Position numbers and translations under genes: made by a program | The notes under the pieces: generated by a model | What the model saw: the letters and a program-made list of their open reading frames with translations, nothing else | The model's database searches: none | What the model was told of the DNA's origin: nothing | Shown here: positions 1 through 64,000 of the stretch, piece after piece | How the letters are laid out: the number at the start of each line of letters is the position of its first letter | Numbering within the stretch: the first letter of the stretch is position 1 | NCBI GenBank assembly: GCA_902776195.1 | Contig: CACYPF010000007.1 | Location: forward strand, 9,568-73,567 | DNA from: an uncultured Prevotellaceae bacterium | GTDB taxonomy: Bacteria > Bacteroidota > Bacteroidia > Bacteroidales > Bacteroidaceae | Direction: 5' to 3' | DNA: 64,000 nucleotides

Positions 1-1
1 A

Positions 2-253
2 GATCAGGTCATGATGCAGCGGAACTACAAAATTTCAGGAGATTCGGAAGAGGGTGTTTATAATTCTATTGAAAAGAATATTGATACAATAACTTTAGCA
101 GTAAAGGAGATTAATCCTGAATTTAGAAATTCCACCCGTGTACATAGAGAGGCTGTATTAGCGCTTGACGCAGAATTAGCCTCAAGTAGATGGAAAAAAG
201 CAACAAAGGAGTTCGCAAATTTCGCTTTTTCTCTATTTAAGGGTGCATTGTAA
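2..253 (+). CDS. 3' end of a 5'-partial gene of the polysaccharide locus, product unknown
   Basis: Frame is open from position 2 (GAT CAG GTC ATG...) to TAA at 253; no diagnostic motif in the fragment. Confidence 0.5.
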   Translation, partial: DQVMMQRNYKISGDSEEGVYNSIEKNIDTITLAVKEINPEFRNSTRVHREAVLALDAELASSRWKKATKEFANFAFSLFKGAL

Positions 254-425
254 TATTTATTATTTCCAAAGTAAAAAGATAAGTGAGTTGTCCCAATCGA
301 TAAGGAGTATAATATGGGCATAAAGCGGATTTTTAATTTTATCTGGTCTGATAGTGGTAACAGGAAGTTCACATTATCGAGTGAAGATGACGCAACATTT
401 GTCTTATCATATATACAATAAATAG

Positions 426-1709
426 ATGTTATTATTTTTTTCAAATATAAAAGATTTGATTCGAAATAATATTAAGATTGTCCAAAATACTGGATACCTT
501 ACGATTATTGAATGCATTCGTCTAATCCTTCCATTTGTAGCTCTTCCATATATTGTTCATACGATAGGCATGGAGCGATATGGAATGGTTGCATTCGCAC
601 ATACGGTGATAAACTATTTTAATATTTTCATCAATTTTGGTCTTAATATTTATTCTGTAAAAGAGGTCGCTTTATTGAAAGAGAATAAACAAGAACTTGA
701 TGTTTTCGTTACTTCAGTCCTTGTTATAAAGTTAATGCTCCTTTTATTGTCTTTTGTCATCCTGATTTCTTGTATAGTGTTTATACCAATTATGGCCGAA
801 CATAAGGATCTTATGTTGTTTTCATTTCTTGTCTGTTTTTATGAGTTGTTTTTCCCTGTGTGGTATTTTCAAGGAATAGAGAAAATGAAGTATATAACAT
901 TGGTAAGCTCCTCTTCAATATTATTGTATACACTATCTGTTTTTGTTTTTATACACAATCAGACTGATTATATATTTGTCCCTTTATTGCAATCTCTTAG
1001 TAGTGTAATAGCTGGTTTAGTGGCTTTTTATTTTTTGATAAAAAAAGAGGGTGTAAGGATAAGTATTCCACCATTTGGGCGTATTCTTATGGTTTTTAAA
1101 AATGCTATACCATTCTTCTTCTCTAGAGTATCTGTAGTGTTTAACGCAAATTTTGCGAAATTGATCAGTGGATTATTTTTATCTATGGAGAGTGTCGCAG
1201 CATTTGATATTGCGCAAAAGATTTCTCAGTTTGTTTTAATTCCGGTAGAAATGTTTAACCAAGCCACCTATCCTCATATTGCCCGGACCAGGAATAAGCT
1301 ATTTGTAACAAAATACCTGTTTTTTAGTGCAATGTTAGGACTTATGTTAAGTATAGTTTTGTTCTTTATTGCACCATTACTTATTAATTTTTTTACTAAT
1401 GAAAATGTTAATGAGGCAACCACAATTCTTCGAGTGCTTTGTCTCTACACTTTTTCGGACACGATAACGATAGGTTTAGGTGCTTGCACTTTAATCGCAT
1501 TTGGTTTCCCAAAACCATTTAATGAAAGTGTGATTTGTTCAACCTTCTTTCTTTCTTTCATATATTTACTTATATATATCTTTGAACTATTCAATACAAC
1601 AAGTTTTGCTTTTGCATTATTCTTGACAAGTCTTTTTGTTTTGTTATATCGTTTGTATTTCTGTATTAAGAATGATATTCTTCAATTTGGAATTAAAATA
1701 ACGTTATGA
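426..1709 (+). CDS. wzx: Wzx/RfbX O-unit flippase
   Basis: 427 aa, many hydrophobic segments; N-terminal N..YL...LPF...PY..H.IG.E.YG..AF pattern typical of Wzx flippases. Confidence 0.9.
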   Translation: MLLFFSNIKDLIRNNIKIVQNTGYLTIIECIRLILPFVALPYIVHTIGMERYGMVAFAHTVINYFNIFINFGLNIYSVKEVALLKENKQELDVFVTSVLVIKLMLLLLSFVILISCIVFIPIMAEHKDLMLFSFLVCFYELFFPVWYFQGIEKMKYITLVSSSSILLYTLSVFVFIHNQTDYIFVPLLQSLSSVIAGLVAFYFLIKKEGVRISIPPFGRILMVFKNAIPFFFSRVSVVFNANFAKLISGLFLSMESVAAFDIAQKISQFVLIPVEMFNQATYPHIARTRNKLFVTKYLFFSAMLGLMLSIVLFFIAPLLINFFTNENVNEATTILRVLCLYTFSDTITIGLGACTLIAFGFPKPFNESVICSTFFLSFIYLLIYIFELFNTTSFAFALFLTSLFVLLYRLYFCIKNDILQFGIKITL

Positions 1710-2890
1710 TATACTTTATAGTACTATTTTTACTTCTGATATTAACTGTCCGTTATGATATTAACGGAAAGGAGAAATATCGTGATCAGTGGTATAATGC
1801 TGTACTGATTATTTTAATATTGATTGCAGGACTTCGATTTCGATTGGGGGAAGATACGATAAATTATTTGTACATGTTTTATCATGAAACTCCAGACCTT
1901 CTCGATTTTGATGTAGATATAATTTTATCTGGAAAACAGCCACCATTATGGTTTCTTTTAAATTCTATCGTGAAAACCTTTGGGGGTAGATTTTTTATAA
2001 TTCAGTTAATTCATGCTGCGATTTTGAATACTTTGATGCTGAAATATTTTAAGAAGCATAGTATATATCCTTTTGCATGCACTACGTTATATTTCCTATG
2101 GAGATATCAGTGGTTTAGTATGGTAATTATGAAAGCTTCAATCGCTCTTTCCATAATATTATTTGCAAATGATTATTTTTTAGAAAAAAAATATGTTAAA
2201 GGTTTTATTTTAGTTCTATTGGCTACTGGATTTCATCAATCGTCATTATTGTTTATGATAGTTCCTTTTTTGACTTTTCTTAGGTTTAATAGAGTTGGGA
2301 TAGTTTTGCTTATTGCTTCATATTTCATGGGTGTTTTTATACAGAGCAAGTTAGGTGATGTTTTCACTTTGTTTGAAATAGCTGATGGCGTGTCAAACAA
2401 ACTTGATGCTTATATGGATGGTGGCTATATGGCTCAGCATGCTAATATTAAGTATTTTATTGTTAATGTTTTCCCAATCATTTTTTACTCTATTTTATCT
2501 ATAGCCTTTTTAAAACGTAATTGTAAGAATGCGCATATATTAAGTTTGGAACCGTTTCTTATGATTACTTTATTGTTTCAAATGATGCAGTTCAATATAA
2601 ATATGATGTATAGATATATATATGCATTTACTCCCTATTTTATTCTTTTTTTTGTTCATTTTTTAATGGAATATTCAAAGAATAGTAAGATATTGGAAAA
2701 ATCTTTGTCATATGTAAGGTCTGTAACGATTTTATTTCCTCTATTTGTGTCTATTGCATATGCGTGGCCATTAATACAGCCTAACTTTTATCCATATTCG
2801 ACGGTAATTGAAAGGAGTATAGATGATAATAGGGAAAGGTATTATATGGGATTTCTATTTTATTATAATTTGGATGTTAATGAATATTGA
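1706..2890 (+). CDS. wzy: EpsG-family Wzy polymerase
   Basis: Polytopic membrane protein with AGLRFRLGEDTINY and ATGFHQSS motifs; ATGA overlap with wzx. Confidence 0.8.
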   Translation: MIYFIVLFLLLILTVRYDINGKEKYRDQWYNAVLIILILIAGLRFRLGEDTINYLYMFYHETPDLLDFDVDIILSGKQPPLWFLLNSIVKTFGGRFFIIQLIHAAILNTLMLKYFKKHSIYPFACTTLYFLWRYQWFSMVIMKASIALSIILFANDYFLEKKYVKGFILVLLATGFHQSSLLFMIVPFLTFLRFNRVGIVLLIASYFMGVFIQSKLGDVFTLFEIADGVSNKLDAYMDGGYMAQHANIKYFIVNVFPIIFYSILSIAFLKRNCKNAHILSLEPFLMITLLFQMMQFNINMMYRYIYAFTPYFILFFVHFLMEYSKNSKILEKSLSYVRSVTILFPLFVSIAYAWPLIQPNFYPYSTVIERSIDDNRERYYMGFLFYYNLDVNEY

Positions 2891-2932
2891 TTTTATTTGA
2901 AAATTAATTTTGTTAATTGGTAATTTGTACAA

Positions 2933-3652
2933 ATGAATATAGCAGTTGTTTTTGCAGGAGGTTCTGGGAGACGCATGCATACTAAGTCGCGTCCTAAACA
3001 GTTCTTGGAGTATCAGGGGAAGCCAATTATTATTTACACATTGGAATTGTTTGATAATCATCCAATGATTGATGGGATAGTGGTGGCGTGTGTGGAGGAA
3101 TGGATACCATTCTTAGAAAAGATGCTTAAAAAGTTTGAGATCACCAAAGTAAAAAAGATAATCCCAGGAGGGAAAACAGGACAGGACTCTATCTTCAAAG
3201 GTCTGGTGGTTGCTGAGGAAATTGCAAATGGGCAGGATGATATTGTGTTGATCCACGATGGGGTGCGTCCGCTGATAACAGAGCAGACTATTACGGACAA
3301 TATTGAGATGGTACGTAAGGAGGGTAGTTGTATTACCTGTGTCCCTGCTACAGAGACTTTTATCGTTACGCAATCTGATGGAAGTTTGGAAATACCAACT
3401 CGTGCAGATTCTCTGATTGCGCGTGCTCCTCAGAGTTTTTATTTAAGGGATATACTCTCTGCTCATCGGCAAGCGAGGAAAGAGGATAAACATGATTTTA
3501 TTGATAGTTGTTCTATGATGCACTATTATGGGCATAAGTTAGGTAGGATAATTGGTCCTATGGAGAATATTAAGATTACGACTCCTACTGACTACTTTGT
3601 TTTCAAGGCAATGGTTGAGGTACACGAGAATCAACAAATTTTTGGTTTCTGA
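2933..3652 (+). CDS. IspD/TarI-family alditol-phosphate cytidylyltransferase
   Basis: AGGSGRRM..PKQFL, IHDGVRP and NIKITTPTD motifs; location in a polysaccharide locus favours a TarI-like role over MEP-pathway IspD. Confidence 0.9.
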   Translation: MNIAVVFAGGSGRRMHTKSRPKQFLEYQGKPIIIYTLELFDNHPMIDGIVVACVEEWIPFLEKMLKKFEITKVKKIIPGGKTGQDSIFKGLVVAEEIANGQDDIVLIHDGVRPLITEQTITDNIEMVRKEGSCITCVPATETFIVTQSDGSLEIPTRADSLIARAPQSFYLRDILSAHRQARKEDKHDFIDSCSMMHYYGHKLGRIIGPMENIKITTPTDYFVFKAMVEVHENQQIFGF

Positions 3653-4686
3653 TGAATAAGCAGATCTTAATAGATGATGTAAATGCTTTCGCAGAGATTT
3701 TTGAATTCAGTGAATCGCTACGTAACAAGACATTCTTGATAACGGGAGCTACGGGTCTTATAGGCTCAGTGATGGTCAAATGTCTATTAGCACTCAATAG
3801 GAAATGGGTGCTCGGAATAAAAGTTATTGCTGTTGTAAGGGACTTAGATAAGGCAAAGACGGTATTCGCAGATGAATTCGCGGAGATAGAATTTAGGAAA
3901 CTTAATCTAAATGATATTACACTTTCGGTTATTGGTGCTGATGTGGATTATATAGTTCATCTTGCAAGCCCAACAGCATCAAAATATTTTGTAGAACATC
4001 CTGTGGAGACCCTTCGTACAGCTCTTGAAGGCACTACTGCTGTTTTGGAATATGCCAAGAATGCAGATATAATGGGTATGGTCTATGCATCATCACTTGA
4101 AGTCTACGGCAGCAACGATACTGATGAATGGCTGGATGAGAATTTTCAGGGATATGTGAATCCTGTTGAAGCAAGAAGTTCTTATAATATGGGAAAAAGA
4201 GCCTCAGAGTGTCTATGTCATGCATACGCAGAGGAATATGGAGTACCTGTTATGATGGCACGTTTTACACAGGTCTTTGGTGCAGGCATATCTGAATCGG
4301 AGAATAGAGTTTTTGCCCAGTTTGCAAGAAGTGTTATTCAAGGAAGTGACATTGAAATTCATACAGAAGGGTTATCTGCTAAGCCATATTGCTATACGAC
4401 AGATGCCGTTTCTGCTGTTTTATATATGCTTTTAAAGGGGCAAAAAGGAGAAGCATATAATGTGGCTAATAAAGATTCGTATATCTCTATCCGTGATATG
4501 GCAAATATGTTAAGGGATTATTTAAACTCAAATATTTCTGTTGCAATATGTCCCAAAGAGGATCAAGGTTATGCACCTCAGACAAAATTAAAGTTAAACA
4601 CAAAAAAGATTGAGGCATTAGGGTGGCAACCCCATTGTAGTCTGCATCAAATGTTTTTACGCCTCGTTCTATATATGAAAGACTAA
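3652..4686 (+). CDS. NAD-dependent epimerase/dehydratase/reductase (extended SDR), partner of the IspD-like enzyme
   Basis: TGATGLIG Rossmann motif, YNMGK (YxxxK); TGATG coupling to the upstream gene. Confidence 0.85.
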   Translation: MNKQILIDDVNAFAEIFEFSESLRNKTFLITGATGLIGSVMVKCLLALNRKWVLGIKVIAVVRDLDKAKTVFADEFAEIEFRKLNLNDITLSVIGADVDYIVHLASPTASKYFVEHPVETLRTALEGTTAVLEYAKNADIMGMVYASSLEVYGSNDTDEWLDENFQGYVNPVEARSSYNMGKRASECLCHAYAEEYGVPVMMARFTQVFGAGISESENRVFAQFARSVIQGSDIEIHTEGLSAKPYCYTTDAVSAVLYMLLKGQKGEAYNVANKDSYISIRDMANMLRDYLNSNISVAICPKEDQGYAPQTKLKLNTKKIEALGWQPHCSLHQMFLRLVLYMKD

Positions 4687-4706
4687 ATTTAAATAAATGT
4701 TGATAT

Positions 4707-5534
4707 ATGAGATCGATGACATTAGAGGATGTACACCATGTTTTATATGAAATCTTGGTTGATGTCCATGAGTTTTGTGTACAAAACGATATAAAGTATT
4801 CTTTAGGTGGTGGTACACTATTAGGTTCTATACGGCACAATGGTTTTATACCTTGGGATGATGATATTGACATTCAGATGTCACGTCCAGAGTATGAACG
4901 ATTTATACATAGTTATAAGTCTCGACGAGGATACAAGTTGTTTTCAAGAGAAATAAGAGGTTGTGAGGATGTTGGTGTAGCGTTTGCGAGAGTTTGTGAA
5001 ATGGAACGTACTTTCGTGAATACAGGATTGACTCCATGGCAAAAAGGTGTGACTGGAGTATGGATTGATATTATGCCAATTGACGGTGCTCCTGATGACG
5101 AGCAATTAGCAAGAAGGAAAATAAAGAAGATGATTTTTTGGTGGCATTTGACATCAATATCTCGTGCAAGGCTTCCTATACCATTGTCTTCTGCAAAAAA
5201 CTTTAAAATGAAAGTTGTCCTTATTGTCAAGAAATGTTTGTCTATACTAATTCCTTCAAATATCATTGATAGGTATATTAAAATGTGCCAAGAGTATCCA
5301 TTTGAATCGAGTTCTTATCTTGCCAATTATACAACAATGCAAAATGGTTTTAGAGAATGGCAGCCTAAGAAATCAATGGATAAAATGGTTCTTCACAAGT
5401 TTGAGGATGGCTATTTTTATATAATGGAGGACTATAAAATTAGTTTATCGAGTTTATATGGAGATTTTATGAAATTACCACCAGTCGAGAAAAGAGTTTC
5501 TCGTGATGTGAATTGCTTTTTTTGGAAATCTTAA
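4707..5534 (+). CDS. licD: LicD-family CDP-alcohol phosphotransferase
   Basis: GGTLLGSIRHNGFIPWDDDIDI and WIDIMPID motifs; C-terminal LYGDFMKLPPVEKR. Confidence 0.92.
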   Translation: MRSMTLEDVHHVLYEILVDVHEFCVQNDIKYSLGGGTLLGSIRHNGFIPWDDDIDIQMSRPEYERFIHSYKSRRGYKLFSREIRGCEDVGVAFARVCEMERTFVNTGLTPWQKGVTGVWIDIMPIDGAPDDEQLARRKIKKMIFWWHLTSISRARLPIPLSSAKNFKMKVVLIVKKCLSILIPSNIIDRYIKMCQEYPFESSSYLANYTTMQNGFREWQPKKSMDKMVLHKFEDGYFYIMEDYKISLSSLYGDFMKLPPVEKRVSRDVNCFFWKS

Positions 5535-5548
5535 ATAATTGAATAATT

Positions 5549-6622
5549 ATGTTAAATTTTACGGTAGGACCTGTTATGTCAAGTGAGTCAGTTAGGGCTA
5601 TTGGTGCAGAACAGGTTCCATATTTCAGAACTGCAGAATTCTCAGAGCTGATGTTTGAGAATGAAGCGTTGATGAAAAAATTCGCTAAGGCATCAGATGA
5701 TTCGCGTGTGGTATTTATTACTGGTTCAAGTTCTGCTGGTATGGAAACTGCCATTATGAATACGTTAACTCCTAACGATAAAGCGATAGTTGTTAATGGT
5801 GGCAGTTTTGGACAAAGATTTGTCGAACTTCTCCAACTTCACGAAATACCATTTACTGAGATTAAGTTAGAGCCTGGAAAAGCATTGAAGCCTGAGCATC
5901 TGGCAGGATTGGATGGACAAGGTTATACAACATTCCTTGTCAATAAGCATGAAACATCCACAGGTGTTCACTATGATATTGATATGATTAGTGACTTCTG
6001 CAAACGCAATGACTTGTTCCTGATAGTTGACAGTGTTAGTACATTCCTTACAGACCCGTTTGACATGAAGAAACTGGGAGTCGACATCATGATTACTGGC
6101 TCGCAGAAAGCTTTGGCATGCCCTCCAGGTATATCTGTCCTTGTTCTTTCGCCTCGTGCATTGGCAAGAGTGGAATCAACAAAATGTAAATGTCAGTATC
6201 TTGACTTGCAAATAGCACTGAAGAATGCAGAACGTGGTCAGACCCCATGGACACCTGCTGTGGGTATATTGCGTCAAATCAATGTGCGATTGAAAGAGAT
6301 TGATGCCAATGGTGGCGTGGAGGCTGAAATCGCCCGTACGGCAGAGTTGGCAAATTATTTCCGTGAGCAGATTAAAGACTTACCTTTTGAGATTATTTCG
6401 GAGTCTCTGTCAAATGCAGTAACTCCTTTACATCCGACAACAGCATCTGCATACGATATATTCCTGAAAATAAAGGATGAGTATGGAATGTGGATATGTC
6501 CGAATGGAGGAAACATGAAAGATACCGTATTTAGGGTAGGTCATATTGGTGCTTTGACAAAAGCAGATTATGACAAACTTATAGCTGCTTTCAAGGACTT
6601 GCAATCAAAAGGTATTATCTAA
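5549..6622 (+). CDS. Class-V PLP-dependent aminotransferase (alanine-glyoxylate/AEP-transaminase-like)
   Basis: [28 protein letters not shown] (PLP Lys) and FRVGHIG motifs. Confidence 0.88.
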
Positions 6623-7957
6623 TTGATGAAAAAGGTTATTACATACGGAACTTACGACTTGCTTCATTATGGACATATCCGTCTGTTGGAGCGTGCCAAG
6701 GCATTAGGCGATTATTTGATTGTTGGCGTAACTGCTGATGGCTTTGATATGGCACGTGGCAAAATCAATGTTCAGCAGTCTTTGATGGAGCGTATGGAGG
6801 CTGTTAAGGCAACAGGTATAGCAGACGAAGTTATAGTCGAAGAGTATGAAGGTCAGAAAATTGATGATATCCTGCGATATGGAGTTGATATTTTTGCTAT
6901 TGGCTCTGATTGGGAAGGAAAGTTTGATTATCTCAATGAGTATTGCAAGGTTGTTTATTTAGAGCGGACGGCAGGTGTTTCCAGTACTGAACTTAGATCA
7001 AAAGAACAACCAATAAAAATAGGTGTCGTTGGCGATGAGAATGAATTGACCTTAATGGATAAGTTTGTTCTGGAATGCCATTTCGTCAATGGAATATCTG
7101 TTGAAGGCGTATGTTATCCTGACAAAGAGCAATTGCCAGAGAGATTGCGGCATTTGCCCGTAGTTACTACGGATTTTGCAACGTTGATTGGCCTGGTTGA
7201 TGCTGTTTATATCATTTCAAACATAAATGAGCACTTCAACCAAATCAGATATGCGCTTAATCATGGTGTTCATGTCTTATGCGAGTCCCCTTTGACTAAG
7301 AGCGTAGAGGAGTGGAAAGAGGTCACAGAGCTGGCAAAGGAAAAGCATCTAGTTTTAATGGATGCCATTCGTACAGCCTATTCAACGGCATATTATCGGA
7401 TGCTCTTATTGGTGAAGAGTGGTAGAATAGGGGATGTGGTCTCGGTGGATGCTTCATGTAGCAGTCTAAAGGAGAAAACAAAAACCTCAATCGGTAGTTT
7501 CTTCTCTTGGGGTCCGAATGCATTGTTGCCTATATTTCAGATATTAGGGACAGATTATACTAATAAGCAAATTATCAGTTTGTTTGAAGATGGTAGTCAG
7601 CATTATGATGCATTTACGAAGGTGACATTTGTCTATCCTAAGGCAGTCGCTTCTATTAAGGTAGGCAAGGGCGTGAAAACAGAGGGCGAGTTGGTTATAT
7701 CTGGTACGACGGGTTACGTCTATGTGCCAGCACCTTGGTGGAAGACTGATTATTTCGAGATACGTAGGGAAGATCCAACGCAGAATAAAAGATATTTTTA
7801 TCAATTGGATGGAGAGGGTATTAGATATGAACTCGTTTCTTTTTTAAAAGAAATTCGTAATATAAAAGGAATTTCATATATTCAGCAGGGAATTTCCAAA
7901 GCAATAGTTAACGTCATTGAAGATTATTACAAAAGAAATAATATAATTTGTTTATAA
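6623..7957 (+). CDS. TagD-like cytidylyltransferase fused to a Gfo/Idh/MocA oxidoreductase
   Basis: N-terminal ITYGTYDLLHYGH (HxGH) and RTAGVSSTELR; C-terminal domain with HVLCESP (CEKP-like) motif. Confidence 0.88.
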   Translation: MMKKVITYGTYDLLHYGHIRLLERAKALGDYLIVGVTADGFDMARGKINVQQSLMERMEAVKATGIADEVIVEEYEGQKIDDILRYGVDIFAIGSDWEGKFDYLNEYCKVVYLERTAGVSSTELRSKEQPIKIGVVGDENELTLMDKFVLECHFVNGISVEGVCYPDKEQLPERLRHLPVVTTDFATLIGLVDAVYIISNINEHFNQIRYALNHGVHVLCESPLTKSVEEWKEVTELAKEKHLVLMDAIRTAYSTAYYRMLLLVKSGRIGDVVSVDASCSSLKEKTKTSIGSFFSWGPNALLPIFQILGTDYTNKQIISLFEDGSQHYDAFTKVTFVYPKAVASIKVGKGVKTEGELVISGTTGYVYVPAPWWKTDYFEIRREDPTQNKRYFYQLDGEGIRYELVSFLKEIRNIKGISYIQQGISKAIVNVIEDYYKRNNIICL

Positions 7958-7959
7958 AA

Positions 7960-9096
7960 ATGGATTTAGTTTATCAAATAAAGAAAAATAAATGGTTTTT
8001 TGGGATTTATTTCTTAATAGTTTCTTGTTTTTTAAAGTTTTTGAAATTATTTGTTAAACCAGATGACCATTTGATACTTTTTGTATCTTATGGTGGACGC
8101 TATTTCAATGATAGTCCAAAATGCATTTATGATGCGATGCTTTCTGACGATAGATTTAAACATTATAAACTCGTATGGGCTTTTGTTCGTCCTGAACAAT
8201 ATTCATTAAAGACTTCTGTGATAAATATTAATTCTTTTTCGTACTTGATAACTGCCTTGAAAGCTAGATGTTGGGTAACGAATTCCGCTATTGAGCGGGG
8301 ACTTGATTTTAAAGGGAAAAATACATTTTATTTATATACAACTCATACTTCCTTTCCGAAGACGATTGAAAAATCCAGTATACCATATCTTTATACAATT
8401 AAACCAAAATATGATTGTGTATGTTCTCAAAGTGAAAAAGAAAGTGAAGTTTTGATTTCATCTGGGCTTGATAAAAGTTGTATTATTTTATCCGGTTATC
8501 CTAAAAATGATATTCTTTGTAATTATTCTGAGTCAAAACGAGTTTCATTAAGAAATAAGTTCGGTTATAATAAAGATAAGATAGTTATATTATATGCACC
8601 AACCTTCCGGGATGAGCATTTTGGGTCAATGAAATCCCCTGTAGACTTTAAGAAATGGGAAAAAATATTAGGTGATAAATATGTAGTCCTGTTTCGGGCA
8701 CATCCTGTCGTCGCCAATGAAACTGTAATAGATTCATCAACAGGGTTCGTGTATGACGTTAGCGATTATCCGAACAATATAGATTTGATGATTGTTTCTG
8801 ATATTCTGATTTCTGATTATTCGGGTATTTTTTTTGAATATGCTGTACAAAGAAAACCAATGTTCTGCTATGCATATGATTTTGAGGAGTATATAAAGAA
8901 TAGGGAGTTAAATTGTAATGTGCGAGAAGTCCTGCCAGGAGGATATATGGATGAAAATGAATTATTGCAAACAATAAAAGAAGGACAATTCGAGAAATAT
9001 CAGGTTCTTTGGGAGAATTTCAGAAAGGATTATGTTTCGGAATATGGACATGCTACGGAAATTTGTTTAAATAAAATATATGATGAGATTAACTGA
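7960..9096 (+). CDS. TagF/TagB-family CDP-glycerol:glycerophosphotransferase-like protein
   Basis: DSPKCIY, GYPKND, ILYAPTFRD, RAHP and LISDYSGIFFEYA motifs; ATG 7960 preferred over TTG 7948. Confidence 0.88.
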   Translation: MDLVYQIKKNKWFFGIYFLIVSCFLKFLKLFVKPDDHLILFVSYGGRYFNDSPKCIYDAMLSDDRFKHYKLVWAFVRPEQYSLKTSVININSFSYLITALKARCWVTNSAIERGLDFKGKNTFYLYTTHTSFPKTIEKSSIPYLYTIKPKYDCVCSQSEKESEVLISSGLDKSCIILSGYPKNDILCNYSESKRVSLRNKFGYNKDKIVILYAPTFRDEHFGSMKSPVDFKKWEKILGDKYVVLFRAHPVVANETVIDSSTGFVYDVSDYPNNIDLMIVSDILISDYSGIFFEYAVQRKPMFCYAYDFEEYIKNRELNCNVREVLPGGYMDENELLQTIKEGQFEKYQVLWENFRKDYVSEYGHATEICLNKIYDEIN

Positions 9097-9306
9097 TGTT
9101 TGGCGGGCGGTGTTTTATATGTAATATGAAATGCTAATTGAGGTGTCCTTATTGGTGGCAATGCGATGATCGGGGCTGGTGCAAAAATACTGCCAGGTGT
9201 TATTATTGGTAATAATATTAAAATTGGTGCAAATGCTGTTGTTGTTGAAAATATACCGGACAATGTGACGGTAGTTCTTCCAAAGTCTCGTGTTATTATA
9301 AAATGA
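9096..9306 (+). pseudogene. Internally deleted/frameshifted CysE-like hexapeptide-repeat acetyltransferase
   Basis: ATG 9096 overlaps the tagF stop and reads MFGGRCFICNMKC*; 9142-9306 reads [54 protein letters not shown] with an in-frame TGA just upstream at 9139; the stop overlaps the next ATG. Confidence 0.75.
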
Positions 9307-10718
9307 TTTACAACTCTTTTTTGTTTTTAGTCTGCTTTCCTCTGATATTTCTGTTATATTATTTTATTCCAGCTAAGTATCAGAAAGGGAGGAATATGTT
9401 CTTATTGGTAGTAAGTTATATTCTTTATCTTAATTGGAAACCTATCTATGTTTTAATTCTGCTTGGAGTTACGTTGACAACTTATTTATCGGCATTGCAG
9501 ATAGAGCGTAAGAGAATGAATGCAAGGTGGATTATGATTGTTGGCGTGATGTTGGGACTGTTGCCATTGTTCTTTTTCAAGTATTTCATATTCATCAATG
9601 AACAAGTGTATGAGTTGCTTTCATTGGTTGGATTGAGATATGAGTTACAGGGTTTGAACTGGGCGGTTCCAGTTGGGATTTCCTTTTTCACATTTCAGTC
9701 TATAGGATATGTCTGGGATGTGTATTATAAGAAAATGAGAGCTGAACAGGATTTCCTAACATACGCACTTTTTATCTCTTTTTTCCCATCTATACTTTCT
9801 GGACCAATTAACAAGGCTTCACTGGTAATTCCACAATTGAAAAAGCTCAGACCTTATTTTGATTACGCAAAAGCAGTTGAAGGTTTACGGATGATTTTAT
9901 GGGGTATGTTTATGAAAGTGGTAGTTGCAGATAGAATGGGATTGTATGTTGATACTGTATTGCCTAATTATATGAACTATACAGGTGTGACATGTTTTGC
10001 TGCCAGTTTATTCTACTCAATTCAGATCTATGGAGATTTCGCGGGCTATTCGCTAATGGCAATTGGGGTTGGTAAAATGCTAGGCTTTGAGTTAACAGAG
10101 AATTTTCGAAGACCTTATTTTGCTGTAAGTGTGACAGATTTCTGGCGTAGGTGGCATATATCACTTTCAACATGGCTTAAAGATTATATTTATATCCCAT
10201 TGGGTGGCAGTAGATGCTCAAAGCTGCGTAATTACTGGAATATATTAGTAACGTTTTTAGTAAGTGGTATTTGGCATGGCGCAAATTGGACGTTTGTTGT
10301 TTGGGGCTTATGTCATGGCTTATTTCAAATTGTAGAGAAATTGTTGGGTCAACAGAATTGTAAATATGACTGGTTAGGTAAAAGCATCAAGATTGTTATT
10401 ACATTCTTGTTAATAAATTTTGCGTGGATTTTTTTCAGAATGCCAACTTTGACTGATGCATTTAGTTTGATAAAAAGAATTTTTGATATTTCTCTCCCAA
10501 TGACGTTTTTCTTTGATAGTATAACTACGATGTTTTTTATGATTATAGGACTTGCGATTCTATTATTTAAAGAGGCAATGGAAGAGTTTTTCCCTAATCA
10601 AAAGAAACATCTAACACGTTTTGTCTTGTTAAGATGGGGATGGCAAATTATTGTTCTATCCCTAATTTTGTTGACGGGAGTCTTAGGGTCTGACCAATTT
10701 ATTTATGCAAATTTTTAA
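9303..10718 (+). CDS. MBOAT O-acyltransferase (AlgI/DltB/PatA family)
   Basis: [18 protein letters not shown]-like (FAGYSLMA), [32 protein letters not shown] and [10 protein letters not shown] motifs. Confidence 0.93.
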
Positions 10719-10725
10719 TGTGTGT

Positions 10726-11628
10726 ATGAAACGATTTGTCATTAGACTTATTGCCTTTTTATTTGTTATGTTAACAATAGACAGGGGGTTTGGCATGGTA
10801 ATGAATTATTTGCAGGAAAATGCAAAAGGAGGGTATATTGGGCATCATAATTATATTTTACAAAGGGCGAATGAAGATATCTTGATTTTTGGTTCATCAA
10901 GAGCTCTTCATCATTATAATCCTCAGATTGTGATAGATAGCCTTGGAATGAATTGTTATAATTGCGGTCAAGATGGTAATGGTATTATTTTGTTTTATGG
11001 ATGGTGGCAAATAATAAAAGAAAGGCATATGCCTAAGTTAGTTATTTATGATGTGAATCCTGATTTTGATTTGTTTAAAGGGGATAATTACAAATATTTA
11101 GGTTGGCTTAAGAGCGAATATGACAATGAAAGAGTAAAACGGATCTTTGAAGATATAGATCCGACTGAAAAATTTAAAATGCAATCTATGATGTATCGAT
11201 ATAATTCAAAATTTCTTCAATACATTACAGATTATTTTCACCCTTTTTATGAAATCTCATCGAATGGGTATTTACCATTAAATGGCAAGATGAATAAAAT
11301 GAAAATCAAAGAGAATTCTTTTAAAGACCATATTGATTCGTATGATTTTCTAAAGCTCACCTATTTAGAAGATATTGTAAAGGATATGAACAATCGTGGG
11401 GTAAAAATTGTCTTTGTCGCATCACCTATTTGGTATGGCATTAATGATGCTGTTTTTGGACCATTACAAGATATTTGTAATAAATTTAAAATTCCATTTT
11501 ATATCTTTTCAAATGATAAGAATTTTGTCCATAATGATCTGATGTTTATAGATGGCAACCATTTGAATGCCTTTGGGGCAGACAAATTCACAAGTCAGAT
11601 GTGTTCTATTATAAAAGAAACTAAATGA
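10726..11628 (+). CDS. SGNH-like periplasmic partner of the MBOAT (AlgJ/DltD-like)
   Basis: N-terminal TM anchor, GSSRA (Ser nucleophile block) and C-terminal DGNHLN (DxxH); ATG 10726 preferred over 10705. Confidence 0.75.
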   Translation: MKRFVIRLIAFLFVMLTIDRGFGMVMNYLQENAKGGYIGHHNYILQRANEDILIFGSSRALHHYNPQIVIDSLGMNCYNCGQDGNGIILFYGWWQIIKERHMPKLVIYDVNPDFDLFKGDNYKYLGWLKSEYDNERVKRIFEDIDPTEKFKMQSMMYRYNSKFLQYITDYFHPFYEISSNGYLPLNGKMNKMKIKENSFKDHIDSYDFLKLTYLEDIVKDMNNRGVKIVFVASPIWYGINDAVFGPLQDICNKFKIPFYIFSNDKNFVHNDLMFIDGNHLNAFGADKFTSQMCSIIKETK

Positions 11629-11744
11629 GTGATATTGTCCGCTTAATCTGACCAAAGTAAAAAAAAGAGGTTATCATGTAAATTGTCAATTTTGAGGTTT
11701 TGTGTGAGTGATAGAATTAAAATAATCTAGGGCATGTATGGTAA

Positions 11745-11775
11745 TGTAATCCTCTGAATTTGTCAGAGGATTACA
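11745..11775. repeat. Perfect 13-bp inverted repeat, 5-nt loop
   Basis: TGTAATCCTCTGA-ATTTG-TCAGAGGATTACA; no flanking T run. Confidence 0.85.
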
Positions 11776-11996
11776 ATCAGACTTATATCAGAAATACGAA
11801 GTTATACTCGTTTCTTTATTAAGAGTGCAGGGCATAATAGCTAAGGAAGATAGTGTCAGAGAAATAGCAGTGCCAATAGGACACATATATCATTAATTAA
11901 AGACTTTAAGACCTTGATTAAGATGATAGATGTGTTTCCTCGAGGAGAAGCTTTCTTTAGAGAAGCGTGAGCGGCATCTTATAACAAAAATCGTTT

Positions 11997-13103
11997 TTGA
12001 TGGAGAATTATAATCTCTTTTTTGAACTCGTTAGAATTTCTATTGGACAGGCATGCCAACTCTCGGTTTCGCCTTCATTAGAACAATGGAAACAGTTGTA
12101 TGAGTATGCGATGCAACAGACACTAATAGGTGTTTGTTTTGCAGGAGTTAAGCGGCTGAAAGAACAAGGGATAGAAATACCTCAATCCTTGTTTATGACG
12201 TGGTTGTCGCAGGCTGTGTTCATTAAAGAAAGGAATGAGAAAATGAACCGATGGTCTGCTTCTCTTTGTCAGAAGATTAACGATGAAGGTTTCGATTGTT
12301 GTGTGTTGAAAGGACAATCTTTAGCAGCACTCTATACAGGCGAGCTAAGTATGTTACGTCAGTCAGGGGATATTGATATATGGATGTTGGCATCACATAA
12401 AGAAGTCATACGCTGGGGGCAAGAAAATGGTGGCATTTGGTATTATGACTACCATCATGCAGATTATATTGGAATGCAGAGTGTAGAGGTGGAGTTGCAT
12501 TATCGTCCAACGCTTAGTAGAAACTTGTTACGCAATGCTAGGTTGCAACGATGGATTAGAAAAGAGGGAGTTGCGTTGATTGCAAAATCTGAAACAAATT
12601 TCCCCATGCCCAGTAAACTGTTTAATCTGATATTGGTTCTTAATCATAATTTCTGGCATTTATTGTATGAAGGAGTGGGACTAAGGCAAACCATGGACTT
12701 ATACTATACATTGTTGCATAACGACTATCGGAAAGATGAAGTCCAATCTTTATTGCAGTACTTTGGATTAGACAAATTTGCTGCTGCCAATATGTGGGTG
12801 ATGCAAGAATTGTTTGCATTGCCTGCTGATAAAATGGTTGTTACACCAAATGATGAGGCAGGTAGGCACCTCCTGCACGAAATCATGCAAGCAGGCAATT
12901 TTGGTCATTATGACAAACGGCTTATGCAGAACAGATATCGTAACAGGATTTTGTTAATGGCTGGTTGGATGAAGCATAACTTTAGACTCTTTCGCTATTA
13001 TCCCGCAGATGTGTTGTGGTCGCCACTGGGCGTACTATATATTTCTATGTGGCGTAGGTGGCATTATCTGATAGATGGCATAAAGTTAAATAAAAAGATT
13101 TAA
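11997..13103 (+). CDS. Nucleotidyltransferase family protein (NTP_transf_5-like)
   Basis: LKGQSLA..Y, RQSGDIDIW, VEVELHY and GVGLRQ..D motifs. Confidence 0.8.
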   Translation: MMENYNLFFELVRISIGQACQLSVSPSLEQWKQLYEYAMQQTLIGVCFAGVKRLKEQGIEIPQSLFMTWLSQAVFIKERNEKMNRWSASLCQKINDEGFDCCVLKGQSLAALYTGELSMLRQSGDIDIWMLASHKEVIRWGQENGGIWYYDYHHADYIGMQSVEVELHYRPTLSRNLLRNARLQRWIRKEGVALIAKSETNFPMPSKLFNLILVLNHNFWHLLYEGVGLRQTMDLYYTLLHNDYRKDEVQSLLQYFGLDKFAAANMWVMQELFALPADKMVVTPNDEAGRHLLHEIMQAGNFGHYDKRLMQNRYRNRILLMAGWMKHNFRLFRYYPADVLWSPLGVLYISMWRRWHYLIDGIKLNKKI

Positions 13104-13109
13104 GTATAT

Positions 13110-14255
13110 ATGGTTAAGATTATACGTGCAACGACAGTACCTCAGTCTTTGAATAATTTTTGCAAAGATATATTAAGGGAGTTGTCCGAGCGATATGAAG
13201 TTGTAGGATTGTCTTCTCCTGGTTTAGAACTTGAGGAGGTGGCTAATCGAGAGGGGGTTAGGGTAATAGCCGTCCCAATGGAGCGACATATATCATTGGT
13301 AAAAGACTTTAAGGCTTTGATAAAGATGATAGGTGTGTTCCGTAGAGAGAAACCAACGATGGTACATTCGATGACACCAAAGGCAGGACTGCTATGTATG
13401 GTGGCAGGATGGCTGACAAGAGTGCCCGTTCGTGTACACACTTTTACAGGACTTGTTTTCCCTACTTCAACGGGACTGAAACGCAGAATCCTAATGACGA
13501 CGGACTGGCTGACATGCGCATGTGCTACGCATGTGATTCCGGAAGGGGAGGGGGTTAAAAGTGATCTTCTCAATAATAAGATTACGAAAAAAACGCTGAA
13601 AGTGTTAGGCTATGGAAATGTAATGGGGGTAGATATGACCCGCTTTTCATGCAGACCAGAGATTAAATTGTTGGAACAAAAATTAAGAGATTCGAGTCTG
13701 ATAACATTCTTATTTGTGGGCCGAATAGTGAAGGATAAAGGAATTAACGAACTATGTGCGGCATTCAAATGTTTGCATGAAAAAAATCCCAATACGAGAC
13801 TGTGGCTGATTGGACCCTATGAAGATGCGTTAGACCCCGTGTCTCCCGAAACACGTAAGATTATTAACGAGAAGAATGGTGTGTATGCTTTAGGAAAAAG
13901 AACAGGAGACGAATTGTTATCCTATTATGCTGCCGCAGATTGTTTTGTTATGCCAAGTTACCGTGAGGGATTCCCAAATACAGTGCTTGAAGCAGGAGCG
14001 ATGGGGCTGCCATCAATAGTAACAGATATCAATGGATCTCGTGAGATTATTCGAGATGGTGAAAACGGGTTAATAGTTCCTCCTCAGAAATCTGAACCTC
14101 TTTTTGATGCCATGGGACGGATGATGAGAGATAAAACAGCTAGGGAATATATGGCAGGTAATGCAAGAAAGATGATAGCGGATAGATTTGAGCAAAGTTT
14201 TGTCCGAAAATGTTTGTATGACTTTTATGATGAAATATTGAAACCTTATGTATAA
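13110..14255 (+). CDS. GT4 glycosyltransferase (PglA/CapM-like)
   Basis: HSMTPKAG, FVGRIVKDKGINEL and PSYREGFPNTVLEA motifs. Confidence 0.92.
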   Translation: MVKIIRATTVPQSLNNFCKDILRELSERYEVVGLSSPGLELEEVANREGVRVIAVPMERHISLVKDFKALIKMIGVFRREKPTMVHSMTPKAGLLCMVAGWLTRVPVRVHTFTGLVFPTSTGLKRRILMTTDWLTCACATHVIPEGEGVKSDLLNNKITKKTLKVLGYGNVMGVDMTRFSCRPEIKLLEQKLRDSSLITFLFVGRIVKDKGINELCAAFKCLHEKNPNTRLWLIGPYEDALDPVSPETRKIINEKNGVYALGKRTGDELLSYYAAADCFVMPSYREGFPNTVLEAGAMGLPSIVTDINGSREIIRDGENGLIVPPQKSEPLFDAMGRMMRDKTAREYMAGNARKMIADRFEQSFVRKCLYDFYDEILKPYV

Positions 14256-14868
14256 ACATTTTTTTAAGCGATTCTTTGATTTTTGGATTTCGCTGATTGC
14301 GCTTATCTGTATTAGTCCTATTCTGTTGATTGTTACCATCTGGCTCCATTATGCCAATAAAGGAGCTGGTGCATTCTTCTTTCAGGAGCGTATAGGAAAA
14401 AATGAAAAAATTTTTAAAGTCATTAAGTACAAAACAATGACAGACGAGCGTGATGCAGAGGGGAATCTGCTACCCGATGAACAGCGACTGACCAAAGTCG
14501 GAATCTTCGTGCGCTCGACATCGATTGATGAGTTGCCTCAGTTAATTAATGTGCTTAAAGGTGATATGGCATTGATAGGGCCAAGACCTTTACTTGTAAG
14601 ATATTTACCTTGGTACACAGAAGAGGAACGGCATAGACATGACATTCGGCCGGGAATTAGTGGATGGGCTCAGTGTCATGGAAGGAATTGTGTTACTTGG
14701 GATGACAAGTTGGCTATGGATGTCTGGTACGTAAAACATATATCACTAATAACAGATATTAATATAATATTGATGACAATTAAATCAGTATTATTCAGAG
14801 AATCAGTTGAGGTTGCAGGTGTTGAAGCACTTGATGTATGTCGAATGGAAAAAAATAAAAAAAATTAA
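14248..14868 (+). CDS. PglC-like initiating phosphoglycosyltransferase (sugar transferase)
   Basis: KRFFD, FFQERIG, KYKTM, DELPQLINVLKGDMALIGPRP and RPGISGWAQ motifs. Confidence 0.93.
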   Translation: MYKHFFKRFFDFWISLIALICISPILLIVTIWLHYANKGAGAFFFQERIGKNEKIFKVIKYKTMTDERDAEGNLLPDEQRLTKVGIFVRSTSIDELPQLINVLKGDMALIGPRPLLVRYLPWYTEEERHRHDIRPGISGWAQCHGRNCVTWDDKLAMDVWYVKHISLITDINIILMTIKSVLFRESVEVAGVEALDVCRMEKNKKN

Positions 14869-14881
14869 TATCTTGCAAAAT

Positions 14882-15889
14882 ATGAAAATAGCAGTTGTAT
14901 TTGGCGCAACAGGTCAACTTGGCTGTTATAGCGCTTTAGCTCTTAAAGATAGTGGTTACGATGTTGTAGCTGTTGGCAGAAGAATATCCGATAATGGTTT
15001 CTTTGCAACAAAAGGAATTAAATTTGTTGGAGGTTTTGACATCTCTTCGAAGGAAGCATTTGATTTGTTGCCTAGAAAAAAATATGATGTGGTTGTGAAT
15101 ATGGCGGGAACAATGCCTGCTCATGCTGATAGGAATATGATGCCATACGTGCAGAGTATTGTTGTTGGTACTGTGAATCTGTGCAATTGGATGAAACAAA
15201 ATGGAACAAGACGGATAGTCTTCAATACAACTCCGAGTGATGTTGCAGAGCATTGGGGCAATACCGACCCTATTGATGACGATGCGCCTCGCTCATTTCC
15301 TAAGAATGGAAATGACCATGCTGTCTATGCTATTTGTAAACGTGCTGCATGCGACATTTTGGAGCATTGCCAAATTGCAGATGACTTTGAGCCTTGTATA
15401 TTTCGGCACTTTATGGTATATGGTTGGCATCCTGATGCTTGGTATTATCTTGATGGAGAGAAAAGAATGTTGCCTTGGCGTTATATGATACGTCGCTGTA
15501 TAAATGGGAAAGGAATTGATGTTTATGGTGATGCTTCCCGTCTCAAAGAGCTTTTATACATTAAGGATTTTGCGTCAGCGGTAGTTCGTGCAGCAGATAC
15601 CCATATTTGTGGCATTTTTAATCTACCAGGTTATAAGCCGTATACTTTAGATGAGATGGTTGATGGTATTATGGCGGCATTCGCGACAAAAGATGCGATC
15701 AAGACTTATCGACCAGATATGCCAGATACTCCTCAGATTTTACTTTCTGGCAAAAAAAGTAAAGAAGTACTTGGTTGGGAACCTCAATGGACATGGGAGA
15801 AAGCCTGTAAAGACATGAAGGCTGAAAGCCAAACCAATCCGATTGAGTTGATGTGGGGACCAATTGATGATGAAGATAGAATTAAGTAA
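14882..15889 (+). CDS. NAD-dependent epimerase/dehydratase (extended SDR)
   Basis: FGATGQLG Rossmann motif, YAICK (YxxxK); ATG 14882 preferred over the overlapping 14807 start. Confidence 0.82.
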   Translation: MKIAVVFGATGQLGCYSALALKDSGYDVVAVGRRISDNGFFATKGIKFVGGFDISSKEAFDLLPRKKYDVVVNMAGTMPAHADRNMMPYVQSIVVGTVNLCNWMKQNGTRRIVFNTTPSDVAEHWGNTDPIDDDAPRSFPKNGNDHAVYAICKRAACDILEHCQIADDFEPCIFRHFMVYGWHPDAWYYLDGEKRMLPWRYMIRRCINGKGIDVYGDASRLKELLYIKDFASAVVRAADTHICGIFNLPGYKPYTLDEMVDGIMAAFATKDAIKTYRPDMPDTPQILLSGKKSKEVLGWEPQWTWEKACKDMKAESQTNPIELMWGPIDDEDRIK

Positions 15890-17124
15890 TGCAACAAGTA
15901 TCATACAAAATGTTAAAAAATCTGGATGAAATATATGGAACGCCTTTCTATATTATGTATCCAGATAAATACAGATATAACATCAATAGCTTTATAAATT
16001 CTTTCAAGAGGAAGTATAATAAAGTTGTTGCTGGCTATTCTTTTAAAACTAATTATGTGCCTGCATTGTGTAGCATTGCTAAAGTAGAAGGGTGTTATGC
16101 GGAGGTCGTTTCTGAAATGGAATATGCATTAGCTCAAAAGATTGGTTTTAAGAATATCATTTTTAATGGACCAATCAAACGTCCGAAAATACTCAAGCAA
16201 GCACTGGAAGATGGAGTGGTCATCAACCTTGATAGCGAATATGAAGTTGAATTAGTTTGCCAGTATAAGCGTGAGAATCCTGAAAGGAACGTTAAGGTTG
16301 GTTTGAGAATTAATATTAACTTGACTGACGAAAATGGCAATAGCACTATTCAGTGTGGGTTGAGGTTCGGTAGATTCGGTTTCCCTGATGAAATAATCGG
16401 AAATAGTATAGAGAAATTAAAAAATGCAGGAATCAAAATTATTTCCTTGCATGGGCATACATCAACCTCTGATAGGGCTGTATTGAATTATAAAATAATA
16501 ACTCAACACATGTTAGCCTCCTGTGAGAAGTATCAATTGAATGATTTGGAATACTTCGATATTGGTGGAGGCTTTTTTGGTGCTGCACCAGAAGGTATGG
16601 ACTTAACAGGAAGACCCAAATATGAAGATTATGCTGATTGTATTTTAGGAGAGGTCTTAACGAATAATTGGTTTTTGAAACAAAAACCTATTATCGTGAT
16701 TGAGCCAGGCTCTTCTGTTGTATCAAATGTTTTTACTTACTACACAAAAGTCTATCAGAATAAAAGGGTTGGAAAGGTAAATTTTGTGATGGTAGATGGA
16801 TCTGTTTTTGATGTAAAGCCAACAATGCATTCCAACAATCTGCCGCATGCAGTATTTAGAGCCTGCACAAATTATGAATCTTACGTTTGTGATGTGGTTG
16901 GATCTACATGTATGGAGAAAGATGTGATGCTTAAGGAAGTGACATTGCCAAAGATGGAGGCTGGTGATTATATCCAGTTTCGGGGAGTCGGCGCATATAC
17001 AATCTGTATGACACCAACGTTTATCAATTACCTTGAGCCTATCTTAATGGAAGAAAATGGCGAATATGTAGAGGTCAGAAGAAGACAAACAATAGATGAT
17101 GTTATACAAATATATAATTATTAG
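15889..17124 (+). CDS. LysA/ODC-fold (group IV) PLP-dependent decarboxylase
   Basis: YSFKTN (PLP Lys), HGH, DIGGGF, IEPGS, VVGSTCMEKD and GAY motifs. Confidence 0.85.
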   Translation: MQQVSYKMLKNLDEIYGTPFYIMYPDKYRYNINSFINSFKRKYNKVVAGYSFKTNYVPALCSIAKVEGCYAEVVSEMEYALAQKIGFKNIIFNGPIKRPKILKQALEDGVVINLDSEYEVELVCQYKRENPERNVKVGLRININLTDENGNSTIQCGLRFGRFGFPDEIIGNSIEKLKNAGIKIISLHGHTSTSDRAVLNYKIITQHMLASCEKYQLNDLEYFDIGGGFFGAAPEGMDLTGRPKYEDYADCILGEVLTNNWFLKQKPIIVIEPGSSVVSNVFTYYTKVYQNKRVGKVNFVMVDGSVFDVKPTMHSNNLPHAVFRACTNYESYVCDVVGSTCMEKDVMLKEVTLPKMEAGDYIQFRGVGAYTICMTPTFINYLEPILMEENGEYVEVRRRQTIDDVIQIYNY

Positions 17125-17133
17125 AATTGCATA

Positions 17134-18141
17134 ATGAATATACTTTTTACATGTGCAGGTCGTAGAACATACTTGCTGAAATATTTTAAAGAGAACCTCA
17201 CTGAGAGAGATAAGATTGTGGCTACTGATATGCAGTTGAGCGCACCTGCATTGCAAGCTGCTGATGTGAAAATACAGGTTCCAGCCGTGTATGACCCAAA
17301 CTATATAGATATAACTTTGGATATCTGTAAAGAGCAGAAGATAGATGCTCTGTTATGTTTAAATGATTTGGAATTGCCAATTCTTGCTGAGAGTAAGGCT
17401 CGCTTTGAGGCTATAGGTGTCAAAGTGATAGTGTCAGATCCTCAAGTGATTGACATTGCATTTGATAAGTATAAGACCGTAAAATGGGTGACATCACTTG
17501 GATTGAATGCTCCAAAAACATACGTAACCCTGGCATCAGCTAAAGAAGCTTTGTCTAAAGGAAAGATAGAATTCCCTCTGTTTATGAAACCGCGTTGGGG
17601 TAGCGGCTCCATTGGTTTGGAAACCATTGAAGATATGCAGGAATTGGACATTTATTATCATCTTCTGATGAAAAAAATCAAGAAGTCTATTCTCGCTACT
17701 GCATCTGTGGGTGATGAGTATATTATGATTCAAGAGAAACTTGGGGGAAAAGAGTTCGGGTTGGACGTGATGAATGACCTTAAAGGCAATAATGTGGCAG
17801 TATCTGTTAAGCAGAAGTTGGCAATGCGTGCTGGCGAAACGGATAAGGCAATTACTGTAAACCTTCCTGAAGTGCGAGAAATAGGGGTCACAATCGGTTG
17901 CAATTTAAAACATATTGGCAATCTTGATGTCGACATTATGCAGCGCGCTAATGGCGACTATTGCGTATTGGAACTGAATCCTCGTTTTGGCGGAGGGTTC
18001 CCGTTTTCATACGAGGCTGGAGTGAATCTACCCTTGGCTATCATTAAATGGCTGCGTGGGGATGAAGTATCTGCATCCATGCTCCAACCCGAATATGGCC
18101 GCATGTTTGCAAAAAACGATTACTTGATGGAGATACTATGA
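17134..18141 (+). CDS. ATP-grasp ligase (carbamoyl-phosphate-synthase-like, polysaccharide-locus type)
   Basis: MNILFTCAGRR start, KPRWGSGS, QEKL, MRAGETDKA and ELNPRFGGG motifs. Confidence 0.88.
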   Translation: MNILFTCAGRRTYLLKYFKENLTERDKIVATDMQLSAPALQAADVKIQVPAVYDPNYIDITLDICKEQKIDALLCLNDLELPILAESKARFEAIGVKVIVSDPQVIDIAFDKYKTVKWVTSLGLNAPKTYVTLASAKEALSKGKIEFPLFMKPRWGSGSIGLETIEDMQELDIYYHLLMKKIKKSILATASVGDEYIMIQEKLGGKEFGLDVMNDLKGNNVAVSVKQKLAMRAGETDKAITVNLPEVREIGVTIGCNLKHIGNLDVDIMQRANGDYCVLELNPRFGGGFPFSYEAGVNLPLAIIKWLRGDEVSASMLQPEYGRMFAKNDYLMEIL

Positions 18142-18150
18142 ATGCTAACC

Positions 18151-18249
18151 TAAGATAGAAGTTCGGTAAAATCGGTAATATTATCTGTAAATGTGGTTGT
18201 GAGATATAATTGGGAATGATTTAATTTTGCAACCAGAATTTAGCAATAA
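18151..18249 (+). repeat. 99-bp exact direct repeat of 19098-19196 (promoter region), copy 1
   Basis: TAAGATAGAAGTTCGG...TTTAGCAATAA identical in both places by eye; contains TAATTTTG -7 element at 18222-18229. Confidence 0.92.
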
Positions 18250-18349
18250 GAATTAGGAAAGCAACTGTTGAATGCTATTAAAGCTGCCCCAAATGATGCA
18301 GCGAGTTATCCTGCTATTAAGGATGTAAGTGTGGACATGAGCCAATATA
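18250..18349 (+). repeat. 100-bp copy of coding segment 19379-19478 of the flavodoxin fusion gene
   Basis: GAATTAGGAAAGCAACTG...GAGCCAATATA matches with one mismatch (GCT vs GCA). Confidence 0.92.
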
Positions 18350-18522
18350 TTTTCACTGGGGATACGCTGATAATGATGAAAAAGCTGTGGCGAAATTGAT
18401 CACAGGGGTAGTTGAGAAAAAATATGTAAAGCTCCTCTTGAAGAATTTATATAGTTTGTTAATCGACGGAAAAGGCATGTATATGCTAATACCAAGAATA
18501 AGTATAATATTGGATTTTTGAA
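18347..18522 (+). pseudogene. Possible relic of an MBL-fold hydrolase C-terminus
   Basis: Reads IFTGDTLI then, after a 1-nt shift, NDEKAVAKLITG; resembles the FTGD motif region of MBL-fold proteins. Confidence 0.35.
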
Positions 18523-19065
18523 TTGCAGGCGAAAGAGCGCGAAGACGTGAGAGAAGAGCTTGAACAATACTTTATTTTATTGTATCAATGTGTACCGCAG
18601 GAGGTTTATGAAGGTCTTCTTTCGGTATTTTGCTTAGGTATAGTTTTATTTGTCGCATTCAAGGGATTAAAAGTTGGTTTCAGGTGGTCGTCAATTCTTC
18701 TGCTAATAGAATACATCTTCTTGCTATTCTGCTCGACAGTCATCTTCAGATCTACAAACGAGGTGAGACGTTACGATTTTCATCTCTTCTGGAGTTATAA
18801 TAGACCTGACTTGTTAGTGGAAAATATCATGAATGTCATTGTATTCATTCCTGTCGGAATGATACTTGGTTCACTGTTAAGGGTTAAGGGTTCATGGTTA
18901 GTTGCGCTTTTGATAGGCTGTAGTATCTCTATCACCATAGAGGCACTACAGTTCTGGTTTATGAGAGGCTTCTCGGAGGTGGATGATGTGATGCATAATA
19001 CGGTGGGATGTTTCGTGGGATACATGCTGGTAAAGATTTCAAGGTTTATTGTTCCTGAATATTAG
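18523..19065 (+). CDS. VanZ-family membrane protein
   Basis: FWSY, ENIMNVIVFIPVG, IEALQF and FSEVDDVMHNTVG motifs; ORF-track start is TTG, exact start uncertain. Confidence 0.85.
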   Translation: MQAKEREDVREELEQYFILLYQCVPQEVYEGLLSVFCLGIVLFVAFKGLKVGFRWSSILLLIEYIFLLFCSTVIFRSTNEVRRYDFHLFWSYNRPDLLVENIMNVIVFIPVGMILGSLLRVKGSWLVALLIGCSISITIEALQFWFMRGFSEVDDVMHNTVGCFVGYMLVKISRFIVPEY

Positions 19066-19097
19066 AGGGTTGTGGTATAGTGAGAAATGAGGTATAT

Positions 19098-19196
19098 TAA
19101 GATAGAAGTTCGGTAAAATCGGTAATATTATCTGTAAATGTGGTTGTGAGATATAATTGGGAATGATTTAATTTTGCAACCAGAATTTAGCAATAA
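19098..19196 (+). promoter_or_regulatory. Promoter region of the flavodoxin fusion gene (copy 2 of the 99-bp repeat)
   Basis: Bacteroidetes -7 consensus TAnnTTTG as TAATTTTG at 19169-19176, 25 nt before ATG 19202. Confidence 0.7.
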
Positions 19197-19201
19197 TACT
19201 G

Positions 19202-21493
19202 ATGGCAATCCTTATGATGGGGATATGCTGTGGAACCAGGGCAAAGACACTGGTTGCATATTATAGCTACACAAATAATGTGAGGACTATCGTGAATGAA
19301 CTGGCCACACAAAAGGAGGTGGATGTGGTTGAGATTCAGTCCGCGGTGGATGGGCAGGACTATGTTGCCAATAACTATGAATTAGGAAAGCAACTGTTGA
19401 ATGCTATTAAAGCAGCCCCAAATGATGCAGCGAGTTATCCTGCTATTAAGGATGTAAGTGTGGACATGAGCCAATATAGTGATGTCATTGTGGCTACGCC
19501 GTTGTGGTGGAGTCAAATGGCCGCACCAATGCAGACGTTCTTGTTTCATAATGGAGCAGCCATGGCAGGGAAGAATATCTGGATGATAGTGTCAAGTGCC
19601 AGTTCGGGTATCAGTGGCGTGGTAGCGGATGCAGAACGGCTAATTCCTAGTGGTAATTTCCAAAGCAATAAATTATGGATAAAGTCTTCACAGGTGCCTC
19701 AGGCTGCAAGCATGCTGAATGAATGGTTGCTTTCCACAAGTCAGGTTGCTCCTGTTGATGGGAGGAAAATGGTGGTACTGTCTGATCCTCATGTGATGGC
19801 TCCTGAGTTACTGGTGAACGAAGGTACTGCGTGGACGACGTACTTGAACGGTCAACGTAAGTTGGTGGATTTTAGCCAGCGTCTGTTTGATGATATGATT
19901 GTACGTGTCAAACGGGATTTGCGTCCGGGACTAGTGCTTATCTCTGGTGACCTGACAAAAGATGGAGAACAGGTTAGTCATCAGTATGTGACAAGAAAAC
20001 TGGATGAATTGAGAGCTATTGGTATACAGACTTTGGTGGTGCCTGGTAATCATGACAGAGGTTCTAACTCTGACGCAGTGTATTATGATGGGGCAACTAC
20101 TACGGCTGCTGCTGTGGCAACGAATGAGTGGTTTGCCACGCAATATGCGAACTATGGCTATGGTGCAGGTTCAGAGCGAGAGGGTACAACACTGACCTAT
20201 GCTTGTGAACCGATTGCAGGGTTGGTTGTGATAGGTATAGACTCGGGTACTGATGGTAATGTTTCGCAAACCACACTGGATTGGGTGGTGGAGAAGGCTG
20301 CTGCTGCCAGGACAAGTGGAAAGAAAGTGATTGCCATGATGCACCATCCGCTGATACCTCACTTTACAGGTGTTGATAATTTTGTAAGTACAGCTGTAGT
20401 AGGAAACTATGAGACGGTACGTAACACTTTGGCTGATGCAGGCATCCGAGTGGTGTTCACTGGACATTTTCATACTTCGGATATTGCCAAGGACTGGAAT
20501 GCTGCCAAGACAAGGGAAATATATGATGTGAATACGGGGTCTCTCATTTCATACCCTTGTGACTACAGAGAGGTAACTATGAGTGCGGACCTGTCGGGAA
20601 TGGCGATAATGACAGGACATAGTACTGCCATAGCATCAGAAACAGCCAAAGAACGGCTGAAGTCTGCGATGCAGGAAAAGATAGCCGCAAAGGGTACGGC
20701 TTATTCTCTAATAGCTTCAACTGCTGCACAGGCGTTTATTATTCATGCTGAGGGTAATGAGGCTGATAATGCTGCTGCCTCCACGACTTTGTCAACACTG
20801 CTGAGTGCTGCTAATATGGGGCAGGCTTTGATTGGTGCAGACAAGGCTCAGGCGCTGAAGGACATGGCGAATAGTATGTTGCAGGATAAGAGCCAGTATG
20901 GTACAGATCGTGAGGATCAGACTAATGACTTGACACTGGGCATCGAATTGCCGGAGGCTATTAAGTTGGCTGCGGACGGTTATTCAACATATTGTTCGGA
21001 GAACAGACTGGATATCAGTCGGACTAATGGCGTGACTGCATATATCGTTAATAACATTACTGAAACAGCTGTTGAGTTGCAGGAGGTCAGTGTGATACCT
21101 GCTGAGACAGGATTTATACTGAAAGGTACTGGAAGTGCATGGTATGACTTGTATAAGACTAACAATGCGGTAGATGATGTGTCAAGTAACCTGCTAATTG
21201 GTACCTTGACAACTACCGCTGCATCAGCAAATACTTTTGCACTGTCAACAAAGAAAGGTGTGACAGGATTCTATCCTGTGAGCACAGGGTTGATGATTCC
21301 TGCCCATAGGGCATATCTCACGTTGTCAGATGGCATGTCAAGATTGCTGACTATTGATGGGGAGACAACTGGAATCGTGAGTGTTCGTGAGGAAGGGGCT
21401 CCTGTGGTGTTCTATAATCTACAAGGTGTCAAGATGCAGAGACCTGCTAAAGGGGTATATATTAGTAATGGTAAGAAAGTGGTCATTAAATAA
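19202..21493 (+). CDS. Secreted fusion: flavodoxin + calcineurin-like metallophosphoesterase + C-terminal T9SS-like sorting domain
   Basis: TLVAYYSYTNNV and ATPLWW (flavodoxin); SDPH, GDLT, GNHD, HHP and GHFH (phosphoesterase); ends TGIVSV...YNLQGVKMQRPAKGVYISNGKKVVIK. Confidence 0.85.
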   Translation: MAILMMGICCGTRAKTLVAYYSYTNNVRTIVNELATQKEVDVVEIQSAVDGQDYVANNYELGKQLLNAIKAAPNDAASYPAIKDVSVDMSQYSDVIVATPLWWSQMAAPMQTFLFHNGAAMAGKNIWMIVSSASSGISGVVADAERLIPSGNFQSNKLWIKSSQVPQAASMLNEWLLSTSQVAPVDGRKMVVLSDPHVMAPELLVNEGTAWTTYLNGQRKLVDFSQRLFDDMIVRVKRDLRPGLVLISGDLTKDGEQVSHQYVTRKLDELRAIGIQTLVVPGNHDRGSNSDAVYYDGATTTAAAVATNEWFATQYANYGYGAGSEREGTTLTYACEPIAGLVVIGIDSGTDGNVSQTTLDWVVEKAAAARTSGKKVIAMMHHPLIPHFTGVDNFVSTAVVGNYETVRNTLADAGIRVVFTGHFHTSDIAKDWNAAKTREIYDVNTGSLISYPCDYREVTMSADLSGMAIMTGHSTAIASETAKERLKSAMQEKIAAKGTAYSLIASTAAQAFIIHAEGNEADNAAASTTLSTLLSAANMGQALIGADKAQALKDMANSMLQDKSQYGTDREDQTNDLTLGIELPEAIKLAADGYSTYCSENRLDISRTNGVTAYIVNNITETAVELQEVSVIPAETGFILKGTGSAWYDLYKTNNAVDDVSSNLLIGTLTTTAASANTFALSTKKGVTGFYPVSTGLMIPAHRAYLTLSDGMSRLLTIDGETTGIVSVREEGAPVVFYNLQGVKMQRPAKGVYISNGKKVVIK

Positions 21494-21502
21494 TCGGGCA
21501 TT

Positions 21503-21643
21503 ATGAAGAAGATATATATGATTCCGCAGGTTGATGTGATTCAACTGAAACTAACTACTCTGGTACTGGTAGGCTCTCCCGATAGTATCCCTTATTCTAA
21601 AGATCCAACAGATGAGATTGACGATCCAGAGGAGATACATTGA
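21503..21643 (+). CDS. Unannotated 46-aa small protein with MKKxYxxP leader-like N-terminus and acidic tail
   Basis: MKKIYMIPQVDVIQLKLTTLVLVGSPDSIPYSKDPTDEIDDPEEIH*; starts 9 nt after the upstream stop. Confidence 0.7.
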   Translation: MKKIYMIPQVDVIQLKLTTLVLVGSPDSIPYSKDPTDEIDDPEEIH

Positions 21644-21718
21644 GGATTATTAGTTTACAAAATTTACAAACTCGGAATCAACCAAAGGTCGAGTACAAGG
21701 TTGGGCTGAAAGAATCTG

Positions 21719-21808
21719 GGTTCATGGTTGATTGTAGCTTTCATAGGCTGTAGTATCTCTATCGTGATAGAGGTACTACAGTTCTGCTTTATGAAAGGCT
21801 TCTCGGAA
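21719..21808 (+). pseudogene. Degenerate vanZ fragment
   Basis: Colinear with 18889-18978, 14 mismatches in 90 nt by hand alignment; reads GSWLIVAFIGCSISIVIEVLQFCFMKGFSE; in-frame stop upstream at 21707. Confidence 0.85.
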
Positions 21809-21888
21809 ATGGAAGGATGCTCATGGAACTTTAATCGGGTTTGGAATAATAATTTTTTTGAGAATAATATTTAAAATAAGATATAAAA

Positions 21889-23193
21889 ATGTCTGAAAGA
21901 AAAAGAATTTATCTCTGTCTGGCTCACATGAGCGATGATGGCGCTGAACAGCGTTATGTTAAGGAGGCTTTTGATACTAATTGGGTAGTACCACTGGGAC
22001 CTAATGTGAATGGGTTTGAAAAGGATTTGGAGGACTTTGTGAACGGTGTTGGAGAAAACCATGAATCATGCACCATGAACCGTGAACCGCTGACAAAGCG
22101 TGTGGTCGCTTTGTCGGCTGGTACTGCTGCAGTGCATCTGGGATTGTTGAACTGTGGGGTGAAGCCGGGGGATGAGGTGATTGTGCAGAGCTTTACGTTC
22201 TGTGCATCAACACATCCTGTGACATACTTGGGAGCTACACCTGTGCTCGTGGATTCGGAGCCGGATACATGGAATATCGACCCGGAGTTGCTGGAGGAGG
22301 CAATCAAAGACCGTAAGGCTAAGACGGGTAAGTATCCTGCGGCTATTGTGCCGGTGGCTCTGTATGGTATGCCGTATAAGGCTGACCGTATCATGGAGAT
22401 TGCTAATAAGTATGGGATTCCTGTGGTGGAGGATGCTGCTGAGGGATTCGGTACTAGGTATAAAGGACAGGTGTTAGGTACGTTTGGTAAATATGGGGTG
22501 CTGTCGTTTAACGGTAACAAGATGATTACAACCTCTGGTGGCGGTGCGCTGATTACTGCAAATGATGATGAATGGCGGGAGATAATGATGTACGCCACAC
22601 AGTATCGGGAAAGTTATCCATACTATCAGCATGAGAAGATAGGATATAACTATCGTATGTCGAATATCTGTGCCGGAATTGGTCGTGGTCAGATGACAGT
22701 GGTGAATGACCACCTTGCTCATCATAAGCACGTACAGAAGATGTACGAAGAGCTTTTGGCTGATGTGCCTGGAATACACGTACACTCTCAGCCTAACAAT
22801 GGTGATTATGATTCTAACTACTGGCTGTGTACCATCACCATTGATGAGGATGTGAAGGTGAAGGGTCAGGAGGATGCCTATAAGACTATCGTGACAGGTG
22901 CCGTAGGTGGTGCTGCCGGTGTCATCCATGCTGCTGCCTCTGCTCATACGGATTGTGAACCTAATGCCAATGTGGAGGCTATGCGTGTAGCTCTTGATCA
23001 GGCACAGATTGAGGCTCGTCCTGTATGGAAGCCCATGCACAAACAGCCTTGTTATAAGGATGCTCCTGCCTACGTGAACGGAGTATCGGAAGCACTCTTC
23101 AAGGTCGGAATGTGTCTGCCTGCCGGACCATACGTCAGCGATGATGATGTAAGGTACATCGTTGATACAATAAAGGAAAACATCATCGGATGA
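21889..23193 (+). CDS. DegT/DnrJ/EryC1/StrS sugar aminotransferase (PglE-like)
   Basis: SAGTAAVHL, EDAAE, SFNGNKMITTSGGG (PLP Lys), GYNYRMSNI and ARPVWKPMH motifs. Confidence 0.93.
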   Translation: MSERKRIYLCLAHMSDDGAEQRYVKEAFDTNWVVPLGPNVNGFEKDLEDFVNGVGENHESCTMNREPLTKRVVALSAGTAAVHLGLLNCGVKPGDEVIVQSFTFCASTHPVTYLGATPVLVDSEPDTWNIDPELLEEAIKDRKAKTGKYPAAIVPVALYGMPYKADRIMEIANKYGIPVVEDAAEGFGTRYKGQVLGTFGKYGVLSFNGNKMITTSGGGALITANDDEWREIMMYATQYRESYPYYQHEKIGYNYRMSNICAGIGRGQMTVVNDHLAHHKHVQKMYEELLADVPGIHVHSQPNNGDYDSNYWLCTITIDEDVKVKGQEDAYKTIVTGAVGGAAGVIHAAASAHTDCEPNANVEAMRVALDQAQIEARPVWKPMHKQPCYKDAPAYVNGVSEALFKVGMCLPAGPYVSDDDVRYIVDTIKENIIG

Positions 23194-23347
23194 CATCCTT
23201 TTGTGTAACGTGACACAGGACGAACGATGGTTGGGGAGGTATGAGGAGGTGATGGGGTGATTTGAAAGCGGTGGAGTGTAAGTGTCTGAAACAGCCTGCC
23301 AAGTCGAATTTAATGTAAATATTATTGCTATATTCAATTTTATTTCG

Positions 23348-23355
23348 TACCTTTG
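23348..23355 (+). promoter_or_regulatory. -7 promoter element of the pglF-like gene
   Basis: TACCTTTG matches TAnnTTTG, 36 nt upstream of ATG 23392. Confidence 0.65.
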
Positions 23356-23391
23356 CGGCATCAAATCTATAGAAACTTAAATTGGAAGGAA

Positions 23392-25398
23392 ATGTTTGTG
23401 TTAGATAAAGTGAATCCATTTAAAAAACTGATGATCTGGTATTTCAGTAAGAAGGCACTGCCATATTGGTGTATTCTTATTCTGGATTTCTTGATTCTGA
23501 TGTTTGCTGGTATATTGACATACTGGATATTTATCTATCGCCGTAAGATAGGCTTTGACCAGTCAATGCTGCTGCAGACACTGTTTATGTATGCACTGCC
23601 CAGCATCATTGGAGCGAGGATGTTCCATACCTACTCTGGTATCATCCGCTATTCTTCGTTTGTGGACCTGACCCGTGTGGCGTATGCTAATTTGGTGTCG
23701 CTATGTATCGCCTTTCCGATGCATCATTTCGTTCATTCTTTACCGAGAGACTTGTTCTATTCTTTGCATTTCAGACACATTATCCTGATGTATCTGATAG
23801 CTACGGCTCTGATGTGGGGAGTGCGTGTGCTGGTAAAGACATTGTATGAAATGACCACTACAGATGCTCGTGCTTTAAGGGTGTTTATCTATGGTGCAAT
23901 GGAAGGTGGCATTGGACTGGCTAAGAGTGTCCGCTCGCAGAATCCAAAACGTTTCATTGTCAAGGGATTTATTGCAAGTGAGGGGACATATAGCCATAAG
24001 CAAGTGATGGGTGAGAAGGTGTTCAGTACTGCTGACGATCTGCCCAAGATCATAGAGAACTACAGGATTGAGGCTATCCTGATTGCCCCACAAAGACTTA
24101 ATGAGTTCCGTAAAGCGCAGGAACTTCAGGACAGGATTCTCAGTACGGGCGTGAAGATATTCATGTCGCAGAATGCCAAGGAGATGAATGTCAAAGACGG
24201 TGAACTGGAGGATGTCTCTGAGGAGGAATTCCACTTGAAGGAGGTCAGCGTGGAAGACTTGCTGCCGAGAGACGAGATCCGTGTGGACATGAAGTCGATG
24301 GAGGAACTGCTGAAGGGAACGAAAGTGCTGATAACAGGTTCTGCAGGTAGCATCGGTTCGGAGATGGTGCGCCAGGTGGCAGCTTTCAAACCGGCAAAAA
24401 TGGTTCTTATAGACCAGGCGGAGACTCCTCAGCATGATATCCAGTTGATGATGGAGAGGGATTTCCCGGACATCGAAGCGGAGGTGTTGGTGACGAGTAT
24501 CAGCCGGCAGCGGCGCATGGAGGAGATCTTCAGTACGTTCAGACCTGACTATGTGTTCCATGCTGCTGCCTATAAGCATGTGCCAATGATGGAGGGTAAT
24601 CCCTCTGAGGCAGTGCTGAACAATATATGGGGTACGAAGATTATCGCAGACTACTCGGTGAAGTACGGGGTGAAGAAGTTTGTGATGATATCGACGGACA
24701 AGGCAGTGAACCCGACGAACGTGATGGGATGCTCGAAGCGTATCTGTGAGATTTACGTGCAGAGTCTCGACCAGGCAATAAAAGATAAGAAAACACCGGA
24801 ATACTTGCAACTGCTGAATAACAAGCAGCAAGGCGAGTCAGGGAAACAGGCGTACAGGACTCAGTTCGTGACGACACGCTTTGGAAATGTACTGGGGTCT
24901 AACGGCTCTGTGATTCCTTTGTTTAGGGAGCAGATCAGACGTGGTGGTCCTGTAACGGTGACAGACCAGCGTATCGTACGTTTCTTTATGCTGATACCTG
25001 AGGCTTGTAAGCTGGTGCTGGAGGCAGGCACAAAAGGTAACGGCGGTGAGATATTCGTATTCGATATGGGACAGCCTGTGAAGATTGCGGATCTGGCGCG
25101 GCGTATGATTAAACTCTCAGGGGCAAAGGACGTGGAGATTGTGTATACGGGTCTGCGTCCGGGAGAGAAACTCTATGAGGAGGTGCTGAACGAACTGGAG
25201 GGTACGAAGCCGACATTCCATGAGAAGATCCGTATTGCTGAGGTGCGCGAGTATGACTTTGCAGACATCAGTAAACAGGTGAATGACCTGGTGGAGATCT
25301 CTAAGCGCTATGATAATATGGAGACAGTGAAGAAGATGAAGGAGATCGTACCAGAGTATAAGAGTAACAATTCCGAATACGAGGTACTTGACAAATAA
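23392..25398 (+). CDS. PglF/WbpM/CapD-like membrane-bound UDP-GlcNAc 4,6-dehydratase
   Basis: N-terminal TMs; TGSAGSIGSE, HAAAYKHVP, STDKAVNPTNVMGCSKR, TRFGNVLGSNGSV and GLRPGEKLYEE motifs; the 23353 start would lie inside the promoter. Confidence 0.93.
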   Translation: MFVLDKVNPFKKLMIWYFSKKALPYWCILILDFLILMFAGILTYWIFIYRRKIGFDQSMLLQTLFMYALPSIIGARMFHTYSGIIRYSSFVDLTRVAYANLVSLCIAFPMHHFVHSLPRDLFYSLHFRHIILMYLIATALMWGVRVLVKTLYEMTTTDARALRVFIYGAMEGGIGLAKSVRSQNPKRFIVKGFIASEGTYSHKQVMGEKVFSTADDLPKIIENYRIEAILIAPQRLNEFRKAQELQDRILSTGVKIFMSQNAKEMNVKDGELEDVSEEEFHLKEVSVEDLLPRDEIRVDMKSMEELLKGTKVLITGSAGSIGSEMVRQVAAFKPAKMVLIDQAETPQHDIQLMMERDFPDIEAEVLVTSISRQRRMEEIFSTFRPDYVFHAAAYKHVPMMEGNPSEAVLNNIWGTKIIADYSVKYGVKKFVMISTDKAVNPTNVMGCSKRICEIYVQSLDQAIKDKKTPEYLQLLNNKQQGESGKQAYRTQFVTTRFGNVLGSNGSVIPLFREQIRRGGPVTVTDQRIVRFFMLIPEACKLVLEAGTKGNGGEIFVFDMGQPVKIADLARRMIKLSGAKDVEIVYTGLRPGEKLYEEVLNELEGTKPTFHEKIRIAEVREYDFADISKQVNDLVEISKRYDNMETVKKMKEIVPEYKSNNSEYEVLDK

Positions 25399-25448
25399 CC
25401 TGTTGGCGTTGCGAGACCAATTTACAAAACTTAAATATTCAGACTAAA

Positions 25449-26813
25449 ATGACAAAACAGAAGAAATTTATTCTCCCAGAGAGTGAGATTCCTACGCAGT
25501 GGTATAATATCCTTGCTGATATGCCTAACAAGCCTCTGCCTCCGATTCATCCTGCTACCAAACAACCATTGACATGGCAGGACCTGGCGCATATCTTCCC
25601 TGAGGAGTGCTCGAAGCAGGAACTGGACATGGAGCATCGTTGGATAGATATCCCTGAGGAGGTGCTGGAGAAATATAAGTTCTACCGCTCTACACCTCTG
25701 GTGCGTGCTTATGAGCTGGAGAAGGCTTTAGGGACTCCTGCACATATCTATTTCAAGAATGAGTCAACGAACCCGCTGGGCTCACATAAGATCAATTCGG
25801 CTTTGCCACAGTGCTACTATGCGAAGCAGGAGGGTACTACGAATGTGACGACAGAGACGGGTGCCGGACAATGGGGTGCCGCCTTGTCGTATGCGGCAAA
25901 GATATTCGGATTGGACTGTGCGGTATATCAGGTGAAGATCACCATGCAGCAGAAGCCTTACCGCTCGAGTATCATGCGTACGTTTGGGGCTGCCGTAACA
26001 GGTTCTCCCTCAATGTCTACCCGTGCTGGTAAGGATATCCTGACGGTGGATCCGACGCATCCAGGGTCTTTGGGTACTGCTATCTCGGAGGCTGTGGAGC
26101 TTGCCACTACCACACCGCATTGTAAATATGTGCTGGGCTCTGTGCTGAACCATGTGGCTTTGCACCAGTCGATTATCGGTCTGGAGGCTGAGAAACAGAT
26201 GGAGATGGCGGGGGAGTATCCTGACATGGTGATTGCATGCTTCGGCGGTGGCAGTAACTTCGGTGGTATCGCCTTCCCCTTCATGCGTCATAACATCTTG
26301 GAAGGTAAGAAGACGGAGTTTATCGCAGCGGAGCCGAATAGTTGTCCGAAACTGACTCGTGGTAAGTTCCAGTATGACTTCGGTGATGAGGCAGGATATA
26401 CACCGCTGTTGCCGATGTATACACTGGGTCATCAGTTCAAGCCAAGTAATATCCATGCCGGTGGCTTGCGCTACCATGGTGCGGGTATGATCGTGTCACA
26501 GCTTATCAAGGACGGGTATATGAAGGGTGTGGATATTCCACAGTTGGAGACCTTCGAGGCTGGTATGTTGTTTGCCCGTACGGAGGGTATCATCCCGGCT
26601 CCTGAGAGTTGTCATGCCATTGCTGCCACAATCCGTGAGGCGAATAAGTGTAAGGAGACGGGAGAGGAGAAGGTAATCCTCTTCAACCTGTCGGGACATG
26701 GTCTCATTGATATGCCGTCGTATGAGCTGTTTATCAATGGTGACTTACAGAATTATACGGTCACTGATGAGGAGATAGAGAAGAATGTCTCGCAATTAGA
26801 GAAAATCATCTAA
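25449..26813 (+). CDS. trpB2: TrpB2 (TrpB-like PLP-dependent enzyme)
   Basis: WYNI, GSHKINSA (PLP Lys), TETGAGQWG, CFGGGSNF, HAGGLRYHG and FNLSGHG motifs. Confidence 0.93.
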   Translation: MTKQKKFILPESEIPTQWYNILADMPNKPLPPIHPATKQPLTWQDLAHIFPEECSKQELDMEHRWIDIPEEVLEKYKFYRSTPLVRAYELEKALGTPAHIYFKNESTNPLGSHKINSALPQCYYAKQEGTTNVTTETGAGQWGAALSYAAKIFGLDCAVYQVKITMQQKPYRSSIMRTFGAAVTGSPSMSTRAGKDILTVDPTHPGSLGTAISEAVELATTTPHCKYVLGSVLNHVALHQSIIGLEAEKQMEMAGEYPDMVIACFGGGSNFGGIAFPFMRHNILEGKKTEFIAAEPNSCPKLTRGKFQYDFGDEAGYTPLLPMYTLGHQFKPSNIHAGGLRYHGAGMIVSQLIKDGYMKGVDIPQLETFEAGMLFARTEGIIPAPESCHAIAATIREANKCKETGEEKVILFNLSGHGLIDMPSYELFINGDLQNYTVTDEEIEKNVSQLEKII

Positions 26814-26818
26814 ACGAT

Positions 26819-26850
26819 AAAACGGAAGGCTAACACCTTCCGTTTTTTTA
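26819..26850. terminator. Bidirectional intrinsic terminator between trpB2 and the symporter
   Basis: AAAACGGAAGG-CTAACA-CCTTCCGTTTT followed by further Ts. Confidence 0.85.
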
Positions 26851-26876
26851 TTTCTTTTGTTGTTCCAGGTTTTCGC

Positions 26877-28298
26877 TTACTGTTCTTTTCCTGTGAAGAA
26901 AAGGGCGGTGAAGGTGATGATACCATTGAGCATGAGCAGTTCGTAACCGAAATGGTAACTGGTGTATTGCCCTACGACCCAGTCCAGAAGGTAGCAGAGG
27001 ATGGGGGAAGCGATACAGATGTAAGGAACCAGACGGTCATTGACAGGTCGCTTGGTGAGTAATCCGAAGGCGAAGAGTCCTAACAGGGGACCGTAGGTGT
27101 AGGAACAGAGGATGTAGATGGCATCAATGATACTGGTAGAGTTCAATGCCTTGAATAAAAGGATAAAGACCGTGAAGACTATCGCTACCAGTATATGGAC
27201 ACGATGACGTAGAATCTCGTCACCGGGACGACGACAGATGTCCACACAGAAACTGGTTGTCAGTGCTGTCATTGCTGAGTCGGCACTGGAGAATGAAGCT
27301 GCTAAGATACCCATAATGAAGAGGTAGGCGATCAGTGATAGGTGGTTAGTGCTTAGTGTGATGAAGGTGGGCAGGAGTTCGTCACCTGAGGCTGGCAGGG
27401 TAATGCCATGGGAAGCATACCACTGGGTCAGGAGAATGCCTAACGACAGGAATAACAGGTTGGCAGGAAAGAACATCACACCATAAGTACACATGTCCTT
27501 CTGGGCATCCCGTAAGGAACGACAGGTCAGGTTCTTCTGCATCATATCCTGGTCGAGACCGGTCATCACAATAACGATAAACACACCACAGAGGAACTGT
27601 TTCCAGAAATTCTGTTTCGACATCCAGTCGTCAAAGACGAAGATGCGGCTCTTGCTGTCTGCCGCTACCGCTTGTACTGCCTCTCCCCATGTCATCCCCA
27701 TGTCACTCACTACCTGCCAGATAATCAGCAGGAGTGCGGTGAAGAGGAAGACTGTCTGGAGAACATCGGTGAATACCAGGGTGCGGATTCCTCCCCGGTA
27801 TGTGTAGAGCCAGATGAGGACTACCATGCCCAGTACGGTGAATACAAAGGGGATCCCCAAGGCATCGAACACGAAATGCTGGAGGATGATACATACCACA
27901 TAGAAACGTACTGCAGCCCCTGTCATCTTCGACAACAGGAAAAACGAGGCTCCCGTCTTATACGACCGGGGACCTAACCGTTGTCCCAGATACGAGTAGA
28001 TGGTGGTGAGATTCAGGCGATAGAACAAAGGCAGCAACAGGAATGCCACCAGGACATAGCCCACGATAAAACCCAGGCACGTCTGGAGATAGGTCATGTC
28101 AATGACATTCACCATCCCCGGTACACTCACAAAGGTGACACCCGAGATGGAGGCACCTATCATACCGAAAGCCACCATATACCAAGGTGACTGCCGGTTG
28201 CCCCTGTAGAAAGTCTCATTGGTCGCTTTCCTGCCTGTCCACCAGCTGATGCAGTACAACAAACAGAAGTATCCTATCACCAGTAATCCGTAACCCAT
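26877..28298 (-). CDS. Sodium:solute symporter family protein
   Basis: ASISGVTFVSVPG, GLDQDMMQKNL and FSSADSAMTAL motifs; many TMs. Confidence 0.9.
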   Translation of the reverse strand: MGYGLLVIGYFCLLYCISWWTGRKATNETFYRGNRQSPWYMVAFGMIGASISGVTFVSVPGMVNVIDMTYLQTCLGFIVGYVLVAFLLLPLFYRLNLTTIYSYLGQRLGPRSYKTGASFFLLSKMTGAAVRFYVVCIILQHFVFDALGIPFVFTVLGMVVLIWLYTYRGGIRTLVFTDVLQTVFLFTALLLIIWQVVSDMGMTWGEAVQAVAADSKSRIFVFDDWMSKQNFWKQFLCGVFIVIVMTGLDQDMMQKNLTCRSLRDAQKDMCTYGVMFFPANLLFLSLGILLTQWYASHGITLPASGDELLPTFITLSTNHLSLIAYLFIMGILAASFSSADSAMTALTTSFCVDICRRPGDEILRHRVHILVAIVFTVFILLFKALNSTSIIDAIYILCSYTYGPLLGLFAFGLLTKRPVNDRLVPYICIASPILCYLLDWVVGQYTSYHFGYELLMLNGIITFTALFFTGKEQ

Positions 28299-28328
28299 AA
28301 CCGATTAGCATTAAATCTGGATCATCAA

Positions 28329-30023
28329 CTATTTCCTCAACTCCTCAAAATACTCAGAAGGCTGCATGCCCATTTCCTTCTTGAACGTGGTGGCGAAGTA
28401 TTTAGGATCCTTGAACCCCACCTGATAGGCGATATCACTGACACGGAGATCCGGACGGGTCTGGGCGAGGCGGCATGCCTCCTTGATGCGGTAGTTGCGG
28501 ATGAAACTGGTGACATTCATACCTGTCATGGCACGTAACTTATTATATAAGGTGGAAGCACTGGCTCCCATGTCACGGGCAAAGGCATCACGGTCGTAGT
28601 CACTGTCGGAGAGGTGTTCACTGAGACACTGGAGGGCTCGTTCGATGAACTCGTTATCGACAGCTGGTGCCGACTCTTTAATCTGCTCAATGTTCTCCTC
28701 TGTGGACTGTTGACGGAACAAATGCTGGATACGACGGCGGTTCTCGATGATATTGTTGATACGTAATTGCAGGTCACCCATGCGGAAGGGTTTGGTGATA
28801 TAGTCATCCGCACCGATCAGTAGTGACTCCTTACGGTCCTCCTCCTGCGTCTTTGCCGTGAGCAGGATGATCGGCAGGTGGCTGTAGTCCGGGTTTTGTT
28901 TCAGCTGACTGGTCAACTCGTTACCATCCATCTCAGGCATCATTACGTCAGACACTACCAGGTCGATCTCATGGGCACCCACTACCTGTAATGCCTCTAC
29001 GCCATTAGAGGCTGTCAGCACTTGGTATTGCTGTTGTAACAGCTGTTTCATAAGCATCAGCAACTCCACGTTATCCTCAACCACAAGGATGGTATAGACA
29101 TCCTCTTCTTCTGTTGACGCTGGTGGTGGGGAAATGGTGTCGCTCTCTGACGTGTTTACTATCGCTGCCAGGTCGATGATGTTACTGTTAGGATGCTCAG
29201 GGTTTATCTGATGGCTCTCGTCAATCTGTGAGGAAGAGAACGCATTCTTCTTAATCGGTATCTCTACGATGAAAGTAGTGCCCTGTCCCTCAAAACTCTG
29301 ACACTCGATAGTTCCCTTGTGGAGGTATACTAAGTCACGGGTGAGGGCAAGACCGATACCCGTTCCGAAAGTGCCATGCTTCCGGTATTCCCCATCGTAA
29401 AAACGTGTGAAAAGGTGTTTCATCTTCTCATGCGGAATACCAGTGCCATTATCGCTTACCCGGATGATCACCTTCTCATAGCGGGAGTTGGTGGTCACAT
29501 CCACGACCACCTTTCCATCTTTCTCCGTATATTTCACTGCATTAGAGAGGAGGTTGAAGATAATCTTATCGAGCTTGTCTGTGTCAATCCACCCCATCAT
29601 GCTCTCCGGTTTACAGCGAACAGTGAAATCCAGTCCTTTCTTAGCCATCAGGGGTTCAATGCATAAGGCTGTCTCCCTGATATAATTCATGACATCTCCG
29701 TTGCTTACCCGTAGCTTGAGCTCACCTGCCTGTGATTTGCTGGTCTCCAGAATCTGTTGCAACAGTCGTACGACACGTGCGATATTCAGTTCCATCAAGT
29801 CATAGTCCTTTTTGTTGCCTGGTGCTGTCGTACGTAGTCGCTCGACAGAAGCTGCTACAATGGTCAATGGGGTTAGCAGCTCATGGGTGATGTTCGTGAA
29901 TACATAACTCATCTGTAGCTGGTTGCGGATACGCACACTGCGAGTGTATAATGCTCTTCCTGTCAGATAGAGTATTACCAGTATTACGATACTCAGCAAT
30001 ATGATGATGGTTGTAAGATTCAC
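28329..30023 (-). CDS. Hybrid sensor kinase/response regulator (HisKA-HATPase-REC-AraC) without periplasmic sensor domain
   Basis: NITHELLTPL (His box), NLLSNAVKY, GTGIGL, VSDVMMPEMDG and VGFKDPKYF; GTG 30023 preferred because the 30113 start runs through the -7 element at 30049-30056. Confidence 0.88.
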   Translation of the reverse strand: MNLTTIIILLSIVILVILYLTGRALYTRSVRIRNQLQMSYVFTNITHELLTPLTIVAASVERLRTTAPGNKKDYDLMELNIARVVRLLQQILETSKSQAGELKLRVSNGDVMNYIRETALCIEPLMAKKGLDFTVRCKPESMMGWIDTDKLDKIIFNLLSNAVKYTEKDGKVVVDVTTNSRYEKVIIRVSDNGTGIPHEKMKHLFTRFYDGEYRKHGTFGTGIGLALTRDLVYLHKGTIECQSFEGQGTTFIVEIPIKKNAFSSSQIDESHQINPEHPNSNIIDLAAIVNTSESDTISPPPASTEEEDVYTILVVEDNVELLMLMKQLLQQQYQVLTASNGVEALQVVGAHEIDLVVSDVMMPEMDGNELTSQLKQNPDYSHLPIILLTAKTQEEDRKESLLIGADDYITKPFRMGDLQLRINNIIENRRRIQHLFRQQSTEENIEQIKESAPAVDNEFIERALQCLSEHLSDSDYDRDAFARDMGASASTLYNKLRAMTGMNVTSFIRNYRIKEACRLAQTRPDLRVSDIAYQVGFKDPKYFATTFKKEMGMQPSEYFEELRK

Positions 30024-30048
30024 AATTTTTTTTTGGTTTTTAAGACTG

Positions 30049-30221
30049 CAAAGGTAGTTTATTTTTTGTACTATCCCATTAAAATCAAGGAAAAAAGTAG
30101 TTTTATCATTCAAAAAAGTTTGTTTTGAGTGAATTATGGTTCGTTTTTTGCGATTTTCACGTATTTTAAACCATAATTAATGATAAGTCAACGTGCTTTC
30201 AATAGAAATGTTGTACTTTTG
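30049..30221. promoter_or_regulatory. Divergent promoter pair with an internal 10-bp inverted repeat
   Basis: TACCTTTG on - (30049-30056), TACTTTTG on + (30214-30221); AATTATGGTT (30132-30141) / AACCATAATT (30169-30178). Confidence 0.6.
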
Positions 30222-30227
30222 CATCGG

Positions 30228-30388
30228 TGAAAGAAAATGATTATTTTTTCTGACACTGTGTTAAAAGTAAGAACGTGAGGTTCTGAAATTGATTATTTTG
30301 TTTAGATTTTTAATGGTTAAGGTTTATGGTTGATTAATTTAGTTTTTTAAAAAGAAAAGACTCGCTGTGATAGCGAGTCTTTTTTTTT
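30228..30388 (+). ncRNA. Candidate stand-alone small RNA (about 160 nt)
   Basis: -7 element immediately upstream, strong terminator at the end, U-rich body, only a 13-codon ORF inside; ends are estimates. Confidence 0.45.
30355..30388. terminator. Bidirectional intrinsic terminator
   Basis: AAAAGACTCGCT-GTGAT-AGCGAGTCTTTT with T runs on both strands. Confidence 0.9.
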
Positions 30389-30480
30389 CTAGTTTTTCTA
30401 GTTTTTCTAGTTTTTCTAGAATTTTCTAGAATTTTCTAGAATTTTCTAGAGTTTTCTAGATTGTTCTAGATTGTTCTAGA
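30384..30480. repeat. Tandem array of 9/10-bp units with CTAG cores
   Basis: 10 CTAG cores at 30389, 30398, 30407, 30416, 30426, 30436, 30446, 30456, 30466 and 30476. Confidence 0.92.
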
Positions 30481-31404
30481 TAGAAGGTGGCGTTCCGCCT
30501 CTATGGCTGCCTGGCAGCCAGTGCCTGCGGCGGAGATAGCTTGGCGGTAGGTGGGGTCTGCACAGTCACCTGCTACGAAAATACCGGGAAGCTTGGTGCG
30601 GGGCGTACCGTCAATCTTCTTGAAATAACCTACCTCATCGGTATCCAGCCACTCCTTGAAGATATCCGTATTGGGTTTATGGCCAATGGCGAGGAAGAAA
30701 CCGTCGATGGCGATATCCACCAGCTCCTCATCGGGTTCTCCCTTGCGTTTCACCAGATGGGCACCCTCTACACCATTCTCACCAAAGAGACCAAGCGTGT
30801 TATGCTCAAAGAGGATCTCGATGTTCTCTGCTGCCATGACCCGGTCCTGCATTACCTTGGAGGCACGGAGGAAGGGCTTGCGTACAATCATATAGACTTT
30901 CTTGGCGAGATGACTCAGATAGAGGGCATCCTCACAGGCGGTATCACCGCCACCTACCACTGCTACTGTTTTCTTCCGGTAGAAGAAACCGTCACAGGTA
31001 GCACAGGCAGAGACACCCTGTCCGTTGTATTTCCGTTCGTCATCCAGTCCTAAATATTTTGCAGAAGCACCTGTTGCGATAATCACAGTGTCAGCGATAA
31101 TCTCCTCACCATCCTCTGCCCAGCAGTGGTAGGGGGCTTTCGAGAAGTCTACCTTGCTGATAGACCCGTCACGGATATCTGTACCGAAACGCTCTGCCTG
31201 TTCGCGGAGGTCCATCATCATCTGATTACCGTCCACTCCCTGCGGATATCCTGGGAAATTCTCTACCTCTGTAGTCTGTGTCAGTTGTCCACCCGGTTGT
31301 ATACCACAATACTCCACTGGGTTTAAGTTGGCACGTGAGGCATAGATTGCTGCTGTATAACCGGCAGGTCCACTGCCGATAATGAGACATTTGGTATGTG
31401 TCAT
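30466..31404 (-). CDS. trxB: Thioredoxin-disulfide reductase
   Basis: IIGSGPAGYTAAIY, CATCDG redox motif, GGGDTA and AGDCADPTYRQA motifs. Confidence 0.97.
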   Translation of the reverse strand: MTHTKCLIIGSGPAGYTAAIYASRANLNPVEYCGIQPGGQLTQTTEVENFPGYPQGVDGNQMMMDLREQAERFGTDIRDGSISKVDFSKAPYHCWAEDGEEIIADTVIIATGASAKYLGLDDERKYNGQGVSACATCDGFFYRKKTVAVVGGGDTACEDALYLSHLAKKVYMIVRKPFLRASKVMQDRVMAAENIEILFEHNTLGLFGENGVEGAHLVKRKGEPDEELVDIAIDGFFLAIGHKPNTDIFKEWLDTDEVGYFKKIDGTPRTKLPGIFVAGDCADPTYRQAISAAGTGCQAAIEAERHLLSRTI

Positions 31405-31427
31405 CTTAGTTGGGAATTTAAGAGCGT

Positions 31428-31976
31428 TTAGAGTAACTCTTCAATCTGTTTGGCGATATTGTCGATCTTCTCCGTAGGCTCAAAGCGTGCCACTACCTGT
31501 CCCTTCTTGTTGATGAGGAATTTTGTGAAGTTCCATTTGATGTCCGGCTTCTGCTTATAGTCCGGGTCAGCCTTTGAGAGCATATCGTCCAGAATAGCTG
31601 TCAGGTTGTGCTCAGGATCCCATCCTGCAAAACCTTTCTGTTCCTTCAGGAACTTGAAGAGCGGTTCTGCGTCCTCACCATTCACCTTAACTTTCTTGAA
31701 GCGAGGGAAATCCGTTCCGAAGTTCAGTTTGCAGAACTCATGGATAGACTCATCCGTACCAGGAGCCTGCTGTCCGAACTGGTTACAGGGGAAGTCAAGG
31801 ATCTCAAAGCCCTGGCTGTGGTATTTCTTATAGAGAGCCTCCAGCTCATCATACTGGGGAGTGAATCCGCACTTTGTTGCAGTATTGACGATCAGTAATA
31901 CTTCGTTCGCATACTCTTTCAGCGAAACATCCTTTCCTTTTCTGTCTTTGACAGAGAAATCATAAACAGTTTTCAT
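31428..31976 (-). CDS. Cys-type glutathione/thioredoxin peroxidase
   Basis: NTATKCGFTPQY, FPCNQFG and KWNFTKFL motifs; start MKTVYDF at 31976. Confidence 0.94.
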   Translation of the reverse strand: MKTVYDFSVKDRKGKDVSLKEYANEVLLIVNTATKCGFTPQYDELEALYKKYHSQGFEILDFPCNQFGQQAPGTDESIHEFCKLNFGTDFPRFKKVKVNGEDAEPLFKFLKEQKGFAGWDPEHNLTAILDDMLSKADPDYKQKPDIKWNFTKFLINKKGQVVARFEPTEKIDNIAKQIEELL

Positions 31977-32004
31977 TGTTGGTGATTTGTTATGGGTTAG
32001 TATT

Positions 32005-32052
32005 AAAAAAGGTGCTCTCCTTGGCATATGCAACTACCCAGGCAGCACCTTT
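32005..32052 (-). terminator. Probable terminator after rpmE2
   Basis: AAAGGTGCT...AGCACCTTT stem with a T6 tail on the minus strand. Confidence 0.6.
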
Positions 32053-32077
32053 ATTCTTCTTACGTGGAAATATCGTT

Positions 32078-32332
32078 TTATTTCTTCGCAGCCTTACCGT
32101 AGCGGCTCATGAACTTGTCTACGCGACCTGCAGTATCCACGAGCTTGCTCTTACCGGTATAGAAGGGGTGAGAGGTGCTCGAGATTTCGATTTTAACCAC
32201 TGGGTAAGTTTCGCCTTCGAATTCTACGGTGTCATTAGTCTTTGCGGTAGAACGCGAAAGGAACATATCGCCGTTGGACATGTCCTTGAACACGACGGGG
32301 CGATAGTTTTCTGGATGAATACCTTTTTTCAT
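32078..32332 (-). CDS. rpmE2: 50S ribosomal protein L31 type B
   Basis: [17 protein letters not shown]...[13 protein letters not shown]...GRVDKF; no zinc-ligand Cys residues; -7 element at 32384-32391. Confidence 0.96.
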
Positions 32333-32430
32333 TTTAATTGTTACTTATTATTCGTTATTTACTATAATCGCATAAAGCGGGTGCAAAGGTACGAAGAAAT
32401 CCGCAAACAGCCAAATTTTCCCTTGACTTT

Positions 32431-33138
32431 TTATTCTTCCTCCACAATGATATCACTTTGTGACACCTCCTCAACGACCTCTTCCACAGGTTGTTGGGGC
32501 AGTTCTTCTTTCACTTCCGTGGCAATTTCCTCTGCTTCCAGTCCCTTTGCGGCTTCCTCCTGTTGGCGTTTGATCCGTCGGCGTAAGCTATAGACCATGA
32601 TAGAGTTGATGGTTTCTGTCACGCCATAGAGCAGCATACACCAGCCGAGGATTATCATTGGCAGTTCGGCACTCTCCATCGGTTTGACGAAGATGATGAT
32701 GCCGGCGATGAAAATCAGGATGGGTGCTATCCAGAAGAAGGCACCTATGGAGCCATAGCGACGTGCTGCCACCAGTACGATCAACTGGTTGATGCTGCCC
32801 AGTATCAGCATGGCGCCCAGGATGTACATCAGCCATTTGACAAACATGTCAGGACTCAGCACGAGGGTTAGTCCGAGAATGACACTGCCTATGCCCACTA
32901 AGGGAAAGGCAGGCTGTGTACCGCTGATGACATTCCCCTCAGCGTCAGTGATCATATAATCACCGACATGCCGACGGGCATTCCAATATGAAATCAGGGC
33001 GATGATACCCGATAACAGGAACAGGATACCGATTGCCATGGTGAGCCATGTCACTGAGTTATCGGGATATTTCAACAGTAAGACACCTATCACGATGGAG
33101 CATAATGCCCGGAAAATAGAACTTTGTAATAGTTTCAT
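32431..33138 (-). CDS. HdeD/DUF308-like membrane protein
   Basis: Six hydrophobic segments with repeated G..L.L.G pattern and an acidic C-terminal tail. Confidence 0.7.
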   Translation of the reverse strand: MKLLQSSIFRALCSIVIGVLLLKYPDNSVTWLTMAIGILFLLSGIIALISYWNARRHVGDYMITDAEGNVISGTQPAFPLVGIGSVILGLTLVLSPDMFVKWLMYILGAMLILGSINQLIVLVAARRYGSIGAFFWIAPILIFIAGIIIFVKPMESAELPMIILGWCMLLYGVTETINSIMVYSLRRRIKRQQEEAAKGLEAEEIATEVKEELPQQPVEEVVEEVSQSDIIVEEE

Positions 33139-33161
33139 TTTTATTTCCTATTTATGTTTTT

Positions 33162-33224
33162 GCAAAATTAGGAAAAATAATTGATAACAGGAAATTGATA
33201 ATTGAAAATTTATGATTAATTTTG
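33162..33224. promoter_or_regulatory. Divergent -7 elements
   Basis: TAATTTTG on - (33162-33169) and on + (33217-33224). Confidence 0.65.
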
Positions 33225-33229
33225 CATTG

Positions 33230-33805
33230 ATGGCAACAACGATTTATTTAGTAAGACATGGTGAGACGGTGGATAATGCCCGTCAGATCATGCAGGGACA
33301 GACCCCGGGAGAACTTAATGAACAGGGTAGGGAACAGGCCCGCCAGGTGGCTCAACGCCTTGCCAATGAGGCTATTGACGCTGTCGTGGCGAGTGATCTG
33401 CGTCGTGCCATACAGACAGCAGAGATTATTGCGGTCCCTCATCACCTGTCAGTGGTGACCACCCCCTTGCTTCGAGAGCGGGACTGGGGTAGTTTTACAG
33501 GTCGTTTCATCCCAGACCTGCGGGGAGAGGTGTGGCCCGATGATATCGAGACAGAGGATGCTTTGTTGCATAGAGCCCAGCAGTTCCTACAAAAAATGAC
33601 AGCCACCTACGAGGGAAAACGAGTGGTGGCTGTCGGTCATGGAATTATCAATAAAGCGATATTAGCCGTTTATGCATCGTGTTCGATGAGAGAGGTACGG
33701 CGGATGATGAATGCCGAGGTGAGGGTCTTAACGACGACCTCCGTAGCTGTGGCCTCCGCCAGAGCTTCTTCCTCCACCGAAGCTACCTCCGCCTCTGCTG
33801 AATGA
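33230..33805 (+). CDS. Histidine phosphatase family protein
   Basis: LVRHGET, SDLRRA, LRERDWG and VGHG motifs; ATG 33230; last 26 codons overlap the convergent gene. Confidence 0.9.
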   Translation: MATTIYLVRHGETVDNARQIMQGQTPGELNEQGREQARQVAQRLANEAIDAVVASDLRRAIQTAEIIAVPHHLSVVTTPLLRERDWGSFTGRFIPDLRGEVWPDDIETEDALLHRAQQFLQKMTATYEGKRVVAVGHGIINKAILAVYASCSMREVRRMMNAEVRVLTTTSVAVASARASSSTEATSASAE

Positions 33806-34729
33806 TCCACCGCCAGAGCTGCTGCGCATAGAGGAAGAAGAGCCTCTGCTGAAGCTGCCTCCGCTATGGGAGAAAGAGCCTCCCCTGCTGAAACTTCCGC
33901 TGTTGCTGTGTGAGGAAGAGGATCCTCTGCTGAAGCTGCCGCTTGAACGGTCGATAGTTCTTGAATGATCGAAGCTTCTTGAGCGGTCGATGGTTCTGGA
34001 TGAGTTGTTCTCAATGCCCCTTCTCTCCATGTTATGGTGGTGAGTACCGCTGTTATTGCGGTTGAAATCTCCGTTGCGGGAATAATCTCTGTTGCGATTA
34101 AAATCTCTGTCGCGTGAAATATCCCTGTTGCGGCCAATCTCACGGTTGTTCACAGTAGTACGGGTTGAGCTGTGGCGAATTCCGTTGTTGTGATGGTGGC
34201 GATAGTCTCCGCGGTTCCATCCGTCACGCATTCCGAAATGGCGGGTGTTGTGATGATTGATATAGTGGTGACGACGGCTGTGATACCATCCATGCCCACC
34301 TACACGATGCCAGGCATGTCCTCCACGATAGCTGGCGTAGAATACCGGACGACCGTAGTAGAAGTAGTCACGGTGCGGATAGCGGGCGTAGATGCCGAAG
34401 TGCCAGAAGCCGTCTGCCCAGTAGAGGGGGCGATAGAAATAGGTGGCGGCACGGAAAGCGCTCAGCTGCCAGTCGAGCAGGATATAGCTCAGGTCGAGGT
34501 TACGACGCTCCCAGTAGGTTCCGTATACGTCGTCATAACTGGTGACACCCATCAGGTAATCGAGATTGATCTCATAAGCAGCCTCATACTGCTCTTCTGT
34601 CAGGTTCAACTCGTAAGCCATCTTGTCCGTGAGGAAAAGAGCCTCGTTGCGAGCCTGCTCGTAGCTCATTGCCTTGCCCGTTGCTGCTACTAACAGCATT
34701 GCTACCAGGGCGATCATCATCTTCTTCAT
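33728..34729 (-). CDS. Exported hypothetical protein with long His/Arg/Ser/Gly-rich disordered tail
   Basis: Signal peptide MKKMMIALVAMLLVAATGKA; helical N-domain; SFSRG and NRD repeats; -7 element at 34777-34784. Confidence 0.75.
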   Translation of the reverse strand: MKKMMIALVAMLLVAATGKAMSYEQARNEALFLTDKMAYELNLTEEQYEAAYEINLDYLMGVTSYDDVYGTYWERRNLDLSYILLDWQLSAFRAATYFYRPLYWADGFWHFGIYARYPHRDYFYYGRPVFYASYRGGHAWHRVGGHGWYHSRRHHYINHHNTRHFGMRDGWNRGDYRHHHNNGIRHSSTRTTVNNREIGRNRDISRDRDFNRNRDYSRNGDFNRNNSGTHHHNMERRGIENNSSRTIDRSRSFDHSRTIDRSSGSFSRGSSSSHSNSGSFSRGGSFSHSGGSFSRGSSSSMRSSSGGGSFSRGGGSFGGGRSSGGGHSYGGRR

Positions 34730-34804
34730 ATCTCTAATGTTTTTATCGATTCAACAATATGTTTCTTTTGACATTGCAAAAGTAAGAAGAAAATGAAGCA
34801 TAAG

Positions 34805-34841
34805 AAAAGGATTTCCCCTAAACAGTGCGGGGGAAATCCCT
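34805..34841 (-). terminator. Intrinsic terminator closing polysaccharide locus 2
   Basis: GGATTTCCCC...GGGGAAATCC stem with a T run on the minus strand. Confidence 0.8.
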
Positions 34842-34850
34842 ATATCTTTG

Positions 34851-34882
34851 GAGGTGAGAGGTAAGAGGTGAGTGGTAAGAGG
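34851..34882. repeat. Short heptamer tandem repeat
   Basis: GAGGTGA-GAGGTAA-GAGGTGA-GTGGTAA-GAGG. Confidence 0.7.
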
Positions 34883-34886
34883 TTCC

Positions 34887-35276
34887 TTAGTATTTATAGA
34901 AGTTCCACTTCTGCCCGTCCTTGCTCAGTACCATGATGTCCCCATTGAGTGACTCTATCTTCACGCGGATATTGTTGAAGGGCTTGAAACCGAAGGACTC
35001 TTCCACCATAACAGTATCTGATTTCAGTTCTTCCTTGGAGAAGCACTGGATGAAGAGACTGTCGCCCTTGTGTTGGAAGTTGCCGAAGACACCAAAGTTC
35101 TTATCAGGAACTGTTTTTATCCAGACTATACCGCCAGAGAAACTCATGTATTGGTTGTCAGTGTTGTTCATACGCCATTGACCGAGAAGGTCACCTGCAT
35201 CACTCCCTTCCTGGCAAGAGGTGAGAAGTAAGATGGATGAAGTGAGAAGGATGATGTATTTAAAGAATCTTGCCAT
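34887..35276 (-). CDS. Lipocalin-like lipoprotein
   Basis: Lipobox LLTSC, LLGQW (GxW) motif; start MARFF at 35276. Confidence 0.75.
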   Translation of the reverse strand: MARFFKYIILLTSSILLLTSCQEGSDAGDLLGQWRMNNTDNQYMSFSGGIVWIKTVPDKNFGVFGNFQHKGDSLFIQCFSKEELKSDTVMVEESFGFKPFNNIRVKIESLNGDIMVLSKDGQKWNFYKY

Positions 35277-36762
35277 GGAATTTGATTTTAAAGTTAAACG
35301 TAGAACAATCCCCGTAGATGTTGCCCTTGTCGAAAGCGTATGCGGCAGAGAATTGCCAGGGACCTGTCTGATAGATGCCTTGGAACATCGCATCGAAAGA
35401 GTGGTGCTTCTCGGCAAGAGGTTGATGGTAAGTACCCCATCCTTCACGGTACGATCCTTTCACGAGATACGACAAGTGGTCTGTTATCTCACCGTTGACC
35501 CCTAAATGCCAAGCTTTGACACGGGTATCACGATAGGAGGTGTATCCATCCTTATTATATATAGGTGAGGTAATAAGGGCTATGCCTGGAGTCATTCCAT
35601 AATGTGAATAGCCGTCATAAAAATCGTGATTATAATAATTATCATTACCGGTTACTTTATCTTTGAGTTGACTGCGGAACGGTTCGGGATAGTCACCACC
35701 GTCGAAATGTAAAGGACCGCATTGGTTGGTGGTTTGGAAGAATTCAAAAACTGCCCCTCGTACATACTGTCTGCCTAATGTCCTATTGTGGTACTGCAGT
35801 CCCCAGAGACCATCCCATCCATTACCCTTTCGGATGCCAGACCCATCCTCAAAAGGATTATCGAGATAAGCCAGGATCTGGTGATCCGGATTGATGTTCC
35901 AGCCAATCTGATAAGTCATCACTCCGATATGGTTGCCATACACCCAGTCTTCAGCTGCCTCATTCTCAAAATAGTTCTTATCTCCTACAGGGAGTATCAC
36001 TTTCCAGAATGCTTTCAGATTGGTAGGTTTCTTTTTGACGACCATCTCTCCATTTACCATCTTATGATTGGTTCCTCCAAATTGTACGGCATGTTCAATA
36101 CCTATGGTAACGAAAATCGGCTTTTCGGGATTACTGCGGAAGTACAAATGTTTCTGATGGTAGTATGCCCCTGTTGTATATGCTTTGTTGACATCCTCAG
36201 CCTTATGATATCTATCCTCACGATATCCACTATCCATAAACTTGCCATATCCGAAGTCGAAATTGATTTGCAACCAGTTTTTGGTAAATGGAACCGTCCA
36301 GAAACCATTGGTACCGAAATGTACCTGTGGGATGGGCTTGGCGTTGGTACCCTTGACGAAAGAACCTGTTGAGAGGAGGTTGTCACGAACCACCAGCTGG
36401 TGTTCCCTGCTGCCCACTTCAAAGACGAACGACTTCCAGGAGAGGTTAACGTAACACTGCTGCAGAAAGACCTTATGGTCGGCATGCATTGAACCGATAG
36501 CATCGACAGCTCCAGATAATTTCCAGTCTTTGTTGAAAACATGCTCTATGTTCACCGCTCCACGCAGGTAGGCTGTGTTGGGACGGGTGCTTAATGTGTG
36601 ATGGTGGTTGGTTGCTAACTGGTAAGCCGTATAGTTTCCTGTTCCCACAGCAGTCTCTGCCGTTACGTCGTAAGTGATATGAGTTCCCAGCGAGTCCTGT
36701 GCGCTTACCTCTGACGTATGGACGAGGAGGGCAAGGGCGAGGTAAATGTATTTATTTGTCAT
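35260..36762 (-). CDS. wzi: Capsule assembly Wzi-family outer-membrane protein
   Basis: Signal peptide, NAKPIPQV, GNHIG, DNYYNH..Y motifs; position at the end of a capsule locus. Confidence 0.78.
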   Translation of the reverse strand: MTNKYIYLALALLVHTSEVSAQDSLGTHITYDVTAETAVGTGNYTAYQLATNHHHTLSTRPNTAYLRGAVNIEHVFNKDWKLSGAVDAIGSMHADHKVFLQQCYVNLSWKSFVFEVGSREHQLVVRDNLLSTGSFVKGTNAKPIPQVHFGTNGFWTVPFTKNWLQINFDFGYGKFMDSGYREDRYHKAEDVNKAYTTGAYYHQKHLYFRSNPEKPIFVTIGIEHAVQFGGTNHKMVNGEMVVKKKPTNLKAFWKVILPVGDKNYFENEAAEDWVYGNHIGVMTYQIGWNINPDHQILAYLDNPFEDGSGIRKGNGWDGLWGLQYHNRTLGRQYVRGAVFEFFQTTNQCGPLHFDGGDYPEPFRSQLKDKVTGNDNYYNHDFYDGYSHYGMTPGIALITSPIYNKDGYTSYRDTRVKAWHLGVNGEITDHLSYLVKGSYREGWGTYHQPLAEKHHSFDAMFQGIYQTGPWQFSAAYAFDKGNIYGDCSTFNFKIKFHGKIL

Positions 36763-36777
36763 AGGCTTAAGCAGGAT

Positions 36778-37407
36778 TTAGAATTTCTTGCCTGCCGCTA
36801 CATGTACTACGGTGAGGAACATGATTTTGATGTCCTCCCACCATGAGCGACGCTTGAGATAGTCAAGGTCCATCTCCAGTCGTTTGAGCATCTTCTCCAT
36901 GGTGTCCGTATAGCCATTGTAGAGGGTGGCGTAGGAAGTGACTCCCGGACGGATCTGGTAAAGATACTTATACCGGCAGTCCTGTTTCATAATCTGGTCA
37001 ATATAGAATTTCCGCTCAGGACGTGGACCGACGAAAGACATGTCACCTCTCAGCACGTTCCATAGTTGTGGCAGTTCGTCGAGATGGTGGTTGCGCAGGA
37101 ACTTGCCCGCTTTCGTGAGTCGTTGGTCTTCCCCAGCTTGATAAAGCTCAGGACCGTTCTCTTCTGCATTGACGACCATGCTGCGGAACTTGTAGATGGT
37201 GAAAGGTCGTCCAAAACGTCCGATGCGCTCCTGCTTATAGATGACTGGTCCGTCTTTGTCCTCACGCTTGATCATGATATAGCAGATAAGGAAGAGGGGG
37301 GAGGACAGGATGAGGAATACCAAGGCACCGAAAAAGTCAAACCACCGTTTGACCTCTCGTTCAAAAGCATTCATTCCATCAAAAATATACGGGTAGTTAT
37401 GTTCCAT
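36778..37407 (-). CDS. Priming sugar transferase (Bac_transf family)
   Basis: KRWFD, YKQERIG, KFRSM, LDELPQLWNVLRGDMSFVGPRPER and RPGVTS motifs. Confidence 0.92.
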   Translation of the reverse strand: MEHNYPYIFDGMNAFEREVKRWFDFFGALVFLILSSPLFLICYIMIKREDKDGPVIYKQERIGRFGRPFTIYKFRSMVVNAEENGPELYQAGEDQRLTKAGKFLRNHHLDELPQLWNVLRGDMSFVGPRPERKFYIDQIMKQDCRYKYLYQIRPGVTSYATLYNGYTDTMEKMLKRLEMDLDYLKRRSWWEDIKIMFLTVVHVAAGKKF

Positions 37408-37611
37408 CAGCAGTTTATTTTATCTATTAAACGGCATATCATATATGATTATTGTCTATATTAAAGAATTTTTGTCATTTCTTCTTCACGGAACGGGCTG
37501 TAGTTTCTCAGTGTTCACACCTAACAGTCCATTGAAGGAAACCAATGGTTTCCTGCGTGGAAACCGATGTTCTTATTTATGGAGAGCAGGAGGAGCATGA
37601 GTGGTAACCCC

Positions 37612-38418
37612 TTATATGTTTTTCTTCAAAGACGCCAGGTAGCGTTGACTGTCTCTTTTCCGTTTCCATAATTTTATAAAGTAGGTGGGCAGGAAGTTGG
37701 TGACAAAGTATAAGTATGCTATGATGGTGGAGTATCCGAACACCGTTTCATAGACGTTCACATTATATTTTATCAATGAGAATTTATTGCTGGATACAGA
37801 ATTGCTGTGCAGGCGGTAGTATGCTAAAGGTTCTGTCAGGCAAAAACATATCTGGCAATCTTTCAGGATATTCAGGAACAAAGCCCAATCCTGGCGTTTG
37901 CGGATGGCAGGCATATAGTACTTATGACCTAACCGCTTGATGTCGTAGATGGCAGTCAGACAACCTATCTTATTGTCACGTTTCATCATTCCTAACGTCA
38001 AATGCTTGGGCGAAATGTTAATGCCTGTAATCTGGTTGTTCTCATCACATATCAGATAGGAACTGCTGCACAAGGCACAGTCTTTCCGCGTCATATGCTT
38101 GATCTGTTTCTCCAGTTTCTCTGGCATCCAACGGTCATCACAGTCACAAAAGGCAATATATCGTCCTTTTGCCCTCTCGATAGACTTGTTGCGGGCAATA
38201 CCAGGACCATAGTTCTCCTTCAGGTATTCCACCTTGACACGGGAGTCTCTTTGTGAAAATTGTTGTAGGATACGCTTTGTCTCGTCCGATGAGCCGTCAT
38301 CAGTGATAAGCAACTCAAGGTTTGTATAAGTCTGTGCAAGTATACTCTCAATACTGTCAGAAATATACTTACTGGCATTGAAAGTAGGCATAATGACGGA
38401 TACTAAATCTTGGCTCAT
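37612..38418 (-). CDS. GT2 glycosyltransferase (TuaG-like)
   Basis: VSVIMPTFN, DDGSSD, GIARN, AFCDCDDRW and RQDWAL motifs; start MSQDLV. Confidence 0.92.
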   Translation of the reverse strand: MSQDLVSVIMPTFNASKYISDSIESILAQTYTNLELLITDDGSSDETKRILQQFSQRDSRVKVEYLKENYGPGIARNKSIERAKGRYIAFCDCDDRWMPEKLEKQIKHMTRKDCALCSSSYLICDENNQITGINISPKHLTLGMMKRDNKIGCLTAIYDIKRLGHKYYMPAIRKRQDWALFLNILKDCQICFCLTEPLAYYRLHSNSVSSNKFSLIKYNVNVYETVFGYSTIIAYLYFVTNFLPTYFIKLWKRKRDSQRYLASLKKNI

Positions 38419-38445
38419 ATACTGACAGACTTTTATGAACGAGTG

Positions 38446-38493
38446 CAAAGGTACGAATTAATTTTGTAATATGGGAATCTTTTTGTATCTTTG
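38446..38493. promoter_or_regulatory. Divergent -7 elements for GT2 and GH16
   Basis: TACCTTTG on - (38446-38453), TATCTTTG on + (38486-38493). Confidence 0.65.
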
Positions 38494-38507
38494 TCTCAAA
38501 TTAGAGG

Positions 38508-39362
38508 ATGATTATGAAACAAGTTGTCTGTTCTTTGCTATTCCTTCTTCTGTTCTCCTCTGATACTTTTGTCGCAAAAGGGCAAAATATGGAGGATAAA
38601 GACTGGAAATTGGTGTTCAGTGACGAGTTTAACCAGAAGAACTATAGCCAGCCGGACTCCACGAAATGGAGTCGGCACAATCGTTATTCTGGAACATGGT
38701 CACGCTGGATCAGTGACTCCAGAGATGTGGTATATATAAAAAATGGCTCATTAGTGTGTAGGGCTATTCCCAACAAGACATTGCCAGGCGATACGGCCCG
38801 AATGTTGACAGGGGCTGTAAATACACGAGGAAAATTTGAGTTTCAGTATGGGAAGGTGGAGGTTCGGATGAAGACTAACCGTGAAAAAGGCAATTTCCCT
38901 GCAGCATGGCTTGCCAAGAACAACCATTTCGACCAGTATGGGGAGATTGATATTGTGGAATCGTTTGGCGACAGGGTAAGTGCCACCCATGCCATCCATT
39001 CACACCTTACTTACAATCATGCAGATCATGGACAGAGGAATAGTTTCAAAAGTATAGATGTCGATGCCACCAAGTGGCACGTGTATGGTGTCATCTGGAC
39101 GGAGAGAGATGTGAAGTGGCAGATAGACGGCAAGACTGTCGCTTATTTTAAGAAGACGACAGACAAAACATTGTTGGCAAAGGGACAGTGGACTTTTGAC
39201 TATCCGTTCTTCTTAATTCTGAACCAGAGTGTTGGCAATGGGGAATATGGTAATTATGGTGATACTAAAAAGACTTACGAAACACGTTTCGACTGGATAA
39301 GAGTTTATCAACGGGCGAATTCCACAGGGATGTCTCCCAGCTCAGCCGCTATATTGGAATAA
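38508..39362 (+). CDS. GH16 glycoside hydrolase, secreted
   Basis: Signal peptide; WKLVFSDEF, FQYGKVEVR, GEIDIVE catalytic motif, WHVYGVIW and FDWIRVYQ. Confidence 0.92.
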   Translation: MIMKQVVCSLLFLLLFSSDTFVAKGQNMEDKDWKLVFSDEFNQKNYSQPDSTKWSRHNRYSGTWSRWISDSRDVVYIKNGSLVCRAIPNKTLPGDTARMLTGAVNTRGKFEFQYGKVEVRMKTNREKGNFPAAWLAKNNHFDQYGEIDIVESFGDRVSATHAIHSHLTYNHADHGQRNSFKSIDVDATKWHVYGVIWTERDVKWQIDGKTVAYFKKTTDKTLLAKGQWTFDYPFFLILNQSVGNGEYGNYGDTKKTYETRFDWIRVYQRANSTGMSPSSAAILE

Positions 39363-40114
39363 GAAGAATAGTCGCTTCCAATAATCTTTTGTGTTTTACT
39401 AAGACAGAATAGTTCGGTGACGGCGAAGACCATCCCTTCCAGCGAGTTTCTCTCCAATTTGTCAGTATGGGTGATGATATGGTCAGGATAAAGTCTGGTG
39501 AATTTTTGTTTTACCTCGTCATCGTCTGAGGCGAGATAGAACCTGACGTTCTCGTCATGTGATATCTCCTCGTCTATTTTCTTGATGAAGGCTTCTATGG
39601 GTGAACGTCTGATAGACTGGCTGTTGTCAGTTCTTCTGATATGTATGCCTATGGTCTTCGTTGAAGAGTATTGACTGATGATCTGGTTGATCCTGTTTTG
39701 GATGTTGTCTGTAGGGACGAATAATTCATGGAGGTTGTAATGTTCGTCAACAGAATTGCACCCTATCAGCATATAGTCTTTCCCTGTTAGCAAGCATGAT
39801 TTCTCCGAGAAGTTGCCATTTGCATATCGGTTGTAATTGTAGATGACTCGACAGCGTGAGCGAAGGAGCGGGTAACGGATTACATATTGTCTGGTATTGT
39901 CAATGTTGTACAGCCAATTTCTGTTTTCAACAATTGAGGTGTGGGGAGGCATCTGGGTCTTGAAAAGATGGCAGAAATCGGCAGAGAGACCTGGCGTGTT
40001 ATTCCAATGGATAATAGTCGTCTTGTTGTACTTTCGTGCAAGAAAGATGCCAGAGGCGATGATGCGCATCCTATTGCATAAGCCACCTGTTGGTATGATA
40101 TGTAACATGTCCAT
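39308..40114 (-). CDS. Fucosyltransferase-superfamily GT (GT11/GT23/NodZ-like)
   Basis: GGLCNRMR, GIHIRRTD (motif I), YLASDD (motif II) and GSDYSSYS (motif III). Confidence 0.75.
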   Translation of the reverse strand: MDMLHIIPTGGLCNRMRIIASGIFLARKYNKTTIIHWNNTPGLSADFCHLFKTQMPPHTSIVENRNWLYNIDNTRQYVIRYPLLRSRCRVIYNYNRYANGNFSEKSCLLTGKDYMLIGCNSVDEHYNLHELFVPTDNIQNRINQIISQYSSTKTIGIHIRRTDNSQSIRRSPIEAFIKKIDEEISHDENVRFYLASDDDEVKQKFTRLYPDHIITHTDKLERNSLEGMVFAVTELFCLSKTQKIIGSDYSSYSNIAAELGDIPVEFAR

Positions 40115-40123
40115 AAATGCTGA

Positions 40124-41266
40124 CTATAAGTGATGATACAGAAGAAGAGTCTGCCGACCTATGTTTTCCCACGAATAATGGTTTCTTACCTTCTCCCATG
40201 CTTCATGATTGTCCCTAACTTTATTGATTTCCTCAGGATGTTTCACCAGCCATAGCATTTTCTCACGAAGTGCAGATGTGTCATTAGCGGGAATTGTCCA
40301 TCCAATTTGAGCTATTTCGAAGGGTTCTGTCAGTCCCCCTGTTTCTGTCACAAGCATAGGAGTACCAGTGGTAATGGTACTCATAAGAGCTCCGCTTTGT
40401 GATATCCTCTTATAGGGCATAACATATACATCGGTATGTGTGAGCAAATAATAAAACTCTTCATCAGACACCTCCCTGTCTTCTACGATAATATTCTCAA
40501 TCCCATCGGCAGCACTGAGGTCAACACCTCTGTTCTTGCCTATCAGCAATAGTTTGTAATGCGTGTTATCACGAAATTCAGGTGTGTTCTTCCACATTTC
40601 CACTAACAGATCTACACCTTTATAGTCATATTGGAAACCGAGAGCAGAGAAAATAAAACAATTTTCAGTCATGTAGTGGTCATTGAACTGTTTTTCTTGT
40701 TGTTTGAGTAAGATAGGGTCATAAGTGATGTTTAATAATCCATGATTGATGACGTGAACTTTTCCTTCGGCAATATTAAAAGTAGACTGCAATTCGGTTT
40801 TAGTTGACTGTGTGTGGACAATGACCGCATCAGCCAACTGATACATTTTCCTGTAATCCTCTTTGAAATCGAAAGTGGAATCCCCTTTTTTATGTGGAAG
40901 TATATTATGGGCGGTAAAAACGATTTTACATCCTGTCACTCGCTTGGTAAGTTTCATGAAAAGAACATCGAATGTAGGTAAACGAAGCCATTGTAGATGA
41001 ATCACCTGTGGCTGCCATTTCAGTAACATGAAGAAGATGCGGAAGTACGACCACAGGTAGCTGATTACTTTTACCAGATTGCTTTTCTTGTTGTTGTAAC
41101 AGAAAATCTTATGCTGCTCCACCTCGGGTGGAAGAGGTAGGTAATCATAGTTTGTAGAGCATAGATAATGTATCTTTCCTTCAAGGTTGGAGAGCAGACT
41201 ATGGTCATAGATGGCAAGATTCTTGTATGATTGAGGATCAATATATACAATAGGTTTCATAGGCAT
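40124..41266 (-). CDS. GT4 glycosyltransferase
   Basis: FTAHNILPH, YKGVDLL and PYKRISQSGAL motifs. Confidence 0.88.
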   Translation of the reverse strand: MPMKPIVYIDPQSYKNLAIYDHSLLSNLEGKIHYLCSTNYDYLPLPPEVEQHKIFCYNNKKSNLVKVISYLWSYFRIFFMLLKWQPQVIHLQWLRLPTFDVLFMKLTKRVTGCKIVFTAHNILPHKKGDSTFDFKEDYRKMYQLADAVIVHTQSTKTELQSTFNIAEGKVHVINHGLLNITYDPILLKQQEKQFNDHYMTENCFIFSALGFQYDYKGVDLLVEMWKNTPEFRDNTHYKLLLIGKNRGVDLSAADGIENIIVEDREVSDEEFYYLLTHTDVYVMPYKRISQSGALMSTITTGTPMLVTETGGLTEPFEIAQIGWTIPANDTSALREKMLWLVKHPEEINKVRDNHEAWEKVRNHYSWENIGRQTLLLYHHL

Positions 41267-42411
41267 CAGGTGAGGACTTTTTGTAATACATCAAGGAATC
41301 CGTGTCCGTATCGCAGGTCTGGTTCCACATAATTGCCTTCTCCCCATTCGTTCCACGACTTCATAAAGATGATTTTATGCTCATCTTCTTTCCCTGCTAC
41401 TACTTTCAGTGCGTCTACCACATGCTTCCTGAAATTTTCCGGGGTAGCATTGACATATATTCCTTCGCTGATACCTGCCCTTGGAGTACGGTCCCATTGT
41501 GGGAGAATGACAGGAAATACATTTTCCCATCGGTCCTCTGGTGCGAAAAAGTTCTTAACAACTTGAGGGTAATTATATTTCAATGCAGGTAAAAAACTTA
41601 TATGTTTGTGGGCAAATTTGGAAAGGGTACGTTTGTATTTTCCTAGTGCCATCATTTCACCACGTGCTTTCCCATAGGACGTGATACTGTCAAAACCTAA
41701 CGACAGGATAGAATTAAATACCTCAGCACTACTTTCCAAATTAGGAATTACACGTACCGTTCTTCCTTCTTTGTCACGTTGTATAGTTGTTGTATTGTTG
41801 ATCATAGCAGAGAAATGAATACCTGGGAGTCCGTTTCTTTCTGCCAATTCGCGCCAACAACTGATAAATCTGGCAACGTCTGCAAAATGATATGGGTCGA
41901 AGATGGAGAATATGGGCTTGTCATCTACAGTTATATAGCGTCGGTCCTTGAAGGCTGGCAAAACGTATTGGAAATGAGCCATATAATCGTCTATGCCAGG
42001 ATACAGCATGGGAGCTATCACTTTAGTCTTTCCTCCATTTTGCCAGGTCTTGGTCGTCCATTCATGATTTGCCCAACAAAGGCAGAATGGAAAGTCGGGC
42101 TTGCCACTTTTTAATACTTCCTCAAATGGGCGCTGTAATAATAGCTTGCCATTCCCCATCCAATAATGGTAATAGCAAAATCCTTCAATTCCTGCTTCAT
42201 GTGCCATTTGTGCCTGTTGCTCACGAATCTCTGGAAGGCGTAAGTCATAGAAGCCTAAGTCGGCTGGAATACGTGGCTGGTAATGACCATGAAAAAGCGG
42301 TCTCGCTTTAGCCACGTTTGTCCATTCGGTAAATCCAGGTCCCCATGCCTCGTCGTTCTCGGGTATAGGATGGAATTGTGGGAGGTAATATGCGATTACT
42401 CTTGCCTTCAT
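41266..42411 (-). CDS. WbsX-family (GH99-like domain) protein
   Basis: IAYYLPQFHPIPENDEAWGPGFTEW, FCYYHYW, FCLCWAN and SWNEWGEGNYVEPD motifs; own -7 element at 42420-42427. Confidence 0.88.
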   Translation of the reverse strand: MKARVIAYYLPQFHPIPENDEAWGPGFTEWTNVAKARPLFHGHYQPRIPADLGFYDLRLPEIREQQAQMAHEAGIEGFCYYHYWMGNGKLLLQRPFEEVLKSGKPDFPFCLCWANHEWTTKTWQNGGKTKVIAPMLYPGIDDYMAHFQYVLPAFKDRRYITVDDKPIFSIFDPYHFADVARFISCWRELAERNGLPGIHFSAMINNTTTIQRDKEGRTVRVIPNLESSAEVFNSILSLGFDSITSYGKARGEMMALGKYKRTLSKFAHKHISFLPALKYNYPQVVKNFFAPEDRWENVFPVILPQWDRTPRAGISEGIYVNATPENFRKHVVDALKVVAGKEDEHKIIFMKSWNEWGEGNYVEPDLRYGHGFLDVLQKVLT

Positions 42412-42505
42412 TTTTAGCGCAAAGATAATCAAAATCTGTTAGACTACAAAACAAACTGCATTTTATTTGTTACTCTGTTCTGTACAATAGTCTGAAACGA
42501 AAAAG

Positions 42506-43135
42506 TCATAGCTGCTTGATGACCTTGGCGGGGATGCCTGCCGCAACACAATAGGGGGGAATGTCATGGGTGACGACTGCATTGGCACCGATGATGGCAC
42601 CGTCACCGATGGTTACACCTGGCATGACGCAGACATTATTGCCCAACCACACATTGTCGCCAATGACAACAGGCCCTTTAGTCGTTAGTGGACGTTGAGT
42701 GGGTGGAAAACTCATCTGTTCTCGAATGGTCATGCCATGGGAGTTGTCGGTAATCAGCACATTAGTACCTGTCAGCAGATGGTTCCCTATCGTAATGCTG
42801 TTTATGGCAGACAAGTGAGAATTGGCTCGGATATGACAATTGTCGCCAATGGTAATATTGGGCGTGAAATGCTGTTCTAAGAAAGAATCCCAAGCACATA
42901 GTTGCACATTTTTACCAAAGACGGTAGCGTCACCCACAGATATATATTGTAACCCTTTCATGTCAAGGGCTGAATAGGTAATGGTGGAATGTCCCCAGTG
43001 AGCAAACCGCTGACTATAGAATCCTGTATAAAAATGGGTTAGCATTTTTTGAACAATGCTGCATAATGTCCGAGGGAAAAGTATAGCACATCCCTTGCCA
43101 ATGATTTGTATAAACCTGCTTATAAATGTTCCCAT
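42506..43135 (-). CDS. Hexapeptide-repeat O-acetyltransferase
   Basis: ITIGDNCHI, DNSHG and VVIGDNVWLG..V.VMPGVTIGDGAIIGANAVVTHDIP motifs; start MGTFI. Confidence 0.88.
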   Translation of the reverse strand: MGTFISRFIQIIGKGCAILFPRTLCSIVQKMLTHFYTGFYSQRFAHWGHSTITYSALDMKGLQYISVGDATVFGKNVQLCAWDSFLEQHFTPNITIGDNCHIRANSHLSAINSITIGNHLLTGTNVLITDNSHGMTIREQMSFPPTQRPLTTKGPVVIGDNVWLGNNVCVMPGVTIGDGAIIGANAVVTHDIPPYCVAAGIPAKVIKQL

Positions 43136-43146
43136 ATAAATTCTTT

Positions 43147-44214
43147 TTATTCTGCTTTCCAAAATAGATGAGTACCAATCAATGGCATGCCATAATTCAG
43201 ATAGACAAACGAGATGAGAACCACAATTAATATGGCAGCCCATTTCGGACGTAAAGTATAGTAAATGTTAACGTATAGGGGTATGGTGATCGTTTGGTAT
43301 AAAAGACAGACACGCTGAGCCAATACAGGAAGAAATGCAAGAACTGTATAAGAGCAGATGCTGCAGACAAACAATTTCATCATCAGTGGGAAATATTTAT
43401 TTTTTTCCTTAATCGTATCGAAGAAATATAGCAAGTAGAAGAAGATGGATATAGTAAACAGATGGAGAGGACGGAAAACATTCACGTAAGCCTCAACTGT
43501 GCCTTTCTCCGTACCGGCTTGATAGGATGCTAATTTCGCACCGATGAGCGGAATATCCATACTCATGGTGATGCCAACACCAAGAAAATAGATAAGATAT
43601 GAAATAGGAATGAGAGCTGCCCACGTCATACGTTTCTTCATTGGCATATCGTCTGACGACATAAAGAACATAGGAATCAATACCAGAGCAGAATAGTGGA
43701 AAAAGGTCGCAAGAGCTATTAGAAAAATGGCTATAACTTTTTGCCTGTCCGCTTGATATTTGACAGCCATCAGAAACAACCCAGAGAGGACTCCCGTTCG
43801 GATTTGCATCATTTCATGGAGCTCGTAGTGATAACTCAGATAGACAACAACGGGAAGGAACCAAAATTCTGTTAACTGCCGGAAGGCGATGAATTTTAGT
43901 CCTAATCCTAATAGTGCATATAGAAGAAACAGTGCATGGACATCGTGTGTGAGCTGATTGAAGATGGAAGATAACCACAAGTAGGAGAATTCGATGGCTT
44001 CTGTCAGTTGAGATGCGGAATTATAATGGAGATACGTGTATTCGTAATTCTCAGAGTCCGGGTCTAAACCTATCTCACGGGTTCCTGCTAATACAATGAG
44101 GATGAATCCCAGAAAAATATAAATGGGGAATTTGAATTTACCCAAATATCTTTCAAGTAGTGCAAGAATAGCTGTAAGAAAGAATATGCTGACAACTACA
44201 ATTCCAGTAATCAT
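43147..44214 (-). CDS. wzy: EpsG-family Wzy polymerase
   Basis: AGTREIGLDPDSENY, QIRTGV and FHYSAL motifs; polytopic. Confidence 0.82.
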   Translation of the reverse strand: MITGIVVVSIFFLTAILALLERYLGKFKFPIYIFLGFILIVLAGTREIGLDPDSENYEYTYLHYNSASQLTEAIEFSYLWLSSIFNQLTHDVHALFLLYALLGLGLKFIAFRQLTEFWFLPVVVYLSYHYELHEMMQIRTGVLSGLFLMAVKYQADRQKVIAIFLIALATFFHYSALVLIPMFFMSSDDMPMKKRMTWAALIPISYLIYFLGVGITMSMDIPLIGAKLASYQAGTEKGTVEAYVNVFRPLHLFTISIFFYLLYFFDTIKEKNKYFPLMMKLFVCSICSYTVLAFLPVLAQRVCLLYQTITIPLYVNIYYTLRPKWAAILIVVLISFVYLNYGMPLIGTHLFWKAE

Positions 44215-45782
44215 GTGTTAGAATGTTTAAAGTATTGTAAAATGAATCTGTGTAGCATTCTTCTTTCTTCAAGGCTAATGCCTATGGCATAGACTAAAAA
44301 GAAGGTAAATAGCGGTGAGATGACAAACAACGTGATGAAACGTTTTAGTTCGGAATCAATATATTGGTGTATTCCCAATGCAAGTAGTATACTTATCAAA
44401 GTAATGAGCAAACATGGAAATATTAAATTCATGAAATAAGCTCTATGTGAAAATGGTGGATAGAAGTGCTTTAAGCATACTAATCGTATAATATGGGCTA
44501 TAGCACATACACCTATCATCGATAGGAAAATGGTATAATCCGGATAACCCCAATGAAACAATATCAAGGTTATAGGCAGACAAAGCAGTGTGATGCTGTC
44601 GACCAAAAGGATGTAGTGCTTAATCTTCCCTGTAGCATGGATAATAGTGGTAATAGGATTGTGCAGGGCAAGTATGATCATGAAAATGATATACAAACGG
44701 GAAAACAAAACCATCTGTTCTGTTACTGTTCCCAACCACCAATTCAGGATGATGGGTATTTCAATCATGAGTGGAAGGGAAATGGCTATTAGTAGATATA
44801 ATATAAACTTGTTGCTGACAATAAACAGTCGATTGAGGTATTCGATGTTTTGTTCAGCATATGATTTTATCATAGGTGGTCTGAAAGCAATAGCGATACT
44901 GTTGCTTAAGGCAGTCATGGCATTGTATATTTGATTGGCGATGGCATAGGCGGCAGTGGCTATATTCCCGAAAAAGATATTTAGCAAGATGGCACTTCCT
45001 TGGATAATGGAGATTCCAGAAAGTGCACTGTAGGTTGTCCATCCAGAGAAAGAGAGGATGTCTTTATAAAGTTTTTTGTCTTTTACCTTTGTGTAGCGGC
45101 ATTCCGCATAGCGTAATCTGCCTCTGATAGCATAGGCCGCATAAGTCAGGAATGCAACAACAGCAATGCCAACAGCATAAAATATAAGCCCGTCAGATAA
45201 GATATGTTGTCCGATAAGAAGGGCAACAAATAATCGACCAACGCATTCTAACATTGTAACCAAAGCATAATAGCTCATGTTCTCATGGGCGAAGAATGCA
45301 GCAGAATAAGGTATCTGAAGGAATGAAAGCAGGAAGGCAACTATCGATAACTGGTAAGTCCAATGTGCAGCCGTCATACGGTCAGCAGGGATATCCAGTT
45401 GCGTATTTACGAACCACAGCCCGAAGGTCTCAAAAATAAGAAGGACGAGCACTGTCAGTAATAGAATGATATTCATACTGACAGAGAATATCTGTGGGAG
45501 ACTGGAGTCATTGTGAATACCAATGGAATAGGAATAGAATCTTTGTATGGAGATGGCAAGAGTGGTGGTAAGAAAAGTGCTTGTTAAAACGACTCCCGCT
45601 ATGGCGTTGAAAAGACCGTAATCCACTTGTCCTAATGCCTGCAAGACAACCCTTACCGTATAAAGGTTGATGAGCATGATGGCAAACATACGTACAAAAA
45701 GTACGAGGGTATTTGATGCTATATGTCTTGTCCTGGTGCTTGTCTTCTCTACTTGCGGAAGGTTCGTCTGCATGCTCATCAT
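44211..45782 (-). CDS. wzx: Wzx/MATE-like flippase
   Basis: NTLVLFVR...LYTVRVVL..LGQVDYGLF, IQRFYSY and FSGW motifs; about 14 hydrophobic segments. Confidence 0.88.
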   Translation of the reverse strand: MMSMQTNLPQVEKTSTRTRHIASNTLVLFVRMFAIMLINLYTVRVVLQALGQVDYGLFNAIAGVVLTSTFLTTTLAISIQRFYSYSIGIHNDSSLPQIFSVSMNIILLLTVLVLLIFETFGLWFVNTQLDIPADRMTAAHWTYQLSIVAFLLSFLQIPYSAAFFAHENMSYYALVTMLECVGRLFVALLIGQHILSDGLIFYAVGIAVVAFLTYAAYAIRGRLRYAECRYTKVKDKKLYKDILSFSGWTTYSALSGISIIQGSAILLNIFFGNIATAAYAIANQIYNAMTALSNSIAIAFRPPMIKSYAEQNIEYLNRLFIVSNKFILYLLIAISLPLMIEIPIILNWWLGTVTEQMVLFSRLYIIFMIILALHNPITTIIHATGKIKHYILLVDSITLLCLPITLILFHWGYPDYTIFLSMIGVCAIAHIIRLVCLKHFYPPFSHRAYFMNLIFPCLLITLISILLALGIHQYIDSELKRFITLFVISPLFTFFLVYAIGISLEERRMLHRFILQYFKHSNT

Positions 45783-46825
45783 TCCTTGAATATCATTTCT
45801 CTAATGGAATATAATGATAGGACAACGCAAGTTAATACGAGCATTAATGCAACAAAAATCATGCGCTTTGGTCCATCTGGCTTAATAGGGACACTTGCCC
45901 CCTTGATGACCGTAAAAGCAGGGGTACGTTCTTGGATTTTTGCTTTCGCTGCAATCATCTGACTATTAAGTGTATGATAGTTGTTGAGTTTCAACTCCAT
46001 CTCGCTCTCCATTTCCTCCGCTTTCAATCGGACACTTTGCAAGGCGATATTAACATTGCCGTCAGCAAAAGCGGCATAGCGTTGGCGGGTGCGCTCATAA
46101 TCTTGTTTTGCCTCAGCGGTCAACTGTTTATAATATTCGTAATCAACACGTGCCTTGTTGGTGCGGTATTCTGTAATAAAGACTTGCAATTTATCCTTGA
46201 CAGAGTCTGCCAGTGTTTTGCATATCAGTGGGTCTTGCGCTTTGGTGTTAATAGTGACTACCCCCGTTTTCTTATCTATAGATATCGTAATGTTTTTACG
46301 AGCCAAATTTAAAATTCTATCTTCTTTCTTTGAGAGGTGATAAGCGTCAAATCTGCCTTTATTGACAACTTGGTCCTCTTTTTTAGGTAGAAGACTTTTC
46401 AGCCAGTTGACAGGATAATTCCACCATGCATATTTTTGGAAACTTTTCAAATAATCATGATAGGTTGCTTTTATGTCTTCATCAATGCTTACCACTTTAA
46501 TGTTAAGTATGCTGACTACAAAGGCATTGTCTTCCATTAAATCCGGGTAGAGCAGGGGGGTGATGGCATCGGTGGTTTGCATGTCGCTAAGATCAAATCC
46601 AAAGGATGCGGCAATAGATCCTAAGGTACCTCCCGCTCCAGAGTTTTCCATTTCTGGCGCTAACTTTGTCTCAGAGATGTAGTATCTAGGTAAACTGATT
46701 ATAAATATACACGATAAGACAAAGACAATAGGCAAAACTTTATAGAAAAGTTTCTTCCTCGTCCATATCTTTTTCGCTATATCCCGCAGGTCAATGACTT
46801 TAGGATGCTTTTTGTTTTCTTCCAT
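45779..46825 (-). CDS. wzz: Wzz chain-length determinant
   Basis: IDLRDI, two TMs flanking a coiled-coil region, ERTPAFTVI..ASVP..PDGPKR motif. Confidence 0.88.
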   Translation of the reverse strand: MEENKKHPKVIDLRDIAKKIWTRKKLFYKVLPIVFVLSCIFIISLPRYYISETKLAPEMENSGAGGTLGSIAASFGFDLSDMQTTDAITPLLYPDLMEDNAFVVSILNIKVVSIDEDIKATYHDYLKSFQKYAWWNYPVNWLKSLLPKKEDQVVNKGRFDAYHLSKKEDRILNLARKNITISIDKKTGVVTINTKAQDPLICKTLADSVKDKLQVFITEYRTNKARVDYEYYKQLTAEAKQDYERTRQRYAAFADGNVNIALQSVRLKAEEMESEMELKLNNYHTLNSQMIAAKAKIQERTPAFTVIKGASVPIKPDGPKRMIFVALMLVLTCVVLSLYSIREMIFKE

Positions 46826-46831
46826 ACTCTT

Positions 46832-49480
46832 TTACTTCAACAGGTTAGCAATAGTGGCTGCCATGGTTCCCATACTGGTGGCACTGGTTGCCATCATCAT
46901 CTTCTCGGCGACAGTCATCTTTCCTTGTGCCTTGGAGGGTACGATGATCTCACAGCCTGGTTCTACCTTGGTCTTCGAACCGATTCTTGCGGTCATACCA
47001 TTCATATATATAATATAGGTGTGCCTATTTCTTGCCTTCTTGCTGTATCCTCCAGCCTGATTGATATAGTAGCTGATCTTCTTGCCTTTTTTGAAGGCGA
47101 CGGTATTGGGATGGAGGACTGCTCCGTTGATTCTGACGGTTCCGTTATATTGCGGGATAATGATACGGTCGCCTTCCCTGAGAATCAGGTCGTCTTCTCC
47201 ACCAGGATTGGCGAGTGCCTTGTCTAACTCAATACCTACAGTATAACTGTTGGGAATCTGGAATTTCTGCAGTTCCGTCTTGGCTTGTTTCTCCGCCAGC
47301 TGGGCGATAGCCATGGCGTTGGTGCTTCCCAAGGCGGTCTCCATCATGTTGCTTTGTTGTTCACGACGTGCCATATCCAGCGCTTCCTCCAGTTTGTGGC
47401 GTTCCTCGTCGTTGACCTTTCGCTCCAGACGAGCCCCTTTGACATAGGCATATTGGTTGGGACCTCCTGCCATTTTGATGATATCACTCAGACGGGTCTC
47501 CCGCTTAGAAAGGGAATAGACACCAGAGAACATCACCTGCCCCTCTACTGTCACATTCTGTTGGACGGTGTAACCGGCACTCTGGTGCACGAATACCTCA
47601 TCATAGGGCTGGAGAACGAAACTGGGTTCTCCCTCAATGACGAATCCGTCTTTGAGCTTAAATGTGAAAGTTTGTGCCATGATAGAGTCTACCGTCTCTT
47701 GTGCGGGATTGACGATACGGCGTGAAACCTCCACCTTGCTGGTGGAAGCGGAGTTCTTGAGTCCTCCAGCCTGTAAGATTAAGTCTTCGACAGTTGTATT
47801 CTCAGAAAAGACATAGGTTCCGGGGAACTGTACCTCTCCCAGTATCTTGAGTGTCTCTTCCTCTTGCTGGTCTGTTCGTGTCGGCACAAAAAGAACATCC
47901 TCATTCTGCAGTGTGACATCAGGTAATGTCTCGTTCATGATACCCTCGATATCCACAGCGATAGTGGTCAGCTTACGATCCGGTTTCATGCGGTGGATGA
48001 TAGCGTGCTTGGCAAAGGCAAACTCTGTGACACCGGAGGCAGCCTGTATTAAAGTCCGTACACTATTCGTATGTTCTCCAATCTGATACATGCCGGGACG
48101 GAAGACGGCACCTTTGACCTCCACCATGTTGTCATAGCGGGGGATGATGGAGTCTACGGCTACTGAGTCGTTGTCGTAAAGACGGAAAGAGTTGGTGTCG
48201 AACTCCTCCACGTTGAAGACTGAGTATTTCCCTGCCGCCTTGCGATAAACACGGGTATATTTCGTGAAGGCATCACCCGTGAATCCTCCGGCATAGCGGA
48301 GTAGGGTAGAGAGGGACTCATTCGCCTTCATCTCGTACCACATAGGGCGTTTCACCTTACCGTTAACGCTGACGAGATTATCATAGGTACCTACCTGTAC
48401 AATGTCATTGTCAGCTAGACGGACATTACCCGTCAGTTTGCCATTCAGCATGTAGTCATAGACATCGACGACACTCAGCAGTCTGCCTCCGCGGAACACT
48501 TTGATATTACGGAGTGTTCCTAAGTCATTGATGCCGCCTGCCATGTGGAGGGCATGGAATACCGAGGCAAAGGCAGAGAGTGTATAACTGCCAGGCTTCT
48601 TGACCTCACCAAGGATATTGATAGTGATGGTACGGGTCTGTCCAAGTGTCATCTGAATATTGGAACCCTGATAGAAAGAACCCAGCCGGCTTCTCAGTCT
48701 TTGTTTTGCCTGTGCGACTGTCAGACCACTCAGTTCAATGACCCCGCCATTCTCCACGGTGATGGTTCCATCAGGGGAAATGGTAGTACTGATATTGTCA
48801 CGGGATGCTCCCCAGATATCAATATTCACGACATCACCCGGTCCCAGTACGTAACTTTGTGGGGTGGCGATATTCATTTCCGGCTCGAAAGACAGGTCGC
48901 TGCGGTTAAAGATGTCACGACCGAAAACCTTTTTCCTGTTTCTTTTCTGATATTTCTCTAATTCCAGCTGAAGTCGTTTTACCAGCAAGGCGGTGTCTTG
49001 CGGCATCCATGAGTCTAATTCTGTTTCTATATCCAGATAGTCAGGGTCGTTCTCGTCATAAGTGTTTCGGTCGTTGTAGCCACCGATGCGTCCTTGCGAA
49101 TATTGTCTTGCCTGTTCTTCTTGCTCAGCATACTCCTCATAGTCCAGTTCGGATTTTCTTTTCAGTTCCTTGCCGTTCTGCAATCTATAGACACTGTTGT
49201 TGACTCGCATGCGGTCTTTACTCTCATAAGAGCCAATAGATCTCTCAGAACTGGAATTGGAATTCATGTTTCCGTATTTCTGTCGGAGCTTACGGATTTG
49301 TTTGGCGGTAACACCCTGTTGCATGAGGTGCGTGACGATTCGTGACTGGGGCGTTCCCTTTTCCCGCTCTTGAGTGACATATTCCAATATTTGCTCGTCT
49401 GACATTCCTGCCTGTCCCCATGTGCTGACCGTGCACAGGAGAAGCAACGATATCAAGATAATATTCTTATAATTTCCCAT
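46832..49480 (-). CDS. Large SLBB-repeat polysaccharide export protein (Wza/KpsD-like)
   Basis: Signal peptide; YVLGPGD..NIDIWG and repeated GEVK.PG.Y / AGG SLBB units; -7 element at 49514-49521. Confidence 0.9.
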   Translation of the reverse strand: MGNYKNIILISLLLLCTVSTWGQAGMSDEQILEYVTQEREKGTPQSRIVTHLMQQGVTAKQIRKLRQKYGNMNSNSSSERSIGSYESKDRMRVNNSVYRLQNGKELKRKSELDYEEYAEQEEQARQYSQGRIGGYNDRNTYDENDPDYLDIETELDSWMPQDTALLVKRLQLELEKYQKRNRKKVFGRDIFNRSDLSFEPEMNIATPQSYVLGPGDVVNIDIWGASRDNISTTISPDGTITVENGGVIELSGLTVAQAKQRLRSRLGSFYQGSNIQMTLGQTRTITINILGEVKKPGSYTLSAFASVFHALHMAGGINDLGTLRNIKVFRGGRLLSVVDVYDYMLNGKLTGNVRLADNDIVQVGTYDNLVSVNGKVKRPMWYEMKANESLSTLLRYAGGFTGDAFTKYTRVYRKAAGKYSVFNVEEFDTNSFRLYDNDSVAVDSIIPRYDNMVEVKGAVFRPGMYQIGEHTNSVRTLIQAASGVTEFAFAKHAIIHRMKPDRKLTTIAVDIEGIMNETLPDVTLQNEDVLFVPTRTDQQEEETLKILGEVQFPGTYVFSENTTVEDLILQAGGLKNSASTSKVEVSRRIVNPAQETVDSIMAQTFTFKLKDGFVIEGEPSFVLQPYDEVFVHQSAGYTVQQNVTVEGQVMFSGVYSLSKRETRLSDIIKMAGGPNQYAYVKGARLERKVNDEERHKLEEALDMARREQQSNMMETALGSTNAMAIAQLAEKQAKTELQKFQIPNSYTVGIELDKALANPGGEDDLILREGDRIIIPQYNGTVRINGAVLHPNTVAFKKGKKISYYINQAGGYSKKARNRHTYIIYMNGMTARIGSKTKVEPGCEIIVPSKAQGKMTVAEKMMMATSATSMGTMAATIANLLK

Positions 49481-49647
49481 ATATATAATAACAAGAAAAA
49501 CGTAAATTTATTGCAAAGGTAAGAAATAATTGGAAATTAGGAATTAGAATTGAGAATTATTTTATATCTTTGGCTTCGCTGAACTTACTTTTCGTTCGGA
49601 AATGAAAAGAAAACAGGTTTTCTTTTGCATTTCTCTCACTTATTTTG

Positions 49648-49655
49648 TAACTTTG
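49648..49655 (+). promoter_or_regulatory. -7 element of ssrA
   Basis: TAACTTTG, 22 nt before the mature 5' end. Confidence 0.7.
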
Positions 49656-49677
49656 CAGCGCAAAAGTACAAAATCTT

Positions 49678-50076
49678 GGGGTTGACTGGATTTGACAGCG
49701 GGCTGAGATGGTACGTAAGCATGCGGAGTGACGGCTGTATACTCCATAATCCATTCGGTCGGAAAATTAATTGGCGAAAACAAGTACGCTCTCGCTGCCT
49801 AAACGAAGTACAGTAGTTTACTGGCTTAATTCCCCCACTAGGTGAGGGAACGAGACATCGCTCTTCTGGATGTTGTTCCGAATCAGGAAGGTATAGCGGT
49901 GCAGGTAAATCGGAAATAGTCATGGGGGCGCTCCGACTCCTTGATGAAATTTTAGGAGATAAGGCTGTAATTGGTGGCTTGGGTCTTGTTGCAGCACGAA
50001 AATGAAGTCCAAGATAAGCATGTAGAAAGCGTATGGTTTCCCTGTTTGGACGAGGGTTCGACTCCCTCCAGCTCCA
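49678..50076 (+). ncRNA. ssrA: tmRNA
   Basis: 5' GGGGTTGACTGGATTTGAC; 3' T-arm GAGGGTTCGACTCCCTC and CAGCTCCA; acceptor stem with G3-U; tag ORF GENKYALAA* at 49773-49802. Confidence 0.96.
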
Positions 50077-50138
50077 CTTACATATACTGATGTATCTAAC
50101 AATTGGACAGTCCTTCTGGTTCCGTTCCTCTGTCTGCA

Positions 50139-50645
50139 TCATTTTACGATTTCTTCAATAGCCTTACGATTCTTTTCCTTCAGTTCGTCAGCAGGATAGC
50201 CAATTGGAATCAGGACAGCTGCTTCCTCATTCTCATCAAAGCCAAAAGACTTCTTGCACAGTTCGGCATCAAAGTTGCATACCCAGCATGTGCCAAGTCC
50301 CTGTTCAGTTGCTGCCAGACAAAGATGCTCAACGGCAATGGCAATGTCTATATCTCCATGATGCTTGCCATCTGCTCTCACCCATTCCTCATCATGCAGT
50401 ATAGATGCAACGATAACTATTGGAGCCGTCGCAAACCATTCGCGGTTATAGCACTGGCAGATTTTCTTCCTATCTTCCTCACTGCTGATGATACGGAACC
50501 TCCACGGCTGTTTATTCACAGCAGAAGGAGCAAACCGAACACACTCCATAATGTAGTCCAGCTTTTCTTTCTCAACACTCTTAGGCTTATAGTTCCTACA
50601 GCTATATCTTCTTTTTATCAATTTCAATAATTCCATATTATCCAA
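50139..50645 (-). CDS. Nitroreductase family protein
   Basis: RRYSCR, APSAVNKQPW and GLGTCWV motifs. Confidence 0.92.
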   Translation of the reverse strand: MDNMELLKLIKRRYSCRNYKPKSVEKEKLDYIMECVRFAPSAVNKQPWRFRIISSEEDRKKICQCYNREWFATAPIVIVASILHDEEWVRADGKHHGDIDIAIAVEHLCLAATEQGLGTCWVCNFDAELCKKSFGFDENEEAAVLIPIGYPADELKEKNRKAIEEIVK

Positions 50646-50671
50646 GTTTTGACATAACTATTTCCAGCATA

Positions 50672-51406
50672 TCACTTAATGACAGTCATTCTCATTTCAA
50701 TGTTATCAACAGGTCTGTCAGCGCGTCCAGTAGCAGTGCCTTGTATCATTTCAACCACATCAAGCCCTTCCTCTACCTCTCCGAACACAGTATATTGTCC
50801 GTCAAGGTGGGGAGTGCCACCAACAGTAGAGTATATCTTCAACTGGTCATCGGTCAAACCAGTCTTTCCCACCTTGCTCTCAGCTTCGGCAGCCAGTTTG
50901 TCTTGCAATTCCTGTAGTCCGGCACGATTCCTGTCACGGCGCATCTGCATGATTTCCGCACGATGTTCTGCTGCAAGTTCATTGAATACTGCCTGAACCT
51001 TCTGCATCCTCAACTGTTTGGAGAACTGGCGAAGCTGCCCCTCATTATACACCTGTCCCCAGACAATATAGAACTGAGAACCGCTACTGCGACGTTCTGG
51101 ATTCACCTCGTCACCTTGTCTTGCTGCCGCTAAAGCACCACGCTTATGGAAAAGACCGTCCTTAATCTCTGCTTCAAGTGTATAACCAGGATCTCCCACA
51201 CCAAGCATCTTTCCAGCAGGTGCGCCCTTTGAATCTGGATCCCCCCCCTGGATCATAAAGTCCTTAATGACACGATGGAACAGAGTACCATCATAATAGC
51301 CTTCCTTTGCCAGTTTGAGGAAGTTGTCACGATGGATAGGAGTCTCGTCATATAGGCGAACTACAATATCGCCAAGCATTGTTTGAATCTTTACTTTCAT
51401 ATCCAA
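50672..51406 (-). CDS. Cyclophilin-type peptidyl-prolyl isomerase
   Basis: FHRVIKDFMIQGGDP, SGSQFYIV and GTPHLDGQYTVFGEV motifs. Confidence 0.95.
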   Translation of the reverse strand: MDMKVKIQTMLGDIVVRLYDETPIHRDNFLKLAKEGYYDGTLFHRVIKDFMIQGGDPDSKGAPAGKMLGVGDPGYTLEAEIKDGLFHKRGALAAARQGDEVNPERRSSGSQFYIVWGQVYNEGQLRQFSKQLRMQKVQAVFNELAAEHRAEIMQMRRDRNRAGLQELQDKLAAEAESKVGKTGLTDDQLKIYSTVGGTPHLDGQYTVFGEVEEGLDVVEMIQGTATGRADRPVDNIEMRMTVIK

Positions 51407-51589
51407 TTAGTATTTCTGGAAGTTATACTTTGCTCTCAGTTCAGCTTTCCTCTCTTCACTCTGGCTGGTGAAATATCCCTTCCAGCCTGGGCAGAAATTG
51501 ATATGCCAACGCCAGAACTTACCTAATAATGAATTGGGCTTCTTGTCGTAGTGCGCCCGAAATTTGCAGTTTTCACAATTATGTGCCAT
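51407..51589 (-). CDS. Small hypothetical protein (60 aa, CxxC...C)
   Basis: MAHNCENCKFRAHYDKKPNSLLGKFWRWHINFCPGWKGY...; -7 element at 51620-51627. Confidence 0.7.
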   Translation of the reverse strand: MAHNCENCKFRAHYDKKPNSLLGKFWRWHINFCPGWKGYFTSQSEERKAELRAKYNFQKY

Positions 51590-51683
51590 AATTCTCTTAA
51601 AGTATTGTAATGTTGGCTGCAAAGATACGAATAATAAAAGGAAAATGAGTACCTTTGCAGTGTGTTTTAATAGAATTTGTGAA

Positions 51684-51890
51684 ATGGATTTCTTGCCGAA
51701 AGCCCCTGCAATACTGGTTTCAAGCGTCAACATGCTTCTGAGAGATGAAGAGTTTGACGCGCATGAATCCTTGTGCTATAACTTCGGGACAGAACCAAAG
51801 GAGATAAAAAACTACCTACACGGACATGGATTCGTTTACAGCGACAAGCAAAAACAGTTCCGTCTGATTGGGTATGACAAGAAAGAATGA
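51684..51890 (+). CDS. DUF4250-like small protein
   Basis: MDFLPKAPAILVSSVNMLLRD...LCY...GF.Y....QF pattern; -7 element at 51650-51657. Confidence 0.7.
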   Translation: MDFLPKAPAILVSSVNMLLRDEEFDAHESLCYNFGTEPKEIKNYLHGHGFVYSDKQKQFRLIGYDKKE

Positions 51891-52132
51891 TAACGAAAGA
51901 CAGTATAGAGACAGCCTATAGTTTCTTGCATCAGAAGCGGAACGTCTATATTCATTCTTCCCTCGACTGGCAGAAGGATGATATTGAGATTACTATTGCC
52001 TCGTATGCAGATGAAATGAGCCAGGAACTACTTGATGCTATTTCTGGTGGCAGGGCAGACTTCCTGAGAGACCACAAAAGGTTTAAAGAGGACATCACCA
52101 AGGCTGTTGAGATACTGGAAAATATGCTATAA
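51887..52132 (+). CDS. Hypothetical protein (81 aa)
   Basis: ATGA-coupled ORF within an apparent operon. Confidence 0.65.
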   Translation: MITKDSIETAYSFLHQKRNVYIHSSLDWQKDDIEITIASYADEMSQELLDAISGGRADFLRDHKRFKEDITKAVEILENML

Positions 52133-52134
52133 CG

Positions 52135-52668
52135 ATGATAGAAGAATTTGAAGAGCAACTACGCCAGGACTTGCACCAGTTCCTTCAGTCAATGAAGGAG
52201 GTTGATGAACGTCTGCCTGAGTGTCCCGATGTTGAAGAGAAGTGGGAGCAGATAGCCACAGCATATATTCCCGACGGCATCAGGGAGTTTAATGACTTTC
52301 CCTCCGCTTCCCTCGGTTGGATGATGTATATTGGCATGGCCGTTGCTAAGTTCTGGGATGCTGAATGGGAAATCTACTCGAAGATTGAAGATCTCTATGA
52401 CTACATGAGAGACAAGAGGGGCTACGACAACATGGATGAATATATCCGTGAAGATGTACTGCTGCTGAAAGGCGTTGACTATACTGTGTTGGAGAAACTG
52501 GTAGGTGAATGTGCCTCTCGTGTATATAATGCACTCCGTCACCAGAACATAGAGCCAGGAACCAAAGAGGCTTTCAATGCTTACGTTTCCTGCCTGCATC
52601 AACTCTACCTAATGGGAGCAGCTATGCAGTTGAACCGAATGGGCTATTACATGACAAAGATGAACTGA
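52135..52668 (+). CDS. Hypothetical protein (177 aa)
   Basis: Tightly packed operon ORF, no motif recognised. Confidence 0.7.
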   Translation: MIEEFEEQLRQDLHQFLQSMKEVDERLPECPDVEEKWEQIATAYIPDGIREFNDFPSASLGWMMYIGMAVAKFWDAEWEIYSKIEDLYDYMRDKRGYDNMDEYIREDVLLLKGVDYTVLEKLVGECASRVYNALRHQNIEPGTKEAFNAYVSCLHQLYLMGAAMQLNRMGYYMTKMN

Positions 52669-53420
52669 TGAAGTTGACCTACATCTTCCACAGTGGCTTT
52701 GTTCTTGAAACAGAGCAGTCCATCCAGGTATTCGACTACTGGTTGGATCCAAGCGGTGTGATGGAAGGTGTATTGAAAAGCGACAAGCCTCTCTATGTAT
52801 TCTCCAGCCACTTCCATGAGGATCACTTCACTAGGGATATTTTCGAGTGGAAGAAACAGAATCCCCATGTCACCTACATTCTGAGCAAGGATATACTCAG
52901 GCACAGGAGGGCAAGCAAAGGAGATGCAGATGTTTGGTTGGCTAAAGGTGGCTCATGGTCAGACGGTAGAATCTCAGTCAAGGCATTAGGCAGTACGGAT
53001 AGTGGAGTCTCATGGATAGTAGAGACAGAGGGCAAACGAATCTTCCATGCCGGGGATTTGAATAACTGGTATGCTCGTTTCTTACCTGATGCTGTGCCAG
53101 GACTGACAATCTACAGCGAAGATTTTGAAGAGGACATTGACCCGATAGCGCATGAAAAGCAATATCTTGGGGAACTGAAGGATATTCGCAAGGTGTCTGA
53201 TAGCTTTGACCTGGTGATGTTCCCGATTGATGGCCGTATTGGAAACGGCTATACGCTTGGTGGCAGACAGTTCATTGACCGCTTCAACGTTGGCATGTTT
53301 GTTCCCATGCACTTTGTGGCCAGTGGGTTTGAATCCTCATGGCGCATGAAAGAGTTTACTGATGAAAAGGACATTCCTTTTTGGGAGATCAATAGAGAAG
53401 GAGAAACGATAGAACTATGA
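52668..53420 (+). CDS. MBL-fold metallo-hydrolase
   Basis: HSGF, SHFHEDH, GSTDSG, FHAGDLN and VPMH motifs. Confidence 0.88.
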   Translation: MKLTYIFHSGFVLETEQSIQVFDYWLDPSGVMEGVLKSDKPLYVFSSHFHEDHFTRDIFEWKKQNPHVTYILSKDILRHRRASKGDADVWLAKGGSWSDGRISVKALGSTDSGVSWIVETEGKRIFHAGDLNNWYARFLPDAVPGLTIYSEDFEEDIDPIAHEKQYLGELKDIRKVSDSFDLVMFPIDGRIGNGYTLGGRQFIDRFNVGMFVPMHFVASGFESSWRMKEFTDEKDIPFWEINREGETIEL

Positions 53421-53596
53421 ACAGTAAGATGGATCCAATGGGCAGAACCATTGCCGACTACTGGAAAACGAAGAAGGCAGATAGGCTCAGAGTGTTTTCC
53501 CCAATATTTGAGGAGGACGAGATTCCCTTATCTACACTTTTATGCGACGGCGAAATACCTCCTTGCAATGGGTATTCCGCCGCGCAAACTGTGTAA
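53417..53596 (+). pseudogene. Truncated N-terminus of a Bacteroidales class I SAM-dependent methyltransferase
   Basis: ATGA-coupled; MDPMGRTIADYWKTKKADRLRVFSPIFEEDEIPLSTL matches my recollection of that family's N-terminus; stops after 59 aa, before any DVGAGxG motif. Confidence 0.6.
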
Positions 53597-53634
53597 GATA
53601 GCCATACTTAGAGACTGGCTCCTGTCATCAAGCA

Positions 53635-55077
53635 TCATTGCTCCTCTTTCTGGTGCCAGTAGATATAGGGCTTGTAGTCATTGGAGGGAGTCTTGTCAAG
53701 ATAGTCAGCAGCCTCCCATTTGGTGAGTGTCTTGCCGTTCAGCTCCGCATCCGTGATCTCCCCCTCCAGTTCCATCATACCGAAGCGCTCTATCACCTGA
53801 CTTTTCTTCAGCACATAAAGCTCGGTAGCATAGGAGGGACCACCGGCGGGACCTGCGATCTTCACAGCCCCCTTGCCATCATTCGACTGATAGAACACTG
53901 CCTTCATCTTCTCCGTCTCCACACCAATCAGCTGAGGCTTGCGGTCCTTGAAGGTGAACAGGGCTCCGATATTATCGTCCTTGTCACGCATCCATACCTC
54001 GTTGATGCCGTCGTTATCGATGTCGATGAAGTCAAACTTCTTCAGAGGATATTCCTTACGGGCATTGCTTTCTTTCAGGTATAGTTTCTGCATCTCGGCA
54101 ATCTCCTTGTCCCAGAGCGGTTCGGGTTCATCCACCATATTATGGTAGCACGCATACTCTATATCCTGGATTTTGCCGTCGTGGAGGAAATACATACCTA
54201 TAGTACTGCTCTCAGGGGCAAAATGGGCATAAGCGAGTTCCAGTCCTTTAGGACCCTCAAAGGCACCATAGATAATGGTCGGGGTGTACTCTCCTTCGTC
54301 ATCAGCATTCCAGGAACACGACTTGCTCTCCTCGTCGTAATAGCCCAACACCTCCAGTGCATAGATGCTGTCACCGTCGGCAATGACGTTCAGTGCCAGT
54401 GCTTTCTTATAGTCGCTGCCCTCTGTCTTAGGCGCATTCTTATACTCTCCGGCAAACTGTACGGTACCCTGAGTATAGCGACCGCCAATCTTCGTGCAGA
54501 GTTGTGAGCGTTTCGCCTTCATACCATAACGCTGTTCCATCTTCTTGACGATAGCCTGTGGCATGGGTGTCTCCTTATAGGTATACTCACACTCCAACTG
54601 CTTGCGTGATGTCAGGTAGTCCTGGTGTATCACGAGTTGGAGCCCCCATATACCATCATCTTTCTTGGGGATGTCCTTGCTGTTGGCGAAGGCATACTTC
54701 AAGCCAGGGGATGGGATAGAGGGACGACCGTGCAGTTCGCCCGCAAACATCTTCTTGCCATCGGGGTTGAGCAGTGTCTCACCGATGAACTTGATGTCGA
54801 CCCATTTCTTGTCTACCAGCATCTTGGTATACCCGGCGGCATTGCGACGGACCATGTCCTGCCAAGGATCTGTCTCATCATTCCAATAGACTATCTGCAT
54901 AGCCTGCGGATTGCTGTAATAGAGGAACATGGGCAAGGGTGTGGTGTCGTTGAGTTCCGCCATCACACTATCTACCTTTGTAGAATCGGTTTCGGAGCCC
55001 TCAGCAGCGGCTCCCTTATTCTTGCAACCTATCATGACTGCCATCGCGCAGATGGCGATACATACTAATTTTTTCAT
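53635..55077 (-). CDS. Hypothetical lipoprotein (480 aa)
   Basis: Lipobox VMIGC; DIDNDGINE Ca-binding-like motif; start MKKLV at 55077. Confidence 0.78.
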   Translation of the reverse strand: MKKLVCIAICAMAVMIGCKNKGAAAEGSETDSTKVDSVMAELNDTTPLPMFLYYSNPQAMQIVYWNDETDPWQDMVRRNAAGYTKMLVDKKWVDIKFIGETLLNPDGKKMFAGELHGRPSIPSPGLKYAFANSKDIPKKDDGIWGLQLVIHQDYLTSRKQLECEYTYKETPMPQAIVKKMEQRYGMKAKRSQLCTKIGGRYTQGTVQFAGEYKNAPKTEGSDYKKALALNVIADGDSIYALEVLGYYDEESKSCSWNADDEGEYTPTIIYGAFEGPKGLELAYAHFAPESSTIGMYFLHDGKIQDIEYACYHNMVDEPEPLWDKEIAEMQKLYLKESNARKEYPLKKFDFIDIDNDGINEVWMRDKDDNIGALFTFKDRKPQLIGVETEKMKAVFYQSNDGKGAVKIAGPAGGPSYATELYVLKKSQVIERFGMMELEGEITDAELNGKTLTKWEAADYLDKTPSNDYKPYIYWHQKEEQ

Positions 55078-55137
55078 TGTTATTATAAAGCTTCTGTTCC
55101 TAATTGCGGGGATTGCTCCCACAGTTCCTCGCTGACC

Positions 55138-56076
55138 TTATCTTGCCAGCGCACGTATTCTGCTATCAATCTCTTGGGCCAGTGCTCGATTGGTATCTGA
55201 CAGTCCCTTAATTGACAATATGTCTCCCTTGATATAGGCAAGCTGATGCGGCGTAAGGTCGCCTTTGTCAATTTCATCACGTAACACATTAAACAAATAG
55301 GTTATGTCGTCCTGCGAGACCTGGAAGTTCCATTTCGTCGCCTCGTCGATGGTGACGTGCCTGGCGACAATGTTGTCGCTCTTGTCGAAACAGAAGAACT
55401 CCACATCGGGGAAGTTCTGTTTCAGCAGTTCCATCTTATGCTGGTTGTTGCCGAACGACTCAATCATATAAGGGATGTGGATGAAACGCTTACTTTTCTT
55501 ACCACGCTCTACAGAGTTCTTGAAACAGTTGCGGATGGTGTTATAGACAGCGATGAGGCGAATCTCCTTCATCCCGTAACGCTTCGCTTTCTTGATAGCG
55601 GTAGCGAGTTTCTTGTAAGAGTTGAAGGCAGCGTCATACACCAGTCCGGTCTCCGAGAAGTCCATCTCCTTGGCTGCCGTACTCTTACCACTTGCCGAAG
55701 GACCAGTGAAGATGACAAATTGTGTCTTTCCTTGTTTGACGGCTCTTTCGAGCATCACACTATAGAGAGTATCCACCAGGTAACGCTCCGCATCCCGATA
55801 GTAGATGGTGTTAGAGCCACCATCATAGCCGATAGGGGTGAACAGCAGGCGCATCTCGTCAGGGTCAATCTTATTCCCCGCCGTTGCCATATATTTGCCG
55901 ATCAGTTCGGTGGTATGCACCTTTGCCCAGTCTTTAGCCTCCTCGTTGATGAGGGTAGGCTGGGGTGTCGCTGTAGTAATCGCTTTCTGTTGCGACTTAC
56001 ATCCCGTGAAAAACATAAAAGTGGTTGCCATCACGAAGATGGCAGCCACTTTCGTTATCTGAAACTTGATGATCAT
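55138..56076 (-). CDS. Lipoprotein with zeta-toxin-like P-loop kinase domain
   Basis: Lipobox FFTGC; IDPDEMR, Walker A GPSASGKS (55681-55704), LVYD and R-x5-R lid-like motif. Confidence 0.75.
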   Translation of the reverse strand: MIIKFQITKVAAIFVMATTFMFFTGCKSQQKAITTATPQPTLINEEAKDWAKVHTTELIGKYMATAGNKIDPDEMRLLFTPIGYDGGSNTIYYRDAERYLVDTLYSVMLERAVKQGKTQFVIFTGPSASGKSTAAKEMDFSETGLVYDAAFNSYKKLATAIKKAKRYGMKEIRLIAVYNTIRNCFKNSVERGKKSKRFIHIPYMIESFGNNQHKMELLKQNFPDVEFFCFDKSDNIVARHVTIDEATKWNFQVSQDDITYLFNVLRDEIDKGDLTPHQLAYIKGDILSIKGLSDTNRALAQEIDSRIRALAR

Positions 56077-56079
56077 ACG

Positions 56080-57981
56080 TTAATTCCTATTGTGTAGTAA
56101 TTCTTCCACACGGTGATTGATTTCCTCAGCGAGTTTCTTGTTGCGGGCGCTGAGGTTAGGAATGGCATTGAGATTGCCCACGAGAGAGGGCAGCTGCTGT
56201 TCCCATAGCTCACCGCTGTTGACGACCTCCAGTTCTGTTGTCAGCATCTCGTTGACTTCCTGCTCAGAGATGTCGTATTTCCATTTCTTCGCTTCGTCGA
56301 CACTGACCTTCACACCACCGTTGTTTCCCTCACAGCTTACTGGGATGATGGTCACCTCAGGATGCTGTTTCTGTAACCACTCAATCTTGCCCTTGCTGTC
56401 CTCGAACGACTGCATCAGATAATCGATGGTGCAGAAACGGTTGCTGTTCTTTCCTCGGTTGATGGAGTTCTTGAAGCAAGTTAGGATATCGTTGTAAACC
56501 ACGACGACAGTAATCTTGTTAAGTCCTTTCGCCTTGGCACGCTGGATGACATTATTCAAACGGTCGGTACCACCTGAGAGTGCCGCGTCATAGACCAGTC
56601 CCTCGTTCTTGAGGTTCAACTTGCGTGCTACCGTACTCTTACCACTGGCAGGAGCGCCGGTGATGATGGTCATGGTGTTCTTGCCGGCACGTGCCGCACG
56701 GTCGAGCATGACCGTATACAACTCATCAACGACAGACTTCTCTGCCTCGCGATAGTCAGTCACGTTACCACCATAATAGCCGATAGGCTGGAAGACGGTG
56801 CGGAACTCATCGGGGTCGAGCTTGTTACCTGCCGTAGCGAGGTATTTGTCGATGAGCAGCTGTGTACGAGGCTTTGCCCATTCCGTAGCATCATGCTTGA
56901 GCAGGGTAGGCTGGGGAGCCTCGATGGAGTAGCGGGAAGGATATTTGTTGATACGGTTATGGCGACGGATGTCCATTAACTTCTCCATGAAGTAATAACT
57001 GTCGCCAGGCATCTGATAGCGGGCATTACCGTTGGGATCCGGTTTGAAGAGCATCTCCGACATCTCCCCCTTGTCGACGAAGGTCACCCAGCCACGGGGA
57101 GAGAGATGATACTCATTATCACCCAGTACGGCATTCACCAGGCAGTTGGTGTCCCACATACGCTGACCAGTATCACAGGTATAGTTGGTGTATACTGACT
57201 TGATGGGATTCCAGTCCGTGTAGGAGAGGTCTACCAATACGTCCTGTGGCAGGTAGTTCATCTTGTCACCGATGTTACTGGGCGACATGATGAGGTCGAC
57301 CTTCTCCGGGAACTTGCTGTAGAAGATTGCCGACTGCTTGGAGGCGGCACGCATGTTATAGCCACTCAAACTGTCACCAGCCTCGAAACGACCAGACTGG
57401 ATATAGACAGCCTTCACCTTCTGCTTAAAGAGCTCGAGACCGCTGAGACCTGAGTATTCGTCACCTCCCGACTCAAAAAGCTGGGAGAGGGTAGTGGCAA
57501 AACCGATGGCTACCACCACGATAGAATTATCCTCCGCCTTGCTGAGCAGTTTACGATAGAGCTTATAGCCGTCAGGCAGTTTCTTAGTGTCCAAGGTACG
57601 CTTGAAGAGGGGATTGCCCTGTGCGTCCTTCAGGTCACAGATACCATTATATGGAATGAAGCAACGCGGGTTCTTCACACCGTTGCGCTCCAGTCCTACA
57701 GGAATGTCGGGGTGGCCGTAATAGTTATTGAAGATATCCACGATACCCGCGTTCTTCTCGCCTTCGCGATCGACGATGATACCCTTCAGGTCTACCAGTC
57801 CGTCGTCGATATAATGATGCAGCATCATCAGTGCGAAGAGGTCGTCGGTAGAACTGCCGAAGTCAGAGTCCAGAATCATCTGGATAGGCTGGTGCTTCTG
57901 CCTTTGGTTGTCGGCATTCTGTGCCTGCGTGCCCAGATAGGCACACAAGCACAGTATAATAAATAAGGTGAAACGTCTCAT
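56080..57981 (-). CDS. Secreted nucleoside-hydrolase (IU-NH) domain fused to a zeta-toxin-like P-loop kinase domain
   Basis: Signal peptide; ILDSDFGSSTDD, AIGFATTL and RMWD (NH fold); LDPDEFR and GAPASGKS (56635-56658) in the C-terminal part. Confidence 0.8.
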   Translation of the reverse strand: MRRFTLFIILCLCAYLGTQAQNADNQRQKHQPIQMILDSDFGSSTDDLFALMMLHHYIDDGLVDLKGIIVDREGEKNAGIVDIFNNYYGHPDIPVGLERNGVKNPRCFIPYNGICDLKDAQGNPLFKRTLDTKKLPDGYKLYRKLLSKAEDNSIVVVAIGFATTLSQLFESGGDEYSGLSGLELFKQKVKAVYIQSGRFEAGDSLSGYNMRAASKQSAIFYSKFPEKVDLIMSPSNIGDKMNYLPQDVLVDLSYTDWNPIKSVYTNYTCDTGQRMWDTNCLVNAVLGDNEYHLSPRGWVTFVDKGEMSEMLFKPDPNGNARYQMPGDSYYFMEKLMDIRRHNRINKYPSRYSIEAPQPTLLKHDATEWAKPRTQLLIDKYLATAGNKLDPDEFRTVFQPIGYYGGNVTDYREAEKSVVDELYTVMLDRAARAGKNTMTIITGAPASGKSTVARKLNLKNEGLVYDAALSGGTDRLNNVIQRAKAKGLNKITVVVVYNDILTCFKNSINRGKNSNRFCTIDYLMQSFEDSKGKIEWLQKQHPEVTIIPVSCEGNNGGVKVSVDEAKKWKYDISEQEVNEMLTTELEVVNSGELWEQQLPSLVGNLNAIPNLSARNKKLAEEINHRVEELLHNRN

Positions 57982-59441
57982 TATGCGTCGATATTATCGG
58001 TTGGTGTTGTTGGTGCAGCAGGCTCAGCAGGAGCTACAGGAGCAGGCTGTGGAGCTTTCTTTGCAGTAGCATTGGCAGCCAGTTCCTTCAACTTGTCTTT
58101 GCCTTTGAATGCGAATACCCATACCAGGAATCCGGCAATAGCGAGCAGGATGATAGCCAAAACGGGGCGATAGAACAGCCAAGCCAGAGCTATCACGATG
58201 AGCGACCAAACCACACCGAGGATGGTGCAAACAATACCAACGCCGAAACCGAAGATGTTGGCAATGAAGGGAACCACCTTGAGCAGTGTCTCCAAGAAGC
58301 CGAAGATGTTCTTGAAAGCAGAGATAACGAGCAGAATACCTACGATACGCAGAATCCATGTCCACATGGAGTTGGCATCCTGTGCGTCCTCGATAATCTC
58401 GTCGCCCGTCTTCTGACCCATCACGAGGGTTTCGAAACGCTTTCCGTTCTTAGCCTTGAAGGGCTTGAAGGTGTCGCCATTCACAACAGCCATCACGGTT
58501 ACCTTGGCAGGAACAATCTTCTCGAAGGTTACGCGAACATCACCCACCTGTGGCGAGCCTGGCACCTTACCATAATATAATATGTTACCAGCCTGGTGAA
58601 CATATTGCAGGTCAACCTTGTTCTGCGCGTTGGCAATAGCATTGTTGATAGAGTCCTGAGCAGCCTTCTGAGCGTCTATGACAGCCTTGGCAGAGTCAGA
58701 AAGTGACGCATATACAGAGTCAGGAACAGCTGGTGCTGCAGGCTGTGGGGTGGCCTGTGGCTGGGTAGTCTTAGGCTGCACACCATAGAAACGCTCGTAA
58801 GCAGTCTGGGTAGCCTGGTCGAACTGCTTCAGCAACTGCTCGTTGATGGCAAGGTCGAAGCCCTCGCTTGAAGAGATGCTGTGGATGAGGCTCTCGTTCA
58901 GTTTGTAAGCACCGAAGCTGACGTTCTCGGCATACTGCTCAGCGTCCTCAACGGTTGTCAGCACGAAGTTCTTGTTCTGGTATGCAGGATCCTTGAACTG
59001 ACTCGATTGAACGGGGCTGCTGACCCACTGCTGTGAGTAGGTGTAGGTGGTGGTAGTCACTTTCTTACCGCCCAGTTTATCCTCGCTCTTGCTCTCTGAA
59101 TGCTCTACCCACTGGTAGTACTCCACTTTACGTTTCAGGGCGATGATACCCTTCTGACCGACGCCATACTGAGCGTCCGATAGTGAGTCTTCGGTAGTAG
59201 CCTGAGCCGTACCGCAAATCAGTTCGCCTTCCAGCGAAGCGTCTTTCTTGCCGGGGTTAGGCATCTCTACGTAAGAGCTTCCTGCCTCCTCCAGCATCTT
59301 TGCCGTTTTCACTGCACGTCCCTCGTTCCACCACAGCAGGGCGGTGGCTGCTACGAGCAAGACGAAACCTGTACCAATACTCTTAAACGAGTTTCCTACG
59401 CGGGTGCCATACCCTGTAGTTGTTGTCTCTGTGTAAGCCAT
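57981..59441 (-). CDS. TMEM43 (DUF1625)-family membrane protein
   Basis: LLWWNEGRAVKT, LKRKVEYYQWVE and PQVGDVRVTF motifs; one N-terminal and three to four C-terminal TMs. Confidence 0.85.
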   Translation of the reverse strand: MAYTETTTTGYGTRVGNSFKSIGTGFVLLVAATALLWWNEGRAVKTAKMLEEAGSSYVEMPNPGKKDASLEGELICGTAQATTEDSLSDAQYGVGQKGIIALKRKVEYYQWVEHSESKSEDKLGGKKVTTTTYTYSQQWVSSPVQSSQFKDPAYQNKNFVLTTVEDAEQYAENVSFGAYKLNESLIHSISSSEGFDLAINEQLLKQFDQATQTAYERFYGVQPKTTQPQATPQPAAPAVPDSVYASLSDSAKAVIDAQKAAQDSINNAIANAQNKVDLQYVHQAGNILYYGKVPGSPQVGDVRVTFEKIVPAKVTVMAVVNGDTFKPFKAKNGKRFETLVMGQKTGDEIIEDAQDANSMWTWILRIVGILLVISAFKNIFGFLETLLKVVPFIANIFGFGVGIVCTILGVVWSLIVIALAWLFYRPVLAIILLAIAGFLVWVFAFKGKDKLKELAANATAKKAPQPAPVAPAEPAAPTTPTDNIDA

Positions 59442-59494
59442 AATACTTTCTCTTTTTAATAGATTAATGTTTATTGTTTAATAATTAAAGTTGA

Positions 59495-60154
59495 TTACAT
59501 CGTTGGGGCACCCTCCGTGGGCTCGTTGTCCTTGACGTGGATGTTGTGTTCACTCGCATATTTCTCCATCATGCCAATGTAACCCTCTGTACCGAAGACT
59601 TCCGGCTCCAGGAAGTTGTTGACACGCCATTGACCGTTCTCCATCCAGAGGTCGAGGGTTATGGCACCTTTCTCATCTTCGTCGTTTGTCTTGAATTTCA
59701 CTTGGGCACGTGCCATATTACCCGTCAGCAACTCGGCTGTGATTTTCTCGATGGTGAGCGGAGCACTGAGGTCTGTCAACCAGCGGTAACCCTCCTCATC
59801 GCCAAAGAACCGCATGTCGCCCTTGGCGTTCTTGTCATATTCTGCAATGGCATGGGCAAGGGCGATATAATACCCTGTGCAGAAATTCTCATCCATCATT
59901 TTGAGGTTGATGCGTTTCTCACGGTGCATCAAGTTCAGCATGTCATACATCTTTTTGACATCCGCTTTCACGGCATCCTCCGTCCATAGGTCATCAGGAG
60001 CAGCCTCTACACCGTCAGCCTGTGCGGCAAGTGAGTCGGTGGCAGTTACTTCCTTATTCAGTGAGTCGGTGTCCGACTCATTTGCCTTGGATTTATTACC
60101 ACAGGCAACAGCCAGTATCGCTACTGCAAAAAAGAGTACATACTTCATGCTCAT
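59495..60154 (-). CDS. Hypothetical lipoprotein (DUF3828-like fold possible)
   Basis: Lipobox LAVAC; C-terminal LWMENGQWRVNNF; -7 element at 60217-60224; start 60154 or 60148. Confidence 0.7.
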   Translation of the reverse strand: MSMKYVLFFAVAILAVACGNKSKANESDTDSLNKEVTATDSLAAQADGVEAAPDDLWTEDAVKADVKKMYDMLNLMHREKRINLKMMDENFCTGYYIALAHAIAEYDKNAKGDMRFFGDEEGYRWLTDLSAPLTIEKITAELLTGNMARAQVKFKTNDEDEKGAITLDLWMENGQWRVNNFLEPEVFGTEGYIGMMEKYASEHNIHVKDNEPTEGAPTM

Positions 60155-60300
60155 ATTGTCTCTCAAAATCATAATTCTTTCTATTTTAAATCTTTAACGT
60201 TATAGGTTTGATGCTGCAAAGATACGAATTTATTACATATCTTAGTTGTTTTTTTCTAACAAATTGTTGTTAAAATCTTCCAAATAGCCTGTTTATAAGG

Positions 60301-60328
60301 AAAAAGGCCCCGTATGGCGGAGCCTTTT
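60301..60328 (-). terminator. Intrinsic terminator after the HEAT-repeat lipoprotein gene
   Basis: Minus strand AAAAGGCTCCG-CCATA-CGGGGCCTTTTT. Confidence 0.75.
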
Positions 60329-60346
60329 CGTTCATTTCAGTCATGC

Positions 60347-61558
60347 TTATTTGAGAACCTTCTCAATATTACTCAGCATCTGCGACTGATACTTGTCGTT
60401 GTTGTTTGCCTGAATGATACTCTTTACCTTCTCTACGTCAGCTTTGGTTCCGTATTTGGCGATGATCTCAACAGCAGGTCCGCGTCCCAGCCAGTTGGCG
60501 TTGGGGTCAGTGGCAATGTCTGTCATCAGTTTCACCCATTCATTTTCCTTGAAATAAGTAGCCTTTGCTTTCCATGCAGGGTAGTCTTTCTCAGCTCTTG
60601 TCTTAGTCTCGGTAATCGACGTCCAATACGGGATGTTGTTCGTGCGGGGCTTCTTCTTCAGATAATTGACGGTAGCATCGTATGCTGCTTTGCTGGTGTG
60701 CTTATGGAAAGGATAGTCATACCACATGGTATAGAGACTCCTGATGGCTTCTCCATGCATTTTGGGCTGACTGTCGTCGTTCAGTACCTTTACTAAGTCA
60801 GGAATGAATGAATCGTCGTATAGCTTTCCAACGCAATGGAGCATCATCCCGCGAACGTCATCGTCCTTGTCGTAAAGGAGTTCCTTGGCGGCTTCTGTTA
60901 CTCCCGGTACACCCTGACTCCAGGGATTGCCAATGGCAATGGCTGCTTCTTTTCTGACCTGACTGTTCTCGTTCTTGACCTGTGCAAGTACAAACTTAGC
61001 GGCTTCCTCCTTCTTCAACTCATTCATTAAAGTCCTGATACCTTTCTTCAGCACAAAAGGATTCTTCTCGTCTTTAAGGACATTGGCAACCTTGGTGACG
61101 TTATCGGAGGAAACGCCAAACAGGGAAGTGTAGGAGAGTAACGCCATACCTTTTACCTGGGGTGACGTACTGTTAATCAGTTTCTCAATAATGGCATCCT
61201 GATTGGATGGGCGCTTGTGATCACGGAATTGTTCCTTGATAGCCTTGAATTCTGGGGTGTTTTTGAGTTCCAACGTCTTCTCATCGATATCGATTTTGGA
61301 GTATCCTAACCAAAGAGCCTCGTATTCAAGGTCTGTGAGTGGCTTGTCTTTCTCTGTCTTAATCATGCTTTGCAACCCTTCTGGGGTAAAGGGCACACTG
61401 TTCAGCAACTGCATGGCAGGACTCTCATCGGATGTTGCTGCTGCCGATTCTTCTGTCGTTGTTGCCTCACCTTCGGCATTGTTTGCCGATTTTCCTCCAC
61501 ATGCTACCAGTGCAGTGGCTGCCATTGCGATAGCGAATGAAAATAATGCTTTCTTCAT
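60347..61558 (-). CDS. Lipoprotein with HEAT-like repeats
   Basis: Lipobox LVAC; repeats such as ENSQVRKEAAIAIG and DKDDDVRGMML..VG. Confidence 0.75.
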   Translation of the reverse strand: MKKALFSFAIAMAATALVACGGKSANNAEGEATTTEESAAATSDESPAMQLLNSVPFTPEGLQSMIKTEKDKPLTDLEYEALWLGYSKIDIDEKTLELKNTPEFKAIKEQFRDHKRPSNQDAIIEKLINSTSPQVKGMALLSYTSLFGVSSDNVTKVANVLKDEKNPFVLKKGIRTLMNELKKEEAAKFVLAQVKNENSQVRKEAAIAIGNPWSQGVPGVTEAAKELLYDKDDDVRGMMLHCVGKLYDDSFIPDLVKVLNDDSQPKMHGEAIRSLYTMWYDYPFHKHTSKAAYDATVNYLKKKPRTNNIPYWTSITETKTRAEKDYPAWKAKATYFKENEWVKLMTDIATDPNANWLGRGPAVEIIAKYGTKADVEKVKSIIQANNNDKYQSQMLSNIEKVLK

Positions 61559-61607
61559 GTTTGTTTTATTTTTAATGTTAATTTTGGTTTATTCTTATAT
61601 GTATTAT

Positions 61608-62549
61608 TTATTTAGGACCTATCCCTCGAGGTTTGATTGTCGTGTCACTCATGCTGTCATAAAAGGTACTGCCTTCCTTGTCTGCCTTGTCAACAGTACC
61701 GAGGAACTCAGTAGGATGGCAGATTATACAATTGCCAAGACTGAACTCTTGGTTAAAATTGAACAGGGGAGATGTACCGTTGTCGTAAAAACGGCAATCC
61801 CAGAAGTTTACATTCGAGTTCTGACTGTCTATTAAGGTGAACTCTTTGTTGCGGAAGAAGTCACAGCGCTCGAACTTTGCATATTCTACATGCTGGAGCG
61901 TCATGATGCCATAGGTGCAGTCGTGGATGTTGGAGCCGTACATGGAGAAATCACGAGTACCATCCAACTGCAGACCATAGGTGCCACAACCATAGAGGTC
62001 GCACTTGTTGAGACTGATGCGCCACCCACCCTTTACACCTATGACACCACCTTCGCAGTGTCCACCTGTGGTATGTCCGATGGTCAGGTTCATGATGGAG
62101 ATCTGTTCACAGTTCTTGAAGTTCAGACAGAACGCATAGCGGGGCTCCACGACAATACGTGAGTTGCCTTCTCCGCGAATGATCATCTTCTTATAGTTGG
62201 CGATGGTAAGTTGTCTGCCGTCATCCACTGCCTCGCTGATGATAGCTTGGGCAGGACCTACTTCCGTATTACCTGCGGCACGCCATTTGAAATAGGCGTA
62301 ATTCTTATCCCACCATTTCTTGTTCTCAAGTATCGGGGTAAGGTTGATCTCTGTGTCCTTAGCCACCAGGATATTGATGCCCGATATGATAGAGTTAAGA
62401 AACTGTTCGGCTGTAGTGACGCGGATATATTGATCTCCATCGTACTTAATCACCGTGCCTTGTGGACTGGTCTTCTGGGCGTGCAGATTACCAATCATGC
62501 ATAGGAAAGTGAGAATCAGACAGGTTGTTCTCTTCATTGCTTTCTTCAT
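61608..62549 (-). CDS. Secreted right-handed parallel beta-helix protein
   Basis: Signal peptide; stacked Cys/Asn repeats (CDLYGCGTYG, SNIHDCTYG, CDFFRN); start 62549 or 62537; -7 element at 62619-62626. Confidence 0.72.
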   Translation of the reverse strand: MKKAMKRTTCLILTFLCMIGNLHAQKTSPQGTVIKYDGDQYIRVTTAEQFLNSIISGINILVAKDTEINLTPILENKKWWDKNYAYFKWRAAGNTEVGPAQAIISEAVDDGRQLTIANYKKMIIRGEGNSRIVVEPRYAFCLNFKNCEQISIMNLTIGHTTGGHCEGGVIGVKGGWRISLNKCDLYGCGTYGLQLDGTRDFSMYGSNIHDCTYGIMTLQHVEYAKFERCDFFRNKEFTLIDSQNSNVNFWDCRFYDNGTSPLFNFNQEFSLGNCIICHPTEFLGTVDKADKEGSTFYDSMSDTTIKPRGIGPK

Positions 62550-62688
62550 GTCCGTTTTGTTTTTAATAATGGTGTCACGTTTAGTCTTCTTCTCCACAAG
62601 AAGAAAGGTTTACGACTGCAAATATAGAAGAAAAATGACGAAATGTTGTTATCATTTCGTCAAATAGTCTTATCATTTTGTAAAATCA

Positions 62689-63156
62689 CTAACAAATATC
62701 CTTCAATAAGCCCTCGCAAGCATCCTCTAAGAGTTCGATGACGAGTTCAAAATCCCTGTCACTGCCATAGTAGGGGTCGGGAATGGTTGGATGGCTGGGA
62801 TGATGTCGGAGATAGTCCGCCATCAGACGAATCTTCAGCTCGTCTTCCTTCGAGCGTGCCTTGGCACGGATGGCACGCAGGTTCTCCTGATCCATACCGA
62901 TGATGAGGTCGAAGTGGTCGAAGTCTGCTGACGAGAACTGACGTGCTCGTGAGTTGAAGTGATAGCCATGACATGCTCCACAGCGTCGCATCCTGGGGTC
63001 GGGAAGGTCACCGATGTGCCACGGACCGATGGCAGCAGAGTCAATCATAAACTGGTCGGTGAGTCCCCGCTCGTCGACTATGTGCTGGAAAATCCCCTCT
63101 GCGGCAGGAGATCGGCAGATGTTCCCAAGGCAGATAAACAGTATCCTTTGTCTCAT
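62689..63156 (-). CDS. Low-molecular-weight protein-tyrosine phosphatase
   Basis: CLGNICRS P-loop, IDSAA and IPDPYYG motifs; -7 element at 63165-63172. Confidence 0.95.
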   Translation of the reverse strand: MRQRILFICLGNICRSPAAEGIFQHIVDERGLTDQFMIDSAAIGPWHIGDLPDPRMRRCGACHGYHFNSRARQFSSADFDHFDLIIGMDQENLRAIRAKARSKEDELKIRLMADYLRHHPSHPTIPDPYYGSDRDFELVIELLEDACEGLLKDIC

Positions 63157-63292
63157 ACCGTTGGCAAAGTTACGAAATAACGTGAGAAATACAAAAGGAA
63201 AGTTCGCTTTTCTTTATTATTTGCAGTCTTAAGTGCCTACGTAATCGACGTGAAGTGCCGCCCAAAGCAGTCGTTAGCAGCATCCTAATCAC

Positions 63293-63382
63293 CTGTCGAC
63301 TCCAGTCAACAAGTCTGTCGACTCCAGTCAACAGGTCTGTCGACTCTAAGTCAACCGACCTGCCGACTCTAAGTCAACCGGT
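63293..63382. repeat. Four tandem 22-23-bp internally palindromic units
   Basis: CTGTCGACTCCAGTCAACAAGT, CTGTCGACTCCAGTCAACAGGT, CTGTCGACTCTAAGTCAACCGAC, CTGCCGACTCTAAGTCAACCGGT. Confidence 0.88.
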
Positions 63383-63485
63383 AGTAAGAATTTATTTCAT
63401 CAGGTCAAGCGGACCACTATTCCATCGGTCGTTACGAGGAACAGGATTCATGTACTTGCTGCCTTGGTAGGTCTCATACCATTGG

Positions 63486-63529
63486 CAAAGATACGAAAAA
63501 ATGGGCAAAGAACCAAATTCTCTGCCCAT
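63486..63529 (-). terminator. Terminator immediately followed by a new -7 promoter element
   Basis: ATGGGCA...TGCCCAT stem (63501-63529) with T6 on the minus strand, then TATCTTTG at 63486-63493. Confidence 0.7.
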
Positions 63530-63576
63530 AATCTGTTCCCCTTAGGCTTAAGCCGCTTCCCATTTAACGGGAACGC

Positions 63577-63999
63577 TCACTTATAGTCAATAGGCATCGG
63601 CTTGTTGACACCAGGAGCGAGTTGCAGTTCGAACTTATTGCTGTCACGGCTGTCACGGCGAAGGAACATATCACGCATCACATAGTGTCCACGAACCTTG
63701 TAAACCAATACTACAGGCATGGAGTAACCCTTCTTCTGGGCGAGTTTCTGGGGATTCTCCTGTGCCATCCAGTCGCTCTTGATGATGAGCACGTCCACGA
63801 AATCGTTACCTGCATATTTCTTTCCAGCTTCGATGGCTTTACCCTTAGTGAAACTGTCAGCATTCACAGTCTCAGGCATGGGCTGTGGGGTCATGTTGCA
63901 GATGCGGTAGATATCGAGTGCATCCCAGAGCAGTCCCTCGTTGAGATTGTTGCCACGCAGAGGGTTCTGGGCCATAGCCAGTTTGAACTGACGTACGCA
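63577..63999 (-). CDS. 3' end of a 5'-partial hypothetical protein
   Basis: Frame stays open from the ORF-track ATG at 63975 to the window edge. Confidence 0.65.
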   Translation of the reverse strand, partial: CVRQFKLAMAQNPLRGNNLNEGLLWDALDIYRICNMTPQPMPETVNADSFTKGKAIEAGKKYAGNDFVDVLIIKSDWMAQENPQKLAQKKGYSMPVVLVYKVRGHYVMRDMFLRRDSRDSNKFELQLAPGVNKPMPIDYK

Positions 64000-64000
64000 G

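Follow-up and report, generated by a model that had tools for sequence, protein, structure and literature searches.

A putative N-acylating ATP-grasp ligase and an uncharacterised SDR-decarboxylase cassette beside the priming transferase of a Bacteroidales capsule locus

Gene content and organisation of the locus

The window (the whole stretch of DNA analysed here, 64,000 nucleotides from an uncultured Prevotellaceae bacterium) contains a capsule locus of the type found in gut Bacteroidales, in which genes for a GT4 glycosyltransferase, a PglC-like transferase, a short-chain dehydrogenase/reductase (SDR), a LysA-like decarboxylase and an ATP-grasp ligase form one compact row. The GT4 and PglC-like genes overlap by 8 nt, the stop of the SDR gene and the start of the decarboxylase gene share 1 nt (TAATG), and 9 nt separate the decarboxylase from the ligase. 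Profile matches recovered all of the genes that an earlier note on this DNA had named, at or near the positions that it gave:

13110 to 14255, + strand: GT4 glycosyltransferase (Pfam Glycos_transf_1, E 2e-33)
14248 to 14868, + strand: small monotopic phosphoglycosyl transferase of PglC/WcfS type (Pfam Bac_transf, E 1.6e-59)
14882 to 15889, + strand: extended SDR (Pfam Epimerase, E 3e-28; GalE similarity weak)
15889 to 17124, + strand: fold-III PLP decarboxylase, ligase-associated subfamily (TIGR01048, 182 bits, cut-off 298)
17134 to 18141, + strand: ATP-grasp amide ligase, NCBIfam PRK12767.1-3 family (NF009404, 412 bits, cut-off 316)
18523 to 19065, + strand: VanZ-like membrane protein (Pfam VanZ, E 3.5e-18)
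21889 to 23193, + strand: PglE/WcfR-like sugar 4-aminotransferase (Pfam DegT, E 1e-84)
23353 to 25398, + strand: PglF/CapD-like membrane-anchored UDP-GlcNAc 4,6-dehydratase (Pfam Polysacc_synt_2, E 3e-110; N-terminal CoA_binding_3 match)
9139 to 9276, + strand: relic fragment of a hexapeptide-repeat acyltransferase (TIGR03570, positions 152-197 of 202)

The likely start of the SDR is the ATG at 14882 and not the TTG at 14807, giving a protein of 335 aa, equal in length to its homologues. The PglE-like and PglF-like genes lie downstream of the ligase, and since the VanZ gene and a flavodoxin-phosphoesterase gene intervene, the ligase may not be co-transcribed with them. The VanZ-like protein is a recurrent neighbour of the cassette, its gene being found elsewhere between ligase and DegT (locus L024) or upstream of PglC (locus L021). 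The capsule locus additionally encodes IspD/TarJ-like, LicD, TagF-like and class-V PLP enzymes (phosphodiester-linked substituents).

The dehydratase, 4-aminotransferase and small phosphoglycosyl transferase of diNAcBac synthesis are all present. The best solved relative of the PglC-like protein is Campylobacter PglC (8g1n, E 2.5e-65) and that of the PglE-like protein is C. jejuni PglE (E 1e-76); the former is predicted to start the repeat unit on undecaprenyl phosphate, and the latter to supply the 4-amino group of the sugar. The gene previously described as PglA-like does encode a GT4 enzyme, yet it displays only generic GT4 traits and its identity as PglA is not upheld. Homologues with 58-68% identity sit directly 5' of PglC in other loci (L022, L024, L026, L027, L038, L044), and the enzyme probably adds the second sugar onto the lipid-linked primer.

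Absence of PglD and of a carrier protein

In the Campylobacter PglF-PglE-PglD-PglC pathway to diNAcBac the dehydratase, aminotransferase and priming transferase are homologous to those of the window, whereas the window locus is without PglD. Neither the locus nor the 9.5 kb preceding the window contains a pglD, and no protein of the genome scores above the cut-off of the NeuD/PglD family (TIGR03570), such that the earlier proviso that pglD might lie upstream no longer holds. The same 9.5 kb contain no acyl carrier protein, and the locus itself yields neither a PP-binding domain match nor an ACP-sized ORF in its intergenic gaps, in agreement with the original statement that no carrier protein is visible. 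The hexapeptide relic, previously placed at 9096-9306, is real and consists of an open fragment of 46-58 aa (approximately 9139-9276), which matches only the C-terminal left-handed-helix part of the NeuD/PglD model. Because this part is generic to hexapeptide transferases, the fragment is not assignable as a pglD relic, and it is not part of the pathway.

The LysA-like decarboxylase and the SDR

We rejected the identification of the decarboxylase as LysA: its score of 182 bits falls below the cut-off of 298, three marker motifs are changed, and the true lysA of the genome lies elsewhere, on contig 29 (C29:5781-6884; TIGR01048, 420 bits). The window gene is consequently not the sole lysA, a second copy being what the earlier note had looked to as support for a specialised role. 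The PLP Lys and the HxH, GGG, E and GAY motifs are retained, while E(P/L)GR is replaced by EPGS (as had been read from the sequence), RPxxY by KPTMH and CESxD by CMEKD; the LysA of the same genome has ELGR, RPALY and CESTD. In an alignment of 26 ligase-adjacent members (the window plus 25 loci, from at least seven phyla) the PLP catalytic residues are retained throughout, and the Arg of EPGR, the RPxxY motif and the CESxD motif are missing from all 26. The enzyme belongs to a separate, ligase-associated subfamily that is not LysA. Its second-best model is FslC, an N-citrylornithine decarboxylase, and its structural relatives include FslC (E 3e-30) and BtrK (E 2.8e-20).

The SDR carries an NADP-type motif (VAVGRR) and a catalytic YAICK, and accompanies decarboxylase-ligase pairs from two divergent lineages, the genes being arranged in three different orders. 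A Firmicute MAG encodes an SDR 75% identical to that of the window together with a decarboxylase and ligase only 31-35% identical, a pattern that suggests recruitment of the SDR next to both lineages of pair. It is a candidate tailoring redox enzyme; alternatively, it could act on the sugar ring as a 4-ketoreductase or epimerase, co-occurring only via a shared 4-keto intermediate.

The ATP-grasp ligase and its genomic neighbours

The ligase is a member of a large family numbering in the thousands, and matches PDB 2pn1 (E 3e-53), a structure deposited as carbamoylphosphate synthase large subunit and of unassigned function. The gene order PglC-[variable]-ligase-DegT occurs in 33 Bacteroidales loci, and DegT copies with 52-82% identity to the PglE-like protein of the window lie directly 3' of the ligase in many Bacteroidales loci. 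A wider survey counted the neighbours in 118 ligase-carrying loci from many phyla, and found a PglC-like gene near the ligase in 72 and a DegT in 70, as against only 8 loci with a sugar dehydrogenase and 4 with a PglD-like gene. Neisseria and B. cereus were not among the 80 loci retained from each of three genome scans. Loci without DegT within 9 kb of the ligase include the P. distasonis-type locus L220, and in such cases the amine acceptor could differ. Predicted fusions join the ligase to DegT (P0132), to a priming transferase in the architecture of PglB2 (P0136), to PglD (P0121, P0154) and to a PALP partner (P0202), and others to GNAT or FemAB-like domains or to a second ATP-grasp.

These associations bear on the acceptor of the ligase. 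Reportedly, during capsule synthesis in Campylobacter jejuni an ATP-grasp enzyme amidates glucuronate with a decarboxylase-derived amine. By a similar (Cj1438-like) reaction, which the earlier note had offered as its alternative, an amine made by the decarboxylase would be joined to a uronic acid or other acidic substituent, leaving the 4-amino sugar free as the AATGal of B. fragilis PSA. Indeed, PglF/PglE/PglC without PglD is a known route to AATGal (PMC11626204), and the genome does contain one NDP-sugar dehydrogenase. However, this only dehydrogenase is on contig 35 (C35), outside the locus, such genes are near the ligase in far fewer surveyed loci than DegT (8 against 70), PglD-like genes almost never accompany it, and its fusions are to DegT, a priming transferase and PglD. 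We consequently regard amidation of a uronate as very unlikely. Moreover, while clear homologues of WcfR and WcfS exist in the window, PSA is without the conserved amide ligase between transferase and aminotransferase, and with this ligase present and PglD absent, the amine here is probably not left free and probably not acetylated.

A further explanation is that the SDR, decarboxylase and ligase make a separate substituent (for example for a ribitol- or glycerol-phosphate part of the same capsule) or a free dipeptide-like metabolite, and are close to pglC by chance. The IspD/TarJ-like, LicD, TagF-like and class-V PLP enzymes of the same locus would suit such a role, yet adjacency of the decarboxylase-ligase pair to PglC and DegT recurs in cyanobacteria, Chloroflexota, Thermodesulfobacteriota, Verrucomicrobiota, Bacillota and Pseudomonadota, and on informal inspection most of these loci showed no LicD or TagF genes. 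We give this explanation scarcely any credence.

Among gut Bacteroidales loci the ligase is the shared core. Near-identical ligases are accompanied in other loci by a D-cysteine-desulfhydrase-family PLP enzyme, by a second ATP-grasp or by no partner, and identity is 80-88% among those with a decarboxylase, a PALP or no partner. In the tree, decarboxylase-partnered and PALP-partnered ligases of the gut Bacteroidales clade are intermixed, and shuffling the partner labels separates the two groups at least as well as any alignment column. Both findings argue against adaptation of the ligase to its partner and are consistent with tailoring that follows ligation, although an absence of partner-specific residues would also be expected from frequent recombination around a promiscuous ligase.

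Comparison with characterised systems

Substitution of an ATP-grasp enzyme for PglD is itself already known, from Neisseria PglB2 and B. cereus Pyl, a precedent that, like the AATGal route, the earlier note did not mention. PglB2 is an ATP-grasp/phosphoglycosyl transferase giving a 4-glyceramido sugar (PMC11130364). In the GATDH pathway of N. meningitidis (O-linked protein glycosylation), the ATP-grasp replaces a PglD-type enzyme and a non-acetyl acyl group is placed on the 4-amine, as proposed here, a likeness drawn from architecture and description. However, PglB2 is fused to a PglC-type domain, whereas the window ligase is a separate gene with decarboxylase and SDR partners, and given these partners the acyl group is unlikely to be glycerate. 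In the UDP-yelosamine pathway of B. cereus ATCC 14579, as described, Pdeg and Pat are followed by Pyl, which joins a carboxylic acid, 2-oxoglutarate, to UDP-4-amino-FucNAc, and the genes adjoin a small priming transferase (PMC11626204). By description, the succession of dehydratase, aminotransferase and ATP-grasp is that of the window. This description mentions no decarboxylase or SDR partner for Pyl, in contrast to the window cassette, and since a PLP decarboxylase is unable to use a 2-oxo acid, the acid used here should carry an amino group.

A precedent for pairing ligase and decarboxylase is provided by BtrJ/BtrK (butirosin) and FslA/FslC (rhizoferrin), in which the ligase attaches an amino acid by one of its carboxyl or amino groups and a LysA-fold decarboxylase then decarboxylates the free amino-acid end of the conjugate. 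FslA is not known to be an ATP-grasp enzyme; the window resembles BtrJ/BtrK in having an ATP-grasp beside a LysA-fold decarboxylase. BtrJ/BtrK use a carrier protein, whereas none is encoded in the window locus, where the acceptor would instead be a UDP-amino sugar. The analogy with BtrJ/BtrK drawn in the earlier note provides a reasonable model. The adjacent pair is kept in at least seven phyla.

A proposed route to the priming sugar

Overall, we consider it rather likely that the priming sugar is made by a route of PglB2/Pyl type instead of the PglD route. On our best reading, the ligase takes over from PglD and N-acylates UDP-4-amino-4,6-dideoxy-HexNAc, with an acyl group that is tailored by the decarboxylase and the SDR. 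Judging from family membership, the PglF-like and PglE-like enzymes would convert UDP-GlcNAc to the UDP-4-amino-4,6-dideoxy-HexNAc. The ligase (17134-18141), the proposed N4-acylating enzyme, would then turn a carboxylic acid into an acyl phosphate and couple it as an amide to the 4-amino group, a step suggested by synteny, fusions and the two published precedents. The ligated acid would most likely have an amino-acid end, with side-chain-linked Asp or Glu and diaminopimelate as candidates; a single ligated acid common to all partners is nevertheless a shaky assumption, given that no reaction on side-chain-linked Asp or Glu suggests itself for a D-cysteine-desulfhydrase-type enzyme. The LysA-like decarboxylase may next strip the alpha-carboxylate on the UDP-sugar to leave an omega-amino acyl group, the order of ligation and decarboxylation being proposed by analogy with BtrJ/BtrK and FslA/FslC, and the NADP-type SDR may carry out one further redox reaction on the UDP-bound intermediate. 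Finally, the PglC-like transferase would load the completed sugar phosphate onto undecaprenyl phosphate for extension by the GT4 enzyme. The most likely product of the cassette is a first sugar with an amino-acid-derived side group, which may be positively charged. Of the interpretation originally advanced, an unusual amino-acid-derived N-acyl group on the initiating sugar fits the PglC-[x]-ATP-grasp-DegT synteny and the ligase fusions, while the uronate alternative and the upstream pglD fall away.

The opposite order of events is credible, if unlikely. Here the decarboxylase, alone or together with the SDR, would first generate an amino acid (beta-alanine, GABA or a lysine-like acid, for example) from a free amino dicarboxylic acid, and the ligase would attach the product to the 4-amino sugar. 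Decarboxylases of free building blocks are common, the decarboxylase gene is 5' of the ligase gene in most loci, and a distal carboxylate could be held by the conserved Lys of the KPT motif. However, ligases that are 80-88% identical and have no partner-specific positions are unexpected if the partners deliver different acids, and all three LysA marker motifs are changed, two of them arginine-containing; in LysA structures these arginines are taken to be the binders of the distal carboxylate of diaminopimelate. Furthermore, FslC and BtrK, the nearest named relatives of the decarboxylase other than LysA, both act on conjugated amino acids, which favours ligation first.

The two orders differ only in the sequence of steps, and their end product could be the same.

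More speculatively, and with considerable doubt, the near-invariant ligase of gut Bacteroidales may be viewed as a docking point for swappable tailoring (by a decarboxylase, alone or together with the SDR, by a D-cysteine-desulfhydrase-like PLP enzyme, by a second ligase, or by nothing further), by which one ligated amino acid on the priming sugar would give rise to differently charged groups. The decarboxylase version would yield a primary amine on a spacer and, combined with the phosphodiester substituents of the locus, a zwitterionic capsule of a new chemical class, unlike B. fragilis PSA with its free-amine AATGal.

Implications for capsules of gut Bacteroidales

The SDR-decarboxylase-ligase cassette is uncharacterised and common in gut bacteria. 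Database entries show it in Parabacteroides distasonis and Phocaeicola vulgatus, and in Segatella copri they show the decarboxylase-ligase pair lacking the SDR; hundreds of contigs from gut metagenomes carry one arrangement or the other. The entries consulted call the decarboxylase a ‘hypothetical protein’ and the ligase simply an ‘ATP-grasp domain-containing protein’. Screens for immunomodulatory zwitterionic capsules in gut Bacteroidales have relied on wcfR/wcfS-type genes and assumed that the 4-amino group is free (PMC10167101). With a conserved amide ligase between such genes, many of these loci probably carry an acylated amine, and the charge pattern of their capsules would then hinge on the tailoring enzyme present. 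Once the acyl group is named, thousands of proteins of this family could be annotated, and bacterial glycan chemistry would gain a new building block.

Gene content of the capsule locus

The first 18 kb of the window form a plus-strand polysaccharide locus of the Wzx/Wzy type with low GC (0.31-0.41), and all of the genes named in the earlier note (GT4, PglC-, PglE- and PglF-like, SDR, decarboxylase and ATP-grasp) were recovered in the window. In the order listed, the genes are as follows.

Flippase
EpsG-like polymerase
IspD/TarJ-like and LicD genes
Class-V PLP enzyme
Cytidylyltransferase-oxidoreductase fusion
TagF-like transferase
MBOAT protein
11997-13103, plus strand, NTP_transf_5 protein
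GT4 glycosyltransferase
PglC-like transferase
SDR, most likely starting at the ATG at 14882, plus strand
LysA-like decarboxylase
17134-18141, plus strand, ATP-grasp ligase
18523-21493, VanZ-like gene and flavodoxin-phosphoesterase fusion

Next, at higher GC (0.46-0.49), are a DegT aminotransferase gene and one for a PglF-like dehydratase, ahead of a housekeeping TrpB-like gene. Its hybrid two-component regulators and the nearest relatives of its genes assign the genome to the Bacteroidales, close to Prevotellaceae. Structure-database matches link the PglC-like protein to solved PglC (E 2.5e-65) and the DegT protein to solved PglE of C. jejuni (E 1e-76). Genes are tightly packed, with overlaps of 8 nt between GT4 and PglC and of 1 nt between SDR and decarboxylase, and a gap of 9 nt between decarboxylase and ligase; the start favoured for the SDR gives a protein of 335 aa, as in its homologs. 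The VanZ-like gene and the fusion, a 763-aa flavodoxin-metallophosphoesterase, stand between the ligase and DegT/PglF, and because a Segatella copri locus (L024) has a VanZ-like gene alone in this interval, the fusion appears to have been inserted later. The NTP_transf_5 protein, described as an 'uncharacterised nucleotidyltransferase', recurs near the cassette of SDR, decarboxylase and ligase in loci L018, L021, L022, L045 and L047, at just 22-29% identity.

Absence of an intact pglD

A pglD and an acyl carrier protein gene were sought upstream of the window, as the earlier note proposed; neither is among the genes of the preceding 9.5 kb, which comprise a VapE-like and an HU-like gene, two rmlC fragments, an HNH/AAA pair and an rRNA-IVS protein. 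Moreover, no protein reached the NeuD/PglD cut-off in a whole-genome profile search, and a carrier-protein gene was not found in the locus, as the earlier note had also observed for the window. The hexapeptide relic that it described is real (9139-9276), and matches the C-terminal part alone of the NeuD/PglD model, a generic stretch. Inspection of the gap after the ligase (18142-18522) for a PglD relic revealed nothing PglD-like.

In Parabacteroides distasonis-type loci (L220:12429-12707, also L221 and L222), a 92-aa ORF directly 3' of the ligase matches the N-terminal domain of PglD only, and may be the remnant of a replaced pglD, recalling the insertion of pglB2 in pglB of Neisseria. Just upstream of the window (locus L009, G000:C7, 5368-5856 and 9061-9477), two ORFs match positions 1-113 of 168 of the dTDP-4-dehydrorhamnose 3,5-epimerase profile (its N-terminal two thirds), and the stretch separating the two carries an HNH-like ORF, an AAA_15/AAA_21 ATPase, an unknown ORF and the 23S rRNA-IVS protein, an arrangement that looks like an insertion with partial duplication of rmlC.

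A decarboxylase subfamily distinct from LysA

The possibility that the window decarboxylase is the sole lysA of its genome can be dismissed, as contig 29 carries a true lysA: against the TIGR01048 cut-off of 298 bits, its product scores 420 and the window protein only 182. We aligned the window decarboxylase and the genome's true LysA with 25 ligase-adjacent decarboxylases from Bacteroidota, Cyanobacteriota, Chloroflexota, Thermodesulfobacteriota, Actinomycetota, Verrucomicrobiota, Bacillota and Pseudomonadota. All aligned ligase-linked decarboxylases retain the PLP lysine and the EPG glutamate, along with the motifs HxH, GGG and GAY. The EPGS reported for the window protein where LysA has E(P/L)GR was confirmed, and the arginine of this motif is missing from every ligase-linked sequence; furthermore, all have KPT or NP for RPxxY, and TCMExD for CESxD. 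Retention of the catalytic motifs together with alteration of those of LysA points to a separate, ligase-linked subfamily that is probably active. In the NCBI records looked up for P. distasonis and S. copri, the decarboxylase is labelled "hypothetical protein".

In the cluster of L220:10031-12290, library proteins P0399/P0403 are a 752-aa read-through that joins decarboxylase (99% identity over 409 aa) and ligase (99% identity over 341 aa) by a two-residue linker. Recorded on 8 assembled contigs, this form may be a natural fusion, or may stem from an assembly or indel artefact.

Distribution and neighbours of the ligase

The window ligase exceeds the cut-off of NCBIfam NF009404, whose name, "carbamoyl phosphate synthase-like protein", is uninformative; its sole close solved relative, 2pn1, was deposited as a carbamoylphosphate synthase large subunit without assigned function, and the P. 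distasonis and P. vulgatus records looked up at NCBI read "ATP-grasp domain-containing protein". With a limit of E 0.001, the search for relatives yielded 6610 representatives. In an order-level sample of 401 genomes, spread evenly over families and hence saying little on gut species, we found the ligase in 6, the decarboxylase in 2 and the SDR in 8. Scans of genome collections recovered ligase loci from many phyla, but none from Neisseria or B. cereus among the 80 matches listed per scan.

Among gut and rumen Bacteroidales, 33 loci share the order PglC, variable genes, ligase, DegT, with ligases 72-88% identical; carriers include Segatella copri, Prevotella, Parabacteroides, Alistipes, Porphyromonas and Paludibacteraceae. 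What fills the variable slot is most commonly a 300-aa PLP enzyme (D-cysteine desulfhydrase/ACC deaminase family, hereafter PALP); other loci have the decarboxylase alone there, a second ATP-grasp with the PLP enzyme, or nothing, and the window, L026, L031 and L220 have SDR and decarboxylase. Across L018-L049 (e.g. L021:9088-9990, L018:7791-9080), the PLP enzyme, whose family also takes in cysteate sulfo-lyase, mostly fills the slot, at times joined by a second ATP-grasp of 429 aa.

Over many phyla, the ligase lies near DegT in 70 of 118 loci and near a PglC-type transferase in 72, with a PglD-like gene in only 4. The alternative raised in the earlier note, amidation of a uronate, is weakly supported at best, and we reject it on these association counts: an NDP-sugar dehydrogenase is rare near the ligase (8/118), and the genome's only sugar dehydrogenase lies on another contig. 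That the cassette is an unrelated module which merely sits beside pglC is contradicted by the recurrence of its synteny in distant phyla.

Predicted proteins of the representative library include fusions of the ligase with DegT (P0132), a PglC-type transferase (P0136), PglD (P0121, P0154) and the PLP partner (P0202), as well as with GNAT acetyltransferases, FemAB-like domains, a second ATP-grasp and GT4. That acetyltransferases and FemAB-like domains are among the fusion partners suggests that what the ligase adds often bears a free amine, which would later be acetylated or extended.

The SDR

The SDR begins with GxxGxxG and carries a YAICK catalytic pair and a VAVGRR stretch, the latter motif being typical of NADP binding, which is thus the predicted cofactor; likeness to GalE-type enzymes is weak. 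In P. distasonis and P. vulgatus, SDRs 84% identical occur in the order PglC-SDR-decarboxylase-ligase, on hundreds of contigs. A 35% identical SDR lies upstream of PglC-decarboxylase-ligase in a further genome from the order, and remoter relatives adjoin other ATP-grasp genes and DegT. A MAG labelled Ruminococcus (L223/L224:5848-9008) has DegT-PglC-decarboxylase-ligase-SDR, then GT4, IspD, SDR, LicD and EpsG, and closely resembles the window in gene content; at the sequence level its SDR shares 75% identity with that of the window, whereas decarboxylase and ligase share only 31-35%, which suggests transfer of the SDR across phyla, or mis-binning. Recurrent placement beside decarboxylase-ligase modules argues that the SDR is functionally tied to them.

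Order of steps

In a maximum-likelihood tree of 112 ligases, gut Bacteroidales form a well supported clade of 30 rows in which PALP-partnered (16), decarboxylase-partnered (9) and other or partnerless ligases (5) are intermixed, and the window ligase is nearest to PALP-partnered ones (88% to L022). At no alignment column could decarboxylase- and PALP-partnered ligases be told apart better than under shuffled labels, the best accuracy (0.85) equalling the shuffle 95th percentile. Together, the mixed tree and the lack of a partner-specific column suggest that the ligase is indifferent to its partner enzyme.

Such indifference fits a scheme in which the ligase would attach one acid and the partner enzyme would then trim the product, as in BtrJ/BtrK of butirosin synthesis. 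A promiscuous ligase combined with frequent recombination is compatible too, and we therefore hold this order of steps with moderate confidence only; the decarboxylase may instead work first, on a free acid. The next-best named relatives of the window decarboxylase, the N-citrylornithine decarboxylase FslC and BtrK, both act on already conjugated amino acids.

Precedents and implications

In Neisseria, the ATP-grasp/phosphoglycosyl transferase PglB2 yields the 4-glyceramido sugar GATDH, not diNAcBac (PMC11130364). A second documented precedent is the ATP-grasp Pyl of Bacillus cereus. In proposed function and in architecture, the window ligase closely matches both. An ATP-grasp standing in for PglD is already known as a general mechanism. 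Literature searches on ATP-grasp with decarboxylase in capsule synthesis, or on ATP-grasp combined with trideoxy sugars, brought up nothing of relevance; tailoring by decarboxylase and SDR, and the arrangement with interchangeable partners, are uncharacterised so far. Predictions of zwitterionic capsules from wcfR/wcfS, the B. fragilis PSA aminotransferase and priming transferase genes, assume a free amine (PMC10167101), which this ligase would probably remove or relocate.

Follow-up and report, generated by a model that had tools for sequence, protein, structure and literature searches.

The gene at positions 19202..21493 (+) of the window, by which we mean the whole 64,000-nucleotide stretch analysed, is a real gene conserved in rumen Prevotella, with a metal-dependent phosphodiesterase, probably exported to the surface, as its product. 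[quoted passage not shown] The unusual part is the flavodoxin-like add-on on an enzyme of known kind.

The open reading frame of 763 amino acids is uninterrupted and encodes, in this order, a signal peptide, a Flavodoxin_4 domain, a metallophosphoesterase (MPE) core, a helical domain, a beta domain, and a C-terminal tail of ~50 amino acids (Table 1). Pfam assigns residues 15-163 to Flavodoxin_4 (PF12682; 49.2 bits, gathering threshold 24) and residues 190-425 to Metallophos (PF00149; 47.9 bits, gathering threshold 21.5). The first-pass annotation had described one unbroken frame that joins a flavodoxin domain to a phosphoesterase and closes with a C-terminal sorting domain. The intact frame and both Pfam domains, scoring above their gathering thresholds, agree with this description, whereas the sorting domain is found by no curated model and is recognised here as a recurrent C-terminal motif.

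Table 1. Features of the gene and its surroundings (positions in the window)
Feature	Position	Strand	Basis
Decayed second copy of the gene 5' end: promoter region fused to the coding sequence for residues ~59-93	18151..18349	+	Repeats D1, D2
Upstream region with candidate promoter	19098..19196	+	Exact 99-nt copy of 18151-18249
Site of 28-bp deletion relative to all other contigs seen	19196..19197	+	Alignments
Truncated Sec signal peptide MAILMMGICCGTRA	19202..19243	+	Predicted cleavage after TRA, read from alignment
Flavodoxin_4-like domain, residues 15-180, phosphate loop SYTNNV	19244..19741	+	Pfam; PDB relatives 4J8P, 4ICI, 3KLB, 3EDO
Binuclear MPE core, Lmo2642 type, residues 187-463, five metal motifs	19760..20590	+	Pfam; 2XMO by sequence and Foldseek
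Helical domain, residues 466-585, accompanying the MPE core	20597..20956	+	Predicted helices at 480-560; Foldseek against 2XMO
Beta-rich domain, residues 586-712, ahead of the tail	20957..21337	+	Predicted model all-strand
Short C-terminal sorting motif, residues 713-763, and stop codon	21338..21493	+	HMM recurrence in genome
46-aa ORF, beginning 9 nt past the stop codon, co-conserved with the gene	21503..21643	+	

The five calcineurin-like metal motifs claimed for the protein are each present and do not vary in a family alignment of 26 sequences (D195-x-H197, G249-D250, G282-N283-H284-D285, H381, and G421-H422-x-H424), and H382 is nearly invariant in the same alignment. The best sequence match in the PDB was 2XMO, the structure of Lmo2642, at residues 187-463 (phmmer E 1.2e-28). 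The same entry ranked first in Foldseek (E 1.5e-14; TM 0.58 normalised to the target, with a query model of mean pLDDT only 67.7), with 369-378 aligned columns over the 409-residue chains. Because identity to Lmo2642 in the Foldseek alignment was only about 23%, the substrate is not confidently transferable. A 5'-nucleotidase C-terminal domain of the UshA type was absent from the Pfam and NCBIfam scans of the protein, and the enzyme resembles Lmo2642, not UshA. NCBIfam also gave a low-scoring match to an 'anti-phage phosphoesterase' (43 bits versus 420), which was dismissed as superfamily resemblance only, since PADLOC returned no match for the protein or the 46-aa ORF. A search of the PDB by sequence with residues 465-763 found nothing, and the beta-rich domain, modelled as strands only at a pLDDT of about 84-89 over residues 580-660, had no match in Pfam, NCBIfam, and PDB searches.

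The tail follows the pattern TGI..V ... YNLQG.K(V/M) ... KGVYISNGKKVVIK. When the genome was searched with an HMM built on the final 58 residues, 42 of its ORFs proved to end with this motif. Among them are a GH53 enzyme, CotH, and an alpha-amylase that carries CBM26, each with a Sec signal peptide. The T9SS machinery of the genome includes SprA, PorU, PorV, and GldM. Recurrence of the tail on Sec-dependent secreted enzymes and presence of T9SS genes support the proposal that the product is an exported surface enzyme. A more specific claim, that of a T9SS-like sorting domain to be checked with a TIGR04183-type HMM, agrees with the recurrent motif on the 42 ORFs but not with the outcome for the curated models: neither TIGR04183 nor PF18962 nor any further Pfam or NCBIfam model matched the whole protein (E up to 1) or its C-terminal pieces (E up to 10). 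Two paralogues sharing the motif reached 13-15 bits on TIGR04183, below the cut-off of 23, and hhalign of the tail against canonical C-terminal domains (CTDs) of the same genome aligned 22 columns at 74.6% probability, leaving a 15-residue gap. In the orthologue P0218, the position of the short tail is taken by a true TIGR04183 domain (34.3 bits), and orthologous secreted flavodoxin-like proteins end in either the short tail or a bona fide TIGR04183 domain. This exchange among orthologues suggests that the tail is most likely a shortened T9SS type A CTD. A structure prediction for the C-terminal 95 residues, based on 38 tails from the genome itself, had a pTM of 0.37 and was confident only in the final hairpin; Foldseek found no match to it with E below 2. 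In this genome, 6 proteins are found with the curated T9SS sorting-domain model and a further 42 bear the short tail, so that in rumen Prevotella the T9SS cargo, carbohydrate-degrading enzymes included, is probably under-annotated, and a model of the tail would help.

The gene is preceded by genes for a flippase, EpsG, a TarI-like cytidylyltransferase, LicD, a TagF-like protein, MBOAT, GT4, Bac_transf, and an ATP-grasp protein, and followed by DegT and a CapD-like gene, which confirms the earlier assignment of this region to a capsule or polysaccharide locus. The same locus was also present in contigs L001 and L006-L009. A candidate -7 promoter, TAATTTTG at 19169-19176, matches the Bacteroidetes consensus TAnnTTTG. 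The 46-aa ORF directly follows the gene in L001, L004, L010, L011, and L017, with 47-100% identity and equal length, and is interrupted by a stop in L005; its homologues end in DPE[DE]IH or DSEDIH. At the 5' end of the gene, five other contigs keep the 28 bp missing here (TCATTTAATATGAGAACAAGAAGGTTAT) and encode MRTRRLLL; the missing bases comprise the ancestral ATG together with the codons of MRTRRLL, the basic n-region of the signal peptide. The full signal peptide in relatives is MRTRRLLLMAILMMGICCGTRA. The 28-mer is absent from the whole assembly, and it is due to this loss that the signal peptide is short and devoid of a basic N-region, a peculiarity which had been pointed out before and which is true in this assembly. 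Residues at the cleavage site are TRA here versus VSA or LSA in relatives. MGICC was considered as a lipoprotein signal and rejected, as no Cys occurs at this point in relatives, where VSA or LSA stands ahead of K. Assembly-specific gaps in the region comprise 28 bp and 64 bp. Metagenome scans matched neither the deleted nor the intact junction.

The flavodoxin-like domain most likely binds a small ligand and is not an electron carrier. An alternative is that the protein handles flavin at the surface, with the enzyme splitting FAD or a similar dinucleotide and the flavodoxin-like domain capturing FMN or riboflavin for uptake or extracellular electron transfer. The domain does belong to Flavodoxin_4, was matched by Foldseek to 4J8P, 3KLB, and 4ICI (TM about 0.7 normalised to the target), and retains the aromatic P-L-W-W loop, so that it may still bind flavin; FMN is part of the deposited structures of its solved relatives 3KLB and 3EDO, TGNT or TGNC loops persist in a few members of the same secreted subfamily, and extracytosolic Flavodoxin_4 proteins are known elsewhere. 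However, the phosphate loop reads SYTNNV instead of S-x-[ST]-G-x-T, as in SCSGVT (3KLB), SWSGET (3EDO), and SATGTT (4J8P, 4ICI), and thereby lacks the conserved Gly and the final Thr. In a loop census, TNNV replaced TG.T in 63 of 66 fusion proteins. Extracytosolic Flavodoxin_4 proteins associated with ApbE contain an insertion with a covalently flavinylated Ser/Thr, and the authors of the preprint describing them argue that flavinylation stops the flavin from diffusing away (bioRxiv 10.1101/2024.03.13.584918). In an alignment to 3KLB and 4J8P, strand 1 leads into helix 1 with no such insertion and no flavinylation motif, and this absence, in combination with the SYTNNV loop, leaves redox use unsupported. 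Furthermore, relatives ~83% identical manage without the module, the enzyme is not UshA-like, and riboflavin synthase is present, so that the organism need not scavenge flavin. Surface flavin handling is thus quite unlikely, and the original suggestion that FMN is both made and bound for extracellular redox chemistry finds no positive support. As a separate observation, the genome encodes ApbE. The coexistence of close relatives with and without the flavodoxin-like domain could also be taken to indicate a recent accidental fusion of unrelated genes, as had been considered, or a misassembly. This reading is refuted, given that the identical junction recurs in dozens of clusters and independent metagenome-assembled genomes (MAGs) at 58-100% identity, several rumen Prevotellaceae and Bacteroidales MAGs among them. 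Both parts are under strong purifying selection (dN/dS about 0.05, and 0.04-0.08 for the flavodoxin-like domain, similar to the enzyme domain), and the signal peptide stands in front of the flavodoxin-like domain instead of the enzyme, the arrangement to be expected for a single exported protein. The fusion is modular: close relatives lack the flavodoxin-like module, carry a Cyclophil_like2 domain inserted just before the helical domain, or, in P0070 and P0085, have a dockerin, which is another extracellular anchor, in place of the beta domain and tail. The genome also encodes stand-alone T9SS-tagged flavodoxin-like and cyclophilin-like proteins.

Location of the gene amid capsule genes on the same strand raises the possibility that the enzyme cuts phosphodiesters of the teichoic-acid-like polysaccharide made by LicD and TagF, trimming, releasing, or remodelling it. 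In close relatives, the neighbours are often CapD, DegT, or UDP-glucose dehydrogenase (Ugd) genes, and there is a precedent in PhoD, an enzyme with a metallophosphatase fold that cuts wall teichoic acid in Bacillus subtilis. On the other hand, the gene has its own candidate promoter, the region of which was duplicated along with the gene 5' end, and gene contexts vary, which makes the capsule link weak. In contigs L002-L005 the cassette adjoins defence-type genes, HU and amidase genes, or a transposase, and LicD or TarI-like genes occur within 8 kb in only two other loci. The enzyme is about 85-89% identical across loci with different polysaccharide genes, which argues for a common and not a capsule-specific substrate. 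Trimming of the LicD/TagF product, put forward in the first-pass annotation, is thus conceivable but gains no support from the genomic context, and we consider a role in capsule processing unlikely. A further alternative concerns this genome alone. Its allele may be impaired in export, since the basic n-region is missing, and it could be an export-defective or decaying gene, with translation beginning at an internal Met and yielding a weak signal peptide. Confinement of the deletion to this assembly is consistent with decay, and so are other decay products nearby, namely a vanZ fragment and the 5'-end remnant. However, the remaining ORF is identical to intact alleles and free of stops and frameshifts, and the leftover hydrophobic core and TRA site may still function. 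Moreover, both assembly-specific deletions begin exactly where the perfect 99-nt repeat ends, in DNA otherwise identical to that of L006 except for one mismatch, and this pattern could be an assembly artefact. A decaying allele is therefore improbable.

Taking the protein as a T9SS cargo with an accessory ligand-binding module, we propose that its Sec signal peptide, which relatives have in full and this assembly only in truncated form, would direct it to the periplasm, from where the shortened type A CTD would engage the T9SS for transport to the cell surface or into the medium. There, the catalytic part, a putative two-metal Lmo2642-type phosphodiesterase with a helical lid domain, would most likely act on phosphodiesters outside the cell, for example 2',3'- or 3',5'-cyclic nucleotides or other diesters derived from nucleotides. 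At the N terminus, the flavodoxin-fold domain would be a conserved, exchangeable accessory module, most likely for small-ligand binding. Together with its candidate promoter and the 46-aa ORF, the gene behaves as a cassette that settles at the borders of capsule loci and variable islands.

These findings do not overturn current understanding; they offer a well-defined lead and no surprise. They suggest that Bacteroidales export flavodoxin-fold domains whose phosphate loop is altered and which lack a flavinylation motif, often with cyclophilin-like partners, and, to our knowledge, nobody has asked what ligand these domains bind. The enzyme exists both with and without each of the accessory modules, in versions about 83% identical, and so provides a natural comparison of module contributions. 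It is tempting to speculate that rumen and gut Bacteroidales possess a so far undescribed, T9SS-displayed family of flavodoxin-fold and cyclophilin-like modules, which occur alone, paired, or grafted onto an Lmo2642-type phosphodiesterase and may jointly capture and cleave a flavin- or nucleotide-like small molecule, the flavodoxin fold being re-used outside the cell as a non-covalent ligand receptor instead of an electron carrier; we regard this broader scenario as rather unlikely. Our literature search returned no paper mentioning PF18050 and none mentioning flavodoxin with cyclophilin-like proteins in Bacteroid* taxa, and literature naming flavodoxin and type IX secretion appeared unrelated, judging by titles and abstracts.

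Among known systems, the T9SS type A CTD is the closest counterpart of the tail. Both are situated at the extreme C terminus of many Sec-dependent secreted enzymes in a T9SS-positive genome, and the tail has the elements Y.L.G..V, G.Y(I/V) ... K...K, and an upstream TGI..V in common with canonical CTDs of the same genome. It differs from TIGR04183/PF18962 in having about 50 conserved residues versus a 72-position model and ~15 residues fewer between the two hairpins, and it scores under every curated CTD threshold. A T9SS-secreted metallophosphoesterase is already known from Riemerella anatipestifer (Niu et al. 2021, cited in the review PMC10202324); compared by description only, it is reported to be a phosphatase linked to virulence, for which this review mentions no flavodoxin-like module. 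Lmo2642 of Listeria monocytogenes, which Kim et al. 2011 (cited in PMC4320098) characterised as a phosphodiesterase of cyclic nucleotides and which is listed among Listeria surface proteins (PMC2679221), shares with the Prevotella protein the two-metal calcineurin-like core followed by a helical domain and the extracytoplasmic location, which is predicted in the latter. However, Lmo2642 has no match to the flavodoxin-like domain, the beta domain, or the T9SS tail, and Listeria lies outside the phylum to which T9SS is restricted according to PMC10202324. ApbE-flavinylated Flavodoxin_4 proteins are likewise active outside the cytoplasm but have the insertion and motif missing here. With 3KLB, 4J8P, 4ICI, and 3EDO from Bacteroides and Lactobacillus, the module shares the fold, the Pfam family, and the P-[ILV]-W-W aromatic loop; those are small proteins of about 150-170 residues, whereas in the Prevotella protein the flavodoxin-like domain is preceded by a signal peptide and fused to an enzyme.

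The gene under study is open across all 763 codons. Pfam places a Flavodoxin_4 and a calcineurin-like phosphoesterase domain in its product, and an NCBIfam search of the 763-aa protein gave weak, sub-threshold matches only. Across an alignment of 26 relatives, none of the five metal motifs expected of a phosphoesterase of this superfamily (D195/H197, D250, N283/H284, H381, and H422/H424) varies. Polysaccharide genes on the same strand lie on both sides. The first-pass annotation, which had described an uninterrupted 763-aa frame joining these domains within a capsule locus, was correct about the sequence. Among solved proteins, Lmo2642 of Listeria comes closest both in sequence (E 1.2e-28, residues 187-463) and in fold (Foldseek rank 1), and the likeness extends to the helical domain after the catalytic core. 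Lmo2642 has been described as a cyclic nucleotide phosphodiesterase (Kim et al. 2011, cited in PMC4320098), and PMC2679221 lists it among Listeria surface proteins. Remoter fold matches were purple acid phosphatase, SMPDL3A/B, and GpdQ. A whole-protein search returned 654 representative clusters at E < 1e-30; the metallophosphoesterase-plus-helical core (residues ~185-590), which is widespread, accounts for most of the matches among the best 150. Elsewhere this core is fused to BspA-type leucine-rich repeats, Listeria-Bacteroides repeats, GLUG motifs, or a tyrosine-phosphatase-like domain, in proteins reaching 3205 residues. Such a set of partners is typical of an enzyme module at the cell surface.

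Following directly on the signal peptide, the flavodoxin-like domain would be exported together with the enzyme. The domain is no relic: in comparisons with four relatives it shows a dN of 0.075-0.106 and a dN/dS of 0.04-0.08 (enzyme, 0.02-0.06), ratios that are rough because dS is saturated. It is exchangeable. Relatives ~83% identical in the shared parts lack it, and others carry a Cyclophil_like2 domain inserted between catalytic core and helical domain, alongside the flavodoxin-like domain or alone. A recent accidental fusion, proposed earlier as one explanation of the architecture, is refuted. Free-standing forms of both modules that are fused to the enzyme in relatives are encoded outside the window in the same genome (C11). 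A lipoprotein Flavodoxin_4 is encoded in this genome as well. Proteins in which Flavodoxin_4 is joined to Cyclophil_like2 are common among the representatives, most of them with a signal peptide.

The proposal of a surface protein that makes and binds FMN for extracellular redox chemistry lacks support, and several observations count against it. Its FMN phosphate loop reads SYTNNV, compared with SCSGVT (3KLB), SWSGET (3EDO), and SATGTT in solved relatives, so the conserved Gly and the final Thr are gone; FMN is part of the 3KLB and 3EDO depositions. Of 66 fusion proteins, 63 have TNNV, and TGNC or TGNT persists in a few stand-alone relatives. According to a 2024 preprint (bioRxiv 10.1101/2024.03.13.584918), ApbE attaches flavin covalently to some extracytosolic Flavodoxin_4 proteins through an insertion after strand 1, which its authors argue stops the flavin from diffusing away; the 763-aa protein has no such insertion. 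ApbE and riboflavin synthase are both encoded in its genome. On this evidence, a ligand-binding accessory role is favored over electron transfer. Flavin binding could still occur, given the retained aromatic P-L-W-W loop.

In this assembly the signal peptide is short and without a basic n-region, as noticed before, and 28 bp kept in five other contigs (L001 and L006-L009) are missing from the window. Some products of these contigs are likewise called as 763 aa, yet the upstream ATG is present in the DNA. The N-termini of relatives read MRTRRLLLMAILMMGICCGTRA or MSKTRRLLLLAFLLIGICCGVSA, each followed after the cleavage point by KT, and form a normal Sec signal with basic n-region and A-x-A-type cleavage site. 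A lipobox was ruled out, because several relatives have no Cys at that position. The deleted 28-mer is absent from the entire source assembly. Along 8.3 kb, one mismatch and two deletions separate the window from contig L006. Each deletion begins exactly after GCAATAA, where one of the two copies of a perfect 99-nt repeat ends. The deletions may reflect a genuine allele or an error of assembly; two metagenome scans of the junction matched neither the deleted nor the intact form. In either case, the family possesses an ordinary signal peptide. Contig L001 (9920-9921) lacks 134 bp of window 18981-19114, i.e., the vanZ end and the repeat start, a region with several small indels between otherwise near-identical strains.

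A T9SS-like sorting domain had also been claimed. No curated model found a T9SS domain in the 763-aa protein, but its C-terminal motif is recurrent. An HMM of the last 58 residues detected 42 ORFs in the 2.97-Mb genome with the motif (TGI..V, then Y(N/D)L.G.(K/R)V, then KG(V/I)YI.NGKK..IK) at most 6 residues from the stop codon. TIGR04183 matched six ORFs, none of them among the 42. Those short-tail ORFs that were inspected have Sec signal peptides; the set includes a GH53 galactanase, an alpha-amylase with CBM26, and a CotH protein, and the genome encodes SprA, PorU, PorV, and GldM. The short-tail profile matched the genome's canonical CTDs at 74.6% probability, with a 15-residue gap between the Y.L.G hairpin and the G.Y.V strand that may explain the miss by the 72-position TIGR04183 model. 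That model gives 13-15 bits to two short-tail paralogues whose loops are longer. Of the secreted flavodoxin-like orthologues, P0218 carries a true TIGR04183 domain (34.3 bits) at its C-terminus, and P0260, P0195, and P0194 carry the short tail there. Two relatives have a dockerin, another extracellular anchor, in place of the beta domain and tail. The structure model of the tail was poor (pTM 0.37), and Foldseek searches with it gave no meaningful matches. We read the tail as a sorting signal, probably a shortened type A CTD outside the curated family. Likely T9SS cargo of this genome, glycoside hydrolases included, would then be largely invisible to TIGR04183 (42 short-tail ORFs versus 6 others).

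Features of the gene, its surroundings, and free-standing modules
Feature	Position	Strand	Description
Gene under study	19202-21493	+	763 aa
Flavodoxin_4	residues 15-163		Pfam, above gathering score
Calcineurin-like phosphoesterase	residues 190-425		Pfam, above gathering score
Upstream genes			flippase, EpsG, TarI-like cytidylyltransferase, LicD, TagF-like transferase, MBOAT, GT4, initiating transferase, decarboxylase-like, ATP-grasp, vanZ
Downstream genes			DegT, CapD-like
Candidate promoter element	19169-19176		TAATTTTG
Decayed second copy of 5' end	18151-18349		exact 99-nt candidate-promoter copy joined to 98% copy of codons ~59-93
46-aa ORF	21503-21643		MKKIYMIPQVDV...DPEEIH; starts 9 nt past the gene's stop codon
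vanZ fragment	21718-21813		84% copy of vanZ 3' part (18888-18983), downstream of gene and 46-aa ORF
Stand-alone flavodoxin-like protein	C11:145853-146584	-	235 aa; signal peptide, flavodoxin-like domain (59% identity), short tail
Stand-alone cyclophilin-like protein	C11:125318-125962	+	secreted; Cyclophil_like2 and same short tail

Relatives come almost all from MAGs of rumen Prevotella, Prevotellaceae, and other Bacteroidales, with a distant one (43% identity) in Segatella bryantii. The 24 species representatives of the genus held no other full-length match, so the gene is accessory. The 99 nt upstream contain what we take, by reading against the consensus, to be a Bacteroidetes -7 promoter element. 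The decayed 5' copy sits between the ATP-grasp gene and vanZ, and the duplicated candidate promoter therefore now points at vanZ. In L001 and L006, this remnant still keeps the ATG and signal peptide codons. The remnant and the vanZ fragment together suggest that a gene-small ORF-vanZ unit was duplicated in tandem and has since decayed. Searches assigned the 46-aa ORF to no family, in PADLOC or elsewhere. Its length and sequence are conserved downstream of the homologous gene in L001, L004, L010, L011, and L017, and a stop interrupts it in L005. It is possible that the enzyme trims the LicD/TagF-made capsule polymer, as the first-pass annotation suggested; however, neither the varied gene contexts nor the strong conservation of the enzyme from one locus to another favors this role. 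Neighbors in close relatives range from a DegT fragment with defence-type genes, through HU with an amidase and a transposase with CapD, to sugar-nucleotide genes, and only two other loci have LicD or TarI-like genes within 8 kb. The unit behaves as a cassette that lodges along the borders of capsule loci and variable islands, not as a component tied to a single capsule pathway.

The best reading, which we consider somewhat more likely than not, is that the gene encodes an Lmo2642-type phosphodiesterase that is exported by the T9SS and carries exchangeable accessory modules. A review (PMC10202324) already reports a metallophosphoesterase secreted through the T9SS in Riemerella; thus, the kind is known, and the variant seen here is new.
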